A stretch of DNA of 55,086 nt from Candidatus Woesearchaeota archaeon (lineage in GTDB: Archaea > Nanobdellota > Nanobdellia > Pacearchaeales > GW2011-AR1): positions 1-55,086 of the forward strand of contig CAZAIT010000002.1 of assembly GCA_964485325.1 (NCBI GenBank). The letters are read 5' to 3'. The position numbers and the translations under genes were made by a program. The notes beneath the pieces are model-generated. The model was not told the origin of the DNA. It ran no database searches and saw only the letters and a list, made by a program, of their open reading frames with translations. Below, piece after piece: positions 1-55,086 of the stretch. Each line of letters begins with the position of its first letter. Position 1 is the first letter of the stretch.

Positions 1-273
1 TATGCTACTGCAGGCAAAATTAATAGTCGTGGAGTTCGTCAACAGGTTATAGAAAAAGAGATTGCATTGTTGCTTGACTCGGCTGTGCCAGGAATGAGTT
101 TTGGGATATTTAAAACAAATGCTAATGGAGTTGTAAATGAAATTAAAATAGAAAGGGGAAATATTCTTGTCTTTGTAGATGGGCTTACATTCTCTAAGGG
201 GCATCCGTATTTTTCTACATATGAAGTTAGTGTTTCCGAGGAACAAAATAAATTTGTGGTGAGCGTTGAATGA
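1..273 (+). CDS. hypothetical protein, 5'-truncated at the window edge; first visible gene of the pilin-like operon
   Basis: Frame 1 is open from nt 1 to the stop at 271-273. The stop overlaps the next start (ATGA at 270-273). I recognised no motif. Confidence 0.4.
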   Translation, partial: YATAGKINSRGVRQQVIEKEIALLLDSAVPGMSFGIFKTNANGVVNEIKIERGNILVFVDGLTFSKGHPYFSTYEVSVSEEQNKFVVSVE

Positions 274-770
274 TAAACAAAAGAGGACAATCAGGTAGTA
301 GCGTTCTTACTATTTATAGAATTTTAATAGTCAGTTTTATTGCTTTGGTAGTGTTGGGAATATCATCAACGTTTTATAGTTATAAAATTAATATTAGGGA
401 TAGTGAAAGTATTATATTTGCAAGAGGGATAGTTGATTGTATTGCTCCTAATGGGGTTTTAAATTTAGATAGCTTAAATGAAAATGAAAATAATATCTTT
501 TCTTTTTGTGGATTTGAGGATTCAGAGACTGAAAGATTTTTTCTTTCTGTAATTATTAGTGATGAGACGGGCGAGATAGAAAAATTAGGAGATGGTGATG
601 ATGGATTAGAATGGGTTCATAAAATTTATTCTAGTGATCTTAAAACTGAAAGCATAAAGGTATATGAGCCTGGATATTATAATGGTGACTTCTCAATTGG
701 AGTTTTGAAAAATAGTATCCGTAGTGATGCTCAGATGAAAGTGGAGGTTATAGTTAAAGGTGAAATCTAA
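270..770 (+). CDS. archaeal type IV pilin-like protein (class III signal peptide)
   Basis: N-terminus MINKRG/QSGSS is followed by a ~25-aa hydrophobic helix, the classic prepilin-peptidase substrate pattern. The gene is translationally coupled to both neighbours. Confidence 0.6.
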   Translation: MINKRGQSGSSVLTIYRILIVSFIALVVLGISSTFYSYKINIRDSESIIFARGIVDCIAPNGVLNLDSLNENENNIFSFCGFEDSETERFFLSVIISDETGEIEKLGDGDDGLEWVHKIYSSDLKTESIKVYEPGYYNGDFSIGVLKNSIRSDAQMKVEVIVKGEI

Positions 771-1038
771 GAGAGGAGTTATTGGTAGATTTGTTGTGAC
801 GTTTATTGCTACAATTACTATTGCATTAATTTTACTTGGATTTATTTTTATTAACTCCATGGTTACAATGGCTGGAGAAAAGGGTGCTGGTATTGTTATT
901 TACAAAGAAGATAAACTTGGAATTAAAGACGGAGTTGGTTATATGAGTAATTATGCTAAATTAGTTGAGGCAAAAGCAATATCAAGTTTAGGGTTTTCTT
1001 TGGATGATACTATTTCGGAGGTTGGATATGGAAAATAG
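760..1038 (+). CDS. small type IV pilin-like protein (class III signal peptide)
   Basis: GTG start overlaps the upstream stop. N-terminus MKSKRG/VIGRFVVTFIATITIALILLGFIF shows the KRG cleavage motif plus a hydrophobic helix. Confidence 0.55.
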   Translation: MKSKRGVIGRFVVTFIATITIALILLGFIFINSMVTMAGEKGAGIVIYKEDKLGIKDGVGYMSNYAKLVEAKAISSLGFSLDDTISEVGYGK

Positions 1039-1609
1039 AGCTCAGTTTTTTGCGTTGTATCTAGTTTTTATAACTCTTACAATGTGTGGGATAGTGGTAG
1101 GGTTTTACTATCTACAACAGATGCAACAGGACAATGTACAAAGTGCGATTGTTTCTCCAATGGGAGTTTTAAGAGAGAGGGACAATTTATATATATTTGA
1201 GAGGGCTGAGGTGGAGTTGATATACGATTCTTTAGATTCTTCGGAAGGAGAATTTGGTAGCGATGCTTTTTTGAATTCTTTTAGAGAAAATTTCGTAGAT
1301 GGAATTATGAATAGTAAGGACATGAGAGAATTTATTTTTGAGAACTTGTTTGTCAATGGAGTTGAACTTGGAGCACAGAATAAAAATAGAAATTTAATTG
1401 AAGAAGGAGTCTATTCTAGTGGAAAGAGTTTATTTTCCGATGGGAAACTTATTTTTACTCGTGCAAAAATTAGTAAAAGTTATTCGATGGCAACAAAAGA
1501 TGAAAAAGATAAAAGTAAGATAAATTTTCCGGTCACTTTTAATTTTGAATTCAGTAGGAAATATTTGATAGAGAAAATTGATGATAATTTTGAGGTGAGT
1601 GTTGCATAA
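1028..1609 (+). CDS. pilin-like / class III signal peptide protein
   Basis: The ATG at 1028 gives MENRAQFFALYLVFITLTMCGIVVGFYY, a short charged head followed by a hydrophobic helix. It overlaps the preceding stop. The track start at 1004 is a less likely alternative. Confidence 0.5.
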   Translation: MENRAQFFALYLVFITLTMCGIVVGFYYLQQMQQDNVQSAIVSPMGVLRERDNLYIFERAEVELIYDSLDSSEGEFGSDAFLNSFRENFVDGIMNSKDMREFIFENLFVNGVELGAQNKNRNLIEEGVYSSGKSLFSDGKLIFTRAKISKSYSMATKDEKDKSKINFPVTFNFEFSRKYLIEKIDDNFEVSVA

Positions 1610-1773
1610 TGGATTACGGAGGAGCTGAACGTCGTAGGACGAAGAAAGATTTGAAAAGAAAGAGATTGGCTAGAGGATATAAAAGGGGTGGACAGTTCAG
1701 AAGTCAAAATGTTTCGGATGGTTCAGAAGAAGATAGTAAAAATAAAACTAAGAAGAAATTGAAAAAATACTGA
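1609..1773 (+). CDS. small basic protein (54 aa), not in ORF track
   Basis: Read by hand as MDYGGAERRRTKKDLKRKRLARGYKRGGQFRS...KKLKKY. Its ATG overlaps the upstream stop (TAATG at 1607-1611). No homology recognised. Confidence 0.3.
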   Translation: MDYGGAERRRTKKDLKRKRLARGYKRGGQFRSQNVSDGSEEDSKNKTKKKLKKY

Positions 1774-1807
1774 GAATGTTTAAATAGTATAAAGAGTTAT
1801 AACTATT

Positions 1808-1918
1808 ATGAAAAAGAAGATGAAAAAAGAATTGTTGAAGTGGCTAAATTATTTGGCTGTTGCGGCAGGTATCGTTGCTGTTGTTATTTTGGCATATGGT
1901 ATAATAAGGTCGATTTGA
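1808..1918 (+). CDS. small single-pass membrane protein (36 aa), not in ORF track
   Basis: Read by hand as MKKKMKKELLKWLNYLAVAAGIVAVVILAYGIIRSI. It is tightly packed ahead of the next ORFs. Confidence 0.3.
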   Translation: MKKKMKKELLKWLNYLAVAAGIVAVVILAYGIIRSI

Positions 1919-1919
1919 G

Positions 1920-2105
1920 ATGAGATTCGAATTTTTGAATTTCTTAAGTAATTTTGTGAATTATTTAATTTTTATCTATATTTTTTTAAATACCATAAAT
2001 ACTAATTGTTTTAATGCTGCAGATATGTCTATTGCTTTGATAGGTTTAATATTGTCTGTGTTTATTCTTATTGTAAGTTCAATTAATAGGAGTAATAAAG
2101 AATAA
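1920..2105 (+). CDS. small hydrophobic protein (61 aa), uncertain
   Basis: The ORF starts 1 nt after the previous stop and its stop overlaps the peptidase start. It is very hydrophobic and AT-rich, so it could be spurious. Confidence 0.25.
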   Translation: MRFEFLNFLSNFVNYLIFIYIFLNTINTNCFNAADMSIALIGLILSVFILIVSSINRSNKE

Positions 2106-2938
2106 TGTTTGGATTTTTATTCTGGTTGTTTCTTGCAGGAATTATTGTAGCTAGCTTGCAGGATTTGAAGAGGAAAGAAGTTGACAATTGGTTAAATTTG
2201 TTTTTGTTAGCTTCTGGTTTCATTTTCATTTTCTATAAAGCAATATTCAGCGGAGATACTTCAATTATTTTCCAAGCAGGGTTTGCCCTGGTTTTTATGT
2301 TTATATTTGAGAATATATTTTATTATGGTAGAGTTTTTGCTGGAGGGGACGCTAAATTATTAGTTGCTATGACGGTGTTTTTTGTTGGGGTTAGTTTTAA
2401 TGTAACTTTAATTAATATTGGAATCTTTTTACTATTCTTGATGTTCTCTGGCTCAATCTACGGAATAATTTATTCTCTTGTTTTATATATCAAAGACTTT
2501 AAGAAAATAAATAAAGAAGTTTCGAAAATGGTTAAGCAAGAATGGGATAGTAAAATACGATGGATATTATTTGGAAGTTGTTTCTTGATAGTTCTTGGGA
2601 TTTTCAGTAGATTGTTTTTTCTAGCGGGTGCGTTTGGAATTCTTTTTACTTTTCTTTTTATTTCTGCTAAGGCTTTAGAAAATATTTCTATGGTGCAAAA
2701 TATTTCTGGCAGTAATTTGAGAGAGGGAGATTGGTTAGTTAACGACATTAAGATTAAGGGCAAGACGATTAAGGCAGATTGGGAAGGATTGTCGCTTGCA
2801 AATATTGAATTGTTGAAGGGAAAGAAGAAAGTTAAGATTAAGAGTGGATTGCCTTTTGTTCCGGCGTTTTTAATTGCGTTTTTGAGTTATGTTTTCCTTA
2901 AAGATGCAGTTATGATGTTTTTACAGAGGATGTTTTAG
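2105..2938 (+). CDS. A24-family prepilin/preflagellin aspartyl peptidase (PibD/FlaK/EppA-like)
   Basis: Polytopic membrane protein. It has an N-terminal Asp motif (ASLQDLKRKEVDNW) and a second catalytic motif (FAGGDAKLL). It lies directly downstream of the pilin-like genes. Confidence 0.75.
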   Translation: MFGFLFWLFLAGIIVASLQDLKRKEVDNWLNLFLLASGFIFIFYKAIFSGDTSIIFQAGFALVFMFIFENIFYYGRVFAGGDAKLLVAMTVFFVGVSFNVTLINIGIFLLFLMFSGSIYGIIYSLVLYIKDFKKINKEVSKMVKQEWDSKIRWILFGSCFLIVLGIFSRLFFLAGAFGILFTFLFISAKALENISMVQNISGSNLREGDWLVNDIKIKGKTIKADWEGLSLANIELLKGKKKVKIKSGLPFVPAFLIAFLSYVFLKDAVMMFLQRMF

Positions 2939-2979
2939 ATTATATAAATCCTTATAAAGCAAAAGAATTTTTAGGGTAT

Positions 2980-4041
2980 ATGGTTGTAAAAAAAGATATA
3001 GTTGAGGAGATAAAGGACGCTGTTGAAGATTCTGAAGAAGCTATTGAGAAAGAGAAGCCTAAAAAGGCAACTAAGAATAAAAAAGATGATAAAGAATTGA
3101 AACTAATTGATTTGCCTGGTGTTGGACCTGGTGCTGTTGCTAAGTTAGAAGCGGCCGGAATTTATGATTTAATGGGGCTGGCTGTTTTGACTCCGGCGCA
3201 ATTATCGGAAACTGCTGGGATGAGTGAATCGGTTGCTAGGAAAGCTATCCAAGCTTCTAGACAGATGATGAGTTTGGGATTCAGTGATGGATTGGAACAC
3301 GAAGAGAAGCGAAAAGAATTATTTAATATTACTACAGGTTCTAAAAACCTGGACAATCTTCTAGGGGGAAAAGGGATTCAGACGAAATCTATTACGGAGG
3401 CTTTCGGTGCTTTCGGTAGTGGTAAGACACAGCTCGCGTTATCGCTTGCTGTGGGTGTTCAGTTGCCTATTGAGCAAGGTGGAGCTAATGGGAAGGCTGT
3501 CTATATAGATACAGAAGGAACCTTCAGACCAGAGAGAGTTAGACAATTCGCCGAGGGTATTGGAGCTAATGGAGACAAGGTGTTGAAAAATATCCTAGTT
3601 GCTCGAGCGTTTAATTCTGACCATCAAATGTTATTATTAGATAAGGTTGCGGAGTTAATCAAAGATGGTGAACCAATTCGTCTTATGATTATTGATTCTT
3701 TGACGGCACATTTTAGAGCAGAGTATTCTGGACGGGGACAATTAGCAGACAGACAGCAGAGATTGAACAGATATTTACATAATTTAATGAAACTTGCAGA
3801 GCAAAATAATTTGGCTGTTTATGTAACTAATCAGGTTATGTCCGACCCTGCGCAGATGTTTGGGGATCCTACAAAAGCTATTGGTGGGAATATTGTTGGT
3901 CATGCATGTACATATCGAATGTATCTCCGAAGGGGAAAGAAGGATTCAAGAGTGTGTAAACTGATTGATAGCCCGGATTTGCCAGACAATGAAACCGTCT
4001 TTATGATAGAGACTGCTGGTCTTCGGGATATTGATGTTTAA
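2980..4041 (+). CDS. radA: DNA repair and recombination protein RadA
   Basis: HhH region LPGVGPGAVAKLEAAG, Walker A GAFGSGKTQ, and the signatures DTEGTFRPER and IIDSLTAHFRAEY. It carries a K/E-rich N-terminal extension. Confidence 0.95.
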   Translation: MVVKKDIVEEIKDAVEDSEEAIEKEKPKKATKNKKDDKELKLIDLPGVGPGAVAKLEAAGIYDLMGLAVLTPAQLSETAGMSESVARKAIQASRQMMSLGFSDGLEHEEKRKELFNITTGSKNLDNLLGGKGIQTKSITEAFGAFGSGKTQLALSLAVGVQLPIEQGGANGKAVYIDTEGTFRPERVRQFAEGIGANGDKVLKNILVARAFNSDHQMLLLDKVAELIKDGEPIRLMIIDSLTAHFRAEYSGRGQLADRQQRLNRYLHNLMKLAEQNNLAVYVTNQVMSDPAQMFGDPTKAIGGNIVGHACTYRMYLRRGKKDSRVCKLIDSPDLPDNETVFMIETAGLRDIDV

Positions 4042-4113
4042 AGATATTTTTAGAGTTAAAGTCAATATATAATTTTTAGAAAGCAATATAAATGGACTTT
4101 TTCAATAATAATT

Positions 4114-4299
4114 ATGGTAGAAATATTTAGCGAGGAATTGAATGAAGAATTTTTAAGTTCTTTAAAGAAAGAGCTTTCTGAAACTTTTTCTGGATGTAAA
4201 AAAATTGCAGTAAAGATTCATTTTGGGGAGCCAGGCAATGAGAAGAGTTTAATCCTAATGCCGTGTTTGGTTCGGGAGGGGAAACAGATGTCGGAATGA
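4114..4299 (+). pseudogene. short N-terminal fragment resembling a DUF362-type protein (IAVKIHFGEPGN)
   Basis: Only about 44 aa resemble the N-terminus of that family, judged from memory of the HFGE.GN motif. The frame then degenerates and overlaps the next ORF. Confidence 0.25.
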
Positions 4300-7091
4300 T
4301 TGGGAGTGAGAGTTCCTGCACTTCTGCTGGAGGAACGTGGCAGACAGAAAATTATGTTGATGCAGGTATTTTGAAGCAAGATTCGTGGTGTGAGATGACA
4401 GGATTTTTTAATATTGATAATGGTGCTGGCGAGGGCAATAAGGGAAATTGTGATACGAGTTGTTGGGCGTGTGAGTTTAAGTATGATGGAAGTGGTTGGG
4501 AGAATGTGAGTGTTGCAGAGAGTGCTTGTATTAATTCGGCTTTAGGATATTGTAGTTGGGCAGCAGATAATAATTCTTTTAATGGAAAGGGCTGGTGTGA
4601 TTACCCTACTGAAATGGAGAGTGGCGGGGCTAAGGATTGTAATCTTGAGTGTGAGGGATGTAATTTTATGAATAATCCTGAGAGTGCTTGCTTGGGTAGT
4701 GTTGTTGATTGTAAGTGGATTGACGATGATCAGTCGGTTGTTAATGGCTCTTGTGTTGATACATCAAAGAAAGTTTGTGATAGTGATTGTTTCTCGTGTT
4801 ATGACTCTGATAATTGCTACAATAGTAATGTTAGTTGTTCGTGGGATAATGATTTTGCGTTATGTAAACCGATGGGGTATGAAGGAGAGGTTTGTTTTAA
4901 TGGAGTAGATGACGATGGAGATGGGATGGTCGATTGTGGGGACCCTGATTGTGGTTTTGATAATTTTTGTGGTGGTTCGGTGTTTGGGGGAGATTGTTTT
5001 GCTCAGATTAGTGAGGGAGATTGTAACACAACCTTTGCATTTGAGTTAGGAGGAGAGGATTTGAATTGTACTTGGGTAATTAATGATTGGGATAGTGAGG
5101 GGCATTGTGATATGCCAGGTTCTAATTGTTGGCAGTATGATAGCAATTTAAGTGCTTGTGGTGCTGTTTCAGGATGTACTAATGATTCTAGTAGTATGAT
5201 GATGGGAGGGGATTCAATGTGTGATATTAATATGACTAAAATGGATGCGTCTAATTGTTGGGATAATGCTAATGAGGGTGTTTGCTCGGGAGATTGTCAA
5301 TGGGTTAATGATAGTTGGTGCGAGAGTAACTCAGAAGATCAGTGGTGTATAGATGTTGGCGGATGGTGCGATTTCAAGCCGTTCGCGACTTGTATGAGTT
5401 TGAATTCGACTAATTGTGGAGCTAATTCTAATTGTACCTGGCATAATGATGGTTTTTCTATGACAGCTGGAGATGAAGAAGGTTGGTGTGATGTGGCTTG
5501 TTTTGATTCAGAATGGGGAGTTAGTGAATGTACAAATGTGAGTTTAAATGGTCTTTGTGAGTATAGGAATATGAGTGAGACTTGCCAGCCAGAGATGTTT
5601 ATGATGATGGGAATGGGATCTGGAGGACAGACGGGATGTTGGCAATATGATGGGAATGAAACAGGGTGTGGATTAAATAGTTTTAATTGTCAGTATAAAA
5701 ATGATAGTTATGCTAATAATAACCTTGCTGGAGAACCTGCGGGATGGTGTATGGATAAAGCAGAGTTTGAGCATTTTGGAGATATGAAGGGCGATGTGAT
5801 AGAGCTTGCTATGGATGCTGTCAATTTTGTTTCATTTCCTCCTGTTAGTGAAATAGGTGTTGATGGTCCTGTAGACATTATGGGAATGGGTATGCGGGTG
5901 ACCGATAATGGGTTTAATTTTGGTGCTGGGGTTTATAATATTAGTAATGCTTTGGTGTGTAATGGATATAAGGTTGGGGCTGGAATGGGCTTTGATGGAA
6001 ACATAAATGAAGGGGTTTTAGGTGCGGGGGATGCTACGACGAAGTTTTATTGGTATTTAGATACAAATGGTAATGAGTCTGATGGGTGTATTGCTTATGG
6101 AGGCAGTGATGATACAGGTTACGAGTTGATGATTAGTTATATTTCTACGAATGAAACTGGAAGCATTGTGGAGACTAAGAAGTTGATGAAATGTGCTGAT
6201 GATGGGTGGGTGGCTACGAACACAATGATTACTACAAGTAAGCAGATGAGCTGTGGTGAGATTCAGGGCGTGATGGTTGCTGTAGAGAAACAGGGATTGG
6301 AATCGTTTGCTGAATATGATAAGACTGCGAATATGAGAATTTTTATGGCGAGTGCTAATGGGAGTGATTCCAGAACGAATCCTTCAGATTATATTGGTCC
6401 AGGATATTATACTCCGGGCATGATTGATTTTGGATTTGTAGATTGTTCTAACCCAAATACTAAAGATCCAAAGTGTAAGAATATGCAAAAATTTGGGTTT
6501 AATATTTTTGAAGAGTGTATGAATGATGTTGATGATGATGAGAATGGTTTGACGGATTGTGCCGACCCTATGTGTTTGTTTACACCTAAGTGTGCGGATA
6601 GTGGGAGTGCGTTTGCGTTCGGTTCGGTTGAGGGTGATAATACTGCTCCGACGGTGATGTTTAGTAAGTTTAAGGTGTTATCGGATGCGGCGTTTGCGAA
6701 GATTGATACTAACGAACCATCGAGTTTGAATGTGAGTTTTTATCATAACGATTCTACTTGCAAGATAGAAAATATTGTTTTAAGCGATGAAGGGGATGAT
6801 GCGTATCAGGCTTATGCTAAGTTTAAACCATTTCATTCTGTTGATTTGACGGATGATAGTTTGGGATATCCATTAACTAATGGAACCACTTATTATTACA
6901 AAATTAAAGTGTGCGACCCCTCAGATAATTGTGCGGTTTCAGCTTGTTCAAATTTTACTACGAAATCTAGCGTCATAGCTAAGCAATTTATCTTTAAACT
7001 TGATTTGCCAGATGGATATACAGTAGACATTCCTGCTTTGGATAAGACTGGTTATAATTTTACTCAAGAGTTTGGGGGGGGTAGTTTATGA
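4263..7091 (+). CDS. large Cys-rich repeat surface-type protein, N-terminal segment (interrupted at a G8 tract)
   Basis: Repeated C-x-W-x-(N/D)-D...G-W-C-D units. Two CxNGVDDDGDGxxDCxDPxC modules. A C-terminal FN3-like segment (TTYYYKIKVCDPSDN). No signal peptide is possible, because an in-frame stop lies at 4239-4241. Confidence 0.6.
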   Translation: MFGSGGETDVGMIGSESSCTSAGGTWQTENYVDAGILKQDSWCEMTGFFNIDNGAGEGNKGNCDTSCWACEFKYDGSGWENVSVAESACINSALGYCSWAADNNSFNGKGWCDYPTEMESGGAKDCNLECEGCNFMNNPESACLGSVVDCKWIDDDQSVVNGSCVDTSKKVCDSDCFSCYDSDNCYNSNVSCSWDNDFALCKPMGYEGEVCFNGVDDDGDGMVDCGDPDCGFDNFCGGSVFGGDCFAQISEGDCNTTFAFELGGEDLNCTWVINDWDSEGHCDMPGSNCWQYDSNLSACGAVSGCTNDSSSMMMGGDSMCDINMTKMDASNCWDNANEGVCSGDCQWVNDSWCESNSEDQWCIDVGGWCDFKPFATCMSLNSTNCGANSNCTWHNDGFSMTAGDEEGWCDVACFDSEWGVSECTNVSLNGLCEYRNMSETCQPEMFMMMGMGSGGQTGCWQYDGNETGCGLNSFNCQYKNDSYANNNLAGEPAGWCMDKAEFEHFGDMKGDVIELAMDAVNFVSFPPVSEIGVDGPVDIMGMGMRVTDNGFNFGAGVYNISNALVCNGYKVGAGMGFDGNINEGVLGAGDATTKFYWYLDTNGNESDGCIAYGGSDDTGYELMISYISTNETGSIVETKKLMKCADDGWVATNTMITTSKQMSCGEIQGVMVAVEKQGLESFAEYDKTANMRIFMASANGSDSRTNPSDYIGPGYYTPGMIDFGFVDCSNPNTKDPKCKNMQKFGFNIFEECMNDVDDDENGLTDCADPMCLFTPKCADSGSAFAFGSVEGDNTAPTVMFSKFKVLSDAAFAKIDTNEPSSLNVSFYHNDSTCKIENIVLSDEGDDAYQAYAKFKPFHSVDLTDDSLGYPLTNGTTYYYKIKVCDPSDNCAVSACSNFTTKSSVIAKQFIFKLDLPDGYTVDIPALDKTGYNFTQEFGGGSL

Positions 7092-7488
7092 TGTAGGTAT
7101 TAAGACAAATACCTCAGTTACTAAGAATATGAATTTTACGGTGCATAGTAATTGTGGAAGCGGTTTAAGTATAGGGTTTTATGGTGTGAATGTTTTTGAA
7201 CCTGTGACTCTTGATATGAGTAATGCGTTTGTTTGTGATGAGGATACTCACATGATGGGGATGAATTCGAGTCTTAAAAAATGGAATACTTTGATTGACG
7301 AGATGCATCTTGGAGGGGCAAGTGATTATATTCAGATAGAGATGCCGGTTGCTTATAGTGATGCAAATACATTTAATTATGTAGATGATGCTGGCGCAAA
7401 TCCTGAAGATATTGATGATTATGTAAATTGTGAATCGGGTGGCACTGGCGTAACAGCGTGCCAGGTCCCGGTATCATTAGGATTTTAA
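7072..7488 (+). CDS. C-terminal segment of the same Cys-rich protein (shifted frame)
   Basis: The frame opens inside the G8 run (7074-7081). Removing one G fuses it to 4263..7091. Confidence 0.5.
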   Translation: MGGVVYDVGIKTNTSVTKNMNFTVHSNCGSGLSIGFYGVNVFEPVTLDMSNAFVCDEDTHMMGMNSSLKKWNTLIDEMHLGGASDYIQIEMPVAYSDANTFNYVDDAGANPEDIDDYVNCESGGTGVTACQVPVSLGF

Positions 7489-7489
7489 A

Positions 7490-8119
7490 ATGGAGATGAA
7501 AAGAATTGGATGTTTTATGGGAATGTTTTTAGTTGGACTTTTAATGTTTGGTTTAGTTTCTGGTGCAGGCTATAATATTGTTGTGCCTACAACAACAACA
7601 GATGATTCAAGTAGTTCTGGTGGTGGTGGCGGAGGTTCTTCTGCGGGTGGATTAACTTATGCTGTAAATGCCAATCAATTTTTAGTAGGATATTCCAAAG
7701 AGATTGGGGTTAATGATAGATTTAAAATTACCGTTGCTGATGAGTTACATTATGTTAAGCTTACGGGGCTGACCAATACTACGGCTAGTATTAATGTTAG
7801 TAGTGATACGCAGCAGGCGACTTTGGTTATTGGTGATGTTAGAAAGTTTGATGTTAATTCTGATAATAATTATGATTTGAGTGTTAAACTCGAGTCCATT
7901 AATTCTACTTCGAGCAAAGCAACTTTGGTGATTATATCTATTAATGAACAAGTTACCGAAGAGATTGCTGCTATGGAGGAAAACAAGGAAAGTGAGGCAG
8001 TAGATGTGATGGAAAGCGAGAAAGAGATTGGTTATAATTTGTGGTGGATTTGGGTAATAATTATAGTCATCGTCATTGGTATTATTGGAGCGATTATCAT
8101 TTATTTTAAAAAGAAATAA
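7490..8119 (+). CDS. secreted protein with Ser/Gly linker and C-terminal membrane anchor
   Basis: N-terminal signal/TM segment (GCFMGMFLVGLLMFGLVSGAG), an SSSSGGGGGGSSAGG linker, and a C-terminal TM segment followed by KKK. It starts 2 nt after the upstream stop. Confidence 0.55.
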   Translation: MEMKRIGCFMGMFLVGLLMFGLVSGAGYNIVVPTTTTDDSSSSGGGGGGSSAGGLTYAVNANQFLVGYSKEIGVNDRFKITVADELHYVKLTGLTNTTASINVSSDTQQATLVIGDVRKFDVNSDNNYDLSVKLESINSTSSKATLVIISINEQVTEEIAAMEENKESEAVDVMESEKEIGYNLWWIWVIIIVIVIGIIGAIIIYFKKK

Positions 8120-8149
8120 TTTTATTAACATATAGTTCTAATTTTATTC

Positions 8150-8746
8150 ATGGAATCAAATAAAAAATCTTCGGAATTTAATTTTTATGAAGCAGCGTTA
8201 GTTAAAAGGACCGAATTATTTAAGATTTGTACTAATATTGTTGTTGGGAAAGGAAATGTTAATGCTGATATTTTGTTTGTTGGGGAAGCTCCGGGTCGTA
8301 ACGAGGATTTGCAGGGATTAGCGTTTGTAGGGGCTGCAGGGAAGAATTTGGACAAGTTATTAGCGAATGTGGGGTTGAGTTTGGAAGACGTTTATATTGC
8401 GAATATTTTGAAGTGTCGGCCTCCTGAGAATAGAGATCCTACAGAAGAAGAAATTAGAGCACATACACCTTGGCTGTTGAAACAAATTAAAGATATGAAG
8501 CCGAAAGTTGTGTGTTCTTTGGGTAATTATGCTACGAAGTTTTTCTTGGCTATTGGAGATGTGGAAGAGATGAAGAATCAGCCTGGGATTACGCAGATTC
8601 ATGGCAAAGTTAGGGAAGTTGAGATGGATGGGGTGAAATTCAAATTGATTCCACTGTTTCATCCTGCGGCAATAATTTACAATAGAGTGAAATTAACTCC
8701 CTTGTGGGAAGCGGATATGGAAATAGTTAAGAGAGAGATTAGTTAG
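8150..8746 (+). CDS. udg: uracil-DNA glycosylase, family 4-like
   Basis: Motifs GEAPGRNED, AFVGAAGKNL, LKCRPPENRDP and HPAAIIY. Confidence 0.8.
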   Translation: MESNKKSSEFNFYEAALVKRTELFKICTNIVVGKGNVNADILFVGEAPGRNEDLQGLAFVGAAGKNLDKLLANVGLSLEDVYIANILKCRPPENRDPTEEEIRAHTPWLLKQIKDMKPKVVCSLGNYATKFFLAIGDVEEMKNQPGITQIHGKVREVEMDGVKFKLIPLFHPAAIIYNRVKLTPLWEADMEIVKREIS

Positions 8747-8783
8747 CGTCTTTTGAGAGCAACATTGGAAATGTTTCACTCAA

Positions 8784-8933
8784 TCAACTTCGTCGCTTGA
8801 AGGGTGCTGATCGAGGTGGTGCATCTCTTATTTGTATAAATCTGTAATTAACTAGCTCTGTTTCTGAGTTACATTTCTTACATTTATTTTTCAGTGTGTA
8901 TGATTTGCATTTAGGACATTTTTTTAGAATCAT
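8784..8933 (-). CDS. nop10: H/ACA RNP protein Nop10 (49 aa), not in ORF track
   Basis: Hand translation MILKKCPKCKSYTLKNKCKKCNSETELVNYRF... shows the Nop10 zinc-ribbon pattern. Its ATG overlaps the aIF2-alpha stop (TAATG). aIF2alpha-Nop10 is a conserved archaeal neighbourhood. Confidence 0.75.
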   Translation of the reverse strand: MILKKCPKCKSYTLKNKCKKCNSETELVNYRFIQIRDAPPRSAPFKRRS

Positions 8934-9637
8934 TATTTTTCCTCGTTTGTATAAAATTCGCAGTTGCTTTCTTTAGCCTTTTTTTCTAGTTTCTCAATTA
9001 TCTCTACCATTTCTTTTTTTCCTTGTTTAAAATCGTCAACGATTAATTTCAATTTAAAATTCCCTGCAGAAATATATGTAACTGAGACATTAGGATTTTC
9101 GAGAGATAAAATATTTTTTATTTGAATTAATCCGTCTGAGCCTATACATTTTATTTTTATGTTTCGTGTTAGTTGTTGATTTTTCTTTCGCTCTCTTGCA
9201 ATCTTTTTTATTGCTTCTTGTTTTTCCTCTGGAATATACTTTGAAATTATAGAATCGTCTTCCTTTATTGACTTTATGAATTCGGCTAAGTTCTCAAAAT
9301 CTTTTAGAATTTTTTCTTTTATAGATTTTTCATCTTCTTTTAATATTTGTCTAAATGCTACATCTATGGCTTGAGATTGTTTGAAGGCTTGCATTATTTC
9401 TTTTCTTTCTTTTGAATTAACTCTTCTTAGAGATAGTTTAATATGGTCGCCATCAACTCCTAGAACTTTACAAACTATCTGTTTATTTGGGACTACATAT
9501 TGACGCATTAATTTTATTCTACCAGGCGCGATTTCAGATGAGACTATTGTTCCTTCTTGCCCATTCGGCATACTTACGAATGTAATTGTATTTGTTACAC
9601 TCTCTACTTTGCATAGTACTATATCTCCTTCTTCCAT
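8933..9637 (-). CDS. eif2a: translation initiation factor aIF2 alpha subunit
   Basis: N-terminal S1 domain (EGDIVLCKVESV...LSLRRV). It sits between S27e and Nop10 as in other archaea. Confidence 0.8.
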   Translation of the reverse strand: MEEGDIVLCKVESVTNTITFVSMPNGQEGTIVSSEIAPGRIKLMRQYVVPNKQIVCKVLGVDGDHIKLSLRRVNSKERKEIMQAFKQSQAIDVAFRQILKEDEKSIKEKILKDFENLAEFIKSIKEDDSIISKYIPEEKQEAIKKIARERKKNQQLTRNIKIKCIGSDGLIQIKNILSLENPNVSVTYISAGNFKLKLIVDDFKQGKKEMVEIIEKLEKKAKESNCEFYTNEEK

Positions 9638-9673
9638 TTTGAGATTGTTGGTTTAGATAAATTCGAAGACGTA

Positions 9674-9844
9674 TTACAAAACTTCTTCTATTCTAGACCG
9701 AACTTTTGCCTTGCCTCCAGAAGGTATTGCTAAAACAGTTCCACATCCTAAGCACCTAACTTTTGTTGAAGCTTTTCCAAATATCGTTTGGGATGCTTTA
9801 CATTTTGGGCATTTTACTCTGATAAATTTTCCTTTCTTTTCCAT
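9674..9844 (-). CDS. rps27e: ribosomal protein S27e (56 aa), not in ORF track
   Basis: Hand translation MEKKGKFIRVKCPKCKASQTIFGKASTKVRCLGCGTVLAIPSGGKAKV... shows the C4 zinc-ribbon S27e pattern. Confidence 0.8.
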   Translation of the reverse strand: MEKKGKFIRVKCPKCKASQTIFGKASTKVRCLGCGTVLAIPSGGKAKVRSRIEEVL

Positions 9845-9895
9845 AAAAATAGGTGTAGATTTTGGTTTTTAAGCCTTGGGGTTTAATTTTATTTT

Positions 9896-11245
9896 CTAAA
9901 TCTTCACAACTTCAATTTCTAACTCTTGCTTTAATGCCTCAATAAAGGAAGATTCTTTTTCTTTTTCTATCAGGCATCCTGCTGCAAAGTGATGTCCACC
10001 AACTTCCATTTTTGATTCTGGATTCTTTTTCTTAAAAGTAAAGGCGGCTCTCTCTAGAATTTTTTTTAGGTTTCTGCCTTTTTGTCCTACAGCCCTTGCT
10101 GAAATTTTGACTTTGTCTCCACGATATGCCATGCCTATCAATATCGTTCCCTCTGCATATTTTGAGGATGAAGAAAGCATTGAGCATATTGTCCCGATTA
10201 TTACGTCTTTGATTTGATTTTTTGCATTCATAATTACGAATCCTTTCCCGGTTATTTTGTCTATCTTTTGTATAACTTTTAATCCAGATACCAATTCGTG
10301 TTTGTATTCTGTGTATATATCTAGAGCTTTTACTTTTGCTTTCTCATTTTCTAAACAATATGAAATTGCGATATCGCTGTGTCCGAGTCTGGAACATGCG
10401 TTCACTAGTACGGATATTTCTCTGACATCTTCCTCTGTATTGAAGAATTTTAAGATATATAAATTTCCTAGAATATCTTCGGTCCCGTGATTTTTACCTC
10501 TTCTTATTGTTATTGCTGTTATTAGTTTCGACATTTCATCTTTATTTAGGTCAATTAATGATTTGGTTTGCTGAATTCCAGTTTCGTTGAGTATTTCCAT
10601 GGCTCCAGTTCCATTGCCGGTAACTCCTGGGATATACGGAGAGGTTGACCATTCTAACGTTCTTCTCAGTGGTCGTGTTGCCGGATATATTATAAGTCCT
10701 TTCTGAATTTTAAGGTCTTGAATGTCCGCTATTATTTGTTTGTTTATTTCAGATAGATTTGATTCGTTTCTATCTCCGATTATTCCAATCATAGCGAGTG
10801 AAGACAAATCTTTGTTTTTCTGGGAGATAGCCTTTGAGAACAGGTAACATATTCCTGCTCCTGTTGCTTGGTTATTTTCTGGAGAGGAAGTTAGATGAGG
10901 ATTTATTATTTTGATTTTGTCGTTTAATTTTGACTTATCTATTTCGTGATGATCTAGAATAAATATTGGCTCATCTAGGTTTTGAAAGTGCTCTAGACTT
11001 CCTGAAGCAAGATCGGAAAATACTATGATTTCCTTTGGTTGTCGTTTTAATTCCTCTTCTATTATAGATTTCTCAAGTCCTTTAACTATTCTTAGCGTGA
11101 ACTTTTTATCAAGTCGTTTGAATGTCTTTACTAGAATTGCTGCCGAAGTAACACCGTCGGTATCGTAGTGACTCACTATTCTTATTGGTTTGTTTTTGGA
11201 GTATTTTAGAAAATCCTCGGCAAACCTATTCACATCTTTTAACAT
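9896..11245 (-). CDS. RecJ-like DHH/DHHA1 nuclease (GAN/RecJ-Cdc45 type)
   Basis: DHH-family motifs SHYDTDGVTSA, DLASG and LDHH, plus the DHHA1 motif GGHHFAAG. It is adjacent to S15, as in many archaea. Confidence 0.8.
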   Translation of the reverse strand: MLKDVNRFAEDFLKYSKNKPIRIVSHYDTDGVTSAAILVKTFKRLDKKFTLRIVKGLEKSIIEEELKRQPKEIIVFSDLASGSLEHFQNLDEPIFILDHHEIDKSKLNDKIKIINPHLTSSPENNQATGAGICYLFSKAISQKNKDLSSLAMIGIIGDRNESNLSEINKQIIADIQDLKIQKGLIIYPATRPLRRTLEWSTSPYIPGVTGNGTGAMEILNETGIQQTKSLIDLNKDEMSKLITAITIRRGKNHGTEDILGNLYILKFFNTEEDVREISVLVNACSRLGHSDIAISYCLENEKAKVKALDIYTEYKHELVSGLKVIQKIDKITGKGFVIMNAKNQIKDVIIGTICSMLSSSSKYAEGTILIGMAYRGDKVKISARAVGQKGRNLKKILERAAFTFKKKNPESKMEVGGHHFAAGCLIEKEKESSFIEALKQELEIEVVKI

Positions 11246-11286
11246 AGGGTGAGCAGAAATAATTAATTTAAAAAGATATAGGTAAT

Positions 11287-11655
11287 TTATAATTTCTTTT
11301 TCTTTTTCCGATCTCGTATTGAGATTCCGAAGTATTTTTTGACTATATTGAGCCTTGATTGTGCGTGTTGCAACTTGTGTTTTGCGCTTCTGTCTGTTAT
11401 GTTGTTTTTCAAATGCTCTTTTAGATTCTCTACTTTCTTTTCTGCATTTTCAAGATCTTCATTTCTGTCAATTCCTAATTCTTTCATGTAGGCCTTTAAT
11501 TTTTCCCCGAATATCTTTGTTGTAGGTATTCCGTATTGGTCTCTAAGAATTATCCCGATTTGAGATGGTGCGTATTTTTCTGAGAGTTCTATAATTACTT
11601 TTTTTAACTCTGGTTCTTTCATTTTAACCCATGCTGGTTTTGCTAATTCTTTCAT
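11287..11655 (-). CDS. rps15: ribosomal protein S15 (S13e type)
   Basis: SQIGIILRDQYGIPT and the C-terminal helix pattern HLKNN..D..AKHKL....SRL. Confidence 0.85.
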   Translation of the reverse strand: MKELAKPAWVKMKEPELKKVIIELSEKYAPSQIGIILRDQYGIPTTKIFGEKLKAYMKELGIDRNEDLENAEKKVENLKEHLKNNITDRSAKHKLQHAQSRLNIVKKYFGISIRDRKKKKKL

Positions 11656-11836
11656 ATTAATTGATGTAAATAATGCTTTTTAAAGGTTAGGTTGATATTT
11701 TTAAAAACCAAGGTTTTTACCCAGTAGGCATCATGTTGGATATGGCACAAGAACCTGCGGGCAGGTGATTTGGTGATCTAAAGGTAATTATGACTTTCTA
11801 AAGATTTTTAAATTGTCTTTATTATTGAATATTACT

Positions 11837-11909
11837 AGCCCCGTAGTCTAGAGGCCAATGATCTTCGGTTTTGATCCGAAGGACCCAGGTTCGAATCCTG
11901 GCGGGGCTA
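11837..11909 (+). tRNA. tRNA-Gln (anticodon UUG)
   Basis: Hand-folded cloverleaf: acceptor AGCCCCG/CGGGGCU, anticodon arm UUCGG-UUUUGAU-CCGAA, T arm CCAGG-UUCGAAU-CCUGG. Length 73 nt. Confidence 0.85.
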
Positions 11910-11968
11910 TTGGTTTTTTCGTTTTTACTTGGAGAGATTAAATATTTTATTCAAGAATTAATGTAATC

Positions 11969-12586
11969 TTAGTGTTTGTATCTGCCTCGTTTTTCTACAA
12001 CCTCAAGTCTTTCGATTGTTTTTTTTGAATCTGCCCATTTATATCCTTTTGTAAATGCGTCGAAAAGCTTTTCGTTGTTTTGGAAATGTTTTGCCTCTAA
12101 CGCTTGTTTTATTAGGTGCAGATCTACCGCTTTGTCTTCTATTTTTGCTGAGATGAATCCGAGTCCGAAATCTATGATGTAAGGTTTATCTTCTTTTAGT
12201 ATAACGTTAGACGTGGTTAGGTCTCCGTGGATTATATTATTCCCATGAAGAAGCGCTACTTGTTTCCCGATTTGTTCCATTGTTTCAAATTGTTTTTTTT
12301 CTGGGTAGCCATTTAGAGTTTCAGAAAGTCGGTCGCCTTCAATGAATTCCAAAAGAATAGTTTGAGTTTCTTTGTCAATAGATTTTACTTTTGGAACATT
12401 AATTCCTATTTTATCGGCTTTGATTAGAATTTTCGCTTCCGAACGAGTTCGTCTAACTCTGATTTGTTTATCGAGTTGTGGATGACGATATCCTTTTACG
12501 ACTCTCTCTTTGTAGACTGTTGGTTCTATTTGCACAACTGATAAAAATATTTTTGCTTCTGCGCCTTGGGAGATTAGTTGTTTCAT
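11969..12586 (-). CDS. bud32: Kae1-associated kinase Bud32
   Basis: Small RIO-like kinase with GAEAKIF and HGDLTTSN motifs. Confidence 0.8.
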   Translation of the reverse strand: MKQLISQGAEAKIFLSVVQIEPTVYKERVVKGYRHPQLDKQIRVRRTRSEAKILIKADKIGINVPKVKSIDKETQTILLEFIEGDRLSETLNGYPEKKQFETMEQIGKQVALLHGNNIIHGDLTTSNVILKEDKPYIIDFGLGFISAKIEDKAVDLHLIKQALEAKHFQNNEKLFDAFTKGYKWADSKKTIERLEVVEKRGRYKH

Positions 12587-12637
12587 TATATATTTGAGTG
12601 CAATAGTATTTTTAAAGTTTTAAGGCGTTAGATCTTT

Positions 12638-14461
12638 ATGAACGACAAGTTCGAAGAAGTGTTGAAATCAAGCTTTAGACCAGTTAAGGTTGGAGATTTA
12701 TTAAGAACTAAGCTCTTTTCTGTCCCTTCTAACCAAAGAAATTACTCATGGAATACTGAAAAATGGGAAGAATTATGGAATGATTTAATTGAGATGGTGA
12801 CCTATAGAAATGGGGGATCTTTGGAGACTCATATAATTTATCATTTTATGGGACCTATGTTTTTTATAAACGTAGACAATGAAAACCTCTTTGAAATTTT
12901 TGATGGGCAACAAAGATTAATTACATTTACATTGTCGTTGCAATTAATTTGGGATATAATTGATTTTATTCGAGACGGTTTTCGACTTAGCGAAGAGGGA
13001 AGGAAAATTTATTCTTTAGTTACTCCCTGTATTAAGCAAGGTTCTAACGAAGAGAAAAATAGACTTTATTTGAATAAACAAAATGCGTCTATTTTTGGCT
13101 ATCTTATGAAACAAAGTAGTTCTCCTTTAGATAAGATGGAAGGCCCTCAAAAGAAGGTGGAACATATATCTTCTTATGAGATAATAAAGTGTTATACCTT
13201 CTTTTTTGATAAAATTATGAGTCGATTCTCTGAATTATCTGGTAAAATCGCAGAAACTCCTTCTTCAAGAGTTTCTCAACTTGAAACTTTTTCTAAAGAA
13301 GATACTTTTCAAGAATTTCTTTTTTCATTAGCAGAGGGGATAACTGACGGGTTTTATGTAGTAGATACTGCAATTTTTAATAAAGAAGCAGGGTATGAAA
13401 TGTTTGAAACATTGAACCAACGTGGGGAAAAGCTTCTTACGGCAGATCTTTTTAAAAATTTATTATTTACTAAATTCGGAAAGCATTTATCTCAAGGAAA
13501 AATAGAAACGTTTTGGGATAGGCTTATTGATATTGTTTCTGAAAAGAAACTTAAAGTTTTTTTGAGGCATTTTTGGATTTCAAATTATTGTTTTGTGCGA
13601 GAGAAGAAATTATTTACTAAGATGAGAGAGTATCTTAATTTTTTGGACATAACTGAAACTGAATTTGATAATTTTACTCAGAATATTTTGAATGAGGCCA
13701 AGATCTATTCTGCCCTAATGGATCCCTCTTCTGAATTTTGGAAGAATTTAGATAAAACCTCTCGTTTATTAGAAGAAATAGAAATTTTAGGATTTTTCCA
13801 ATATCGACCACTGCTTCTGGCTGTTTATCAAAAATGCTTCCAAGTTAATAAATCTAAATTTAATGAGATTTTGCAAACGTATTTGAATCTTATTGTTAGA
13901 AGATATCTTTTTATGAAGAGGAATGCTAATGAGTTTGAGGAAGACTATAGTTCTATGGCTCGTGACTTAAGGAATTCTAAAATAGGCCCGGATGATGTAA
14001 TAGCTTTTTTTAATTCAAAATTACTTGACAATTCCCAAATTATAGAACAGTTAAGTATGGGTATTGAATTAAAAGATCAGCAGGCTAGATATGTACTAGT
14101 TAAAATTGAAGATTCTTTGGCCGAAACTGAATTACATAGTTGTCTTAGAAATAATCCTTCTCTTGAACATATTCTTCCTAAATCTCCTTCTGAAGACATT
14201 AAGACTTCTTTAAAAGAAGAAGGAGTTTGTGATTATTCTGATATTCTTAATCGTCTAGGTAATCTTACGCTTCTTTCTAAGAAGGATAATTCCCGATTAT
14301 CTAATCTCCCATTTTTAGAAAAAAGAACGTTTTACATAGAAGATGGTTTAAAGATTAATTTACCTATAATTGAGTCGTATGAAAAGTTTGGATTAAAGGA
14401 GATTAATGAACGAGAAAAAGTTTTGTTAGATATTATATTTAAGAATGTTATCTGGGGATAA
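12638..14461 (+). CDS. DUF262 + DUF1524 protein (GmrSD-like type IV restriction / defence nuclease)
   Basis: N-terminal ParB-like DUF262 motifs (NQRNYSW, FDGQQRLIT). C-terminal His-Me finger motifs (LEHILPKSP ... GNLTLLSKKDNSRLSN). Confidence 0.75.
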   Translation: MNDKFEEVLKSSFRPVKVGDLLRTKLFSVPSNQRNYSWNTEKWEELWNDLIEMVTYRNGGSLETHIIYHFMGPMFFINVDNENLFEIFDGQQRLITFTLSLQLIWDIIDFIRDGFRLSEEGRKIYSLVTPCIKQGSNEEKNRLYLNKQNASIFGYLMKQSSSPLDKMEGPQKKVEHISSYEIIKCYTFFFDKIMSRFSELSGKIAETPSSRVSQLETFSKEDTFQEFLFSLAEGITDGFYVVDTAIFNKEAGYEMFETLNQRGEKLLTADLFKNLLFTKFGKHLSQGKIETFWDRLIDIVSEKKLKVFLRHFWISNYCFVREKKLFTKMREYLNFLDITETEFDNFTQNILNEAKIYSALMDPSSEFWKNLDKTSRLLEEIEILGFFQYRPLLLAVYQKCFQVNKSKFNEILQTYLNLIVRRYLFMKRNANEFEEDYSSMARDLRNSKIGPDDVIAFFNSKLLDNSQIIEQLSMGIELKDQQARYVLVKIEDSLAETELHSCLRNNPSLEHILPKSPSEDIKTSLKEEGVCDYSDILNRLGNLTLLSKKDNSRLSNLPFLEKRTFYIEDGLKINLPIIESYEKFGLKEINEREKVLLDIIFKNVIWG

Positions 14462-14462
14462 T

Positions 14463-14497
14463 AAACAAAATTCGATCGGTACGATCGTATTTTGTTT
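14463..14497. terminator. perfect hairpin between convergent genes (bidirectional terminator candidate)
   Basis: AAACAAAAT-t-CGATCG-gta-CGATCG-t-ATTTTGTTT. The arms are 9 bp plus 6 bp and the hairpin is flanked by T/A runs. Confidence 0.5.
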
Positions 14498-14502
14498 ACT
14501 GA

Positions 14503-15861
14503 CTAAATTTTCATCTTCCCTTTCATCTTCTTAGCCATTTTCTGCATCATCTTTTGGTCGATTTCTCCTTCGGCGAGGCCGTTTTGCATTCCCATCATTT
14601 CTTTAAGCATCTTGTATTGTTTTAGGAGTTCTCGTATTTCGGTTGTAGTTGTGCCGGAACCTTTCGCAGCTCTTTGTATTCTGGATGTTTGTTTTTCTAA
14701 GATTTCTGGGTTTTCTATTTCTTCTTCTGTCATTGAAGAGATTGCGTTTTTCCAGTGTTTCATTTTTGCTTCTTGTTTTACCAAAACGTTTTTTGGAACT
14801 TTAGCGGCTGACATTCCTGGAACCATTGAAAGCATTTTATCCATTGAACCCATTTTGTTCATCTGTTCTAATTGTCCTTGTAAATCTAAGAGGGTGAATT
14901 TTCCTTCTTTGAGTCTGTCTTCCATTTTTTTCTGTTGTTTTTCGGAGGTTGCAGATTTCACGTGTTCTAGTAAAGCGGATAAATCTCCCATCCCTAAAAT
15001 TCTTTGAATAAATGTTTCTGGGTTGAAAGTTTCAATTTCGTGGACCTGTTCTCCAACTCCTATAAAGAAAACTGGGGCGTTGGTTTCAGCACATGCGGTA
15101 AGGGCTCCTCCACCTTTTGAAGTTCCGTCCATTCTTGTTACAATAACTCCATCAATCGAGAGGGCTTTCTGAAATTCTTCAGCCTGTGTTTTTGCACTCT
15201 GTCCAATATCTGCAGACATAACCAGAATCCTGAAATCAGGTTTCAATTTTTTGTTGAGTTTTTCTATTTCTTTTATCAGTTCTTTATTCAATCCATCACG
15301 TCCGGCTGTATCAATTAAAACTAGATTGTATTTTTCTAAATCTTTTTCATATTTCTTTATTATTTTTACTGGGTCTTTTTCTTTCTTATCTACGAAGGCT
15401 GGGAGTTTCACTTTTTTTGCCATTTGTTCTAATTGATCCATTGCGGCTGGCCTCTGTGTATCTAGTCCTAGGAATGCGACATTTCTTCCCCTTTTAGAAT
15501 AGTATAATCCTAGTTTGGCGATTGTTGTTGTTTTACCTGCTCCATATAAACCGAGAAACATAATGCTTGCCTTTTTTGGAAGTTTGAGCTCTTTATTCTC
15601 TCCAAGGAGCAAACTGATTTCGTCATGAATTAATTTTACGAGTTGTTCCTTTTTATCTATGTCCTTAATAGTTTCATCGTAGGCCAGTTTTTTTATTTTC
15701 TGAGAAAGAGCAAAAACTAACTCTATATTTACATCGGCTTCAATTAAAGATTTCTGGATATCTTTCACAATTCCATCTATCAATTTCTTATCTATGAAAA
15801 TCGCGTTTGAAATTTTCTTTACTCCATCTTTTAGGGCGGAGCCTAGCTTTTCTAATACCAT
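14503..15861 (-). CDS. srp54: signal recognition particle protein SRP54
   Basis: GLYGAGKTTT, DTAGR and TRMDG motifs, with a Met-rich M domain at the C-terminus. Confidence 0.95.
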   Translation of the reverse strand: MVLEKLGSALKDGVKKISNAIFIDKKLIDGIVKDIQKSLIEADVNIELVFALSQKIKKLAYDETIKDIDKKEQLVKLIHDEISLLLGENKELKLPKKASIMFLGLYGAGKTTTIAKLGLYYSKRGRNVAFLGLDTQRPAAMDQLEQMAKKVKLPAFVDKKEKDPVKIIKKYEKDLEKYNLVLIDTAGRDGLNKELIKEIEKLNKKLKPDFRILVMSADIGQSAKTQAEEFQKALSIDGVIVTRMDGTSKGGGALTACAETNAPVFFIGVGEQVHEIETFNPETFIQRILGMGDLSALLEHVKSATSEKQQKKMEDRLKEGKFTLLDLQGQLEQMNKMGSMDKMLSMVPGMSAAKVPKNVLVKQEAKMKHWKNAISSMTEEEIENPEILEKQTSRIQRAAKGSGTTTTEIRELLKQYKMLKEMMGMQNGLAEGEIDQKMMQKMAKKMKGKMKI

Positions 15862-15967
15862 AATTTAAGGAGAAGAATAAGGGTTATTAAATTTGTGGTT
15901 TGTATATATTGGAATCATTATGATTGTTTTGCTAAAAAGTTATAAAGATTCCAAAATTTAAGAATTC

Positions 15968-17044
15968 ATGCTCAAAGAGATATCCCTAGTAGACAAAGAT
16001 ATAAGGAATTTTATTACGAACAAGAATGTAGAACATGTTGATGGTATAGATTTAGATAGATATGTACAACCGGCAAGTATGGATATTCCTGTTGGGAATA
16101 AGGCTTATCTTGTTAAATTTAAGTTTTTACCTTTTATGAAAGAAATAGATCATGTGATAAAAAAAGTTGCTTTAGAAGAGCTAGATTTGAGAAAAAACCC
16201 GATTTTATACAAAGGTCAGACTTATTTGATTCCTTGTTTAAAATTTAAAGATTTGCCTAAAAATTATTTTTGCAGAGTAAGTCCTAAGAGTTCGATTGGA
16301 AGAATTGATTTAATGGTTAGAGCGATTAATGATAATTCTTTTTACTATGATTATGTTGAAAATCCTAAAGGTACAATATGGCTTGAGGTTACGCCCCAGA
16401 GTTTCAATATTAGATTAGGAACAGGAATAGCACTTTCTCAATTGAAAGTTTTAGAAAAGGGAATAGGAACCGATATGAAGTTAAAAGAAGAAAATTTAAT
16501 TTTCAATAAGGATGGTGAAAGGTTAGAAGTGGAAACTTATTCTGATGATGAAATTATATTAAGGATGAGTGTTCCTGAGGATAATATTATTGGATATGTT
16601 GCTAGGACTACTAATAGTATAATTGATTTAAGTAAGATAAAGGAATATAATAGAAATGAATTTTTTAAAGAAGTCAAAATGATAGAAAGTGGCCATAGCA
16701 AAGTCTTACTTGAAAAAGACAAGTTCTATATTTTGAAAACTAGAGACTTTGTTCAAATTCCTCCACATCTTTCTGCTGAAATGATTCCATTAAATAATCT
16801 TCTCGGGGAATTTAGAGTTCATTATGCAGGGTTTTTTGATCCAGGATTTGGATATAAAATAAATGGAAATCAAGGTGTTCTGGAAATTAGACCACATGAG
16901 AATTTGGTTATTTATGATGAGCAACCAATCTGCTCTATGAAATTCTATAGAAATAGAGATATTCCAGAAAAAATATATGGGTTGGCTGGAAATAATTATT
17001 CTAAGCAAAAAGGGATTAAGCTTGCAAAATATTTTCAAGATTAA
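15968..17044 (+). CDS. dcd: 2'-deoxycytidine 5'-triphosphate deaminase, long (~360 aa) form
   Basis: VQPASMDIPVG, SPKSSIGRIDLMVR and HYAGFFDPGFGY. The length matches the long DCD family. Confidence 0.7.
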   Translation: MLKEISLVDKDIRNFITNKNVEHVDGIDLDRYVQPASMDIPVGNKAYLVKFKFLPFMKEIDHVIKKVALEELDLRKNPILYKGQTYLIPCLKFKDLPKNYFCRVSPKSSIGRIDLMVRAINDNSFYYDYVENPKGTIWLEVTPQSFNIRLGTGIALSQLKVLEKGIGTDMKLKEENLIFNKDGERLEVETYSDDEIILRMSVPEDNIIGYVARTTNSIIDLSKIKEYNRNEFFKEVKMIESGHSKVLLEKDKFYILKTRDFVQIPPHLSAEMIPLNNLLGEFRVHYAGFFDPGFGYKINGNQGVLEIRPHENLVIYDEQPICSMKFYRNRDIPEKIYGLAGNNYSKQKGIKLAKYFQD

Positions 17045-17045
17045 T

Positions 17046-18089
17046 TTATAATTCTAGTTTTTTAATCAACTCTTTTTTATCGAAAACTTCTAAGTCTTTG
17101 TATTCTTGTCCTGTTCCTAGAAATAAAATCGGCTTTTTGGTTATATGACTTACTGATATTGCCGTTCCACCTTTTTCATCTATGTCTGCTTTTGATAAAA
17201 TGATTCCGGTAAGCCCGATAGTTTCTTCGAAGGCTTTTGCCTGTTCTGTTGCATCGTTGCCTGTAATAGATTCTCCCAAAAATATTTTCATGTCGGGTTT
17301 GTTTACTCTACATATTTTTTCAATTTCTTTCATAAGAGAGTCTTTATTTTGCATCCGTCCTGCAGTATCAATCAAAACTACATCAATCTTGTTTTTTTTC
17401 GCGTATTCTATCGCCTCAAATCCTACTGATGCAGGGTCGGAGCCATAGTCTTTTTTTATTATATGGACCTTGAGTTTATTCGCATGTTCTTCTAATTGTT
17501 GAATCGCTGCTGCACGAAAAGTATCTGCGGCGGCTAAACATACAGATAATTTATTTTTCTGTAGATAGTTTGTTAATTTTGCGATTGTAGTAGTTTTTCC
17601 AGAGCCGTTGATTCCAGCGAATAATATTATGAATGGTTTCTTTACTTCCAGAGAATTCTTAATTTCTTTAATAAAATTTGGAGGATTAATCAAAATTGAC
17701 TCTATAGAATTTTTTAATTCTTCAGCTAAATTAACTTCTTTTAGCGTCTTGCCAATCAGTTTTTCTGCGAGAGACTCTTTAATGGATTCTATTGCAGAGT
17801 AAGCTACGTTGTGTTGAAGTAGAATCATTTGTAATTCCTCAAAAAGTTCGTCAAATTTTTCTTCTGTTAATCTTTTTTTAAACTTCATAAAAAATCCACT
17901 ATCTTCTTTTTCACCAATTATTTCTTCTACTGATTCTTCTGGTTTTTCTTTGGTTTTTTTCTTATCTTTGACTTCTTTTTTCTTTATTTCTGATTTTTTC
18001 TTTTTAGGCTTCTCTTTTATTTCTGGTACTTCGTCTTCTTCGTTTTTCTTTATCCAACTTTTAAGCTTATTTTTTAGTGACCCGAACAT
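17046..18089 (-). CDS. ftsY: SRP receptor FtsY
   Basis: K/E-rich N-terminus, then GINGSGKTTTIAKL, DTAGR and SKADID motifs. Confidence 0.9.
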   Translation of the reverse strand: MFGSLKNKLKSWIKKNEEDEVPEIKEKPKKKKSEIKKKEVKDKKKTKEKPEESVEEIIGEKEDSGFFMKFKKRLTEEKFDELFEELQMILLQHNVAYSAIESIKESLAEKLIGKTLKEVNLAEELKNSIESILINPPNFIKEIKNSLEVKKPFIILFAGINGSGKTTTIAKLTNYLQKNKLSVCLAAADTFRAAAIQQLEEHANKLKVHIIKKDYGSDPASVGFEAIEYAKKNKIDVVLIDTAGRMQNKDSLMKEIEKICRVNKPDMKIFLGESITGNDATEQAKAFEETIGLTGIILSKADIDEKGGTAISVSHITKKPILFLGTGQEYKDLEVFDKKELIKKLEL

Positions 18090-18172
18090 ATTTCTTATAG
18101 GAAAAGTTTGTTTAAAATTGTTTGGAAGAGGAGTATAATAATCGTTTTAAAGCACCTAAAGCTGTTTGTTCT

Positions 18173-18730
18173 ATGTTAACATTTAGTGATATTTACGAGG
18201 CAATGAGAAAGGAAAAGTATTCTGAAAATTTACAAATACTCTCAAAGGGGTTCTTGACTGACGTGTCTGAATATTTTAGAGAGAAAAAAGAATTTTTAAA
18301 TAAAGAAGATGATCTGTTTTCTGATATAGCCATCAAAAACAAGAAAAAATTAGATAATGCAATTTCTAGTTTTAGAGATTTGTTGAGAATTCGTAAGAAG
18401 AAGATTTTGAATCTTGCATTTGTTGCGTCACAGACTGGTATTTCTAAGAAAGATTTTGAAAATCTATTAGGGTTTGAGAAGGATTTGTTTGAAGAATTAG
18501 TTAAGAGTTTGGAGAGAGCCGATAAAAATCAGGTCGCGGATATGTCTGGATCTGTTAAAAATGAAATTAAGCATCGCCTAGTTAGATTCCTTGAAGATGT
18601 AGATGGATTTCTTGGTTTTGATGGGAACGATGTTGGTCCATTTAAGAAAAGTGAGATTGCTAATTTGGAAAAGGAAATAGTAGATATTCTTGAAAAAGAT
18701 AAAAAAGTTGAAGTTATTGATGAAGACTAG
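18173..18730 (+). CDS. GINS-like DNA replication complex subunit (Gins51-type), tentative
   Basis: The ATG at 18173 gives MLTFSDIYEAMRKEK...LQILSKGFL...LLRIRKKKILNLA, which resembles the archaeal GINS A-domain. The assignment is from memory of the family pattern. Confidence 0.45.
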   Translation: MLTFSDIYEAMRKEKYSENLQILSKGFLTDVSEYFREKKEFLNKEDDLFSDIAIKNKKKLDNAISSFRDLLRIRKKKILNLAFVASQTGISKKDFENLLGFEKDLFEELVKSLERADKNQVADMSGSVKNEIKHRLVRFLEDVDGFLGFDGNDVGPFKKSEIANLEKEIVDILEKDKKVEVIDED

Positions 18731-18766
18731 AAATACTTAAAAACTGATTTTTCAGTTATGATATAT

Positions 18767-18838
18767 GCCTGCGTAGCTCAGTGACAGAGCACCTGTCTTG
18801 TAAACAGGGGGTCGAGGGTTTAACTCCCTTCGCAGGCT
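18767..18838 (+). tRNA. tRNA-Thr (anticodon UGU)
   Basis: Acceptor GCCUGCG/CGCAGGC, D stem GCUC/GAGC, anticodon arm CCUGU-CUUGUAA-ACAGG, T arm GAGGG-UUUAACU-CCCUU. Confidence 0.8.
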
Positions 18839-18920
18839 TTGGTTGTTTGTCCTTTTAGGTTTCTTCTTCCTGTTTTTCTTGAATATAAAGACTTAAAAAC
18901 TAAAATTTCTCTTCATTATT

Positions 18921-19121
18921 ATGCCAAGCAGAAATAAACCAAAGCGACTTGATAGAAATAGATCTTGGAGAGTTGCTAGACGTAAGAGAAAGAGAAAGCT
19001 TTTGACTGAAGGTAATTCTAGAAACAGAAAACCAAGGCCAAAACACAAGGGTGTCGTTGCTAAAGTTATTGAAAAAGTAGTTGGGAAGAAAGAAGTTAAG
19101 ATAGTTGAAAAGAAAAAGTAA
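18921..19121 (+). CDS. very basic small protein (66 aa), uncertain
   Basis: MPSRNKPKRLDRNRSWRVARRKRKRK... There is no competing supported gene. The antisense 18900..19166 ORF is low-complexity. Confidence 0.3.
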   Translation: MPSRNKPKRLDRNRSWRVARRKRKRKLLTEGNSRNRKPRPKHKGVVAKVIEKVVGKKEVKIVEKKK

Positions 19122-19158
19122 TTTTATGTGTCTATTTTGAAGAAGTTTGTTTTTGATA

Positions 19159-19740
19159 TTAATCAAATTGATTATTCTGTGTTCTGTAATGAATAGTCTC
19201 TTCTGGTTTTTTGTAAGAATGAATTTCGTCTGGACTAAACCAAAAATCTATTTCTTTTTGAGCTTCTTCTGGGTCATCCGTAGCGTGAATTATTGTTATA
19301 TTAGGCCTGTTTGACCTGTTTGCTAAATCGAATGTATCGTGGGAGTAGTCTCCTCTGATTGTTCCGGGCCTTGCTTCGTCAATATTTGTTGGACCAGTTA
19401 GTCTTTTTACAGTCATTACCGCATTATGCCCTTCAAGAATTATGGCAATTATAGGTGAGACTTGCATATCTGTAATTAATCCTTCAGCAATACCTTTTCC
19501 TAACTTAATAGCATCTGTATCTTCTGGAAGATTTAATTTTTTCTTATAACGCTCTCCTGTTTTCTTCATCCATTCTTCATCTTTTTCATAATGTTTCTCT
19601 AAAACATCCCTCTGTGCCTGTACCATTTTTATGGCTACTATTTTTAATCCTACTCTTTCAAACCTTCTAAGAATTTCTCCGATAATCCCTCTTAGGACTC
19701 CATCAGGTTTAATCAAAACTAGTGTTTGTTGAGATGTCAT
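19159..19740 (-). CDS. ndk: nucleoside diphosphate kinase (with internal insertion)
   Basis: TLVLIKPDG, RGDYS and IIHATD motifs. At 193 aa it is about 40 aa longer than typical NDKs. Confidence 0.85.
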   Translation of the reverse strand: MTSQQTLVLIKPDGVLRGIIGEILRRFERVGLKIVAIKMVQAQRDVLEKHYEKDEEWMKKTGERYKKKLNLPEDTDAIKLGKGIAEGLITDMQVSPIIAIILEGHNAVMTVKRLTGPTNIDEARPGTIRGDYSHDTFDLANRSNRPNITIIHATDDPEEAQKEIDFWFSPDEIHSYKKPEETIHYRTQNNQFD

Positions 19741-20396
19741 TATTCCTTATCCTCAACTTTTTCTTCGGTTTCTACAATTTCTTCAATCTCATCATTTTCT
19801 TCTTCTTGAGTTGTTTCTTCTTGGACTATTCCCTCTTCTTCTACTGAAATTGCAGCTTCTTTCATATCTATATTAGCTAGTTCTTTAGTTTCAAATATTC
19901 TAATATCGCTGAATGAAAGTGGATAAACTTTTTTCAACTTTGGGAGCATTGTTTTTTGAAGTGTTCCATCTAAAATTTCGTTACAAACTTGGATGTAATT
20001 TCTTTCTTTAAGGTAGCCTAAAATAAATTCTCTTGCAGTGTTTCTTAAATTCTTTCTAACAGCCCTGGATACTTTTTTTCTAGTTATCAAAAGTGGTTTA
20101 ACTGTAACCTTAATATCTAAACATCTTGCTTGAAATGAATCTTCTACATAATCTGTTCTCTTCCTCATCATTCTTCTTATGTAAGAAGTTGAAAGTTCCA
20201 TATTATTTGGGAAGGCTATTAATTTTCCTTCTTGGTTAAAAATTCTTAATTTGATTGTTAACCCTTTCCCTCTTAGCTGTCTTGTTAAATCTAACTTTAT
20301 TGTTTTATTATGTAGGTTTTCTGCCGTTCCTAAAACTCTCATTGATGAATTTAAGATTGGAACTTCTACTTCAATATATCTTTTTCTTTCTGCCAT
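19740..20396 (-). CDS. rps3ae: ribosomal protein S3Ae
   Basis: IEVEVPIL...IKLDLTRQLRGK pattern, with an acidic C-terminal tail. Confidence 0.85.
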   Translation of the reverse strand: MAERKRYIEVEVPILNSSMRVLGTAENLHNKTIKLDLTRQLRGKGLTIKLRIFNQEGKLIAFPNNMELSTSYIRRMMRKRTDYVEDSFQARCLDIKVTVKPLLITRKKVSRAVRKNLRNTAREFILGYLKERNYIQVCNEILDGTLQKTMLPKLKKVYPLSFSDIRIFETKELANIDMKEAAISVEEEGIVQEETTQEEENDEIEEIVETEEKVEDKE

Positions 20397-20397
20397 T

Positions 20398-20700
20398 TTA
20401 TTCTATTACCAATTTAGACGTTCGTTTGCCTTTCTTTTGGTCTTTGCCCTTTTTACATTCTGAGCAAGTGTAAACGATCGCTGTTTTTTTAGTTGTCTTT
20501 CTTTGTCCTTTTGCCTGATTCTTCATACGAGAGAAACGTCCTTTGTTTCCTATTCCTCTATTTAATCCTCTAAGTCTTGCTCTTTGCTTTGATCCTCTTT
20601 TTAAGGTGCTAGGCCTACCTGTACTTTGTTGTTTGACTTTCTGTTCTGTCTTTTTTCTACAGTATGGGCAGTATCTGTTAATTTTCTTTGGGATTTTCAT
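20398..20700 (-). CDS. rpl44e: ribosomal protein L44e
   Basis: YCPYCRKKTEQKV ... YTCSECKK zinc-ribbon pairs in a highly basic protein. Confidence 0.85.
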   Translation of the reverse strand: MKIPKKINRYCPYCRKKTEQKVKQQSTGRPSTLKRGSKQRARLRGLNRGIGNKGRFSRMKNQAKGQRKTTKKTAIVYTCSECKKGKDQKKGKRTSKLVIE

Positions 20701-20788
20701 ATCAATAGTTTTGAAATTCGCCTTTTAAAGTTTGTCATTGTATGGTCCCGCAGTTATTTTTATAAAGACAGTATTCTTTTTCATAGAC

Positions 20789-21073
20789 ATGAGAAGAATC
20801 AGATTTGAGGAGAGGGAGCAAAGGGAATTTTTAGACTTAGTAATAGAGAAATTAAATTCTCCTTCGCTAAGAGGTATTTTGCAATTTGGATTTGTCGTTC
20901 CATATTCTACATTAAAAAATTATTACAATGAGTTGCGATTATTACCAGAAGGTCTTTTCAATGATCTCTGTGAAGTGGCTAGAATTGATAAGGAGAGTTT
21001 GGATTTTGAGTTGGTTGATGATAATTGGGGAAAGGTTCGGGGTGGGCGAGTTAGTAAGCGGAGTTCCATTTAG
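20789..21073 (+). CDS. hypothetical HTH-like protein (94 aa), possibly truncated
   Basis: The ATG at 20789 gives MRRIRFEEREQREFLDLV... Its 3' end overlaps the convergent HIT-like gene by 23 nt. Confidence 0.35.
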   Translation: MRRIRFEEREQREFLDLVIEKLNSPSLRGILQFGFVVPYSTLKNYYNELRLLPEGLFNDLCEVARIDKESLDFELVDDNWGKVRGGRVSKRSSI

Positions 21074-21533
21074 AGCCAGAAAATTTTTTGGACTGAAGAG
21101 ATGTTTCGATTAGTTCTTTTATTATTTTGACATCTTGTTTGTTAAGTGGTTTAAATTCATTATAGAATCCGCTTTCTCTTTTGGGCAGGTAGACTGCTTC
21201 TGGGAAAACTTGTTTTTTCGCGTTTTTGGAGCGACCGAAAATATGAATATGTAGATATGGCGATTCGTTTTTTTTGAATGCCCAGTTTCCATTGTCTTGG
21301 TAGTTTACCTTTACAACTTGTATTCCTTGTTTGTTCATGCCCTTTTCTAGTGAATCTCCTGTTATGATAGTCAGTTTCATTAGTTCAATAGCTTGTTCTG
21401 AGTTGAGCTTGGTTCTGTCTGTAATTGATTTATCTTTTACTCTTATTCTAATGTGTCCTCCCTCTTCTCTAGAGATGAATGGCTCTTCGCGAGATTCTAT
21501 AATAAAATTTTTTGATTCGTGTATGATTGCCAT
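21051..21533 (-). CDS. HIT-like (histidine triad superfamily) protein, tentative
   Basis: The YLHIHIFGR segment resembles the HxHxHxx triad but has only two His residues. Confidence 0.4.
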   Translation of the reverse strand: MAIIHESKNFIIESREEPFISREEGGHIRIRVKDKSITDRTKLNSEQAIELMKLTIITGDSLEKGMNKQGIQVVKVNYQDNGNWAFKKNESPYLHIHIFGRSKNAKKQVFPEAVYLPKRESGFYNEFKPLNKQDVKIIKELIETSLQSKKFSGSKWNSAY

Positions 21534-21545
21534 GTTTCTTGTTTA

Positions 21546-21616
21546 TGATCCCACCAAGAATTGGACTTGGGTTTCATCGAAGTCAACGATGCGTTCTACC
21601 ATTATACTATGGGATC
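21546..21616 (-). tRNA. tRNA-Val(GAC)-like gene with non-canonical T loop
   Basis: Hand-folded: acceptor GAUCCCA/UGGGAUC (7 bp), anticodon arm CAUCG-UUGACUU-CGAUG, T arm CCAAG-UCCAAUU-CUUGG. The D stem is weak (G-C, U-A, A.A, U.G) and position 55 is C. Confidence 0.5.
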
Positions 21617-21727
21617 ATAGATTTGAATGGAATTTATTATTTTTATTAGTGTTCTTAGTAAGTTAGTTACTTAGTAAGTTAGTTAGGAATATTTATATAG
21701 TAAATACATTTTGTAATTTCAAGTTAC

Positions 21728-21859
21728 ATGAAAAAATATTTACTTCTAGTAGAGGATGAAGAACTTTGGGGAAGGTTTAAACAGAGTATACAAAAGGATA
21801 TTAATAGTGAAATTTTGGAATTAATTAAGGAGAAAATAAATAATGCAGTCAAAGATTAA
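21728..21859 (+). CDS. small protein (43 aa), possible ribbon-helix-helix type, not in ORF track
   Basis: Hand translation MKKYLLLVEDEELWGRFKQSIQKDINSEILELIKEKINNAVKD. A TATA-like TTTATATA lies about 30 nt upstream. It overlaps the next gene by 17 nt. Confidence 0.3.
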   Translation: MKKYLLLVEDEELWGRFKQSIQKDINSEILELIKEKINNAVKD

Positions 21860-23693
21860 TAAGAGAGGGCAGGTGACGATTTTTATTATCGTTGCGATAG
21901 TTATAGTTGGCGGGATTATTGCATATTTTAGTTTTAAAGATAATTTTAAACAAAGCATACCATCAGATATGGAACCTGTTTATGATTATTATATTTCTTG
22001 TTTGGAAGCTAGTACGGAACAGGGGATAAAACTTCTTGGGGAGCAGGGAGGTTACATTGATTTACCAGACTTTGAACCAGGTTCACCACATATTCCATTT
22101 TCCTCGCAATTGAGTTTCTTTGGGCAGGCGGTTCCTTATTGGATGTATGTTTCCGGTAATAACTTTTTGAAAGAACAGGTTCCTAGTAAACAAACAATGG
22201 AAACTCAGTTGAATAATTACGTAAATGAAAGATTGACTGATTGTGACTTTGAAGATTTTGAAAAAATGGGATATAGTGTTTATATAGAAGAGGGGGAGAC
22301 AAGTGCTACAATAAATAATTTAGATGTTGAGCTGAATGTAAAAAACAAAATGACTATTTTTAAAGGAGATACTTCTATAATTATTGATAATCACGAGTTC
22401 TCTCTGGGAAGTAAGTTAGGGAAATTTTATGATATGGCCATCAAAGTTTATGATCATGAGAAATCTGATATGTTTTTAGAAAAATATGCTTTAGATGTTA
22501 TGAGATTATACGCCCCTGTTGATGGAGTTGAATTGGGATGTGCTCCTAAGCTTTTTATTGATGAAGATATTAGAAAAGATTTATACGAAGGGCTTGAATT
22601 GAATATGAATTCTATTAAACTTGATGGCGACTATTATAAACTATCTTCGCAAGAAAGAGAATATTTTGTAAGTGATGTTGGATTTCAAGTGGATGAAAAT
22701 GTTAACATTATGTATAACCCTACTTGGCCTACTAAGATTGAGATATATGGAGATAAAATTGTTAAACCGGTTGGTGTTCAACCAGGATTATCTGCTCTTG
22801 GGTTTTGCTATACTCCATATCATTTAGTTTATGATATAAGTTTCCCTGTGATGATTCAGTTTTATGATACTGAAAACTTTTTCCAATTCCCTGTAGGTGT
22901 TGTTATAGATAACAGCCAGGCTCGTGAAGCATTGCCTTCCAATTTTGGAAGTGTTAGTATGGAAAATGAAGTTTGTCGTTATAAGAATTCTGATATTAAC
23001 ATATATACTTATGATAGTGAGTTAATTCCAGTTGAAGCAAGAATCCAATTTAAATGTCTTGACTCAATTTGTGAAGTTGGAAGTACAAAAGTAGATAATG
23101 GAGATGCAATTTATAGTGGAGGAATTCCTCAATGCGTAAATGGATTTATTATGGCCAGTGCGGAAGGATATTTGACAAGCAAGTTTGAAATTTCTACAAA
23201 TAGTGAGGACGTTGCAAATATTATTCTGAAAAAAGAATATGATGTTGATTTAGATATGGGAGAAATAGACAAGATGGTGGTTGTTAATTTTGTTGGAGAA
23301 GATTATTCTACTACAGTAGTTTATCCAGGAACAGAGAGTGTTAGATTAGTAGAGGGAGAATATGAAATCAGTGCTTATGTTTATGAAAATTCAACTTTAG
23401 AACTTGAAGGATATAATAAAAGGATGTGTGTTGATGTTCCAGCTAGTGGAGCTGGTGGTTTGATTGGATTAGAAGAGGAAAAATGTTACGATGTTGATGT
23501 TCCAGCTATGCAAATTGATATGGCAGTGATAGGTGGTGGGCAATCTAACGAATATATCGCTGAGAGTATGCTACAAGATTCTACAAAATTAAAACTAAAT
23601 ATACCATTGTTTGATAAGCCCAATTCTCTTGAAGATTTACAAAAAAATTATGAAGAAGTCGAGAATTCAATCATATTTATGGAGTTTGAGTAA
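21843..23693 (+). CDS. large class III signal peptide (pilin-like head) protein, 616 aa
   Basis: N-terminus MQSKINKRG/QVTIFIIVAIVIVGGIIAYF. The remainder has no motif I recognise. Confidence 0.6.
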   Translation: MQSKINKRGQVTIFIIVAIVIVGGIIAYFSFKDNFKQSIPSDMEPVYDYYISCLEASTEQGIKLLGEQGGYIDLPDFEPGSPHIPFSSQLSFFGQAVPYWMYVSGNNFLKEQVPSKQTMETQLNNYVNERLTDCDFEDFEKMGYSVYIEEGETSATINNLDVELNVKNKMTIFKGDTSIIIDNHEFSLGSKLGKFYDMAIKVYDHEKSDMFLEKYALDVMRLYAPVDGVELGCAPKLFIDEDIRKDLYEGLELNMNSIKLDGDYYKLSSQEREYFVSDVGFQVDENVNIMYNPTWPTKIEIYGDKIVKPVGVQPGLSALGFCYTPYHLVYDISFPVMIQFYDTENFFQFPVGVVIDNSQAREALPSNFGSVSMENEVCRYKNSDINIYTYDSELIPVEARIQFKCLDSICEVGSTKVDNGDAIYSGGIPQCVNGFIMASAEGYLTSKFEISTNSEDVANIILKKEYDVDLDMGEIDKMVVVNFVGEDYSTTVVYPGTESVRLVEGEYEISAYVYENSTLELEGYNKRMCVDVPASGAGGLIGLEEEKCYDVDVPAMQIDMAVIGGGQSNEYIAESMLQDSTKLKLNIPLFDKPNSLEDLQKNYEEVENSIIFMEFE

Positions 23694-26600
23694 TGAAATC
23701 GTTTAGATTATTTATTACGTTATTTTTTGTTCTTGCTAGTTTTACTTGTATTGTATCAGCATTTACTAATCCTTCTGCAAGTAATAACTTTGCTTCGACG
23801 ACAAGTGATTGGCAAAGTAGTAGTCCGACTTTCGATGATTATTATAGAGGTTCTACAGATAGTTATTGGCCTATTTTAAATAATTTAGAAAATGATAAAT
23901 GTGATTCTGTAGCTAGTGATTTTATAGTTACTATCCCTATTGGAGGATGTTCACCTTCTGTTGTTCGAAGTGATTTATTGGCTGAACAAAATGTTCCAGT
24001 GTTCTGTCAACTATCTGCTATTAGAGTTAACCCATTGATTGATGTTTCAACTATTAAGAGTATTTCATTTAAAGGAGATTATCCAAAAGAGGTTGCTGGT
24101 ATTAGTTTTCATCCTGCACGTGCAGCTACGAGTAGCTCTAAAACATTATTAGGAAAACCTATAGAAGAGAATATTGGGTATGTTGTAATAGTTTTAAAGA
24201 AGCAATCAAATGAGGTGAATTTAACAGATATTATTAGAGGCAATTTGACAGCTACTATTAAATACGATTCGCGAAGTTCTTTTGGGACAGGAGCGGGTGA
24301 ATATTACCTAGAGCCTGTTAGCGATATTGAGTGGGCTAGGACTGCGGACTATTCTTCTTTCTGGGGAGGAAAAGGTTATTTACGTTTGAAAAATGTTTAT
24401 TCTGATAGTGCAACGATTGATGTTTTGACCAATCAAGATGATACGTATCAAACAGTTACATTGAAAGAGGGAGAGACTAGTTCTCCTCTTTATTATCCTG
24501 GGCAATATTGTACGAGTGCTTTGAAAATGAAGTTAAACAAAATTGACAATAGTGAAGATATGGTCAAGATTGATGTGGATGGAAATACTTTCTGGGTTAG
24601 AAAGGGGAGTAAGCTTCTCAACGGAAAATGTACTGTTACGGAATTAAATTTAATCGCTGATGAGGGTGGAGCGGAAATCAGTATTAGTTGTTCTGGAAAT
24701 AGTGTTTTAGATTTAGAGCTAACTAGAAATGAAGGGAATATTGTTAACAAAGAATACGAAAAAAGTTCAAGTATTCCAAAATATATGAACCTAGCAGAAG
24801 ATAGCGTTATAGATTTAATTGATAATTTTCCTATAGATAAAAAAGAAGATGGAGGTTACTGGGGAGAAGACGCTTTATATAATCAAATTAAATTATCTGG
24901 AGATGTTGGCGATATAGAGATGCAAAACAGTTTGATTGATAGGTTTTTAGAAATTTATCCCGAGAGCTCTCATTATGAATCTATCAGGGCTTTAAAAGTA
25001 AGGATAGGAGAGTATGATTACAGTTATGCTTCTAGAAGGTTGGTTATAAATAATGATAATTATAATATTCGTCTTGATGGGTTTAGAAAAGGTGAAGAGA
25101 ATACCAATAATGTCAGTGTTAGAATTGGAGGGGAAGATGTCAAAGTTCTTTTCGACAAAAAATCTTATAATGAGAATGGAGAAGAAATAAGTGATGACAG
25201 GTTTCCTAGGATAACTGTAGTGGATATTGATAGTTTGAGTTCCGAATTTAAATATGAGTGGAAAGAAGGTAAGGAAACGATTGAAAAAACTTTCGCGATA
25301 GATGTGGGCGATTATTCTAGTATCGGAAGAAAACGGATTTCTGTTTTGGATACTAGTGTTAGGGAAGTTGCTTATATTAGTTTAAGTCCCGTAAATTTAG
25401 ACTCAAAAACGGAAGCTAATTTTACATTTAATATTGACGTTGAAAAGCGAGCTTTTGAATTAACTCCTGAGAAGGCTAGAAACAAGTTAGATATTTTAAA
25501 CGATAGTATTAATGAATGGGAGGACAAACTTGAAACTCTTGGTAATATAGTTAAAGGAACTAAGGCTGCATGCCTTGTTACAAGTGGTGTTTTAATGCTA
25601 AAAAATACCATCTCTGGATTTAGCGGTGAAGGATTAGCTAGAGAAAAGGTTATGGATTTATATGAGAATAAATGTAAAATAGAAGGTGCTATTTCTTCCT
25701 CGGAGTTACATAGGTGTTATAGTGAAAATTCTACAGAGATTGAGCAGGCGGTTAAGGAATATGGAGCAAGTATTGATAAGGTAAACGATAAGGTAAAATG
25801 TGCGAAAACCTCTGATACGGTTAGTGATGGTTTTTTAGATAGTCAGGTTGTTGACACGAGTAAATATGTTGATAACTTGGCGAAATGTACTGGGATAAGT
25901 TCTAGTTGGGGGGGGTATAAACTTGGAAATATAACTGTTCAGAAAGAAGATTTAGTTGATGCGAGTGATTATAGTGCTGTTTTGTTAAAAGAGGAAGTTT
26001 GTAAATCTGATAGTGATACCTCAGATATTTGTAAGATGGCTACAGAGGCAATGGAAAAGGCTTTGCTTGATAATATAGTTGATATTAATATTGAGAGACT
26101 AAGAAATGAATCAAAAGAAAAGACTGGACTAGAGCTTAGTTTCACAAATTTAAATCCTGATGCTCAATTGGTTTATTATGAAAATGTACCTAAAGATATT
26201 CTTTTATCGGATGGAAGTTACATGAAAGAGGGTGCTAAATATTCTGGGGTGAATTATAACGGACTTAATTACGTTGTTACTTTAGTAGATAATGACGTAG
26301 TAAAAAATGTTTATTCGTATGACAATGGTGAGTTAAAAAAAGTAGAAAATGTAACTGTTAAGAATGGTATTTCTACATCAACTAAATTTATACCTAGTTC
26401 TTCTGAACTTTGTTCAAATACGATGATTAGTCCGTACGTTAGATATTATGAGTCTCAAAATCAGCAAGGATTTGTGGCAGTAGTTCCCCTTGACATTAAT
26501 AATGGGTGGTACGTTCATGTAGATGCAAATGATTATAGTGACGCTGGAGTTGCAAATGCTTTTCATGTTTGTAATGTGGGAAAAGACGGAATTATTGATA

Positions 26601-29524
26601 ATGGAGTTTCTGGTGGAGATATTTGTGCTGAGTTTAGGATTAGTTCTGGTTCTGATACTTATTTCACACCTTGTGTTAAAAAAACTAAAACAGAAATAAC
26701 AAAATTATATTCCGAAGCTCAAAAAGTAATTAGAGAAGCTAATACTAATAAAAACGGAATAACTATTGATGGGGAATATATTCCTAAAATTAGTCCTTTA
26801 AGTGCCAGTTCTAGCGAAGTTGAATGTACAGATTTTATGAGTGTGGAAGATTGTAACATAATGTTTAATATTTGTGATCCTGTTATTTGTCCTTCTAGTA
26901 GATGTGATTTTGGGGGAAAATTTCCGGTTGCAGATGTAATATCTACGGGGATTGTTGGTTCCATGGCTCTATGTTTACCAAATTTCGGAAGTCCAAAAGA
27001 CGGAGGAGTTATCGTTCCGATTTGTTTATCTGGAGTACATGCAGGTTTAGATTCTTACATTTCAGTTTTAAAAAGCCATAGAAGTTGCCTTGAGCAAAAT
27101 ATAGAGACTGGAGAATATATTGGGATTTGCGACGAAATTAATGCGGTTTATATCTGTGAATTATTTTGGGGACAATTTTCACCTATATTAGATACTCTTC
27201 TTCCTAAAGTTGTGGAGTCTATGTTTGGTGGTGTTCAAACCAGAGGTGGCGCTGAATACTTAACAACTCAAAAATCTTTTGATATTTTAGATAAATCTTT
27301 TGGTTATTTTACTTCAAATTATGCAGAAGGAGCAGCAAAATCTTTTGATTTAAAAAATACTGAAAGTATTGGAAGTTCTTATTGTAAGAATTTTGTTGGA
27401 GGAAGTGTGCCAACTTCATCTAGTCTCATAGATAATTTGATCTCTCCAGAAAGCCCTACACAATTTTACGCCCATTTTAGTGAAGATTTGTTTACTGAAG
27501 CTACGGTTCCTTCTACTAGCCACTATAAAGTTTATTATCATATTTATGCTGGAAACGATGCAGGGGCTCAATATAAGATATATCTGAAGAGTCCTCCAGA
27601 ATCTAGTTATTATTCGAATAGACAGACTCTGTTGGTAGATAATGGATATGTCGGCAAAGGTACTGCAGCGGATGAGTCAATTGATTTTACGGCTCCTACG
27701 GGATATAAAGAGTTGTGTGCGAATATTAATGGGAGAGAGGAGTGTGGTTTTGGAAGTGTTACTAGTGATTTTGCTTTGGATTATGTTTCACAATCATATA
27801 TTGCTGATCAAGCTGACGATAAAGGAATAACTAAAGCTGAAGATTGTGTGACTACTTCTGCAAGTGGTTGGGGGATGGCTAATTTAAATGTCCAAAATGG
27901 TGTTGAGAATAGTATAGGAGGCAGGGATATCGCTACTACTGGAATAACTAGAATTTGTGCAAGTACAAATCCAGAACAAGGAATAGTAGGAGGAAATGAT
28001 GTTTATTGTGATACAGAAGATGACGAAAGTGGATATCGATGTAGTCCTGGTTATGAATGTAAAGTTATCGGAGGAGATGTAGTATCAACTGTTGGGGTAT
28101 GTGAAAATGAAAAAGGAATTAGGCAGGTTGGCGTGAAAAGATGGATTGATGTTGGATATTGTGATAGCGAATCTGTGAGATGTTGGATCGATAGTAATAG
28201 CGTAGAAGATAACCTGGGTATCTATATGGCAGTTAACGATATAGTTAGTGTTAATGAATTAAGTTTAGAGTCTGAAGAACTGAAAGAATTAAAAGAAAAT
28301 TACGGGAATGTTAGAATAAAACTGAATGAACAAAGAGAAGCTATAAAAAATTTAAAAGTTGACTATATAAAACTAGGAGATGCAGAGTTGTTAAAAGCTA
28401 TTGATGATATAATTGAAGCATTGGACGAAGTTGCTGGAGTTAAGGATGGCTATGTTGGACAAGGTACTAATGCAGATAGAGCAGAAGCTTTAGATTTGAA
28501 AGTGAGCGTTTATATTTCTATTATTAAGGAATTGTTGACTATGAAACATAAAGATGAAGAAAAAGAGAATCCTCTTAGTGAAGCAGAGGAAAATCATCTG
28601 GGAGAAGACGCTGCTGGAGTGAAAGTTGAAAATGGGAATGAGGATGAACAAATTAAAGAGTCTGAGGAGGTTTTGTTGGAAGATGTTGCAAAAGGAGATA
28701 TTATTAAGGATGAAGAGGGAATTGAATATGAAGTTGGTATGATATCAACATTTGGGGAAGGAGAATCGAGGATTATTATTCGAATACAGGGAGTTAAGTT
28801 GGGAAATATGATTAGAATTGAAGGCAATAAGGATTCTTTACTGAAAGAGGATGGATATGAAATAGTCTCTAGTTCTTCGACAATAGAGGGAGATAAAAGT
28901 ATTTTCCATAGTGGAATTTGGGAAGCACTCGAGAAGTATGTCAATGTAAAGGCAGAGAAAGGTGTTCAAATTAGCATAAACAAAGAAGAAGATTCTATTG
29001 AGTTTAAATCTAAGAAAGAAGGCGGCCTTGCAGTTGGTGATGCAATATTTTATTTAAGTGAAGATGATACTCAATTATTGGTTGATATCACCGGGAAAAA
29101 GGAAGAATTTCCTACAGGATATTTGGAATTATTATTTATTAACAATGAAATAGAGGCTATCGCGGAAGATTTAGATTGGGAAGTGAAAAATTATTATAAT
29201 AGTATATTTCCTTTTAAAGGAGTGTGGGTGGATTTTGAAAGAGAAATTAATGAAAGAAGAAATGATTTATCTTTAGATATTAGAATAAATAGAGAGACTA
29301 TGCGTATTGAATTTGAATCTCCTGAAACGACACGGAGGATAATGCATGATGTTGAATTTTACTTAAATGAGGCCAAAGATGAAGTATTGGCTGATTTTCC
29401 TGGACGGTCTAATCCTAAGGGTTATTCCCTAGAAGAAGTTTCGAATATACTTAACGTTGATAAGTATGTAAATGGAGTTGCTCATAGATTGAATGAGATT
29501 TTGGATGGTTATAATAATAAGTAG
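23693..29524 (+). CDS. giant secreted protein (1943 aa), unknown function
   Basis: Start overlaps the upstream stop (TAATG). Sec-type signal peptide MKSFRLFITLFFVLASFTCIVSA. Cys-rich central region (CDPVICPSSRCDFGG...). Acidic, probably coiled-coil C-terminal third. Confidence 0.7.
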   Translation: MKSFRLFITLFFVLASFTCIVSAFTNPSASNNFASTTSDWQSSSPTFDDYYRGSTDSYWPILNNLENDKCDSVASDFIVTIPIGGCSPSVVRSDLLAEQNVPVFCQLSAIRVNPLIDVSTIKSISFKGDYPKEVAGISFHPARAATSSSKTLLGKPIEENIGYVVIVLKKQSNEVNLTDIIRGNLTATIKYDSRSSFGTGAGEYYLEPVSDIEWARTADYSSFWGGKGYLRLKNVYSDSATIDVLTNQDDTYQTVTLKEGETSSPLYYPGQYCTSALKMKLNKIDNSEDMVKIDVDGNTFWVRKGSKLLNGKCTVTELNLIADEGGAEISISCSGNSVLDLELTRNEGNIVNKEYEKSSSIPKYMNLAEDSVIDLIDNFPIDKKEDGGYWGEDALYNQIKLSGDVGDIEMQNSLIDRFLEIYPESSHYESIRALKVRIGEYDYSYASRRLVINNDNYNIRLDGFRKGEENTNNVSVRIGGEDVKVLFDKKSYNENGEEISDDRFPRITVVDIDSLSSEFKYEWKEGKETIEKTFAIDVGDYSSIGRKRISVLDTSVREVAYISLSPVNLDSKTEANFTFNIDVEKRAFELTPEKARNKLDILNDSINEWEDKLETLGNIVKGTKAACLVTSGVLMLKNTISGFSGEGLAREKVMDLYENKCKIEGAISSSELHRCYSENSTEIEQAVKEYGASIDKVNDKVKCAKTSDTVSDGFLDSQVVDTSKYVDNLAKCTGISSSWGGYKLGNITVQKEDLVDASDYSAVLLKEEVCKSDSDTSDICKMATEAMEKALLDNIVDINIERLRNESKEKTGLELSFTNLNPDAQLVYYENVPKDILLSDGSYMKEGAKYSGVNYNGLNYVVTLVDNDVVKNVYSYDNGELKKVENVTVKNGISTSTKFIPSSSELCSNTMISPYVRYYESQNQQGFVAVVPLDINNGWYVHVDANDYSDAGVANAFHVCNVGKDGIIDNGVSGGDICAEFRISSGSDTYFTPCVKKTKTEITKLYSEAQKVIREANTNKNGITIDGEYIPKISPLSASSSEVECTDFMSVEDCNIMFNICDPVICPSSRCDFGGKFPVADVISTGIVGSMALCLPNFGSPKDGGVIVPICLSGVHAGLDSYISVLKSHRSCLEQNIETGEYIGICDEINAVYICELFWGQFSPILDTLLPKVVESMFGGVQTRGGAEYLTTQKSFDILDKSFGYFTSNYAEGAAKSFDLKNTESIGSSYCKNFVGGSVPTSSSLIDNLISPESPTQFYAHFSEDLFTEATVPSTSHYKVYYHIYAGNDAGAQYKIYLKSPPESSYYSNRQTLLVDNGYVGKGTAADESIDFTAPTGYKELCANINGREECGFGSVTSDFALDYVSQSYIADQADDKGITKAEDCVTTSASGWGMANLNVQNGVENSIGGRDIATTGITRICASTNPEQGIVGGNDVYCDTEDDESGYRCSPGYECKVIGGDVVSTVGVCENEKGIRQVGVKRWIDVGYCDSESVRCWIDSNSVEDNLGIYMAVNDIVSVNELSLESEELKELKENYGNVRIKLNEQREAIKNLKVDYIKLGDAELLKAIDDIIEALDEVAGVKDGYVGQGTNADRAEALDLKVSVYISIIKELLTMKHKDEEKENPLSEAEENHLGEDAAGVKVENGNEDEQIKESEEVLLEDVAKGDIIKDEEGIEYEVGMISTFGEGESRIIIRIQGVKLGNMIRIEGNKDSLLKEDGYEIVSSSSTIEGDKSIFHSGIWEALEKYVNVKAEKGVQISINKEEDSIEFKSKKEGGLAVGDAIFYLSEDDTQLLVDITGKKEEFPTGYLELLFINNEIEAIAEDLDWEVKNYYNSIFPFKGVWVDFEREINERRNDLSLDIRINRETMRIEFESPETTRRIMHDVEFYLNEAKDEVLADFPGRSNPKGYSLEEVSNILNVDKYVNGVAHRLNEILDGYNNK

Positions 29525-29641
29525 ATTTATTAGAGAATACAATAATTGTGTTTATAAAGAAAGGTCATTATTTCAGAGAATCTCACTGCTTAACTCATTT
29601 TATTCATAATTAAGGAATCGAAGCACAGGGTTCTAATTCTA

Positions 29642-29724
29642 TGAGGGAAGGAGGATTCGAACCCCCGTAGGAATAAACCACTACGGCCTAAGCGTAGCCC
29701 GTTTGACCACTCCGGCATTCCCTC
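29642..29724 (-). tRNA. tRNA-Leu (anticodon UAG), class II with long variable arm
   Basis: Acceptor GAGGGAA/UUCCCUC, D stem CCG/CGG, anticodon arm CUACG-CUUAGGC-CGUAG, T arm GGGGG-UUCGAAU-CCUCC. Confidence 0.85.
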
Positions 29725-30380
29725 ATTAAAAAAGAATAATATTCTTTCTTAAATATTAGACCATAATATTCCTTTTTATATTTTTGGTAGGTCCATTTGT
29801 CCCTTGTTGTGGGTATCCCCATATTTTTAAAGAGAATAGATAACTCTTTTTGTAATTGCTTGCTTGCTGTTGATAATCCATATCCCCGTCTTCTCTTTCC
29901 CCCTTCAGTTAGCATGATTCCTTGCAAAAAAGATTTTTGAATTTTTTTGTTTGATGTTTTTATGAATTCCGGAACTTTTACTATATGGCTTTTTTTACCA
30001 ATTGGAATCTCGAAGGTTTGATTGAATAAATTATATATTGCTTTACTATCCATTGGAATTTGCCATGATGGCTTCCTATTAATTCTTTGTTTTACAGGAT
30101 TGATACTGAATTTTCTATTGAATATTTGTATGCAGTATATCTGTATTTGTTTTAATAAATTTATATCTGTTAATTCTATTAATATTTGTTTTTTACTTTT
30201 TCTGAGGTGCCCATCTCCAATTATCGTCGCTACTATGAAAGATAATTCTTTTGTTATTTTCAGCGGAATGATTGTTTCTTTTGATGGACCATATTTAGCT
30301 TTTGTTATTAAACAATCTCTTGTTTTTGTTATTGTTTTCAGATCTTTTTGAGAATTAATTGCTGATTGTTTATAATTCAT
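29688..30380 (-). CDS. LAGLIDADG homing endonuclease, double-motif (230 aa)
   Basis: Motif 1 is FIVATIIGDGHLRK and motif 2 is FLQGIMLTEGGKRR. The last 12 codons are encoded by the tRNA-Leu 5' part, and the stop codon TAG (29688-29690) is the anticodon. Confidence 0.75.
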   Translation of the reverse strand: MNYKQSAINSQKDLKTITKTRDCLITKAKYGPSKETIIPLKITKELSFIVATIIGDGHLRKSKKQILIELTDINLLKQIQIYCIQIFNRKFSINPVKQRINRKPSWQIPMDSKAIYNLFNQTFEIPIGKKSHIVKVPEFIKTSNKKIQKSFLQGIMLTEGGKRRRGYGLSTASKQLQKELSILFKNMGIPTTRDKWTYQKYKKEYYGLIFKKEYYSFLMRECRSGQTGYA

Positions 30381-30451
30381 TATTTTATATAATAATTCAT
30401 ATTTAAGTATGTTTTGTTACCTAGCCCGTTTGACCACTCCGGCATTCCCTC
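29695..30451 (-). mobile_element. candidate 727-bp insertion unit: 30-nt direct repeats bracketing the LAGLIDADG ORF
   Basis: The sequence tagcccgtttgaccactccggcattccctc is identical at 29695-29724 and 30422-30451. Confidence 0.5.
30422..30451 (-). repeat. orphan copy of tRNA-Leu nucleotides 1-29 (30 nt)
   Basis: Exact 30/30 match to the 5' end of the tRNA at 29695-29724. Identity ends inside the anticodon stem. Confidence 0.9.
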
Positions 30452-30554
30452 GTTATAAATTTTTGAATAACGAATTTTGATTTTAAACCAAAATACTCAT
30501 TATGAAATACAATTGGTATAGTATAAAAGATTATCGGGGAGGCATTAGAATTAA

Positions 30555-31487
30555 TTATTCAACTTTTTTCTTTTTCTTTTCGTTCTCTTTGATTTTCATT
30601 TTGTCTTCCATATCAAGTCTTTCTAAAAGTTCTTTGTATCTATTTCTAATTGTTACTTCTGTAATTCCTGCTACATCTGCAACTTCTCTTTGTGTTTTTT
30701 TCTCGTCGTGTATAAGTGCTGCTACATATAGTGCTGCTGCTGCAATTCCTGCAGGACCTCTTCCAGATGTTAGTTCAGAAATTTCTGCTTTCCTTAAAAT
30801 TTTAAGAGCTTCATTTTGTGATTGTGGAGATAGATGTAGTGTTGAGGAAAATCTAGATATGTAATCTTTTGGAGAAGAAGGTTTTACTTTTAATTCAATT
30901 TTTCTAATTATAAAACGATACGTTCTTCCGATTTCTTTTCTTTCTACCTCTGATGCGCTTGAAATTTCGTCGAGTGTTCTTGGTATGTTATAAGAACGAC
31001 AGGCTGCATAAATACATGCTGCGATTACAGATTCCATTGAACGTCCTCTAACTAATCCTCTTTGTAATACGAAATTATATATCCTTGCAGATTCGTCTCT
31101 AACAACTGATGGTAAATCTAAGAAAGATGCAACTCTTCTTAATTCGGACATTGCTAATCTGAGATTTCTTTCTATTGAAGTAGACACTCGTTCTTGCCAT
31201 TTTTTTAATCTAAGATATTTCCTTGTTTGTTGTGTCGAATCTAATTTGTATATGTCGGATATTTCCCCAACGTTTGTAGTTAATCCTTTGTCAAATTTTT
31301 GCAAAGACATCGGTGCTCCACCTCTAGATTTTTTATCTGATTTATCAAATTCTCTTAATTCATGAGAAGTATCGACCATATTTTCTTCAACAAGAAGTCC
31401 ACATGCGCTGCATATAACTTCTCCTCTTGTTTCGTTGTATATAAGTTTAGAACTGTCGCACTCTGGACACTTTTTAACATTTGCCAT
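30555..31487 (-). CDS. tfb: transcription initiation factor TFB
   Basis: N-terminal zinc ribbon CPECDS...CSACG, followed by two cyclin-fold repeats. Confidence 0.95.
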   Translation of the reverse strand: MANVKKCPECDSSKLIYNETRGEVICSACGLLVEENMVDTSHELREFDKSDKKSRGGAPMSLQKFDKGLTTNVGEISDIYKLDSTQQTRKYLRLKKWQERVSTSIERNLRLAMSELRRVASFLDLPSVVRDESARIYNFVLQRGLVRGRSMESVIAACIYAACRSYNIPRTLDEISSASEVERKEIGRTYRFIIRKIELKVKPSSPKDYISRFSSTLHLSPQSQNEALKILRKAEISELTSGRGPAGIAAAALYVAALIHDEKKTQREVADVAGITEVTIRNRYKELLERLDMEDKMKIKENEKKKKKVE

Positions 31488-31490
31488 AGT

Positions 31491-31523
31491 AAGCTTTTTA
31501 AAGGGACTTCATTTAAAAAGCTT
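31491..31523. promoter_or_regulatory. perfect 12-bp inverted repeat AAGCTTTTTAAA-N9-TTTAAAAAGCTT between S8e and TFB
   Basis: The minus-strand arm is a BRE/TATA-like element about 25-30 nt upstream of the TFB ATG. The pair could also form the S8e terminator hairpin. Confidence 0.4.
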
Positions 31524-31589
31524 TGGGTTCTATAAGTTTGCGTAATCGACGCTGTTGAATAAGTTGAGGAATATTTATCAGGTAAAAAA

Positions 31590-31949
31590 TTATTCTATTA
31601 ATTTTGCTTGTATATTTCCTTCTTGAGAAGGCCTATTTGTTATTCTTGCTTTCCCTAATTCTGTTTCAATAATTGCTCCTTTGATAAGGATATTTTGTCT
31701 TGCAAGAAAAGTATTAGATGGAGTTTCTAGAACATTTTTTATTGTAGATTTTTTTGATTTCCCTTTTATAATCACATTCGCGACATTATTAAGGAAAGAA
31801 ACTAATTTTACTTGTCCTCCTCTCCCTTTAAGTAGCTTAGTTTTTCTGTCCCCTATTTTTACAATTCTGTCTTGACTTTGTCTACCCGTTAATTTTCTTT
31901 TCTTAGGCTTCTTGTATCTTCCACCTGAGGTTTTTCTTCCTGATTTCAT
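31590..31949 (-). CDS. rps8e: ribosomal protein S8e
   Basis: MKSGRKTSGGRYKKPKKRK... basic N-terminus and S8e pattern. Confidence 0.8.
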   Translation of the reverse strand: MKSGRKTSGGRYKKPKKRKLTGRQSQDRIVKIGDRKTKLLKGRGGQVKLVSFLNNVANVIIKGKSKKSTIKNVLETPSNTFLARQNILIKGAIIETELGKARITNRPSQEGNIQAKLIE

Positions 31950-32031
31950 GAAGTGGAAAGAAAATTTCGATTTAAATAGGTTGTGGTAACTATATATTTC
32001 ATATTTTTAAAAAATGTATATTAGAAAATAA

Positions 32032-32355
32032 TTATAATTTTTGATCTAACCATTGCTTAATTGTGGATTCTGGTTGAGCACCCACAAATTCATCTATGAC
32101 TTTTCCGTCTTTAAACAATTTTACTGAAGGTATTGACATTACACCAAATTTTGATGCCGATTCTTGATTGTTTTCAGTTTCAGCTTTAGCTAAAACCATT
32201 TTATCTCCATATTCTGCAGCGATCTTTTCTAAAGTTGGTTTTAACATCGTGCAGGGTCCACACCAACTTGCCCAAAAATCAACTAGAACCGGAGTTGTTT
32301 TTGACTTTTCAATTACTTCTGTTTCAAATGTTGTATCTGTTACATCTATTTCCAT
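32032..32355 (-). CDS. trxA: thioredoxin
   Basis: WASWCGPC active site in a 107-aa protein. Confidence 0.9.
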   Translation of the reverse strand: MEIDVTDTTFETEVIEKSKTTPVLVDFWASWCGPCTMLKPTLEKIAAEYGDKMVLAKAETENNQESASKFGVMSIPSVKLFKDGKVIDEFVGAQPESTIKQWLDQKL

Positions 32356-32454
32356 GATAAATCTTGTTAAATTATTCTTATAAAGATTTGGGAACAGTGT
32401 TAACTGGATAATTCGGGTACAAAAATATTTAAGACGTGTAATATTTGTTTCTTT

Positions 32455-34140
32455 ATGGATTATTTGGGATTATGTAATGTTTACGAAGCGCTTGAAAATA
32501 CTTCGAAAGGCTTAGAAAAAACTTCTATTTTGTCTGATTTTTTAGAAGAGATAAAAGAAGTTCCTGATTATATTTATTTGTTACAGGGAAAGGTTTTTGC
32601 CGATTATGATAGACGAGAATTAGGGATGTCTATCCAATTAGTTATCAAATCTATTTCCAAGGCTTCTGGATTTTCTGAGGAGGAAGTTGTAAATGAATTT
32701 AGAGAGAAAGGTGATTTAGGAGAGGTTGCATATGATTTGGTTGGAAAACGTAAACAACAATCTTCTTTGTTCTCTGAAAAATTAAGTATTTCAAAAGTAT
32801 TTGAAAATTTATTTAAAATTACAACCCTAGAGGGCAAGGGCACTATTTCTACTAAAATTAGTTTGGTTGTAGATTTATTACATTCCTCTAGTGCTAAAGA
32901 AGCTAAATATATTGTGAGGACAATTCTAGCCGATTTAAAAATAGGAGTTGGAAGTGGCTTGCTTAGAGACGCCATTGTGGATTATCACTTTAAACCGGAG
33001 AATATCAAAGATAAAAAAAAGTTTTCTTCCTTGATTCAGTCTGCCTATGATATGTCAACAGATTGGTCATTGGTTTTTGAGAAAACTATTCAAAATAAAT
33101 TGGACGATATTTCTTTGTCTCCAGGTAGGCCTGTTAAGGTAATGCTCTACCCCAAAGCCAAAGGAATTGAAGATGCTTTCAAAATAGTGGGGAAACCGGC
33201 TGCTCTTGAATATAAATATGATGGATTCAGAATGATGATTAACAAAGATGAGAATGGGAACATTAAAATTTTCACGAGGAGATTAGATGAAGTTAGTAAC
33301 CAATTTCCTGATGTTGTTGAGCTTATAAAAAATAATGTAAAAGCTAAAACTTTTATCATCGATTGCGAAGCTATTGGGTATGATCCAGAGACAAAAAAAT
33401 ATACAGAGTTTCAAGATATAAGTCAGAGGATTAGACGAAAATATGATATAGATAAAATTATTGAGAAGTTGCCGGTTGAATTGAGAGTTTTTGATATTAT
33501 TTTTTATGAAGGAGAAAATCTTACCGCAAAAAGTTATGAGGAGCGTTGGGTTTTTTTAAAAAAAATAATTCCAGAGGTTAAATTTAAGATTGGATTGGCT
33601 GAGAGAATTATTACTGATAGTGTTGAGGAAGCAGAGATATTTTTTACTAAAGCATTGGATGATAACCAAGAGGGGCTGATGGTTAAAGGACTTGACAAGC
33701 CATATAAGCCCGGGTCTAGGATTGGATATGCTGTAAAGTGGAAACCTGAAGATAATGATTTAGATTTAGTTATTGTTGGTGCAGAATGGGGGACTGGGAA
33801 AAGAGCCGGTTGGCTTACAAGTTTCGATTTAGCTTGTAAAGATGGAGATGAATTAAAGATGATTGGAAAGGCTTCTACAGGGTTGAAAGAAAAAAGAGAA
33901 GAGGGGTTGAGTTTTGAGGAACTTACAGAATTATTAAAAAATTTAATAGTTGAGGAATCTGGAAGGAAAGTTTTTGTTAAACCAGAAGTTGTTGTGACAG
34001 TTCGATTCCAAAATGTTCAAAAATCATCTACTTATTCTTCTGGGTATGCTTTAAGATTTCCCAGAATTACTCGTTTACGACCAGACAGAGGAACTCAAGA
34101 TGTAGCTACAGTTGAAGAAGTTAAATTAGAAGCAGAGTAG
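32455..34140 (+). CDS. lig: ATP-dependent DNA ligase
   Basis: Adenylation motif EYKYDGFR, plus EGLMVK and an OB-fold C-terminus. Confidence 0.9.
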   Translation: MDYLGLCNVYEALENTSKGLEKTSILSDFLEEIKEVPDYIYLLQGKVFADYDRRELGMSIQLVIKSISKASGFSEEEVVNEFREKGDLGEVAYDLVGKRKQQSSLFSEKLSISKVFENLFKITTLEGKGTISTKISLVVDLLHSSSAKEAKYIVRTILADLKIGVGSGLLRDAIVDYHFKPENIKDKKKFSSLIQSAYDMSTDWSLVFEKTIQNKLDDISLSPGRPVKVMLYPKAKGIEDAFKIVGKPAALEYKYDGFRMMINKDENGNIKIFTRRLDEVSNQFPDVVELIKNNVKAKTFIIDCEAIGYDPETKKYTEFQDISQRIRRKYDIDKIIEKLPVELRVFDIIFYEGENLTAKSYEERWVFLKKIIPEVKFKIGLAERIITDSVEEAEIFFTKALDDNQEGLMVKGLDKPYKPGSRIGYAVKWKPEDNDLDLVIVGAEWGTGKRAGWLTSFDLACKDGDELKMIGKASTGLKEKREEGLSFEELTELLKNLIVEESGRKVFVKPEVVVTVRFQNVQKSSTYSSGYALRFPRITRLRPDRGTQDVATVEEVKLEAE

Positions 34141-34174
34141 TTAGGAAATAAGACTCGTCGAGAAAATCAAAGCC

Positions 34175-34182
34175 TTTATAAA
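34175..34182 (+). promoter_or_regulatory. TATA box (AAAGCCTTTATAAAGG context) for tbp
   Basis: The box is centred about 26 nt upstream of the ATG at 34204, which implies a leaderless mRNA. Confidence 0.45.
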
Positions 34183-34203
34183 GGATTTTTTTTATACTAT
34201 TAT

Positions 34204-34830
34204 ATGCCAGCTCCTAAAAAAAGCACTTCTAAGAAAGATACAACATTAGTTATTCAAAATATTGTTGCGACCACTTCTTTAGAGAAAGATGTTTCTTTAA
34301 CAAAACTAGCTAGGACTAATCCTAATACAGAATATAATCCTGATACTTTTCCTGGATTGGTTTTAAGAATTAAGAAGCCAAAGTCTGCAGTTTTAGTTTT
34401 TAGTTCTGGTAATTTAGTTTGTACTGGTACAAAATCTGTTGTGCAAGTTAAAGATGTTATTCAGCAAGTTATTAAACAATTGAAAAAAATTGGAGTAAAC
34501 GTTACGGTTAAACCGAAAGTTAAAGTTCAAAATATTGTTGCTTCTGGAGCGATGAATTTAGACTTGAATTTAAACACTTTAGCGTTAGAATTAGAAAATA
34601 CAGAGTATGAACCAGAACAGTTTCCTGGTTTAGTATACAAACTTAAAGGACCAACTGCGACTTTCTTATTATTCTCAAATGGGAAATTGGTTTGTACTGG
34701 TACAAAAAGTAGAGCCCAGTTGACAGATTCTATGATTCAGTTAAACAAGAATGTTAGGGCTGCACTGAAAAGAATTAAGGAGATAAGGAAAGAGCAAGAA
34801 AAGAATAAGACTGAAGACGACGATTTTTAG
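34204..34830 (+). CDS. tbp: TATA-box binding protein
   Basis: Two direct repeats (IQNIVATT...FPGLVLR...LVFSSGNLVCTG and VQNIVASG...FPGLVYK...LLFSNGKLVCTG). Acidic tail. Confidence 0.95.
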   Translation: MPAPKKSTSKKDTTLVIQNIVATTSLEKDVSLTKLARTNPNTEYNPDTFPGLVLRIKKPKSAVLVFSSGNLVCTGTKSVVQVKDVIQQVIKQLKKIGVNVTVKPKVKVQNIVASGAMNLDLNLNTLALELENTEYEPEQFPGLVYKLKGPTATFLLFSNGKLVCTGTKSRAQLTDSMIQLNKNVRAALKRIKEIRKEQEKNKTEDDDF

Positions 34831-34868
34831 ATAGGGTAGTTTTTAAAGATTAATTTCTTATTTCTATT

Positions 34869-35258
34869 ATGATTAATTTTAGAGAATTTGTGACTTCTTC
34901 AGGACTGAAAGTTCTTGGAGGAAGAGATGCAGAGAATAATGATAAATTAGTTTGGGAAGCCAAAGCCAAAGATATCTTATTGCATACTAGCGCGCCTGGT
35001 AGTCCGTTTGTGAATATCGGAGAAAATTCTTCTAAAAAAGATATTAAAGAGTCGGCAGTTTTTTGTGCTAAGTATTCTCAGGATTGGAGAGATAGTAAAC
35101 GAGATGTAATTGTTAATAAATTTTTGAGAAGTAATATGAATAAAGATAAAAAAATGAAGGCTGGAAGTTGGAATGTTTCAAAACAGGAGAATATAAAAGT
35201 CAAGAAGAGCGATATTTTAAAACTGGAGAAAAGTTTAGAAGAAAATGAGACAGCTTAA
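34869..35258 (+). CDS. stand-alone NFACT-R/DUF814-like protein
   Basis: The pattern GLKVLGGRDAENNDKL...LLHTSAPGSPFV matches DUF814 from memory. Confidence 0.5.
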   Translation: MINFREFVTSSGLKVLGGRDAENNDKLVWEAKAKDILLHTSAPGSPFVNIGENSSKKDIKESAVFCAKYSQDWRDSKRDVIVNKFLRSNMNKDKKMKAGSWNVSKQENIKVKKSDILKLEKSLEENETA

Positions 35259-35490
35259 AAAATTACAAATGGGGAAGAACGGACTTAGCGATGCTTTTTT
35301 GGAGCAAGTTAAAACTGTTTTGGAAACTGAGAAGGTTTTGAAAATTTCTATTTTAAAATCGGCATGTAGAGATAAGGCTGAAGCTAAAGAGATTGCGGAA
35401 AAGTTAATTGGAGAGTTGGGTTCAAAATATAATTATAGATTAGTTGGATACGTAATAACTATTGTTAAGTTCCGTAAAGCTCAGCGTTAA
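35245..35490 (+). CDS. YhbY/CRM-domain RNA-binding protein
   Basis: LQMGKNGLSDAFLEQVKTVLETEKVLKISIL pattern. It overlaps the upstream gene by 14 nt. Confidence 0.6.
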   Translation: MRQLKKLQMGKNGLSDAFLEQVKTVLETEKVLKISILKSACRDKAEAKEIAEKLIGELGSKYNYRLVGYVITIVKFRKAQR

Positions 35491-35573
35491 ATTTATAAAG
35501 CGAATTTCTAACAAGATATTAGGTTAATGAGCTTATGCTTATCTATCTCTGAAAAGAGAGCCTGTATAAAAAT

Positions 35574-36125
35574 ATGGCAAGAACAATATTTACAAAGGAT
35601 CCTGTGAAATTTATCCCAGCTTTAGCTGAGGCTTTAAAGGGGATGGAAGAATTTGCCGTTCCTGAATGGGCACATTTTGTAAAGTCTGGTGTTTCTAGAG
35701 AGAGACCTCCTGTGGATGATAATTTCTGGTATATTAGAGCGGCGTCAATTTTGAGACAGTTATATATTAGAGGAGTTGTAGGTGTTGGAAGATTGAGAAG
35801 CAAATATGGTTCAAGAAAAGATAGAGGAGGAAGACCTGATAAATTTGTAAAGTCTGGTGGAAAAATTATCAGAGTTATTTTACAGCAAGCTGAAGCAGCT
35901 GGATTAGTTGAAAAAGTTTTAAAATTGCAACATGGTAGAAGATTGACTGCTGCTGGTCGTGATTTATTAGATTCTATTGAAGTAGAGGCAAAGAAAGGAT
36001 TAGATTTTGATGATATGAGTGTTAAACCTGTAGAGATAGTGGAACAAAATACTGACGAAGAATCTTCCGAGGAAATTTCAGAAGATGTTGAAGAAAATAT
36101 GGAGAATATAGAAGATGTCGAGTAG
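35574..36125 (+). CDS. rps19e: ribosomal protein S19e
   Basis: VPEWAHFVKSGVSRERPP..WYIRAASILR motif, with an acidic C-terminal extension. Confidence 0.9.
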   Translation: MARTIFTKDPVKFIPALAEALKGMEEFAVPEWAHFVKSGVSRERPPVDDNFWYIRAASILRQLYIRGVVGVGRLRSKYGSRKDRGGRPDKFVKSGGKIIRVILQQAEAAGLVEKVLKLQHGRRLTAAGRDLLDSIEVEAKKGLDFDDMSVKPVEIVEQNTDEESSEEISEDVEENMENIEDVE

Positions 36126-36330
36126 AAAATTTAAAGCTCATAGTAGCAAGAAAAGACATTTAGATAGGGCTCAGAGACAAACTAATTGGGCACCTTTTTG
36201 GACTGTTTTGAAAAAATATGGAAAAGGTAAGAAAATTCATCCTTCTAAGATTACTCACGTTAAGAGATCTTGGCAAAAAAGTAAACTAAAAATTAAGCCA
36301 AGAAAAATGGCTAAGAAGAACTTAGGATAA
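36115..36330 (+). CDS. rpl39e: ribosomal protein L39e
   Basis: KKRHLDRAQRQTNWAPFW...HPSK...RSWQKSKLKIK pattern. It overlaps S19e by 11 nt. Confidence 0.75.
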   Translation: MSSRKFKAHSSKKRHLDRAQRQTNWAPFWTVLKKYGKGKKIHPSKITHVKRSWQKSKLKIKPRKMAKKNLG

Positions 36331-36384
36331 AGTAGGTTTGGAGAACCTTTATGTTTTCATTTATTGAAAACTCAAAAATAAAAA

Positions 36385-37104
36385 ATGGCAGAAGAAAAGA
36401 AAATTGAAGTTGAAAAAGAAGTAAAAAAACTTGAAGAGTTTAAAGATAGCGATGAGAACAAAGCAGCTCTTGTTGAGAATGATAGCAAGAAAAAAGTAGA
36501 GAAAGAATCGAAACCTGTGTCTACAGCGAAAGTTAAATCTAATAAAGAAAGTAAGAAAGAAGTTATCGAGTTAGAACGAGAATATATTGTTCCGTTAAAG
36601 CGAGGTGTTTTGAATGTTCCTCAATATAGAAGAGCTAAGAAAGCGGTTAGGGTTTTAAAAGAATTTATTGTTAAACATATGCAAGTTAGAGATAGGGATT
36701 TAAGTAAAGTTAAAATTGATATGTATTTGAATAATGAGTTATGGTTCAGAGGAATTAAAAAACCGGCAAATAAAATTAAAGTCAAGGCAAAGAAGATTGC
36801 TGGAATTGTTTATGTTGAATTAGCGGAAATTCCAAAAGTTGTTGGATATAAAATAGCTCATGCTGAAAAACTGAAAGCTAAAGCTCTCGCAGGAAAAGTA
36901 AAACCTTCTAAGCAGGATAAAAAGCCAGAGGAAGAAGATAAAGATAAGGATGGCGTTAACGATAAATTAGAAGAAAAAGAAAGCGGTAAAGCCGTCGCAG
37001 AGAAAGCGGCTAAAGTAGAAAAAACTGCTGTGAATATTCAAAAACATACTGCTCAAGGTAAGCATTCTAAAAATGTTACTCCGGTTCGTAAGGTTTTGAA
37101 ATAA
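36385..37104 (+). CDS. rpl31e: ribosomal protein L31e with long K/E-rich N- and C-terminal extensions
   Basis: The core REYIVPLKRG...RAKKAVRVLKEF...VKIDMYLNNELWFRGIKKP is L31e. The total of 239 aa is far longer than typical. Confidence 0.8.
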   Translation: MAEEKKIEVEKEVKKLEEFKDSDENKAALVENDSKKKVEKESKPVSTAKVKSNKESKKEVIELEREYIVPLKRGVLNVPQYRRAKKAVRVLKEFIVKHMQVRDRDLSKVKIDMYLNNELWFRGIKKPANKIKVKAKKIAGIVYVELAEIPKVVGYKIAHAEKLKAKALAGKVKPSKQDKKPEEEDKDKDGVNDKLEEKESGKAVAEKAAKVEKTAVNIQKHTAQGKHSKNVTPVRKVLK

Positions 37105-37134
37105 GTTTTTAAGTTAGTTTAGTTTTAGTTTTTT

Positions 37135-37836
37135 ATGAAATATATTAGAAAAGAGTTGCGTAAATGTTCTGATATTGATAGAGCGAAGAATTGTCAAAGA
37201 TTTTTTAAAACGGGCTCAGGTCAGTATGGCGAAGGCGATATTTTTATTGGAGTTACTACTCCCGATATAAGAAAAATTGTTAAAAATTCTGTTAGTCGTG
37301 TTAATTTAAAAAATGTTAAAGAGTTGATTAATTCTAAAATACACGAAGAAAGATTAACTGGAGTTTTAATTTTAGTTGAGATGTTTAAAAAAAGCCAGAA
37401 GGAAATATATGATTTTTATTTAGAAAATTCTAAGGGTGTAAATAATTGGGATTTGGTTGATTTATCAGCCCCTAAAATTGTTGGAACCTTTTTGTTGGAT
37501 AAATCAGATAGGAATATCTTATACAAACTTGCCACTTCTAAGAATTTGTGGGATAAGCGAATAAGTATTGTTTCTACTTATGCATTTATTCGAGCTGGAG
37601 AGTTTAAAGATACATTAAAAATTTCTAAAATATTGCTTAAAGATTCTCATGATTTGATACATAAGGCTGTTGGCTGGATGCTTAGGGAAGTTGGAAAGAG
37701 AGATGCAGAAATTCTAAAGAAATTTTTGAGAGATAATTATAACGAGTTATCCAGAACAACTTTGAGATATGCTATTGAAAGATTTCCAGAGGATTTAAGA
37801 AAGGAATATCTGTTGGGTAAATATGAAAGAAATTAA
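37135..37836 (+). CDS. DNA alkylation repair protein (AlkC/AlkD-like HEAT repeat)
   Basis: RAKNCQRFFKTG...GDIFIGVTTPDIRKI and WDLVD motifs. Confidence 0.65.
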   Translation: MKYIRKELRKCSDIDRAKNCQRFFKTGSGQYGEGDIFIGVTTPDIRKIVKNSVSRVNLKNVKELINSKIHEERLTGVLILVEMFKKSQKEIYDFYLENSKGVNNWDLVDLSAPKIVGTFLLDKSDRNILYKLATSKNLWDKRISIVSTYAFIRAGEFKDTLKISKILLKDSHDLIHKAVGWMLREVGKRDAEILKKFLRDNYNELSRTTLRYAIERFPEDLRKEYLLGKYERN

Positions 37837-38668
37837 AGATTTATTGAATTTTAGTTTGATTAATATAGATAAGCCAGCTGGCCCTACATCCTATTCCGTT
37901 TCGGAATTTTTGAAGCGACAATTAAAATTAAAGAAAACTTCTCACATGGGGACTCTTGATCCTAAAGTTACGGGAGTTTTACCAATTACACTTGGAAGAG
38001 CTTGTAAGTTGGCTGATTATTTTATTAAACACGATAAGACTTATGTGGGTATTTTACATACGCATAATGAGCAGGATATTGAGAAGTTGCAAGGTTTGAT
38101 TGATGAAAATTTTGTTGGTAAGATAAAACAAACACCACCTCATCGCTCAGCGGTGAAAAGAGAGGAAAGAGAGAGGACTGTCTATAATTGGGAGTTTTTA
38201 GAAGTGTCAAATGATAAGCGTGATTTTTTATTTGAGTGTAAAGTGGAAGGGGGAACGTATATTAGAAAATTGTGTTCAGACTTGGGAGAGATGATTGGAG
38301 GTGCTCATATGGGAGATTTGAGAAGGACTGAAGCAGGAATTTTCGATGAAAGTAGTATAATTAATCTATTTGATTTTAAATCGGCTATTGATAAATATAA
38401 AAATGGGAATGAGGAACCTCTTAGGAAGATGTTAGTTCCCGCCGAGATTGCTATTAAAAAGGTTTTACCATTCGTTAACATAGATAAAAAGGCGATTAAA
38501 GGTCTTTATATTGGAAAACCGTTATTTAGAGACAGTATAATTAGTGATATTGGTGATATTAAAACTGACGATAGGTTTGCGGTTTTTTGTAAGGATCAAT
38601 TTATTGGTATTTATAGAAGAACTACAGAAGAAATTATTTTTGGAAGAAGTGAATTTGTGTTTAACTGA
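37823..38668 (+). CDS. cbf5: tRNA/rRNA pseudouridine synthase Cbf5 (TruB family)
   Basis: INIDKPAGPTS and HMGTLDPKVTGVLP catalytic Asp motifs, with a PUA-like C-terminus. Confidence 0.85.
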   Translation: MKEIKDLLNFSLINIDKPAGPTSYSVSEFLKRQLKLKKTSHMGTLDPKVTGVLPITLGRACKLADYFIKHDKTYVGILHTHNEQDIEKLQGLIDENFVGKIKQTPPHRSAVKREERERTVYNWEFLEVSNDKRDFLFECKVEGGTYIRKLCSDLGEMIGGAHMGDLRRTEAGIFDESSIINLFDFKSAIDKYKNGNEEPLRKMLVPAEIAIKKVLPFVNIDKKAIKGLYIGKPLFRDSIISDIGDIKTDDRFAVFCKDQFIGIYRRTTEEIIFGRSEFVFN

Positions 38669-38721
38669 TATATACTTTAAAAGATAGATTTATTTTTAAG
38701 TGGAGTTTTCATGAAATTGTT

Positions 38722-40776
38722 ATGGAAAATGATAATGATGATGTAGAAGGTAGTGAGAATATTAATTCCATTAATCAGGATGATTTTTTGATTGAAGCGA
38801 AAGAATTTTTTGAAGTTAATAAGTCGGAAATTGGTAAAGTTGCAAAAGTGGGTAAAAAAGTAGTTGAAATTAGTTTTGAAGATTTTTCGGCACATTCTCC
38901 TTCTTTAGCTGAAAATTTAATTGAAAGACCGGAAGAAACTATCCAGTTACTAGAGATTGCACTTGAAGAGTTAGAATGGGCACCAAATGACGCGAGAGTT
39001 AGATTTACAAGTATAGAGAAAGGTCAGGAACTTTTTATTCGGCATATTCGTTCTAAACATTTAGGGCGGATGATTTCTATTGAAGGAATTGTTAGACAAG
39101 CTTCAGAGGTTCGTCCTTTAGTCACAAATGCAAAATTTGAATGTCCTAGTTGTGGTACAATTATTGCAGTTCTACAAATTGAAAAAAAATTCAAGGAACC
39201 AAGTCGTTGTTCTTGTGGTCGTAGAGGAGGATTTAAAGAAATTTCTAAAGACATGGTAGATGCTCAGGTTTTGACTATTGAAGAAGCTTCTGATAATTTG
39301 CATGGGGGTGAACAACCAAAACGAATGACTATTTTTCTAAAAGAAGATTTGGTTGATCCTAATATGGAAATGAGGACAACTCCGGGTAGTAGGATTAAAC
39401 TTGTTGGGATATTGAAAGAGATTGCCATTTCATCTTCAAGCGGGGCCATGTTAACTCGGTTTGATTTGGCAATAGAAGCTAATAATATTATTCCATTAGA
39501 AGAAAGTTATGAAGATATTGGAATTAGTGAAGAGGACGAAAGAGCTATTAAAGAATTAGCTGGGAGTCCTGATTTTTTAGAAAAAATGGTTGATAGTATT
39601 GCCCCATCTATTTGGGGGCATAAAAATGTTAAGAAAGCTTTGGCCTTTCAGTTATTTGGAGGAGTTAAAAAAACGAGAAGTGATGGTACTAAGATGAGAG
39701 GAGATGTGCATGTTTTATTGGTTGGTGATCCTGGTGTTGCAAAATCAGTTATGCTTGGTTTTATTGCTGGAGTTGCTCCGAAGGCTAGATATATTTCTGG
39801 TAAATCTTCAACTGCTGCAGGTCTAACTGCGAGTGTTGTAAAAGATGATATATTGAAGGGATGGAGTTTGGAGGCTGGGGCTATGGTTCTTGCGAATAAA
39901 GGGATAGTCTGTATTGATGAGTTTGATAAGATGGATGAGGAAGATAGATCTACAATGCATGAAGCTATGGAACAACAAACTATTACAATTACTAAGGCAA
40001 CTGTTCAAGCTACCTTGCGTTCTCAGACGTCGGTATTAGCAGCTGCCAATCCCAAATTTGGACGATTTGATCCGTTGCAATCTATTCCAAAACAGGTTAA
40101 TTTAGCCCCATCTTTACTTTCTCGTTTTGATTGTATTTTTATTATGAGGGACATTCCTGGAAGAGATAGTGATGAGGCTATTGCGAATCATGTTTTGATG
40201 GAACATAGACAAGTTGCCAAACACGATGTGATTGATAACGATTTATTGAAGAAATATATTTCTTATTCTAAGAAAAAATACGATCCAGTTTTAAGTGAGG
40301 AAGCCGTGAAAGTTATGAAAGATTTTTATGTTGGACTTAGAAATATGCCCCAGATTGGAGATGGACCTAGTAAACCAATTCCTATAGGTGCTAGACAGTT
40401 GGAAGCTATAGTCAGGTTGTCGGAAGCTCACGCTAGAATGCGTTTATCTAAGGAGGTTGAAGTGAAAGATGCGGTTGCCGCGGTTGATTTAGTTAGAAGT
40501 TATTTAATGCAAGTTGGTTACGATAAAGATACTAAGACTTTTGATGTTGATAGAATTACTGGAAATCCGGCTTCAGCAAGAAACAAAATCCATATTATAC
40601 AGGATGCTGTAGAGGCTCTTGAGAAAAGGGTTGGAAAAAGAATCCCGTTAGAAGAATTGAATAAATTTCTTGATGGTAAGATGAAACAATCTGAGATTGA
40701 TGAAGCTGTGGGTAAATTATTAGCTTCCGGAGATTTGTTTAGACCTACTCGTGGTTTTATTAGTCAGGCTAGATAA
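38722..40776 (+). CDS. mcm: MCM replicative helicase
   Basis: Zn motif CPSCG...CSCG, Walker A GDPGVAKS, Walker B CIDEFDKM and arginine finger SRFD. I saw no intein-like insertion on reading; the 684-aa length is ordinary for MCM. Confidence 0.95.
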   Translation: MENDNDDVEGSENINSINQDDFLIEAKEFFEVNKSEIGKVAKVGKKVVEISFEDFSAHSPSLAENLIERPEETIQLLEIALEELEWAPNDARVRFTSIEKGQELFIRHIRSKHLGRMISIEGIVRQASEVRPLVTNAKFECPSCGTIIAVLQIEKKFKEPSRCSCGRRGGFKEISKDMVDAQVLTIEEASDNLHGGEQPKRMTIFLKEDLVDPNMEMRTTPGSRIKLVGILKEIAISSSSGAMLTRFDLAIEANNIIPLEESYEDIGISEEDERAIKELAGSPDFLEKMVDSIAPSIWGHKNVKKALAFQLFGGVKKTRSDGTKMRGDVHVLLVGDPGVAKSVMLGFIAGVAPKARYISGKSSTAAGLTASVVKDDILKGWSLEAGAMVLANKGIVCIDEFDKMDEEDRSTMHEAMEQQTITITKATVQATLRSQTSVLAAANPKFGRFDPLQSIPKQVNLAPSLLSRFDCIFIMRDIPGRDSDEAIANHVLMEHRQVAKHDVIDNDLLKKYISYSKKKYDPVLSEEAVKVMKDFYVGLRNMPQIGDGPSKPIPIGARQLEAIVRLSEAHARMRLSKEVEVKDAVAAVDLVRSYLMQVGYDKDTKTFDVDRITGNPASARNKIHIIQDAVEALEKRVGKRIPLEELNKFLDGKMKQSEIDEAVGKLLASGDLFRPTRGFISQAR

Positions 40777-41857
40777 AATCGAAAAAGTTCCCTAAAAATG
40801 TTGTTGCATAGACCCCTGAGGGTAGAGTAAATTCTAACATGATTTTTTTGGAGCCTTCGAATTCTTCGTCATCTAATGTTTCTATTTTTATGTCTTTGAC
40901 TTCAACTACTGCTTTCCTAAAAGAACCTTTCATTCTTAAATAAGATATTTCTTTTATATCGAAATCTTCTAATTTTAGGTTATGGTTTTCTAGAGTTTGT
41001 TGTTCTATTTCTCCTAATCTTCCATCGTAGAATCTGGTTTTGTATCCAACTAGTAAACAGCTAGTTTGCCCCTTTTTTGTAAAATCTAAATTTTCAGAGA
41101 GTGCTTGCCCCAAGATGTCGTTAAATATCTTTGACTGTACGGCATTTACATACATTAGCATATTTTTTCTATCTACTTTTTTTATGGCTCCTAGATAGTC
41201 TCCCCGGTTTCTTTCTAAATAATATTTCATATATTCTCCTTGGCGCTGATTATCTTCAAATATTTTTTTAACAGCTTCTTTAAATTTTCTTTTGAGGATT
41301 AATTTTCCTATATCTACATTATTATTTTTTGTTCCGAATCTTTGTGGCCCAAAGTAGTTTGGAAACCATTCCAGATTTCTAATATGTTTTATTATCCCCA
41401 TGGCATCCTTCTTACTTATATCTCTTAAAATTATTTTGAAGTGATTTGCTTCAAGATATCCCATTTTAATTTTTCTTTTATTCCATTTAAAATTCTTTAA
41501 AATTATTTTAGGATGGTTGAATGATTTTATCTTCTCTAAATCAGGATTAGTTATAGAAATTCTTTGTGATGTCCATGCTCTTTTGTCTTTAGTTCCAGCA
41601 TATCCTATCTCATCATTTCTTTTATTTAAGATTAGTGAGATATCTTTTATTGTAGAGAAGTGGTCTAAATCCTGTTTTTCCATTTCGCAACATAAGAATT
41701 CTTTTGGGGAAGATAAGTCCAGATTTTCTAAATTTGTGTTTAGATTTGGATTAAAATTTTCTGATATTTTAGTTTCCCACTTTTCTCCTACTTCTTCCAC
41801 TATAAAATCTTCAACTTTATGCTTAAGTTTCGCAGGAATAATATCTATATCTTTCAT
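40769..41857 (-). CDS. truD: tRNA pseudouridine synthase TruD/Pus7-like
   Basis: DFIVEEV and GYAGTKDKRAWTSQ motifs. Confidence 0.8.
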   Translation of the reverse strand: MKDIDIIPAKLKHKVEDFIVEEVGEKWETKISENFNPNLNTNLENLDLSSPKEFLCCEMEKQDLDHFSTIKDISLILNKRNDEIGYAGTKDKRAWTSQRISITNPDLEKIKSFNHPKIILKNFKWNKRKIKMGYLEANHFKIILRDISKKDAMGIIKHIRNLEWFPNYFGPQRFGTKNNNVDIGKLILKRKFKEAVKKIFEDNQRQGEYMKYYLERNRGDYLGAIKKVDRKNMLMYVNAVQSKIFNDILGQALSENLDFTKKGQTSCLLVGYKTRFYDGRLGEIEQQTLENHNLKLEDFDIKEISYLRMKGSFRKAVVEVKDIKIETLDDEEFEGSKKIMLEFTLPSGVYATTFLGNFFDFI

Positions 41858-41886
41858 AAAAATAAAAGAAAACTAGAGTATAAAAA

Positions 41887-43254
41887 TCAATCACCCTTTA
41901 CTTGGTCGCTCATAAAAAATACTTTATTGGAATTTGTCTCGTGTATTTTACCTTCTTTTTCAAAAACTGTTAATGCGTTAGGTAGAACAAATTTCCCAAC
42001 AATTCCTACCTTTGAATATACAATATAGTTAAACAATCTCTCCTCTCCTGCATTTAAGTCTCCAATATTCCAATGTAATCTTCTGCTCGCTGCATCTATC
42101 TTATCTGGTTTAACTATTCCAAATTTATTATAGATTTTTACCATAGCTGGAATTTTATCTATCAATGTTACATTTTCGATGTCCTTTTTTGCCTTAACAG
42201 AGATTTGAATCTTTAATGCAAATTGGTTGTTTTTTGTTTTTACATGCGACACAGATTTTTTTATTTCTATTTTGGATTCTGAAAATCTCTTGAATCCTAA
42301 TAGCGTTAATATAGAAACAATTATTATAAGAAACGGTAGAATATAGTTTGTTTTTGCTTTTATTACATATGCTTCTGCTGGGGCCAATTTTTCTTTTATC
42401 CACGTATATTGAATCACTGCACCTTTTCTTTCTATCAGTGTTGGTTCGATATTAAAACTTGTAAAAAGTCTAGAGAAAATATTTCTTTTTGTGTTTATTT
42501 GAATATCTTCTAGAACATTTCCGGAATTTACTTTCATAATGGTTTCGGTCTTAATTAAGAATCCTGATTTATCTTCTGTGGAGGTTATGTCTTTTTTCTC
42601 TCCAAGATAAAGAGTCCCATCAATTTTTTTTGTTCCTATTTTTGTTCGAAATACCGATTCTATAACATAAACTCCAGCCTTTGTTTTTCTCATCTTGTTT
42701 TCGTCTACATCTACTGTTATTTCTAATTTTTCATTTGGTTTTATACTAAATGTTTTTTCGGTTTCAAAGAGGATTGATGAAAATTTTGCAGAAAGATTGT
42801 CTAGTTGAACTGGTTCTTTATTCTGAATATAAAATGAGATTTTCCCAGAAGTTGGTTCAATAGAATCTGAACTTATTTCTATTACATCTTCTAAATTCAT
42901 CAGATTAATTACTATTTTCTCGTCTGTTTTTTCGAAGCCTCTATGATTTAGTGTGTAAGCGAAAGTATAATATCCTTCTATTTCTCTTAAATTCTTTGTC
43001 GGAGCTATAGTAAATTCTTTTTGAAAAGGGTCTTCGTTTATGTAAAACATCTCAGAAGGTTGAATCGAGACATCGGCTAAAGTGTATAAATTATATAGTC
43101 CCCCAGATGCATTTTCAATTTTCAGGTTTAATTTTATTGAATTTTCTAAATCTCGTACAATAATATTTGTGTCATATTCTGCAGACATTTCTAGAGCTGA
43201 GATTGTGCTTAGAAAAAACATCCCCATAATTAAGAATAGTATTGACTTTTTCAT
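41887..43254 (-). CDS. membrane-anchored secreted protein, unknown function
   Basis: Signal peptide MKKSILFLIMGMFFLSTISA, one internal TM segment (ILPFLIIIVSILTLLGF), and a DUF11/CARDB-like C-terminal segment. Confidence 0.55.
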   Translation of the reverse strand: MKKSILFLIMGMFFLSTISALEMSAEYDTNIIVRDLENSIKLNLKIENASGGLYNLYTLADVSIQPSEMFYINEDPFQKEFTIAPTKNLREIEGYYTFAYTLNHRGFEKTDEKIVINLMNLEDVIEISSDSIEPTSGKISFYIQNKEPVQLDNLSAKFSSILFETEKTFSIKPNEKLEITVDVDENKMRKTKAGVYVIESVFRTKIGTKKIDGTLYLGEKKDITSTEDKSGFLIKTETIMKVNSGNVLEDIQINTKRNIFSRLFTSFNIEPTLIERKGAVIQYTWIKEKLAPAEAYVIKAKTNYILPFLIIIVSILTLLGFKRFSESKIEIKKSVSHVKTKNNQFALKIQISVKAKKDIENVTLIDKIPAMVKIYNKFGIVKPDKIDAASRRLHWNIGDLNAGEERLFNYIVYSKVGIVGKFVLPNALTVFEKEGKIHETNSNKVFFMSDQVKGD

Positions 43255-43312
43255 ATAATAAAATATAGAAATTATTTTATAAGCATTGTTGTTGTTTAAT
43301 GATGGTGTTAAA

Positions 43313-43810
43313 CTAACGGGCTGGAATTCTTAAAAATTCTTTTGTATCACTTATTAGTATTTTTGTTTCATCTTCGAGATCATCTTCGTATTCTTTTACG
43401 GTTTTTCTTATAATGTGTTTCTCATAAACAGATCTCATAAATTTTAAAAGAGGGTTATCTTCCCACCTTTTTTCATAATCTTTTATTATTGTTCCTCTAA
43501 AAACTATTTCTATCTCTCCTTTGTTTGTTTTAACTTTTTTCCCATCAATTTCTACTTCGACATCTTGCATTCCTAAGATATGCCAATCTAGTTTAATTTG
43601 GTATTTGAAATAATCTGTAATTTTTCTTTCTGCGGTCCATCTTATAATTATTTCTTTACCGTTTCCCTGAAGTTTTTCATTATAGAGGTCTTCAGTTAAC
43701 TTATAATCTTCGTCTTTAAACCAATCGAATAACATATCATAAAGATCTGTGTATTTCCAATGACCTGTTTGCTTCATCTTTTCCCTGTATACTTCTTTTT
43801 TTTGTACCAT
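43313..43810 (-). CDS. hypothetical protein (165 aa)
   Basis: Clean ORF with genome-typical composition. No motif recognised. Confidence 0.5.
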   Translation of the reverse strand: MVQKKEVYREKMKQTGHWKYTDLYDMLFDWFKDEDYKLTEDLYNEKLQGNGKEIIIRWTAERKITDYFKYQIKLDWHILGMQDVEVEIDGKKVKTNKGEIEIVFRGTIIKDYEKRWEDNPLLKFMRSVYEKHIIRKTVKEYEDDLEDETKILISDTKEFLRIPAR

Positions 43811-43843
43811 CTTAATATTTAATAGAAATAGATTATATAAACA

Positions 43844-44443
43844 TTATCTTTTATTGTAGCAGGTTCCACATAACCACTGAGCCTCATCGTGATATAAAAG
43901 TTCAAATTCTCCACACTCTTCACATATTCCCTGTTTTCTTGGAGCGTTTATATTACTTCTGTTGAGTTTCTCAGTTTCTTCTTTAATTTTGAATGTTTCT
44001 GTTATCATTTCAAATAAACCTGGGTCAATTTTTAAGACGTCTTTTATGGTTAAAAATCCTATTAGCTTTCCATTCTCTACTACAGGAAGACGTTTAACTT
44101 TCTTCTTTTTGAACTTTTCCATTGCGTCAGTTATATCTGCATTTGGTCTTATAGTAACGACTTTCCTTTTCATTAAATCCTTAACTTTGATATTTTTAAG
44201 CTCAGCTTTTGATTTTTTTACAATTGCCCATATAATATCTTTTTCTGTCAAAAGCCCTTTTAATTTTCCGTTATCTTGTATAATAAGGCTACCAACTCTT
44301 TTCTTAACCATAGTTTGAGCACATTTTTTTAAATCTGTGTCTGGACTAACGTGGATGAAATTCCTTGTCATCAAATCTCCAACTTTTACACCGGTATTCA
44401 TATTTACATTAGGTGATATATGTTTAAATATATTTAGTAGCAT
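43844..44443 (-). CDS. CBS-pair domain protein with C-terminal zinc ribbon
   Basis: Two CBS repeats (VGDLMTRNFIHV..., VKDLMKRKVVTI...) and CEECG...CGTC. Confidence 0.75.
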   Translation of the reverse strand: MLLNIFKHISPNVNMNTGVKVGDLMTRNFIHVSPDTDLKKCAQTMVKKRVGSLIIQDNGKLKGLLTEKDIIWAIVKKSKAELKNIKVKDLMKRKVVTIRPNADITDAMEKFKKKKVKRLPVVENGKLIGFLTIKDVLKIDPGLFEMITETFKIKEETEKLNRSNINAPRKQGICEECGEFELLYHDEAQWLCGTCYNKR

Positions 44444-44483
44444 TTTACGATGACAGTTTGAGCCTAGTCAATCACAATAATCC

Positions 44484-44491
44484 TTATAAAG
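44484..44491 (+). promoter_or_regulatory. TATA-like box upstream of the thermosome gene
   Basis: CTTATAAAG is centred about 25 nt upstream of the ATG at 44512. Confidence 0.4.
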
Positions 44492-44511
44492 AATTTTAGT
44501 GATTTTTGGAT

Positions 44512-46101
44512 ATGGATGAAGGAGTTGTATCAGATGATGGGCAAAGGACGCTTGGGAGAGATGCACAACGGAATAATATTTTAGCGGCTCGTGTTGTAGC
44601 TGAGACGGTGAAAACTACTTTAGGTCCGAAAGGAATGGATAAAATGCTTGTTGATAGGGTTGGAAATATTGTGGTTACAAATGATGGCGTGACTATTTTG
44701 GAAGAGATGGATATAGAACATCCTGCGGCCAAGATGATTGTTGAAATTGCAAAGACACAAGAGAAGGAAGTTGGGGATGGAACTACTACGGCTGTAATGT
44801 TAGCTGGGAAATTGTTAGAAAACGCTGAAAAACTTTTGGATATGAAGATTCATCCTACTATTATTACACGAGGTTATAGATGGGCGGAGGAGAAAGCTCA
44901 AGAAATTTTGAAAGATTTAGCCATAGAAATCAGCTCTAAAGAAGAATTGATGAAAGTTACCCAAACTGCCATGACAGGTAAAGGTGTAGAATATCTAAGA
45001 GAAAAATTTGGTAAAATAGTTGTAGAAGCTGTCGATATTGTTGCCGAGAATGGCCATGTAGATTTAAATGATATTAAAATAGAAAAGCAGAAAGGAAGAT
45101 CAATTGAAGATTCTGAGCTTATTAAGGGGATTGTTTTAGATAAAGAACGAATTAATTTAGAAATGCCCGTTCGTGTTGATGAAGCGAAGATAGCTCTAAT
45201 TGAAGAAGCTTTGGAGATTCATGGTCCTGAAACTGAAGCAAAAATTGCGGTTTCTACTCCAGAACAATTGCAGAGCTTTCTAAATCAAGAAGATTCAATT
45301 TTAAGGGAAAAAGTGGATAAGATTAAAGCATCTGGAGCAAATGTTCTTTTCGTTCAAAAAGGTGTTGATGAATTAGTACAATATTATTTAGCTAAGGCTG
45401 GAATTTATTCTGTACGTAGAGTTCCGAAATCAGATATGCAAAATTTAGCAAAAGCTACTGGTGGAAGGATTGTTTCCAAATTGAATGAGATTAATGAGAG
45501 CGATTTGGGTTATGCTGAATATGTTGAAGAGCGAAAAGATAGCGAGGGTGGTATGACCTATGTAATGGGTTGTAAAAATCCTAAAGCGCTTACTATTCTA
45601 ATTAGAGGCAGTACGGAACATGTTCTCGATGAAGTTGAGCGTGCGGTTCATGACGCTCTAGGGGACGTTGCTGTTACCTTAAAAGATTCCAAAGTTGTTC
45701 CCGGAGGAGGTGCAATTGAAATTGAGTTATCTAAAAGATTGACAGAATTTGCGCATACTCTTAATGGGAGAGAAAGATTGGCTGTTGAACAATTTGCGTC
45801 TACTATGGAATTTATTGCGACAACTTTAGCTGAAAATGCTGGGATGGACCCAATTGATGTTTTAACAGAATTAAGAGCTGCTCATGATGCGGGTATGAAA
45901 AATGCAGGATTAAATTTATTCACCGGTAAAATAGAGGATAATTTAGTTAATGGAATTATTGAACCATTAAGGGTAAAAACTCAAGCGATTGCTTCGGCAG
46001 CAGAAGTTGCGATCATGATTCTAAGAATTGATGATGTTATTGCTGCAAAGAAGACGGTTGGTAATCCTGGAAAGTTAGGTGGAATGGCTGGATATGATTA
46101 G
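44512..46101 (+). CDS. ths: thermosome subunit (group II chaperonin)
   Basis: [39 protein letters not shown] and VPGGGAIE motifs. Confidence 0.95.
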
Positions 46102-46167
46102 AGGACCTTGAAAAATTCTATTATTGTTTATGGAAATGTTTAAATAAATTAAAAGTGAATAAAATCT

Positions 46168-46848
46168 ATGAATAAAGTCGTGATAAGTTTTGTAATGGTC
46201 TTACTGATTCTAACGGCCAGTGTATTTGCTGGTCCTAAGGATATAAGAGAGGATATTAAAGATCATATTAAAAAAGAAAAAGGTGTGAGTTTAGAAGATA
46301 AAGATATAGCAGAGGTTAATTTTACTGATTTACCCGAAGCTGTAGATATAGAAAAGATTAGAGATACAAATATTGTTATTTATGAAGTTAATTATAGTGA
46401 TAAGCCGCTTTTTGTAATAACATCTTCAAGTGAGTTATTTCAGGAAGAAGTTGTACCGACATATGATACAAGGTTATTATTACAGTTCGGATCCAGCGGA
46501 TCTACCCAAAAATCAGATTTTCTTAATATGGCTAATGGTGTCCAGGGTAGCTTAGAAAAGGGATATGTAATGCTAAGGGATGGAAGTATAACTGGAATTG
46601 CAACAAACCTAGAAATCATGAACTCTGCTAAAGGAGAACAGGTAGAAATTATAATATATAAGAATGGGGAGCAGGTAGGATTTAGGAATGCTTTGAACAC
46701 TGATTCTGTAGGAGTGAAGGTAGATTATGATATTCAATCAAAAGGAATTGTAAACTTTAAAGCAGGAGACGTTATTTCGGTTTATGTAGATTCTGACAAA
46801 GGCACTAGTTGGAGTGATGTCACAACTACAATTGAAATAACTAATTAA
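46168..46848 (+). CDS. secreted protein (226 aa), unknown
   Basis: Signal peptide with SVFA/G cleavage-like site and a beta-rich C-terminal half. Confidence 0.55.
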   Translation: MNKVVISFVMVLLILTASVFAGPKDIREDIKDHIKKEKGVSLEDKDIAEVNFTDLPEAVDIEKIRDTNIVIYEVNYSDKPLFVITSSSELFQEEVVPTYDTRLLLQFGSSGSTQKSDFLNMANGVQGSLEKGYVMLRDGSITGIATNLEIMNSAKGEQVEIIIYKNGEQVGFRNALNTDSVGVKVDYDIQSKGIVNFKAGDVISVYVDSDKGTSWSDVTTTIEITN

Positions 46849-46849
46849 A

Positions 46850-48433
46850 ATGAAAGAAAAAACTAATTTAAAATCTAAGAGAAAATATCTTATAGCCTTT
46901 GGTGTTGTATTAGTTATTGCTTTGGGGATAATCTTTTTCCAAGCTAATTTTTCTGGTAATGTTGTTTTAAATTTAGATGCCGACTATCTTGAAGGAGAAA
47001 ATTTAGATGGAGTGCTTAGGTTGTCTTTAAATAATGGAGAGTTTATTCCCGCATCTTCCTTAGTTGTGTTTGAGAATTCTGAACAGCGAATAGAATTTGT
47101 TTTAGAAGATATTATTTCTGAGGACCCTATTGACGGAAAATATTATATTCAGACTAGAAATCTTTCTGGAGAGGGAATGGGGTATGGAGCAATTGGAAAT
47201 AAAAAAACTTATCCTGAACTTTCTTTTGTGTTTAATGTATATTCTGAATCTGAAATAATCAAAGAAGATGAGTCTGCTGATATAGGAGGGGATGTTGAGA
47301 GTATTCCTGAAGAAATAATTGATTCAGGTGAAGAAATAGTAGACGAACCTGTTAGTAAAAATGAAACCGAGATTATTGAATCTGTAAATGGAACTGTAGA
47401 GACTATAGAACCTTCAGAGGTATTTGAATCTAATGAGTCAGAAAAAGAAATTATAGAGATTACAGAAGAAATAATAGAAAAAGGTGTTGAGAATAGTGAA
47501 CCTGTGATTGAGTCAGAAATTATAGAAGATGCTCCAGAGGCTGATGTAGAGCCCATTGAAGATATCCCAGAAGTCGAACCAAAACCTGCAGATGAACCCG
47601 AAGCTAGCGAGGAAACTCTAGAAGAACCAAAGGAAGCTCCTACTGAGCCCGAAGAACCTTCGATTATAGAGAAAGCTGCTGACGCAATTGCTATGAGTTT
47701 TGCCTCTCTTTTAGGTAGAACATCAATTACTGGGCAGGTAACTTTAGATTTAGAGACAAGTGTTACCGGAGTGGTATCTGAGACTTTATTTAGTTATGAT
47801 TTGAAATCGGGACAAACCGCAGAGCTGTTACCAGGTAGTGTAAAATATGGCAATTTAACTCTTGATGATGACAGTATAAGTTTTGAAGTTAATAATGGAA
47901 AGGTTAGTGTCTCTAGCAATTATTTTGAAAGTGAAGAGGGATATGGTGAAGTTTACTTAGGAGATGGTTTCCAGGTTTTTGAAATTAATCTTTCTGTTAT
48001 TGGATTGAATTTTAGCAAAGGAGATTTAAATATAAATTTTGTTTATAATGAGGAAGAAGTTATTTCTTTATCTACTGTTCTCCAAGAGGGAAAAATCGAA
48101 GATGCTAATGAAGTAGCTTTGGTAGAACCTATTATAATTTCTTCAGAAAATCTCACAGGGGACGAATTACTAATTTTATTTAAGAGATTTAGAAATGTCT
48201 CGGTTGAGACTACTCAATCTGAAGTGATAGACGGGAGATTAATAAGAAATTATAAAATTGGAGATTATGAGTTAATATCTTCTTATGATTATGATATGGG
48301 AATTACGGATTCTTTAAGAGCTCAAATGGAGAGAGATAAGATTAATTTTTTAAGAGATTTGGCTAAATCTATATCAGAGGAAGAGGTTTTTTCCGAAGAG
48401 GTAGAAGAATTTCTTGTAGTATCTAATTTTTAA
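46850..48433 (+). CDS. N-terminally anchored protein with a long acidic (E/I/P-rich) linker
   Basis: TM segment YLIAFGVVLVIALGIIFF and a low-complexity Glu-rich centre. It starts 2 nt after the upstream stop. Confidence 0.55.
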   Translation: MKEKTNLKSKRKYLIAFGVVLVIALGIIFFQANFSGNVVLNLDADYLEGENLDGVLRLSLNNGEFIPASSLVVFENSEQRIEFVLEDIISEDPIDGKYYIQTRNLSGEGMGYGAIGNKKTYPELSFVFNVYSESEIIKEDESADIGGDVESIPEEIIDSGEEIVDEPVSKNETEIIESVNGTVETIEPSEVFESNESEKEIIEITEEIIEKGVENSEPVIESEIIEDAPEADVEPIEDIPEVEPKPADEPEASEETLEEPKEAPTEPEEPSIIEKAADAIAMSFASLLGRTSITGQVTLDLETSVTGVVSETLFSYDLKSGQTAELLPGSVKYGNLTLDDDSISFEVNNGKVSVSSNYFESEEGYGEVYLGDGFQVFEINLSVIGLNFSKGDLNINFVYNEEEVISLSTVLQEGKIEDANEVALVEPIIISSENLTGDELLILFKRFRNVSVETTQSEVIDGRLIRNYKIGDYELISSYDYDMGITDSLRAQMERDKINFLRDLAKSISEEEVFSEEVEEFLVVSNF

Positions 48434-48516
48434 GTTTGTATATTTTTAGAAACGAAGACTTTTTAAATTGAAATGATTTAAATAGTTTATATTATTGGTA
48501 GTATAAGGAGGTTAAA

Positions 48517-48780
48517 ATGAAAAAAATAGTTATAATGGTGGTCATCTTGTCAGTTCTATTGGTTGGAGCTGTGGGGTACATCGGATTTAATTTCTATTCT
48601 AATGCTAGATATTCTCAACAGGTCGGGATTTATAATCAAGGGTATAATGTAGGTGCAGGAGAAACAATTGCACAGATTGTAGAATTAGCGTCTACATGTC
48701 AAGTAGTTCCAATCCCAGTAAGTGAGAATCAAAGTATAGAAATGATTGCTGTTGCATGTTTACAACAACCAGCAGCTTAA
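48517..48780 (+). CDS. small N-terminally anchored protein (87 aa)
   Basis: MKKIVIMVVILSVLLVGAVGYIGF; GGAGGT lies about 8 nt upstream. Confidence 0.45.
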   Translation: MKKIVIMVVILSVLLVGAVGYIGFNFYSNARYSQQVGIYNQGYNVGAGETIAQIVELASTCQVVPIPVSENQSIEMIAVACLQQPAA

Positions 48781-48828
48781 TAATATCCAGTTCTAAATAT
48801 TTATAAATTAGAATTGTTTGGTTGAGTC

Positions 48829-50097
48829 ATGAAGGGAAGTGAATATTTTTTTATTATTGCGGGTTTATTATTGGTCGTAGTAGTTGCTTCGGCGTCTAGT
48901 AGTGAAAATTATAATAATACCTATTTGGTTACAGATTTAGGAGGGAGTCTCAGTTCTGAGACTTCCAATAATAGTATAGTTGGAGGAATTGTTTCTGGAG
49001 ACCTAAGTTCGGATAATTATACTAATCAGCTTGGAGTTTTTTATGGATTGAACGTTGTGCCGGATAATCCAATAGTTTTTTTAAATACTTCGAGTGGGAA
49101 TAATGTAACTTCCAATGATCTTTTGTGTAATGCGGTTGTTCATGACGACGATGGAGATATTTTAACAGTTTCTGTAAACTGGTATTTGAATAATTCCTTA
49201 AATTTAAGTGTTGAATATCCTGGAGTTGCAGATGGTACGAGCTTTAGTGCGATTCTTGATTCTAGTAACACTACTAAAAATGATGTATGGAATTGTGGCA
49301 TGAAGCTTAATGATGGAAGTAGGGATAGTTCTTGGGTTAACGCATCTAATTTAACGATTCTTAATTCCTTGCCTGTCGTGACTTTATTTTCTCCCTCGGA
49401 TAATTCAGCTACTACAAATAGAACTCCATTATTTAATTGGACCGCTATTGATTTAGATGGGGATATTTTGACCTATGATATTAACATAACACCTTATTCT
49501 GGAGACAATCCTTCGGTTCTTGATGTTAGATATGAAACTGGTTTGAATGATTTGAACTTTGTACCTTCTCCTGATTTATTATTACTATACGACAACGGTT
49601 ATCATTATAGGTGGAAAGTTCGAGCAAATGATGGAGATGATTATGGAGAATGGACAGACCAGTGGTCAATTGATATATTATCAGAGGTTAGTATTATTCT
49701 TACCGTAGACAATATCTATTTTGGTGATTTACTTATAGGAGAGTCAAATAGCACAGAAGAAGGGATTGCACCTTTTGAAATAGAAAATAACGGAAATTCT
49801 TTTGTAAATGTGAGTGCGAATGCTTCCTCTCTATGGGAAACAGAAACTAGTGCTAGTGAATATTATCAATTCAAAATAGACAATATTACTGGAGAAGAAG
49901 GCTCTTTTAATTGGCCAGGCTCTAAAACAAATTGGTTTAATGTTCCTTTAACGGGATTTGTCGTTGCTGTTAATCAATTAAATTATACTGATGCTACAGA
50001 TAGTGCTGAAATTGATATTAATATAACAGTTCCTTCCAGTGAGGATCCTGGAATTAAATCTTCATCTATTGTATTCTTGGCGGAGTTATCAGAATAA
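48829..50097 (+). CDS. secreted protein with repeated D-x-DGD-ILT modules
   Basis: N-terminal hydrophobic segment. Two modules (HDDDGDILTVSVNWY..., IDLDGDILTYDINI...RWKVRANDGDDYGEW). Confidence 0.6.
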   Translation: MKGSEYFFIIAGLLLVVVVASASSSENYNNTYLVTDLGGSLSSETSNNSIVGGIVSGDLSSDNYTNQLGVFYGLNVVPDNPIVFLNTSSGNNVTSNDLLCNAVVHDDDGDILTVSVNWYLNNSLNLSVEYPGVADGTSFSAILDSSNTTKNDVWNCGMKLNDGSRDSSWVNASNLTILNSLPVVTLFSPSDNSATTNRTPLFNWTAIDLDGDILTYDINITPYSGDNPSVLDVRYETGLNDLNFVPSPDLLLLYDNGYHYRWKVRANDGDDYGEWTDQWSIDILSEVSIILTVDNIYFGDLLIGESNSTEEGIAPFEIENNGNSFVNVSANASSLWETETSASEYYQFKIDNITGEEGSFNWPGSKTNWFNVPLTGFVVAVNQLNYTDATDSAEIDINITVPSSEDPGIKSSSIVFLAELSE

Positions 50098-50585
50098 TGG
50101 TAAATAAAATAATGTTAAAAATTGATTTGTTTTTAATCATAGGTAGTTTAGTAGTTTTGATTTTCTTGGTAGGATATGTTAGTCCATTGGTAATTTCTCC
50201 ACTGGATAATTATGAAAGTTCTGAAGGGAATATTCTTTTTTTAATAGAAAAAGCAGATAAATTAGTTATTGATGACAATTCCGAATTTACAAGTCCCGAT
50301 GAGTATAATGTAGAAGACGGATTAAAAATTGATTTGGAACCCGGTCAATACTATTGGAAGGCTGTTGGAGTTTTGGGCAGTAAAGTTAGAAGTTTAACTG
50401 TCGAATCTTTAGTTAATTTAGAGTTAAGAAAAGTCGATGGTGAAAGTTATGAAGTGATTAATTCTGGGAATACTAGATTGAATGTTGATGTTTATGATGG
50501 AGTGGAATTGGTTGATAAAATTAAATTAGAGACAGATGAAGGATTGGAATCACAAGGAACTAAATTTGTAGGAGAGATGAAATGA
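50097..50585 (+). CDS. N-terminally anchored protein (162 aa)
   Basis: Start overlaps the upstream stop (ATAATG). TM segment LFLIIGSLVVLIFLVGYV. Confidence 0.5.
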   Translation: MVNKIMLKIDLFLIIGSLVVLIFLVGYVSPLVISPLDNYESSEGNILFLIEKADKLVIDDNSEFTSPDEYNVEDGLKIDLEPGQYYWKAVGVLGSKVRSLTVESLVNLELRKVDGESYEVINSGNTRLNVDVYDGVELVDKIKLETDEGLESQGTKFVGEMK

Positions 50586-51766
50586 AAAAATTAATTTATT
50601 TGTTAATTTGTATTTTTATGATTAGTTCGGTTTATGCTCTTGGTGTTAGTCCTGGACGAGTTACTATTGACTTTGAAGCAGGAGCTCAAAAAGCTGTTAA
50701 TTTTGAAGTTATCAACTCTAAAGGTGAAGATATTGAGCTTAGCTTGTCTGTAGATGGGGATATATCCGAGTATATAAGTATTGGATCCAAAGAAATTTCT
50801 ATATCTTCTTCGGAAGAGTCAAAAGTTTTTAGTTATAATCTTAATTTCCCAGATAGTCTTGAGCCCGGTATTCATAAAGGTAGAATAGTTATTACAGAAG
50901 CCCCAAAAGAGAGTGATAGCGGAGATTCTCATGTTGCTGCTAGATTGGCGGTTGCTACGCAGGTGTATATTAAAGTTCCTTATTTTGGTAAATATGCAAC
51001 TTCTGAAATGGTTATTCATGATGCTGACGAAGGAGAAGATGCTGAATTTATTTTTTCTGTATCTAATGAAGGGACATTTGATTTAGATTCGGTAAGAGCC
51101 GAGGTGGATGTTTATAATTCTCTAGATGAACAAGTTAGTAGTTTTAATACGGAGCCAATCTCTATTTTAAGTGGAGAAAGAAGAGAGCTTATATATGATT
51201 GGAGAGCAGATGTTCCAATTGGAGAGTATAGGGCTGTGGCTACAGTAATTTATGATGGAGAGGTAGTAAATCTTGAAGGAACTTTTAGTGTTGGAAGCAG
51301 AGATTTAGAATTAAAAGATATTAGTGTTAATGATTTCTCCTTAGGAGAAATTGTAAAGTTAGAAATGCTTATTGAGAGTAAGTGGAGTGAACCTATTGAA
51401 GGGGCATACGTGGAGACACAGATTAAAAATGATAAAGGAGAGGTTGTATCTATCTTTGAATCAGCTGCTCATGCTATTGAACCTTTATCTGAGAGAGTGT
51501 TTATCTCTTATTGGGATACAGAAGATGTGGATTCCGGAGATTATGATGCTAAAGTTTCTATCAATTATGGTGAAAAAAGTTCCAGTAAGAATTTGGAGTT
51601 TCAAGTGAGAAATAATAAATTGACTGTTATTGGACTAGGTTATGTTATATCTAACGGAGACGGCGATTCTGGTAGTTTAGTCACAGTTTTAGTAATTGTA
51701 ATAGTTTTCCTTGTTTTAGTAAATTTAGTTTGGTTCTTAGTATTAAGAAAAAAAGTAAAAAAATAG
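50582..51766 (+). CDS. secreted two-domain Ig-like protein with C-terminal TM anchor
   Basis: Signal MKKLIYLLICIFMISSVYA/LGVSPGRVTIDF, a C-terminal TM segment followed by RKKVKK, and an ATGA overlap with the upstream gene. Confidence 0.6.
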   Translation: MKKLIYLLICIFMISSVYALGVSPGRVTIDFEAGAQKAVNFEVINSKGEDIELSLSVDGDISEYISIGSKEISISSSEESKVFSYNLNFPDSLEPGIHKGRIVITEAPKESDSGDSHVAARLAVATQVYIKVPYFGKYATSEMVIHDADEGEDAEFIFSVSNEGTFDLDSVRAEVDVYNSLDEQVSSFNTEPISILSGERRELIYDWRADVPIGEYRAVATVIYDGEVVNLEGTFSVGSRDLELKDISVNDFSLGEIVKLEMLIESKWSEPIEGAYVETQIKNDKGEVVSIFESAAHAIEPLSERVFISYWDTEDVDSGDYDAKVSINYGEKSSSKNLEFQVRNNKLTVIGLGYVISNGDGDSGSLVTVLVIVIVFLVLVNLVWFLVLRKKVKK

Positions 51767-51990
51767 GCTCCCTCTTTTGAAAGAGGCGGATTGTAAATCC
51801 TAACGTTTTTCTCGCTTGTTCGAAAAAAAGAGGTTCCCTGGCGTCTCGACAAGTACCTTCTGAGGAAGGCAAATCAGAAAACCATATTCTGAATGTTACA
51901 CATTCAACTTCGTGCTTGTCCGGTGCTTCGTAAAACTTCGCTTTATCGTGCTGTCCAGAGGACTCCTGCACGCGCTCGTTTCGGACTTCA
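51767..51990 (-). ncRNA. unclassified structured RNA candidate (strand tentative)
   Basis: The segment is visibly GC-richer than its flanks and has many perfect local hairpins. On the minus strand a terminal hairpin CCUCUUUCAAAAGAGG is followed by a U-run. There is a long-range complement AAGUCCGAAACG / CGUUAGGAUUU. Confidence 0.4.
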
Positions 51991-51999
51991 CATTGTTTA

Positions 52000-52365
52000 T
52001 TATATGTTAATAATTATCTGAAGTTTATCTATTATTAAGACTGGCATTAGAGATTCTCTTTTCCCTGTTTTTTCTGCATGGAATTCTATAAATCCGAATC
52101 TTTCCAATGTGTTTATATCTTCTCTGACAGATTTAAAGTCTCTTTCTAGTAATTTTGCTAGGGCATATATTGATTTTGGATGTTTTGATTTTAAAATGTA
52201 TAAGATTCTAGCTTTTTCGTTGCTTAATAGAGATCTAAGTAGTTTGATGTCGGAGAAATCATGAGGTTTTTTAACTCCAGTCATCTTAGAAGTGAACCTT
52301 GTTTTATTTACGTTTACATCTACGTATCTTATTTTTGTTTTTTGTTTTTTTGTTTTTTGTGCCAT
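52000..52365 (-). CDS. winged-helix transcriptional regulator (ArsR/MarR-like, antitoxin-like family)
   Basis: ARILYILKSKHPKSIYALAKLLERDFKSVREDINTLERFGFIEF is an HTH pattern. Confidence 0.6.
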   Translation of the reverse strand: MAQKTKKQKTKIRYVDVNVNKTRFTSKMTGVKKPHDFSDIKLLRSLLSNEKARILYILKSKHPKSIYALAKLLERDFKSVREDINTLERFGFIEFHAEKTGKRESLMPVLIIDKLQIIINI

Positions 52366-52518
52366 TTGTATTCTAATTCATATATATGGTAAGTTTGTTT
52401 AGATATATAAATCTTATGTTTTTTAGATATGGGTTATTTTGTACCATATATAGATATTGTTTGAAATTTGTGTATAATGTGTTTTTTGTGAAAATGTTAT
52501 ACTTTCTCATGATAACGG

Positions 52519-52532
52519 AAGCTTTATAAATA
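52519..52532 (+). promoter_or_regulatory. BRE/TATA element P1 (AAGCTTTATAAATA) upstream of the S-layer gene
   Basis: Matches the AAGC-TTTATAAA motif seen upstream of tbp and tfb. Confidence 0.4.
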
Positions 52533-52583
52533 AACCTCTGAAAACAGGTATTTTTAAACGAAATCTGTTGAGATGAGCGGGGT

Positions 52584-52595
52584 AAGCTTTATATA
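52584..52595 (+). promoter_or_regulatory. BRE/TATA element P2 (AAGCTTTATATA) upstream of the S-layer gene
   Basis: A second copy lies 65 bp downstream of P1. It implies a 5' leader of roughly 180 nt before the ATG at 52798. Confidence 0.45.
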
Positions 52596-52797
52596 GGGAA
52601 AATGAGTGTTGTAGTTATGCGTTATTGTTTATCAATGATGCTGACTAGTCAGTGTTCGTATAGGGACCCTAGTGATGACACTTATAACGCTCCCTAAGTT
52701 ATAAGACTTGCCAGACTATTAGAAATGTTGAATTCGCATTTGCGAAGCCTTGAAGAAGGCGGCTAAACTAATAGTACTGAAAGGAGGTTTAATAATA

Positions 52798-55086
52798 ATG
52801 AAAAAAATATTTAAAAAAGCTATGACAGTTTTGAGTGGAGTTGCTTTAATTGGAATGACTGTAGGTGTGGCTTCTGCCGCTGCTTACCCTGCTCCATTTA
52901 CAAGTAATACTGCTATCGTTGTTGGTGCTAATGCAGCTCCATCTGATGGTATCGCTGCTTCTCTTATCGCTGCTGATTTAGACGCAAACGCTGTTGTAAC
53001 TACAACTGCTGGTGGAACTATTACTGGTGAAACTGCAAGTCTTGAAAGTGGTTCAGATCTTCTTTATTTAAATGATGAATTGAATGAAAATGTTCAGACT
53101 TTAACTAAAACTGATTTACCTACAGTCTTGGCTGATGGAACTTTTGTAGATGATGCTGGTACTAGCTATGATTATGAACAAACTATTGTCATAGGAACTA
53201 GCGCAACTAACAATTTTGCATTTGGTAACACAGATAATGATTTAGATGATCCAGCTTTAATGCTTGAATTATCTAATACTGCTGCAACTGAAGTTTACAC
53301 ATCTACTGTTACTTTCAATAAGGCTATCAATTTTACTTCCTCTAATTCTGAAGGAGAAGAGATTGTTCTTTTTGGAAAAACATACACTGTTGGAACTGCT
53401 ACTGATAGTAATACTTTGATATTACTTGGTGGTGCTGATGCTGCAACTATTAACGTTGGAGAATCTACAACAATGGTTGTTGATGGAATATCTTATGATG
53501 TTTCTTTAGTAGGTTTAAGTTCTGCTACAACTACACAAGCTAGTGTAAGTGTTAATGGAGAGACAAAGACTTTCACACAAGGTCAAACTAAGACTATTGG
53601 TGGAATCGATGTATACGTAAAGACCGTTTTCCGAACAGGAGACGATGCTGGATATGCTGAGGTTCAACTTGGTGCTGATAAGTTAACTCTTGAAACAGGT
53701 AATGCTGTTCAAACTGGTTCTGATGCTGATGATATAGAAGGAACTTTGGTTACTTTTACTCCATCTTCTGCTACAGGCGTTGAAGCTTTAACTAAGATAC
53801 AGATTGAAGTTGCTGCTGAAGACAATGATAACAACCATTTAATGGTTGGAGAATCATTTGTTGATTCAGTTTTTGGTAGTTTTATGTTGAATTTTAATAG
53901 TGTTGTGAATGGTCCTACATTTACAGACCAGAAAGATACTGGTAGAACTACTCTTGAAATCCAAAAAGGTGGAAATCGAGAACTTCAAGTTGAGCTAACT
54001 GATAATGCTGGTAATACGGCTACTATCCCATTTGCATTTGAAACTAATTTAGCTGATGATGATGGTAAAACTATTGAAATTGTAGAAGGTGCTTCTATTG
54101 CACAAGATGAATATTTCATCTTAAACAGTGGAAATAATCAACATTTTATGCAAATGACAAAAGTTAATATGGTAGCTGCTACTCTTGCTAATAGCGATGT
54201 AGCTATGAAGGATTTAATAAGTGGAACTACTTATACATTCGATAATCATGACTTTAATGCTGGATATTCCGCAACTATCTCTGGGCAAACTTATAACATT
54301 ACTAATGTTAGTTCTACAGAAATAAAAGTGGTTTCAAGTGATTATGGGATTGGTACAGGTATTACTAATGGTAACGTTGTAGATGTTTTCCCAATGATAG
54401 AACTTATCTCTGGTGAAGATACTCGATTTGCTTTTACAGATAGTGTATTGGTTCTTGATGACTTTGTTAATGGTGTCGCAAAGACTGTTACATTGAATTT
54501 ACCTACTGGAACTCTAGAAATTGCGGCTACTGCTGCTGCAAATGTAACAACTGTTGCTGATGTAAATCTTCCAATTAATACTGGAATTAATACATTAGTT
54601 GGAGATGTTTACTATAATGTTTCCTCAACACTTACAGTTGCGAATACAACAGATATTACTGTTGCCATTGCCGCTGCTCCTGCTACAGGAGGTCTTGCTG
54701 TAACTACTCCAGGTCTTCTATTTGTAGAGGATGAGGATAAATCTGACGGAACTACAAAGCCAGCTATCCATATAGTTACAACTGATACTGGTGCTAGTGG
54801 ATATACTACTGTTTCTTCTCCTGTATTCTCAGGAGTTACTGGGGATGCTGATTTCGATACTGAAACATGGGACGATACTGACCTTACAGGTTGGTTGACT
54901 AACTATGGTACATACGTATGGAAGGATACTAGTGATTCAAATCAGAATTTTGTTGGTTTGAGTTATGGTGATGCTATGATGTATGCTGAGGTTTCTTTCG
55001 CTGAAGGCGAAGTTTCTACAACTACATCTGCTCCAACTGAAGCTGGTGTTATGACTGTTATGGATGACGCTGTGTCATCTGTTGCT
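52798..55086 (+). CDS. S-layer protein, 3'-truncated by the window edge (not in ORF track)
   Basis: Hand translation gives an open frame of 763 codons to the window end. It has a signal peptide MKKIFKKAMTVLSGVALIGMTVGVASAAA/YPAPF, then TSNTAIVVGANAAPSDGIAASLIAADL, typical of archaeal S-layer N-termini. The composition is Thr/Ala/Gly/Asp-rich. A strong SD (AAGGAGGT) lies at 52781-52788. Confidence 0.8.
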   Translation, partial: MKKIFKKAMTVLSGVALIGMTVGVASAAAYPAPFTSNTAIVVGANAAPSDGIAASLIAADLDANAVVTTTAGGTITGETASLESGSDLLYLNDELNENVQTLTKTDLPTVLADGTFVDDAGTSYDYEQTIVIGTSATNNFAFGNTDNDLDDPALMLELSNTAATEVYTSTVTFNKAINFTSSNSEGEEIVLFGKTYTVGTATDSNTLILLGGADAATINVGESTTMVVDGISYDVSLVGLSSATTTQASVSVNGETKTFTQGQTKTIGGIDVYVKTVFRTGDDAGYAEVQLGADKLTLETGNAVQTGSDADDIEGTLVTFTPSSATGVEALTKIQIEVAAEDNDNNHLMVGESFVDSVFGSFMLNFNSVVNGPTFTDQKDTGRTTLEIQKGGNRELQVELTDNAGNTATIPFAFETNLADDDGKTIEIVEGASIAQDEYFILNSGNNQHFMQMTKVNMVAATLANSDVAMKDLISGTTYTFDNHDFNAGYSATISGQTYNITNVSSTEIKVVSSDYGIGTGITNGNVVDVFPMIELISGEDTRFAFTDSVLVLDDFVNGVAKTVTLNLPTGTLEIAATAAANVTTVADVNLPINTGINTLVGDVYYNVSSTLTVANTTDITVAIAAAPATGGLAVTTPGLLFVEDEDKSDGTTKPAIHIVTTDTGASGYTTVSSPVFSGVTGDADFDTETWDDTDLTGWLTNYGTYVWKDTSDSNQNFVGLSYGDAMMYAEVSFAEGEVSTTTSAPTEAGVMTVMDDAVSSVA

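What the first reader, a model, noticed from the sequence alone, without database searches (positions are those of the whole stretch)
29642..30451. tRNA-Leu(UAG) preceded by an exact 30-nt copy of its own 5' end, with an intact LAGLIDADG endonuclease ORF between them that stops on the anticodon
Seen directly: 29695-29724 and 30422-30451 are identical (30/30), 727 bp apart in direct orientation. On the minus strand this repeat is tRNA-Leu nt 1-29 by my numbering, so identity ends inside the 5' strand of the anticodon stem. The downstream copy belongs to a complete class II cloverleaf. The upstream copy is an orphan 5' fragment lying about 100 nt after the tfb stop. The spacer is filled by a 230-aa ORF with two LAGLIDADG motifs (IIGDGHL, LTEGGKRR). 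Its last 12 codons are read from the tRNA 5' part, and its TAG stop is the tRNA anticodon. Standard LAGLIDADG homing does not leave 30-bp duplications, and integrase-borne att duplications usually involve tRNA 3' halves and carry an integrase. I see three possibilities: (a) a minimal endonuclease-only element that restores its tRNA target by carrying a 5' copy; (b) a relic of a larger integrated element; (c) a 5' tRNA half or very large non-canonical intron arrangement akin to split or intron-containing archaeal tRNAs. I cannot decide among them from sequence alone.
Basis: partly seen in the sequence, partly recalled or inferred. Interest (0 to 1): 0.75.

Follow-up and report, generated by a model that had tools for sequence, protein, structure and literature searches.

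The report
Endonuclease cassette inserted in tRNA-Leu
A selfish 727-bp DNA cassette, made of a homing-endonuclease gene plus its own copy of the front third of tRNA-Leu, has inserted into the anticodon loop of this small archaeon's tRNA-Leu gene; the gene still works, its old front end is left as an orphan, and related cassettes sit at the same site in many related archaea.

Summary
The 30/30 direct repeat, the complete tRNA-Leu(UAG) and an intact two-motif LAGLIDADG ORF that stops on the anticodon are all present, and an independent 3-kb contig shows the same arrangement.

The unit is a 727-bp cassette (29692-30418): an archaeal-type promoter, a 230-aa ORF and tRNA nt 1-32. It sits between anticodon-loop positions 32 and 33 of a resident tRNA-Leu. 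The orphan (30419-30451) is the resident gene's displaced 5' part and matches ORF-less alleles 32/32.

More than 120 homologues across Pacearchaeota, Woesearchaeota and Nanoarchaeota show the same ORF/tRNA-Leu overlap. Upstream 5' remnants range from complete to 12-nt vestiges. Relatives with the same tfb neighbour have empty sites.

ORF-linked tRNA alleles nearly always differ at the insertion site. They carry either a C30:G40 swap or a BHB intron at 30/31 or 37/38, which fits target immunity. The ORF is under strong purifying selection (dN/dS 0.06-0.10).

No BHB motif joins the two copies, no integrase is present, and orphans decay in relatives. These results argue against the giant-intron, split-tRNA and prophage-relic readings.

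The closest analogue is the fungal mitochondrial endonuclease mORF that carries a duplicated gene end. I found no report of this arrangement for tRNA genes or for Archaea.

The parts
29642..29724 (-). Functional tRNA-Leu(UAG), class II, contiguous. Its anticodon stem is CTACG/CGTAG (C30:G40), the type typical of ORF-linked alleles.
   Evidence: Rfam RF00005, 53.7 bits; ARAGORN; stem typing.
29692..30418 (-). The 727-bp cassette: promoter-like leader, LAGLIDADG ORF and an element-borne copy of tRNA nt 1-32. It is inserted between canonical tRNA positions 32 and 33.
   Evidence: The repeat period is 727. Boundaries come from comparison with empty sites and with other occupied loci. L005 keeps both flanks of the broken resident gene, abutting at 32/33.
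29688..30380 (-). Intact 230-aa monomeric two-motif LAGLIDADG endonuclease ORF. Codons 220-230 and the TAG stop are read from tRNA nt 2-37, and the stop is the anticodon.
   Evidence: PF14528. AF2 model with pLDDT 92.8 matching intein endonuclease domains and I-DmoI/I-Tsp061I. D56 and E/D159 conserved in 31/31 sequences. dN/dS 0.06-0.10.
29695..29724 (-). Proximal (element-borne) copy of the 30-nt repeat, i.e. sequence nt 1-30 of the working tRNA. It also encodes the ORF tail RECRSGQTGY.
30419..30451 (-). Orphan: the displaced 5' part (canonical nt 1-32) of the resident tRNA-Leu gene, of the G30 'CTAGG' allele type.
   Evidence: 30/30 identity to the proximal copy. 32/32 identity to ORF-less alleles L081/L098, and 34/35 (including two flanking bases) to L100/L102.
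30400..30419 (-). Conserved cassette leader TAACAAAAC-ATACTTAAATA, which resembles an archaeal BRE/TATA promoter. The ATG lies exactly 30 nt after the 9-mer, which implies a leaderless or near-leaderless mRNA.
   Evidence: The motif CAACGAAAC followed by AT.TAT.AA occurs at a fixed 30-nt distance from the ATG in most of 29 distinct loci. Promoter function is inferred.
29743..29783 (-). ORF 3' segment (codons ~199-213, KYKKEYYGLIFKKE) with suppressed synonymous change. It is a candidate internal promoter for the tRNA, lying about -62 to -30 from tRNA nt 1.
   Evidence: Synonymous divergence (pS) is 0.18-0.66 in codons 196-218, against 0.66-0.75 in the rest of the ORF. ORF nt 595-627 are 94% invariant among four cassettes. 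Function is inferred.
30521..30537 (-). Native tRNA-Leu promoter element (CCGATAATCTTTTATAC) just after tfb. It is shared with the empty-site relative L070.
30452..30504 (-). Older scar: the native +1 context CATAAT-GAG followed by a 44-nt block that precedes the orphan. The block is homologous to one upstream of tRNA-Leu 5' pieces in ORF-less relative L104, so it predates the cassette.
30555..31487 (-). tfb (transcription factor B), the conserved upstream neighbour used to find empty and occupied sites in relatives.

Best explanation
**What it is.** This is a free-standing LAGLIDADG homing-endonuclease cassette living inside the tRNA-Leu(UAG) gene. The mobile unit (727 bp here) has three parts: its own BRE/TATA-like promoter, the endonuclease ORF, and a copy of tRNA nt 1-32 fused in frame to the ORF's 3' end. 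It sits between positions 32 and 33 of the resident gene. The element-borne 5' part joins the resident 3' part to rebuild a working tRNA. The resident 5' part is pushed upstream as a non-functional orphan.

**Inferred mechanism (not shown).**
- The endonuclease cuts ORF-less tRNA-Leu genes at the anticodon stem/loop.
- The break is repaired from an occupied allele. The orphan or vestige (tRNA nt ~20-32) serves as the left homology arm and tRNA nt 33-85 as the right arm, so the cassette is copied in.
- Occupied alleles escape cutting because the site is changed (C30:G40, C38) or interrupted (BHB intron at 30/31 or 37/38).
- Orphans then decay to a conserved ~12-nt vestige.
- Recombination between the two 5' copies can delete the cassette and leave an 'immune' empty allele.

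In this window the insertion is recent, because the orphan is still perfect.
For: **Shown**
1. *Anatomy.* The repeat, tRNA and ORF are as described.
2. *Endonuclease.* The AF2 model (pLDDT 92.8) has the I-DmoI/intein-endonuclease fold. Both motif acidic residues are conserved in 31/31 sequences. dN/dS is 0.06-0.10 at saturated dS.
3. *Family-wide arrangement.* There are more than 120 homologues. In most of the closer GTDB loci (L001-L030) the ORF 3' end overlaps a tRNA-Leu(UAG). The tail 'MRECRSGQTG' is the translated tRNA.
4. *Empty sites.* Relatives with 84-95% identical TFB have tfb, the native promoter and tRNA-Leu with no ORF (e.g. L064, L065, L070, L077, L081, L098). Each occupied lineage has ORF-less loci as its nearest non-identical TFB neighbours.
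5. *Origin of the orphan.* It equals the 5' part of ORF-less alleles (32/32) and lies in a pre-existing context shared with L104.
6. *Graded series of orphans.* They are complete in the window, L005, L009 and L041, partial in L080 and L076, and 12-nt vestiges elsewhere. All are fused to the same motif exactly 30 nt before the ATG.
7. *Both broken ends retained.* L005 keeps a 5' piece up to nt 32 and a 3' piece from nt 33. Their acceptor strands pair with each other but not with the inserted tRNA.
8. *Altered target.* ORF-linked uninterrupted alleles are C30:G40 in 14/18 cases, against 10/48 for ORF-less alleles (odds ratio 13, p=3e-5, uncorrected for phylogeny). Seven further ORF-linked alleles keep the 'sensitive' exon sequence but have a BHB intron exactly at 30/31. 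Others have an intron at 37/38.
9. *Recent event.* The nearest cassettes (87% identity; L080, L144) have only vestiges, while the window has a perfect orphan.
Against: - No biochemical evidence shows that the protein cuts DNA, or where it cuts.
- The target, the immunity of C30:G40 or intron alleles, and homing itself are all inferred.
- Ten ORF-less alleles carry C30:G40 and three ORF-linked alleles carry G30:C40. The association is not absolute and is not phylogenetically corrected.
- tfb and the ORF are both saturated at synonymous sites, so horizontal transfer could not be separated from long vertical inheritance with repeated loss.
- The vestige is conserved far beyond neutral expectation, and this is unexplained. 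The homology-arm and operator ideas are speculation.
- No route is known for bringing two alleles into one DPANN cell, and no viral copy was found.
- L006, L011, L020 and L024 show rearranged forms in which the tRNA lies upstream or is inverted. The simple model does not predict these.
Confidence: 0.75

Rival explanations
1. Domesticated LAGLIDADG protein. The ORF is no longer mobile and serves the host, for example as a DNA-binding regulator of its own promoter and the tRNA-Leu promoter, or as an RNA-processing helper. It is inherited vertically with tRNA-Leu. The orphan would then be an incidental local duplication.
For: Purifying selection is strong over saturated synonymous divergence. Linkage to one tRNA gene is very stable across phylum-level distances. 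The tRNA-derived vestige next to the ORF promoter is conserved and could be a binding site. Foldseek also hits the LAGLIDADG-derived regulator WhiA, but far more weakly than it hits nucleases.
Against: Presence is patchy among close relatives, and perfectly good empty sites exist. Both catalytic acidic residues are retained in 31/31 sequences. ORF-linked alleles differ systematically at the insertion site, and orphans end precisely there, which a regulator does not predict. Fresh and decayed orphans imply repeated insertions.
Confidence: 0.12
2. Giant non-canonical intron or split tRNA. The orphan is a used 5' exon or 5' half that is joined by BHB splicing (cis or trans) to the 3' part. The ORF would lie in a 727-nt intron.
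For: Relatives do have a true BHB intron at 30/31, one or two nucleotides from the junction. Archaeal LAGLIDADG genes classically live in BHB introns. The orphan keeps an upstream TATA-like element. In L009 the 3' acceptor strand pairs perfectly with the orphan and with one G.U to the proximal copy.
Against: A complete contiguous tRNA is present and needs no splicing. An exhaustive scan found no 4-bp central helix with flanking helices linking the two sites. The best candidate has 1+1 flanking pairs, whereas the L017 control folds into a clear motif. Splicing at the only palindromic option would give a G30.G40 mismatch. In L005 the orphan's acceptor does not pair with the adjacent tRNA. In most loci the orphan has decayed to 12 nt. 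No other copy or 3' half is present in the window.
Confidence: 0.04
3. Relic of a larger integrated virus or plasmid that used tRNA-Leu as its attachment site. The repeat would be an att duplication and the ORF a leftover cargo gene.
For: tRNA genes are common integration sites. This locus has other scars in relatives, including 5' pieces with a ~70-nt insert in L067/L104 and small ORF insertions after tfb.
Against: There is no integrase or any other element gene between or beside the repeats. The flanks are tfb and a host-like 1943-aa protein. More than 30 loci from different lineages share the same minimal boundaries. Occupied and empty sites differ by the cassette only. The duplicated part is fused in frame to the ORF. 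No homologue was found in IMG/VR.
Confidence: 0.04
4. Assembly artefact (repeat expansion or chimera).
For: The source is metagenome-derived sequence, and no reads are available here.
Against: An independent 3-kb contig is identical across both copies. The same architecture appears in unrelated assemblies (L005, L009, L041). The two copies have different, meaningful flanks.
Confidence: 0.02

Closest known systems
Fungal mitochondrial mobile endonuclease ORFs (mORFs) that carry a duplicated gene end: Allomyces macrogynus atp6, Glomus atp6/atp9/cox2/nad3, Rhizopus atp9 (PMC3630166, which cites Paquin et al. 1994)
   Same: A free-standing endonuclease ORF is inserted inside an essential gene. The element brings its own copy of the displaced gene part, fused in phase. 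The native part stays beside it as an untranslated or unused remnant. The native remnant matches the element-free relatives better than the element-borne copy does.
   Different: Those elements sit in protein-coding genes of organelles and duplicate the 3' (C-terminal) end. This one sits in a chromosomal tRNA gene of Archaea and duplicates the 5' end. The tRNA sequence itself is used as coding sequence and the anticodon as the stop codon.
Intronless and collaborative homing by free-standing endonucleases (phage T4 SegG/MobE, PMC2790892; cyanophage F-CphI next to the psbA intron, PMC6083498)
   Same: The endonuclease gene lies beside the gene it targets. The linked allele is protected by sequence change or by an intron at the cleavage site, and flanking markers are co-converted. 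Here, seven ORF-linked alleles carry an intron exactly at the inferred site.
   Different: Those are GIY-YIG, HNH or EndoVII enzymes in phages and sit between genes. Here the enzyme is LAGLIDADG, the host is cellular and archaeal, the ORF overlaps the target gene, the protecting intron is a BHB intron, and a partial gene duplication is part of the element. Cleavage was not tested.
Archaeal intron-encoded LAGLIDADG endonucleases (I-DmoI, I-Tsp061I, I-PorI) in rRNA BHB introns
   Same: The fold is the same and both are monomeric two-motif enzymes (Foldseek TM about 0.7 normalised to the target). Both are archaeal and target a structural RNA gene.
   Different: Sequence identity is only about 20%. 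This ORF is not inside an intron, no BHB motif encloses it, and it has its own promoter.
tRNA-targeting integrative elements (att duplication)
   Same: A partial tRNA copy flanks an insertion and the tRNA gene stays intact.
   Different: There is no integrase, the 5' rather than the usual 3' part is duplicated, the insert is 727 bp, and the duplicate is translated as part of the ORF.
Split and permuted tRNA genes of Nanoarchaeum and Thermoproteales
   Same: An orphan 5' tRNA fragment with its own promoter-like element occurs in a DPANN genome, and the break lies next to a known intron position.
   Different: A complete gene lies alongside. There is no complementary leader and no 3' half, and the fragment decays in relatives.

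Membership tests
LAGLIDADG homing endonuclease (monomeric, two-motif) | Two LAGLIDADG helices, each ending in a catalytic acidic residue | tested here: met
   The motifs are IIGDGH (D56) and TEGGKR (E159). D56 is conserved in 31/31 sequences and E/D159 in 31/31. PF14528 E=2e-9.
LAGLIDADG homing endonuclease (monomeric, two-motif) | Pseudo-symmetric alpha-beta-beta-alpha-beta-beta-alpha double domain fold | tested here: met
   AF2 model with pLDDT 92.8 and pTM 0.90. Foldseek hits: TliVMA intein endonuclease E=1e-12, I-DmoI E=4e-9 (TM 0.65-0.72 normalised to the target), I-Tsp061I E=3e-8.
LAGLIDADG homing endonuclease (monomeric, two-motif) | Site-specific double-strand cleavage of a ~20-bp target | not testable with these tools
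   This needs the purified protein and tRNA-Leu DNA substrates.
Homing (mobile) endonuclease element | Presence/absence polymorphism at one homologous site, with precise empty sites | tested here: met
   Ten of the 80 TFB-anchored metagenome loci are occupied, and more than 30 have tfb followed by tRNA-Leu with no ORF. Apart from duplicate contigs of the same lineage, the nearest TFB neighbours of each occupied locus are ORF-less.
Homing (mobile) endonuclease element | Occupied allele lacks an intact target (changed or interrupted) | tested here: inconclusive
   There is a strong association: C30:G40 in 14/18 ORF-linked alleles against 10/48 ORF-less ones, plus introns at 30/31 or 37/38. The target itself is inferred, exceptions exist, and there is no phylogenetic correction.
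Homing (mobile) endonuclease element | Horizontal spread (incongruent element and host trees) | tested here: inconclusive
   Synonymous sites are saturated for both tfb and the ORF. The fresh orphan here, set against vestiges in the nearest cassettes, suggests a recent gain.
mORF-type 'gene-end-carrying' endonuclease element | The element carries a copy of the displaced gene segment, and the native segment is retained as a remnant matching element-free relatives | tested here: met
   The orphan is 32/32 identical to ORF-less alleles L081/L098, while the proximal copy differs at position 30. L005 has divergent native pieces around an inserted tRNA.
Archaeal BHB intron | Bulge-helix-bulge (or relaxed) motif at both splice sites | tested here: not met
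   A scan of all 5'/3' site pairs found no central helix with flanking helices of 2 bp or more on both sides. The L017 short intron, used as positive control, folds correctly.
Integrative element at a tRNA att site | Integrase/recombinase and element genes between direct repeats | tested here: not met
   The LAGLIDADG ORF fills the space between the repeats; the other small ORFs there merely overlap it. No integrase domain was found.
Split tRNA gene | Separate 3' half with a leader complementary to the sequence after the 5' half, and no intact gene | tested here: not met
   An intact gene is present. The window holds only two copies of the 5' sequence. Orphans are degenerate in relatives. The rest of the genome was not available.
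Group I intron | Catalytic RNA core | tested here: not met
   No Rfam hit other than tRNAs in the whole window at gathering threshold. Only 37 nt of the 727 lie outside the ORF.

The most novel reading that the evidence does not exclude
The cassette and the position-30/31 BHB intron form an archaeal 'collaborative homing' pair. The endonuclease repeatedly breaks tRNA-Leu genes at the anticodon stem/loop. This breakage would select for introns or stem swaps as immunity. It would also generate promoter-bearing orphan 5' halves and, as in L005, orphan 3' halves. On this reading, endonuclease attack is a direct source of non-canonical tRNA introns and of the fragmented or split tRNA genes seen in DPANN archaea. 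The conserved tRNA-derived vestige next to the ORF promoter would act as the enzyme's own operator or homology arm. Distant family members sitting beside or inside other tRNA genes (L046, L061, L062) would make this a tRNA-gene-specialised endonuclease clade.
Probability: 0.2. Interest if true: 0.85.

Novelty: new variant of a known kind. Interest (0 to 1): 0.66.

Why it matters
Free-standing homing endonuclease genes are generally thought to be limited to intergenic sites, because inserting inside a gene would destroy it (stated in PMC13405050). This family gets around that limit without an intron or intein. It carries a replacement for the part of the tRNA it displaces, and it uses the tRNA sequence as its own coding end and the anticodon as its stop codon.

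The finding has four consequences:
- It gives a concrete, testable case of an arms race at a single essential tRNA gene, with stem swap and BHB intron as candidate immunity.
- It links endonuclease activity to the origin of non-canonical tRNA introns and tRNA gene fragments.
- It implies regular DNA exchange among uncultured Pacearchaeota and Woesearchaeota, since a selfish endonuclease kept under purifying selection needs new targets.
- It explains a recurrent annotation oddity: a 'hypothetical protein' overlapping tRNA-Leu in more than 100 DPANN assemblies.

The enzymes would also be new ~20-bp-specific meganucleases with a known, conserved target.

Tried and rejected
- **Giant BHB intron.** I enumerated all splice-site pairs between the two copies and found no motif. 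Rejected.
- **Orphan flank as a degenerate ORF 3' tail (two nested cassettes).** The local alignment is not better than shuffles (571/2000). The 8-nt extension of the repeat is also not significant. Rejected. The 44-nt block is instead shared with ORF-less L104.
- **Decayed 3' tRNA remnant after the window's tRNA (TTAGAACCCTGTGCTTCGATTCC).** This segment resembles conserved downstream sequence in L077/L079 (L076 by eye), not a tRNA piece. Dropped.
- **Vertical versus horizontal history from dS.** Both tfb and the ORF are saturated. Uninformative. Three tfb comparisons were also frame-shifted by an N-terminal indel and were ignored.
- **Viral carriage.** No homologue in IMG/VR.
- **Group I intron or other RNA family.** No hit at Rfam gathering thresholds.
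- **Literature.** Five full-text searches found no description of a LAGLIDADG gene in or at DPANN tRNA genes. The library is incomplete, so this is absence of evidence only.
- **Promoter scanner.** The sigma-70 promoter/terminator tool was not used because it does not model archaeal promoters.
Full report
**1. Observation**

On the minus strand the region reads as follows. The tfb gene (30555-31487) is followed by a native tRNA promoter element, CCGATAATCTTTTATAC (30521-30537). Next comes a short scar (30452-30504), then a 5' tRNA fragment (30419-30451). After that are a 41-nt leader, a 230-aa ORF (30380-29688) and a complete tRNA-Leu(UAG) (29724-29642).

The 30-mer GAGGGAATGCCGGAGTGGTCAAACGGGCTA occurs exactly twice, 727 bp apart, with none expected by chance. 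The ORF is a LAGLIDADG_3 protein. Its stop codon is the anticodon TAG, and codons 220-230 are tRNA sequence.

A separate 3-kb JGI contig is 100% identical across both copies.

**2. The arrangement is a family trait**

A protein search returned more than 120 homologues from Pacearchaeota, Woesearchaeota and Nanoarchaeota, many of them exactly 230 aa. The C-terminal 'LMRECRSGQTG' is simply the translated tRNA acceptor and D arm. It is kept even in homologues at 39-45% identity.

In 62 GTDB loci, a tRNA-Leu(UAG) starts about 35 nt before the ORF stop in most of the closer ones (L001-L030). ARAGORN mislabels some of these where a short intron is present.

Complete upstream orphans also exist in L005, L009 and L041, and a truncated one in L038. 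Elsewhere only the last ~12 nt of the orphan survive (consensus AAA.AGG..AGG, equivalent to tRNA nt ~20-31). This vestige is always fused to CAACGAAAC-AT.TAT.AA, and the ATG lies exactly 30 nt after the 9-mer in most of 29 distinct loci.

That block looks like an archaeal BRE/TATA promoter placed for a leaderless mRNA. This reading is an inference from established archaeal promoter geometry.

**3. Empty sites and the identity of the orphan**

I used TFB as an anchor and retrieved 80 metagenome loci with 84-95% identical TFB. Ten carry the ORF. More than 30 have tfb, then a CTTTTTATAC-type promoter, then tRNA-Leu, with nothing in between. Apart from duplicate contigs of the same lineage, each occupied lineage has ORF-less loci as its nearest TFB neighbours.

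The window's orphan is 32/32 identical to the first 32 nt of the ORF-less alleles L081 and L098. Including two flanking bases, it is 34/35 identical to L100 and L102. The junction therefore lies after canonical position 32, at the start of the anticodon loop.

The 44-nt block in front of the orphan is shared with ORF-less L104, so the orphan sits in a pre-existing resident context.

L005 preserves both broken ends of a resident gene. The 5' piece runs to nt 32 and the 3' piece starts at nt 33. Their acceptor strands pair with each other (GCAGGGA/TCCCTGC), and they surround the cassette plus a different, complete tRNA. This places the insertion site at 32/33.

The window's cassette is therefore 29692-30418, which is 727 bp.

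**4. The ORF-linked tRNA alleles differ at that site**

- Among uninterrupted alleles, 14 of 18 ORF-linked genes have C30:G40 (usually with C38). Among ORF-less genes the figure is 10 of 48, and 35 of 48 have G30:C40. The odds ratio is 13 with p=3e-5, not corrected for phylogeny.
- Vestiges and orphans carry the G30 type.
- Seven other ORF-linked alleles keep the G30-type exon sequence but have a 35-47-nt BHB intron exactly at 30/31, and the ORF then ends inside the intron.
- Several more have an intron at 37/38.

This is the pattern expected if the enzyme recognises the anticodon stem/loop of naive alleles and the linked allele must be uncuttable. ORF-less C30:G40 alleles such as L070 share the window's promoter. 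They are candidates for cassette loss by recombination between the two 5' copies.

**5. The protein looks active**

- The AF2 model has pLDDT 92.8, and only residues 224-230 are disordered.
- It matches intein endonuclease domains and the archaeal intron enzymes I-DmoI and I-Tsp061I.
- The acidic residue in each motif is conserved in 31/31 sequences.
- dN/dS is 0.06-0.10 among four cassettes whose synonymous sites are saturated.
- Synonymous change is suppressed in codons 196-218, about -62 to -30 from the tRNA start. This suggests an internal tRNA promoter overlapping the ORF (inference).

**6. Rival explanations**

*Giant BHB intron or split tRNA.* The scan found no motif, while a genuine short intron (L017) folds correctly as a control. 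The working gene is contiguous. Orphans decay or mismatch in relatives.

*Integrated-element relic.* No integrase is present, the boundaries are minimal and identical in many lineages, and there are no viral homologues.

*Domesticated regulator.* This cannot be excluded without biochemistry. It fits the long-term purifying selection and the conserved vestige. It does not explain the patchy presence, the retained catalytic residues, the site-specific allele differences or the fresh orphans.

**7. Mechanism**

*Shown:* the anatomy, the insertion site, the polymorphism, the allele association and the selection on the ORF.

*Inferred:*
- The enzyme cuts naive tRNA-Leu genes near positions 30-34.
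- Repair from an occupied allele uses the vestige or orphan as the left arm and tRNA nt 33-85 as the right arm.
- The recipient's own 5' part becomes a new orphan, which then erodes.
- Recombination between the direct repeats can remove the cassette.

The perfect orphan here contrasts with the vestiges next to the two closest cassettes (87% identity; L080, L144). This argues for a recent invasion in this lineage.

**8. Comparison with known systems**

The closest analogue is the fungal mitochondrial mORF. That element inserts into atp6, atp9, cox2 or nad3 with a foreign copy of the gene's C-terminal end and leaves the native end as a remnant (PMC3630166). The present element mirrors that arrangement: the duplication is at the 5' end, and the host is a chromosomal archaeal tRNA gene.

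It also resembles intronless and collaborative homing by free-standing phage endonucleases (PMC2790892, PMC6083498). I found no report of LAGLIDADG genes in or at DPANN tRNA genes. Archaeal group I and BHB intron surveys place such ORFs in rRNA genes only (PMC6125680).

**9. Verdict**

The feature is real and non-artefactual. It is a new variant of a known kind: a gene-end-carrying homing-endonuclease element. It forms a large and previously undescribed family.

Three main uncertainties remain: whether the enzyme cleaves DNA, how much of the spread is horizontal, and why the vestige is conserved.

Noticed in passing
L104 1590-1900; L067 (region between the tfb stop and tRNA-Leu): ORF-less relatives carry nested duplicates of the native promoter plus the tRNA-Leu 5' piece GAGGGAATGCC. 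Each duplicate is interrupted by a ~70-nt element (TACGCTACTC...CACTC) that replaces tRNA nt 12-16, and is followed by a GGTCAAACGG-TTTGACC hairpin. This is a second, unrelated kind of insertion with 5'-piece duplication at the same gene.
   Followed up: partly
L083 and L084, between tfb and tRNA-Leu: A degenerate tRNA 5' piece (AAGAAATGCAGCGTCAAAGACG) followed by a second copy of the CTTTTATACC promoter, upstream of an intact tRNA-Leu with no endonuclease ORF. This is another old scar.
   Followed up: no
L005 4745-4797: A complete 3' part of a second tRNA-Leu (from nt 33 to the acceptor end) lies 6 nt after the ORF-linked tRNA. Its acceptor strand pairs with the upstream orphan but its anticodon-stem strand does not, which suggests that the orphan's last ~12 nt came from the donor.
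   Followed up: partly
L046 3869-4813 (Micrarchaeota); L043 4647-4769: A distant homologue (24-27% identity) lies antisense inside an apparent 854-nt interruption of a class II tRNA gene, at about position 38/39 (ARAGORN call). This may be a true ORF-containing tRNA intron or another kind of insertion.
   Followed up: no
L061 4654-4786; L062 4702-4852: Distant homologues (24-28% identity) lie just upstream of other, intron-bearing class I tRNA genes. The wider clade may therefore specialise on tRNA genes in general.
   Followed up: no
L006, L011, L020, L024: These are rearranged forms. The ORF tail is no longer tRNA-like at the DNA level but is still homologous as protein (..EC....IL..F). It is followed by only a 3' acceptor remnant (e.g. 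TCTTCCCCGCA). A complete tRNA-Leu lies upstream, on the same strand in L011 and L024 and inverted in L006 and L020.
   Followed up: partly
window 30372-30380 and 30392-30400 (minus strand): A 9-nt duplication, ATGAATTAT, in the cassette leader creates a 6-codon upstream ORF ending 1 nt before the endonuclease ATG.
   Followed up: no
window 23693-29524 (+): A 1943-aa ORF with an N-terminal signal-like sequence converges on the tRNA-Leu 3' end. It is probably a giant secreted or surface protein of the kind common in DPANN genomes.
   Followed up: no
L063, L066, L067, L076 (between the tfb stop and the tRNA promoter): Different small ORFs (300-700 nt of extra DNA) are inserted right after tfb in different relatives, so this intergenic spot is a general hotspot for insertions.
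   Followed up: no
window 29743-29783 (minus strand): A stretch of the ORF (KYKKEYYGLIFKKE) is almost invariant at the DNA level among cassettes that are otherwise saturated at synonymous sites. It may be the tRNA's promoter embedded in coding sequence.
   Followed up: partly
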